3,929 nucleotides of DNA, from assembly GCA_000004985.1 (NCBI GenBank), contig GG739203.1; one strand, given 5' to 3'. This DNA comes from Naegleria gruberi (lineage: Eukaryota). The first letter of the stretch is position 1; each line of letters begins with the position of its first letter. A program made the position numbers and the translations under genes. The notes below the pieces were generated by a model, which worked only from the letters and a program-made list of their open reading frames with translations, was not told the origin of the DNA and ran no database searches. Shown one piece after another: positions 1 through 3,929 of this stretch.

Positions 1-455
1 CTATTTATGAATTTCTTGTTTGAAATTTTGTATGAATGGATTTTGGACTATTTCATTACTGAGGAAATAAAGAAACCTAACGAAAATGTGTAAATAAAAA
101 TTGTAAAGTAATTTCTATTATATTGAAAACTGTAAATTCCGAATATTCAACCATTCGAGACAAACAATCAAAATTGTAATTATTTCAATAACATTTGCAA
201 CTTGAACACTTTTTGAAGTGGTGTTTCTTTTGATGAAACCATTCCCAAAGTAATATCAATTCCAGGAAGAGGAGCACAACTTGTTTCATAGCACACTTTC
301 AAAATTACCATGATTCAAGTTTAGTTTTGGCAAGAGATTCTTTACAAGTAATTCAAAACCCACTTTTGAAGCTGTGCAAAAGTCTTTCGAATTTTTCAAT
401 GAGGTGTTTGGAAGATTGATTAGAGTTAAATAATCATATTTCATAATTTACCCAG

Positions 456-619
456 AATATTTGATCAGCACCTTTAGAAAGAAACAATTCGACAGATGTA
501 AATTGCAATGGAGTGAACCATTCGTTACTTTTCGTGCCAACAAGATGTCAGTTGAAGAATTGGAAGAAACTGCAGAACAATATCGTCAATTTGTTTCCAA
601 GTGGATTGAAAAGTGTTAA
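456..619 (+). CDS. Candidate 3'-terminal exon, or small ORF, of a plus-strand gene convergent with GGH. Product is unknown. A possible acceptor cccag sits at 451..455. The in-frame ATG at 545 would give a 24-aa peptide MSVEELEETAEQYRQFVSKWIEKC, and the stop TAA is at 617..619.
   Basis: The frame is open from 434 to 619 (...YLISTFRKKQFDRCKLQWSEPFVTFRANKMSVEELEETAEQYRQFVSKWIEKC*). A pyrimidine-rich tract plus CAG immediately precedes 456. Plus-strand AATAAA at 667..672 lies about 48 nt past the stop, consistent with a real 3' end. I do not recognise a protein family for the peptide. Confidence 0.3.
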
Positions 620-666
620 CTCCACTCTCAGTCCAACTCTCTCATCTGAAATGTCAGAGAGAGTGT

Positions 667-672
667 AATAAA
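667..672 (+). promoter_or_regulatory. Poly(A) signal AATAAA for the convergent plus-strand transcript.
   Basis: The canonical hexamer is about 48 nt 3' of the TAA at 617..619. It lies only about 30 nt from the opposite-strand GGH poly(A) signal. Confidence 0.35.
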
Positions 673-697
673 GTATTTTGTAAATATTATCAATTTC

Positions 698-703
698 TTT
701 ATT
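698..703 (-). promoter_or_regulatory. Poly(A) signal AATAAA for the GGH transcript (plus-strand tttatt).
   Basis: The canonical hexamer is on the minus strand, about 37 nt 3' of the GGH stop codon. Confidence 0.5.
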
Positions 704-739
704 GAATTTTATAAATGAAACTCATGACAATTAAATAAT

Positions 740-1035
740 TTAAAAGAAATAACATTGAGCAAAATCTGGTTCAACTGGATAAGTGTAAACTGGATTGTAA
801 TTGTAAATCAATGAGGCAAGTTCACTTTGTTCATTTTGGAATTTGTGTTGACTCTTTCTAGCTTCATTGACAAAGAATTGAGAAAAGTACATGTTAGCTT
901 GTAAACTATCAAATGAATGATCGATATCTTCATGACACCATTCAAAGGCAATTTTTTCTGGATGGAATTGACTGGCATAGATTGGATATCTCTTGTTTTC
1001 ATAAAGTGAAATAAATCCCTTTCCATTTCTATCCT
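740..1035 (-). CDS. GGH: Gamma-glutamyl hydrolase (peptidase C26), 3'-terminal coding exon. It is 5'-partial, running into the N gap. The stop codon TAA is at 740..742 and the last sense codon at 743..745.
   Basis: Minus-strand frame with codons starting at 1033 translates to [97 protein letters not shown]. From memory this aligns colinearly with the human GGH C-terminus ([27 protein letters not shown]...[47 protein letters not shown]). The catalytic-His motif (F/W)HPEK is present, with His at 962..964. The frame is open right up to the gap edge. On the same strand, AATAAA lies about 37 nt past the stop. Confidence 0.85.
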
Positions 1036-2609
1036 NNNNNNNNNNNNNNNNNNNNNNNNNNNNNNNNNNNNNNNNNNNNNNNNNNNNNNNNNNNNNNNNN
1101 NNNNNNNNNNNNNNNNNNNNNNNNNNNNNNNNNNNNNNNNNNNNNNNNNNNNNNNNNNNNNNNNNNNNNNNNNNNNNNNNNNNNNNNNNNNNNNNNNNNN
1201 NNNNNNNNNNNNNNNNNNNNNNNNNNNNNNNNNNNNNNNNNNNNNNNNNNNNNNNNNNNNNNNNNNNNNNNNNNNNNNNNNNNNNNNNNNNNNNNNNNNN
1301 NNNNNNNNNNNNNNNNNNNNNNNNNNNNNNNNNNNNNNNNNNNNNNNNNNNNNNNNNNNNNNNNNNNNNNNNNNNNNNNNNNNNNNNNNNNNNNNNNNNN
1401 NNNNNNNNNNNNNNNNNNNNNNNNNNNNNNNNNNNNNNNNNNNNNNNNNNNNNNNNNNNNNNNNNNNNNNNNNNNNNNNNNNNNNNNNNNNNNNNNNNNN
1501 NNNNNNNNNNNNNNNNNNNNNNNNNNNNNNNNNNNNNNNNNNNNNNNNNNNNNNNNNNNNNNNNNNNNNNNNNNNNNNNNNNNNNNNNNNNNNNNNNNNN
1601 NNNNNNNNNNNNNNNNNNNNNNNNNNNNNNNNNNNNNNNNNNNNNNNNNNNNNNNNNNNNNNNNNNNNNNNNNNNNNNNNNNNNNNNNNNNNNNNNNNNN
1701 NNNNNNNNNNNNNNNNNNNNNNNNNNNNNNNNNNNNNNNNNNNNNNNNNNNNNNNNNNNNNNNNNNNNNNNNNNNNNNNNNNNNNNNNNNNNNNNNNNNN
1801 NNNNNNNNNNNNNNNNNNNNNNNNNNNNNNNNNNNNNNNNNNNNNNNNNNNNNNNNNNNNNNNNNNNNNNNNNNNNNNNNNNNNNNNNNNNNNNNNNNNN
1901 NNNNNNNNNNNNNNNNNNNNNNNNNNNNNNNNNNNNNNNNNNNNNNNNNNNNNNNNNNNNNNNNNNNNNNNNNNNNNNNNNNNNNNNNNNNNNNNNNNNN
2001 NNNNNNNNNNNNNNNNNNNNNNNNNNNNNNNNNNNNNNNNNNNNNNNNNNNNNNNNNNNNNNNNNNNNNNNNNNNNNNNNNNNNNNNNNNNNNNNNNNNN
2101 NNNNNNNNNNNNNNNNNNNNNNNNNNNNNNNNNNNNNNNNNNNNNNNNNNNNNNNNNNNNNNNNNNNNNNNNNNNNNNNNNNNNNNNNNNNNNNNNNNNN
2201 NNNNNNNNNNNNNNNNNNNNNNNNNNNNNNNNNNNNNNNNNNNNNNNNNNNNNNNNNNNNNNNNNNNNNNNNNNNNNNNNNNNNNNNNNNNNNNNNNNNN
2301 NNNNNNNNNNNNNNNNNNNNNNNNNNNNNNNNNNNNNNNNNNNNNNNNNNNNNNNNNNNNNNNNNNNNNNNNNNNNNNNNNNNNNNNNNNNNNNNNNNNN
2401 NNNNNNNNNNNNNNNNNNNNNNNNNNNNNNNNNNNNNNNNNNNNNNNNNNNNNNNNNNNNNNNNNNNNNNNNNNNNNNNNNNNNNNNNNNNNNNNNNNNN
2501 NNNNNNNNNNNNNNNNNNNNNNNNNNNNNNNNNNNNNNNNNNNNNNNNNNNNNNNNNNNNNNNNNNNNNNNNNNNNNNNNNNNNNNNNNNNNNNNNNNNN
2601 NNNNNNNNN
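1036..2609. other. Assembly or scaffold gap: a run of 1574 N.
   Basis: The bases are literal n characters. The gap interrupts the GGH gene body, so the middle exons are missing. Confidence 0.97.
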
Positions 2610-2704
2610 CTTTTGTTATTTTCTCCATCATTTCAACTTTTCGATCTTTCAACTTTCTATATCTTCACATTCACATGTTGTTCTACCTATATCTGAAATA
2701 TTAC

Positions 2705-2776
2705 CTTCCATCTCCAAGTAGTTATCGAGAACGAGCTGTTCTAAAGTGTCGATAGGTTTTTGGCTTGAATTTTTCT
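2705..2776 (-). CDS. Candidate internal coding exon, possibly an N-terminal-region exon of the same GGH gene. The exon ends at a strong GTAATA donor (minus GT = plus 2704..2703). The 5' boundary is uncertain: the putative acceptor ccgcag (plus 2777..2782) is a guess, and the frame stays open upstream to about 2830.
   Basis: Minus-strand translation reads ...(A)EKNSSQKPIDTLEQLVLDNYLEMEG, followed by gtaatatttcag. Similarity to the human GGH N-terminal region (KKPII...ASYVKYLESAG) is weak (KPI, YLE.G). The call is supported mainly by the open frame plus the consensus donor. It is on the same strand as the GGH terminal exon and upstream of it, with the gap in between. Confidence 0.25.
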
Positions 2777-3067
2777 CTGCGGAAATTAATTCCGATTTTT
2801 TAAAAATTTTCAAGTTGTTAAACTACCAAACATTTAATTCTTGAAATTCTTGTAAATTCGAAATATTTAAGATGCACGTTTTGAGATTAAAATTTTAAGC
2901 AAAAAGGAAATTGTAGTGTACTCCCATAGCTTCAAGACACAACAGGCAAACCTGGCAAAAGGTCTAATTACGGATCCGCAATTACTAATTCGATTGCAAA
3001 ATGGATAACATTCCCATTTATTCAAAAAAAATTTACAGAAAAGCAATAAAATTTTTTAATTAACCAA

Positions 3068-3073
3068 TTTATT
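3068..3073 (-). promoter_or_regulatory. Poly(A) signal AATAAA for the HNH-domain gene (plus-strand tttatt).
   Basis: The hexamer is on the minus strand, about 85 nt 3' of the stop at 3157..3159. Confidence 0.35.
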
Positions 3074-3156
3074 CTAAAAAATATCTGCAATTAATTTAGC
3101 AAAACCAATCAGTGTGTAATTGTACAATGTGCTTTGTTGTGCAGAACCCTGGCTGC

Positions 3157-3929
3157 TTATTTTTCCATAGACAATACTCTCTGAAAACTCAACAAGTTCA
3201 TCATTCTCTCCTTCATTCCTAAATCGATAACTTCCGATCTTGCATGCTTTTCCATGTGCTCAAAATAATGGCATCCATCACATAGCAATTCAAATTCCTT
3301 CAACTTTTCTACTTGTTGCTCTTCAGTCATTGCAAGAATTAACTTGTACTCATTAACATGTTGGGCTACTTCCCTCTCTTCATCATCGATATCTTCTGTT
3401 GCTTGGGCTCTCTTCTTCACACCATCCCTATTCTTGTGATGCACATGAAAGATCTTTCCCAATTCAGAATTGGATTCAAAAGACAGGCCACATTCCTTAC
3501 ATTTTCCTCCCATCAGATTGATCATCTTTTCATGACAATATTGCCAATTAGAACCACCTTCAACATTCCTTGCATGTTCCAAACCATGACAAGGTCTACA
3601 CAATACTTCCAACTTTTCATTCTTCTTGAACCAATCAGCACCAAACTTTTTGAATTCGGGAATGAATTTTGTTGTACTCCTAAATGTCTTTGTAAAGTCA
3701 TCGTCCTTATACATGACATGATGAAGAGTGAATGCATTAACCTCATGTAAATGTTCCATTTCAATACGACATCTATTGCACTTGATTGACAAATCGTCCC
3801 TCTCCAATACTTCACTTAGAAAAGTATGAATGGCAATTTGCTTCCTCTTGGAAATGTAAACAGCACACCTTGGACATGTTCCATCATCCTTAAATTTGAC
3901 ATGACCCAAACAAAAATGGCAATTGACAC
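3157..3929 (-). CDS. Tandem HNH (His-Me finger) nuclease-domain protein, McrA-like motifs. It is 5'-partial, with the frame still open at the window edge, and has no introns across at least 257 codons. Stop TAA is at 3157..3159.
   Basis: The translation contains two complete HNH units. Unit B (about 3574..3780) reads CNRC, 15 aa, LHHVMYKDDD, then NEKLEVLCRPCHGLEH. Unit C (about 3256..3501) reads CKECG, 14 aa, HVHHKNRDG, then LLCDGCHYFEH. Both match the canonical PF01844-type pattern CxxC...HH...N...LCxxCHxxxH, as in E. coli McrA (CENCG...EVHHVIPLSSGG...DNCVALCPNCHRELH). Further Cys pairs sit N-terminal: CPRC at residues 12..15 and NCHFCLGH encoded by 3910..3929. The same frame stays open upstream of the tracked start, which is TTG rather than ATG, so the true N-terminus lies beyond the window. 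An acidic linker (EDIDDEERE...EEQQVEKLKEFE) lies inside unit C between its HH and LCxxCH motifs. AATAAA is found on the minus strand (plus 3068..3073) about 85 nt past the stop. Confidence 0.6.
   Translation of the reverse strand, partial: VNCHFCLGHVKFKDDGTCPRCAVYISKRKQIAIHTFLSEVLERDDLSIKCNRCRIEMEHLHEVNAFTLHHVMYKDDDFTKTFRSTTKFIPEFKKFGADWFKKNEKLEVLCRPCHGLEHARNVEGGSNWQYCHEKMINLMGGKCKECGLSFESNSELGKIFHVHHKNRDGVKKRAQATEDIDDEEREVAQHVNEYKLILAMTEEQQVEKLKEFELLCDGCHYFEHMEKHARSEVIDLGMKERMMNLLSFQRVLSMEK

What the first reader, a model, noticed from the sequence alone, without database searches (positions are those of the whole stretch)
3256..3780. Two HNH units differ: unit B keeps the conserved Asn, unit C replaces it with a long acidic insert
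Unit B (3574..3780) has N97-x5-LCRPCH, matching the McrA DNCVALCPNCH spacing class, together with the HH dyad. It looks catalytically intact. Unit C (3256..3501) has CKECG and HVHHKNRDG that match McrA very closely. However, a 35-aa acidic, helix-like insert (residues about 171..205, plus 3295..3399) lies between HH and LCDGCH, and there is no Asn at the expected position before LC; the nearest is NEYK, 22 aa upstream. This suggests one active nuclease module plus one possibly degenerate or regulatory module, or a unit adapted to bind an acidic-patch partner. Tandem internal duplication with divergence is a notable architecture for a His-Me finger protein.
Basis: partly seen in the sequence, partly recalled or inferred. 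Interest (0 to 1): 0.55.

Follow-up and report, generated by a model that had tools for sequence, protein, structure and literature searches.

The report
Tandem double-HNH nuclease gene of Naegleria
The stretch encodes the end of a Naegleria gruberi protein with two old, tandem copies of an HNH-type DNA-cutting module; both look intact, so this is a divergent member of a nuclease class known from phages and giant viruses, not one live unit plus one dead one.

Summary
The window is a complete 3929-bp Naegleria gruberi contig. The minus-strand ORF 3157..3929 runs off the contig end. It is one of four near-identical N. gruberi copies; the 456-aa paralogue shows the full length.

Both units have CxxC...HH...LCxxCH-x3-H. 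The proposed contrast between the units does not hold:
- Asn in unit B lies 11 residues before the helix His. From memory, the canonical spacing (Pfam HNH consensus; McrA string as quoted in the finding) is 9.
- That Asn varies among homologues (N/E/V/N/V/E/D). Neither unit has Asn at the canonical position.
- Both units carry a helical spacer between HH and LC, 39 residues in B and 51 in C. The net difference is about 12 residues.
- Unit C is the better conserved unit (42% against 32% mean pairwise identity). Its insert is conserved, including an invariant NEY.
- The seven Cys/His positions are invariant across 15 aligned units.

The closest relatives are phage "HNH endonuclease" families. 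The viral-structure search matched amoeba giant-virus HNH proteins over 220-253 aligned columns, consistent with two-unit relatives. Best reading: a single-chain double-HNH endonuclease. Activity is untested.

The parts
3157..3929 (-). 3' part of the coding sequence of a tandem-HNH protein. The stop codon is 3157..3159. The frame is open to the contig end, so the N-terminus lies outside the window.
   Evidence: The window is the whole contig of N. gruberi NAEGRDRAFT_76872. Paralogue P0002 (456 aa) carries about 200 further N-terminal residues.
3865..3921 (-). C3-x2-C6-x11-C18-x2-C21, a four-Cys zinc-knuckle pair. It is not an HNH unit.
   Evidence: Sequence. P0002 has a second pair, CxC-x11-CxxC, just upstream. 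There is a weak hit to zf-FPG_IleRS and zinc-ribbon profiles. The model is of low confidence here, pLDDT 47-55.
3808..3864 (-). Helix (residues 22-40) leading into unit B.
   Evidence: AF2 model, pLDDT 80-97.
3574..3780 (-). HNH unit B (C50..H118). It has a CxxC knuckle, strand 1 ending in H69-H70, helix 85-102, strand 2 at 106-110, and a helix starting C110-x2-C113-H114 with H118.
   Evidence: Pfam HNH on the unit alone gives E 0.012, below threshold. Unit B of orthologue P0006 hits phrog_2255 'HNH endonuclease' at E 8.7e-5.
3619..3621 (-). It is not the canonical HNH Asn.
   Evidence: It lies 11 residues before H114 instead of 9. The column reads N/E/V/N/V/E/D in homologues, whereas the neighbouring E104 is conserved.
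3502..3573 (-). Linker with helix 127-138, carrying the conserved W128 and near-invariant H132 and ending in the G-G-K that precedes unit C's first Cys.
3256..3501 (-). HNH unit C (C143..H224). It has a CxxC knuckle, strand 1 at 160-164 ending in H163-H164, three helices, strand 2 at 212-216, and a helix starting C216-x2-C219-H220 with H224.
3295..3435 (-). Helical spacer of unit C (residues 165-211), sited between strand 1 and strand 2.
   Evidence: Helices 169-178, 182-199 and 202-209. Mean pairwise identity among orthologues is 39% (computed on residues 165-214), about the same as the unit as a whole.
3376..3411 (-). R173..E184, the roughly 12 residues that unit C has in excess of unit B. 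This is the real unit-C-specific insertion.
   Evidence: Gap in all unit B rows of alignment A3 and in the hhalign output.
3346..3354 (-). N192-E193-Y194, invariant in every homologue that covers it.
   Evidence: Residues 192-199 show 73% mean pairwise identity.
3160..3255 (-). C-terminal helices (residues 225-256).
   Evidence: Weakly conserved, 21% identity.

Best explanation
The region encodes the C-terminal two thirds of a nuclear-genome protein of Naegleria gruberi that carries two tandem, zinc-stabilised HNH (His-Me finger) nuclease modules.

Each module has the same order of parts: a lead-in helix; a CxxC knuckle; strand 1 ending in an HH dyad, whose second His is the presumed general base; a helical insertion in the hairpin; strand 2; and a helix that starts with CxxCH and carries a further His four residues on, the presumed metal ligands.

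The two modules come from an old duplication and belong to an Asn-less, long-spacer HNH class that is common in phages and giant viruses. Unit C is not a decayed copy. It is the better conserved of the two, and its extra 12-residue segment and NEY motif are fixed features of the family.

Most likely mechanism (inferred, not shown): both active sites work, and the single chain acts as a built-in pseudo-dimer that cuts both DNA strands. Dimeric HNH enzymes do this with two subunits. The N-terminal C4 knuckles and basic stretches would supply DNA binding and nuclear targeting.

The gene family was probably acquired from a virus and behaves either as a selfish, homing-type nuclease or as a domesticated one.
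For: Shown by sequence and alignment:
- The motifs sit at the stated coordinates.
- Seven invariant columns (C, C, H, H, C, C, H) run across 15 units from the Naegleria family and two phage-like tandem proteins.
- Unit B and unit C profiles align at probability 79-89%, E 2e-6.

Shown by structure prediction:
- The whole-fragment model has pLDDT 78.9 and pTM 0.74, with the same strand-helix-strand-helix pattern in both units.
- Unit C alone has pLDDT 85.7.

Shown by comparison with relatives:
- The family occurs in N. fowleri, N. lovaniensis and environmental contigs with eukaryote-like gene content.
- Unit C is more conserved than unit B, and its insert is conserved.
- Orthologue P0006 hits PHROG 'HNH endonuclease' families at E 1.7e-8 and 8.7e-5.
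- The window protein aligns collinearly over both units with the phage-like tandem protein P0013, pairwise E 9e-10. P0013 hits phrog_2255 at E 3e-50.
- The Foldseek search of viral structures puts HNH proteins of Clandestinovirus, Medusavirus, Barrevirus, Pithovirus and Marseillevirus on top, with 220-253 aligned columns and E down to 4e-6.
- The 20 differences between the window copy and paralogue P0002 avoid every Cys/His ligand of the two HNH units and every Cys of the knuckle pair.

Inferred: cutting of both strands by paired HNH domains is documented for I-PpoI, Hpy99I and T4 endonuclease VII dimers (PMC12141522).
Against: - No activity data exist for any member, nor for the phage or giant-virus relatives.
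- Pfam HNH is below its gathering score for the whole protein (8.6 bits, E 2.9) and for each unit (16.2 and 14.9 bits, against a cut-off of 21.4).
- The canonical structural Asn is absent from both units.
- Model coordinates could not be inspected, so the zinc-site and active-site geometry were not measured.
- Unit B was not modelled and fold-searched on its own.
- The alignment behind the models has only 7-10 sequences.
- In Cap5, some HNH domains of an assembly are inactive and only bind DNA (PMC12141522). Intact motifs therefore do not prove that both units cut.
Confidence: 0.6

Rival explanations
1. One reading: unit B is the only active nuclease, and unit C is a degenerate or regulatory module whose acidic insert binds a partner or mimics DNA.
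For: - Unit C has a longer spacer, with an acidic stretch of 12 acidic and 4 basic residues in 35.
- It has no Asn near strand 2.
- Residues 184-191 have low confidence in the whole-fragment model.
- There is precedent for inactive, DNA-binding HNH domains next to active ones in Cap5 (PMC12141522).
Against: - Unit B lacks the canonical Asn as well, and its N103 is not conserved.
- All presumed catalytic and zinc residues are invariant in unit C.
- Unit C is more conserved than unit B, 42% against 32%.
- Unit C alone folds as an HNH domain.
- The acidity is only partly conserved.
- The N. fowleri gene model keeps only unit C.
Confidence: 0.15
2. The reverse asymmetry: unit C is the main catalytic module, and unit B is an auxiliary, mainly DNA-binding copy.
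For: - Unit C is the better conserved unit.
- P0012 lacks the last His of unit B.
- The N. fowleri model has only unit C.
- The strongest PHROG HNH hit of an orthologue falls on unit C, E 1.7e-8.
Against: - HH, CxxCH and the four Cys of unit B are invariant in all eight unit B sequences.
- P0012 and the N. fowleri protein may be truncated or wrongly predicted gene models.
Confidence: 0.15
3. Neither unit cuts. The protein is a domesticated zinc-finger DNA- or RNA-binding factor that only keeps the HNH scaffold.
For: - Pfam HNH is below threshold.
- There is no canonical Asn.
- The gene sits next to an ordinary cellular gene in the window.
Against: A purely structural role needs only the Cys ligands. 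The invariant HH dyad and the two helix His residues in both units are what a catalytic site requires.
Confidence: 0.08
4. Cross-unit pairing: the HH of one unit works with the CxxCH of the other, so the 'units' are not independent domains.
For: None was found.
Against: - Unit C alone gives a confident model (pLDDT 85.7) whose only two strands of 3 or more residues end at HH and at the first Cys of CxxCH. This model matches HNH domains.
- The same secondary-structure pattern repeats in unit B.
Confidence: 0.02

Closest known systems
Phage 'HNH endonuclease' families with a long HH-to-LC spacer (PHROG 2255, 3106, 8048), as in the tandem proteins P0011 and P0013
   Same: - The same unit plan: helix, G-x-C-x2-C-G, HH, a helical spacer of about 35-40 residues, LCxxCH-x3-H.
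- No Asn before strand 2. These proteins have Lys at position -5 from the Cys, as does unit B (K105).
- Two units in tandem.
- Sequence matches: E 6.6e-5 and 1.6e-4 in the 1.8-billion-protein library, pairwise E 9e-10, and orthologue P0006 against phrog_8048 at E 1.7e-8.
   Different: - The window protein itself reaches only E 0.002-0.04 against the PHROG profiles.
- Unit C has an extra, conserved segment of about 12-17 residues (DGxKKRxxA...) and an invariant NEY that the phage units lack.
- The host is a eukaryote, with an ordinary cellular gene next to the gene in the window.
- Whether the tandem was inherited or arose independently is unresolved. B, C and the phage units are about equally distant from each other, at 18-22% identity.
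HNH endonucleases of amoeba-infecting giant viruses (Clandestinovirus A0A8F8PKE7 and A0A8F8KPY6; Medusavirus A0A3T1CX78 and A0A7S8BDF0; Barrevirus; Pithovirus; Marseillevirus)
   Same: These are the best structural matches to the whole fragment: Foldseek E 4e-6 to 9e-4, probability 0.99-1.00, 220-325 alignment columns (220-253 in the top six). This implies that both units are matched.
   Different: - Sequence identity is only 12-18%, and TM scores are about 0.35-0.42.
- Their sequences could not be fetched, so motifs and unit count were not checked directly.
- No close relative was found in the viral contig collection.
Zinc-finger HNH domains with solved structures (Cap5, ZRANB3, GVE2 phage HNH, EcoKMcrA, Cas9 HNH)
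   Same: - In my recollection of these structures, two CxxC knuckles flank the HNH core in McrA, ZRANB3, GVE2 HNH and Cap5, as in the window's units. The metal-binding His sits at the start of the helix.
   Different: - There is no detectable sequence relation to any solved chain.
- The hairpin carries a large helical insertion.
- The canonical Asn is missing.
- McrA's N-terminal 5mC-reading domain, Cap5's SAVED domain and the other partner domains are absent.
Dimeric His-Me finger nucleases (T4 endonuclease VII, Hpy99I, I-PpoI)
   Different: There the two sites come from two subunits. Here they would come from one chain. This is a functional analogy only and was not tested.

Membership tests
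HNH / His-Me finger endonuclease superfamily | Beta-beta-alpha-metal fold: a hairpin followed by a helix | tested here: met
   [not shown]
HNH / His-Me finger endonuclease superfamily | General-base His at the end of strand 1 (the HH or DH dyad) | tested here: met
   H69-H70 and H163-H164 end the predicted strands. They are invariant in 15 aligned units.
HNH / His-Me finger endonuclease superfamily | Metal-ligand His/Asn at the start of the helix, plus a second His four residues later | tested here: met
   H114/H118 and H220/H224. The first His is invariant. The second is conserved in all unit C sequences and in seven of eight unit B sequences.
HNH / His-Me finger endonuclease superfamily | Structural Asn in strand 2, nine residues before the helix His (the middle N of H-N-H) | tested here: not met
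   Unit B has K105 there (K/T/K/E/K/P/P in the family). Unit C has E211 (E/E/S/E/L). N103 is two residues out of register and variable. The phage relatives have Lys at this position. The superfamily is known, from general knowledge, to tolerate replacements at this position.
HNH / His-Me finger endonuclease superfamily | Pfam PF01844 match at or above the gathering score (21.4 bits) | tested here: not met
   Whole fragment 8.6 bits, E 2.9. Unit B 16.2 bits and unit C 14.9 bits. The matches are split into two halves by the spacer.
HNH / His-Me finger endonuclease superfamily | Metal-dependent nuclease activity | not testable with these tools
   This needs biochemistry.
Zinc-finger HNH subclass (McrA, ZRANB3, GVE2 and Cap5 type) | Four Cys from two CxxC knuckles binding one structural zinc ion | tested here: inconclusive
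   All four Cys are present and invariant in both units.
EcoKMcrA-type modification-dependent restriction enzymes | Significant sequence similarity to the McrA HNH domain, plus the N-terminal 5mC-reading domain | tested here: not met
   [not shown]
Phage long-spacer HNH endonucleases (PHROG 2255, 3106, 8048) | Significant profile match | tested here: inconclusive
   The window protein reaches only E 0.0024-0.04. Orthologue P0006 reaches E 1.7e-8 (phrog_8048) and 8.7e-5 (phrog_2255). The link also holds through P0011 and P0013.
Phage long-spacer HNH endonucleases (PHROG 2255, 3106, 8048) | Long helical spacer between HH and LCxxCH, and a Lys in place of the Asn | tested here: met
   The spacers are 39 residues in B and 51 in C, against about 35-40 in P0011 and P0013. 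K105 in unit B matches the phage Lys. Unit C has K210-E211 instead.

The most novel reading that the evidence does not exclude
Heterolobosean amoebae keep a cellular family of single-chain double-HNH nucleases that was captured from giant viruses or phages. Its two active sites form a built-in pseudo-dimer that makes double-strand breaks. The family-specific basic and acidic helical insert with the invariant NEY motif in unit C acts as a regulatory or partner-binding element, for example an auto-inhibitory DNA mimic or a docking site. That would make the protein a controlled nuclease used in conflict with giant viruses or as a self-propagating homing element.
Probability: 0.2. Interest if true: 0.5.

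Novelty: new member of a known kind. Interest (0 to 1): 0.3.

Why it matters
It corrects a tempting motif-based call. The presence or absence of the middle Asn does not separate a live HNH unit from a dead one in this class.

It also gives a fold and a family to a group of Naegleria 'predicted proteins' that carry no Pfam domain, and it links them to HNH endonucleases of phages and, by structure, of amoeba giant viruses. If the two-site, single-chain mechanism holds, the family would be a compact natural double-strand cutter in a eukaryote and a marker of gene flow between amoebae and their viruses.

As it stands, this is an uncharacterised but recognisable member of a very large nuclease superfamily.

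Tried and rejected
- **Sequence search of the PDB.** The fragment, the unit C profile, P0011 and P0013 gave no HNH hit. Only chance C2H2 zinc-finger or coiled-coil matches appeared.
- **tblastn against phage genomes.** No match.
- **NCBIfam.** Nothing relevant.
- **Word-indexed protein searches.** With the family alignment A1 and the unit alignment A3 they returned only proteins already known. The exhaustive HMMER search supplied the homologues.
- **Exact look-up of the paralogue's contig.** Failed, so I could not compare the flanks of the four N. gruberi copies or look for mobile-element ends.
- **The search for related loci.** The single protein found no viral relative.
- **AlphaFold-database fold search.** The library was unavailable.
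- **Repeats and RNA.** DNA-level repeat search shows no trace of the B/C duplication and no terminal repeats. Rfam found nothing.
- **Literature.** No paper describing tandem HNH units in one chain or this Naegleria family turned up.
- **Alternative parse rejected.** C18xxC21 + H34 + C50xxC53 as a compact 'unit A' does not hold. H34 and H9 are not conserved in homologues. C3/C6/C18/C21 form a CxxC-x11-CxxC knuckle pair that is repeated upstream in P0002.
- **Ancestry of the tandem rejected as unproven.** I could not show that it is inherited from the phage-like tandem proteins. Cross-unit scores are as good as same-order scores.

Full report
**Source and gene**

The window is a complete 3929-bp contig of Naegleria gruberi. 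An exact look-up shows that the 200-aa public model EFC35473 / NAEGRDRAFT_76872 (P0003) sits on a contig of exactly this length, and its sequence is the window's. G+C is about 30-39%. Bases 1036..2609 are a scaffold gap of 1574 N.

The finding lies in a minus-strand frame that is open from the window end (3929) to a stop codon at 3157..3159. I number the 256 visible residues from V1 (3927..3925).

N. gruberi has four copies, 92-99% identical to the window copy. Two are on scaffolds of 613 kb and 401 kb, and two are on small contigs. One of them, P0002 (456 aa), shows what lies beyond the window:
- a low-complexity, basic N-terminus;
- a helical region;
- two four-Cys knuckle pairs.

The three 200-aa public models start at an internal Met (M57) inside unit B.

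**The observation**

- Unit B (3574..3780): C50-x2-C53, H69-H70, L109-C110-x2-C113-H114, H118.
- Unit C (3256..3501): C143-x2-C146, H163-H164, L215-C216-x2-C219-H220, H224.
- The segment 3295..3399 is 35 residues with 12 acidic and 4 basic.

The implied 'unit A' at the window edge is not an HNH unit. C3/C6/C18/C21 form a CxxC-x11-CxxC knuckle pair, P0002 has a second such pair upstream, and the His residues nearby (H9, H34) are not conserved.

**Homologues**

- The word-indexed protein search found only the N. gruberi cluster.
- The exhaustive HMMER search of 1.84 billion representatives found 13 proteins.
- Eight of them belong to the same family: P0005, P0006 and P0007 with both units (E 1e-40 to 3e-25), an N. 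fowleri protein that UniRef names 'HNH domain-containing protein', an N. lovaniensis protein, and fragments from metagenomes.
- The contigs of P0005 and P0009 carry eukaryote-like neighbours, with leucine-rich-repeat and WD40/RLD hits.
- The remaining hits are prokaryotic or phage-like HNH proteins. Two of them (P0011, P0013) are themselves tandem two-unit proteins.

**Are the units HNH modules?**

Direct profile evidence for the window protein is weak.
- Pfam HNH gives 8.6 bits for the fragment and 16.2 and 14.9 bits for the separate units, against a cut-off of 21.4. The match is split by the spacer.
- Several PHROG 'HNH endonuclease' families score E 0.002-0.04.

Three further lines make the assignment firm.
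1. Orthologue P0006 hits phrog_8048 with its unit C (E 1.7e-8), and phrog_2255 and phrog_1271 with its unit B (E about 1e-4). P0011 and P0013 hit phrog_2255 at E 1e-36 and 3e-50.

Unit C can form the fold, and the elements pair within units.

**The claimed asymmetry**

From memory, in the Pfam HNH consensus (...N-l-q-l-l-C-x-x-C-H) the Asn lies nine residues before the helix His.

- In unit B that position is K105. N103 is 11 residues before H114.
- Across homologues the N103 column reads N/E/V/N/V/E/D. The canonical position reads K/T/K/E/K/P/P.
- In unit C the canonical position is E211 (E/E/S/E/L).
- The phage tandem proteins have Lys there.

So neither unit keeps the Asn, and the whole class is Asn-less.

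Both units also have a long spacer between HH and the first Cys: 39 residues in B and 51 in C. Profile-profile and multiple alignments place the difference in about 12 residues, R173..E184.

Mean pairwise identity among the window protein, P0005, P0006 and P0007:

| Region | Mean pairwise identity |
|---|---|
| Unit B | 32% |
| Unit C | 42% |
| Unit C spacer | 39% |
| N192-A199 | 73% |

N192-E193-Y194 is invariant. D168-G169, R173 and A176 are also fixed, whereas the acidic run itself varies.

Across 15 aligned units the only invariant columns are the four Cys, the HH dyad and the helix His. The 20 differences between the window copy and P0002 avoid every Cys/His ligand of the two HNH units and every Cys of the knuckle pair. 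Unit C is therefore not a decaying copy.

**Origin of the tandem**

- Units B and C are 18% identical on average, about as far from each other as each is from the phage units (21-22%).
- There is no DNA-level repeat. The duplication is old.
- BLASTP aligns the window protein collinearly over both units of P0013 (E 9e-10), but cross-unit matches are nearly as good. Inheritance of the tandem against repeated duplication is open.
- P0013 lies on an 88-kb contig whose neighbouring genes hit RNA-ligase (PF09414, PF21189) and PolyA_pol (PF01743) families. I read this as phage-like.
- A Foldseek search of predicted viral structures puts proteins of amoeba giant viruses on top: Clandestinovirus, Barrevirus, Medusavirus, Solivirus, Pithovirus and Marseillevirus. 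E runs from 4e-6 to 3e-3, with 220-253 aligned columns in the top six. This implies that both units are matched.
- A recent survey reports HNH endonucleases as common mobile-element genes in the genomic islands of giant viruses (PMC13620141).
- No close relative was found in the viral contig collection.

**Mechanism**

Shown: two modules, each with a complete set of presumed zinc, general-base and metal-ligand residues, each predicted to adopt the HNH fold, and both under constraint.

Inferred: both cut, and the chain works as a pseudo-dimer that cleaves both strands. This is by analogy with I-PpoI, Hpy99I and T4 endonuclease VII, where two HNH domains from two subunits do so (PMC12141522). 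The same paper shows that in Cap5 some HNH domains of an assembly only bind DNA, so an active/inactive split cannot be excluded from sequence. If there is a split, conservation points to unit C rather than unit B as the indispensable unit.

The role of the conserved insert and of NEY is unknown.

**Comparison and novelty**

The protein works like, and most probably is, a divergent member of the HNH / His-Me finger superfamily. More precisely, it belongs to the long-spacer, Asn-less, zinc-knuckle class that PHROGs already label 'HNH endonuclease'.
- It is not a McrA-type enzyme. There is no sequence relation and no 5mC-reading domain.
- I found no paper on tandem HNH units in a single chain or on this Naegleria family.
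- What is particular here is the eukaryotic host, the multi-copy state in N. gruberi, and the conserved unit-C insertion.

I rate it a new member of a known kind, with moderate-to-low interest (0.3).

Noticed in passing
window 740..1035 (-): This frame encodes '...YENKRYPIYASQFHPEKIAFEW...', the C-terminal part of a class-I glutamine-amidotransferase-like protein. From memory it resembles gamma-glutamyl hydrolase. The Pfam GATase hit is weak (E 0.0042). Its upstream part disappears into the N gap. It is an ordinary cellular neighbour on the same strand as the HNH gene.
   Followed up: partly
window 1036..2609: A run of 1574 N (scaffold gap). The 614-aa 'ORF' at 808..2652 listed is an artefact of translating the N run.
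   Followed up: yes
window 3757..3759 (M57) and upstream to 3929: The public 200-aa gene models (P0001, P0003, P0004) start at the internal Met57, inside unit B and downstream of its first CxxC. The frame stays open to the contig end, and paralogue P0002 extends about 200 residues further. The models are therefore N-terminally truncated.
   Followed up: yes
window 3532..3546 (W128..H132): The linker helix before unit C carries a conserved Trp and a near-invariant His (W-x3-H), followed by LLGG-x-C. The phage tandem proteins have a similar lead-in helix before each unit. Its role is unknown.
   Followed up: no
L001 3489..3869 (+), just upstream of the P0005 gene at 3925..4860: This ORF resembles the N-terminal region of P0002 ('KAYIPY...' against 'RAYLAYKF...'). 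That suggests an intron or frame break, and that P0005 as called is also N-terminally truncated.
   Followed up: no
window 2649..2813 (-): A 54-aa ORF (MKIFKKSELISAEKNSS...) lies between the HNH gene and the gap. It has no family match. It may be non-coding or part of the gapped neighbouring gene.
   Followed up: partly
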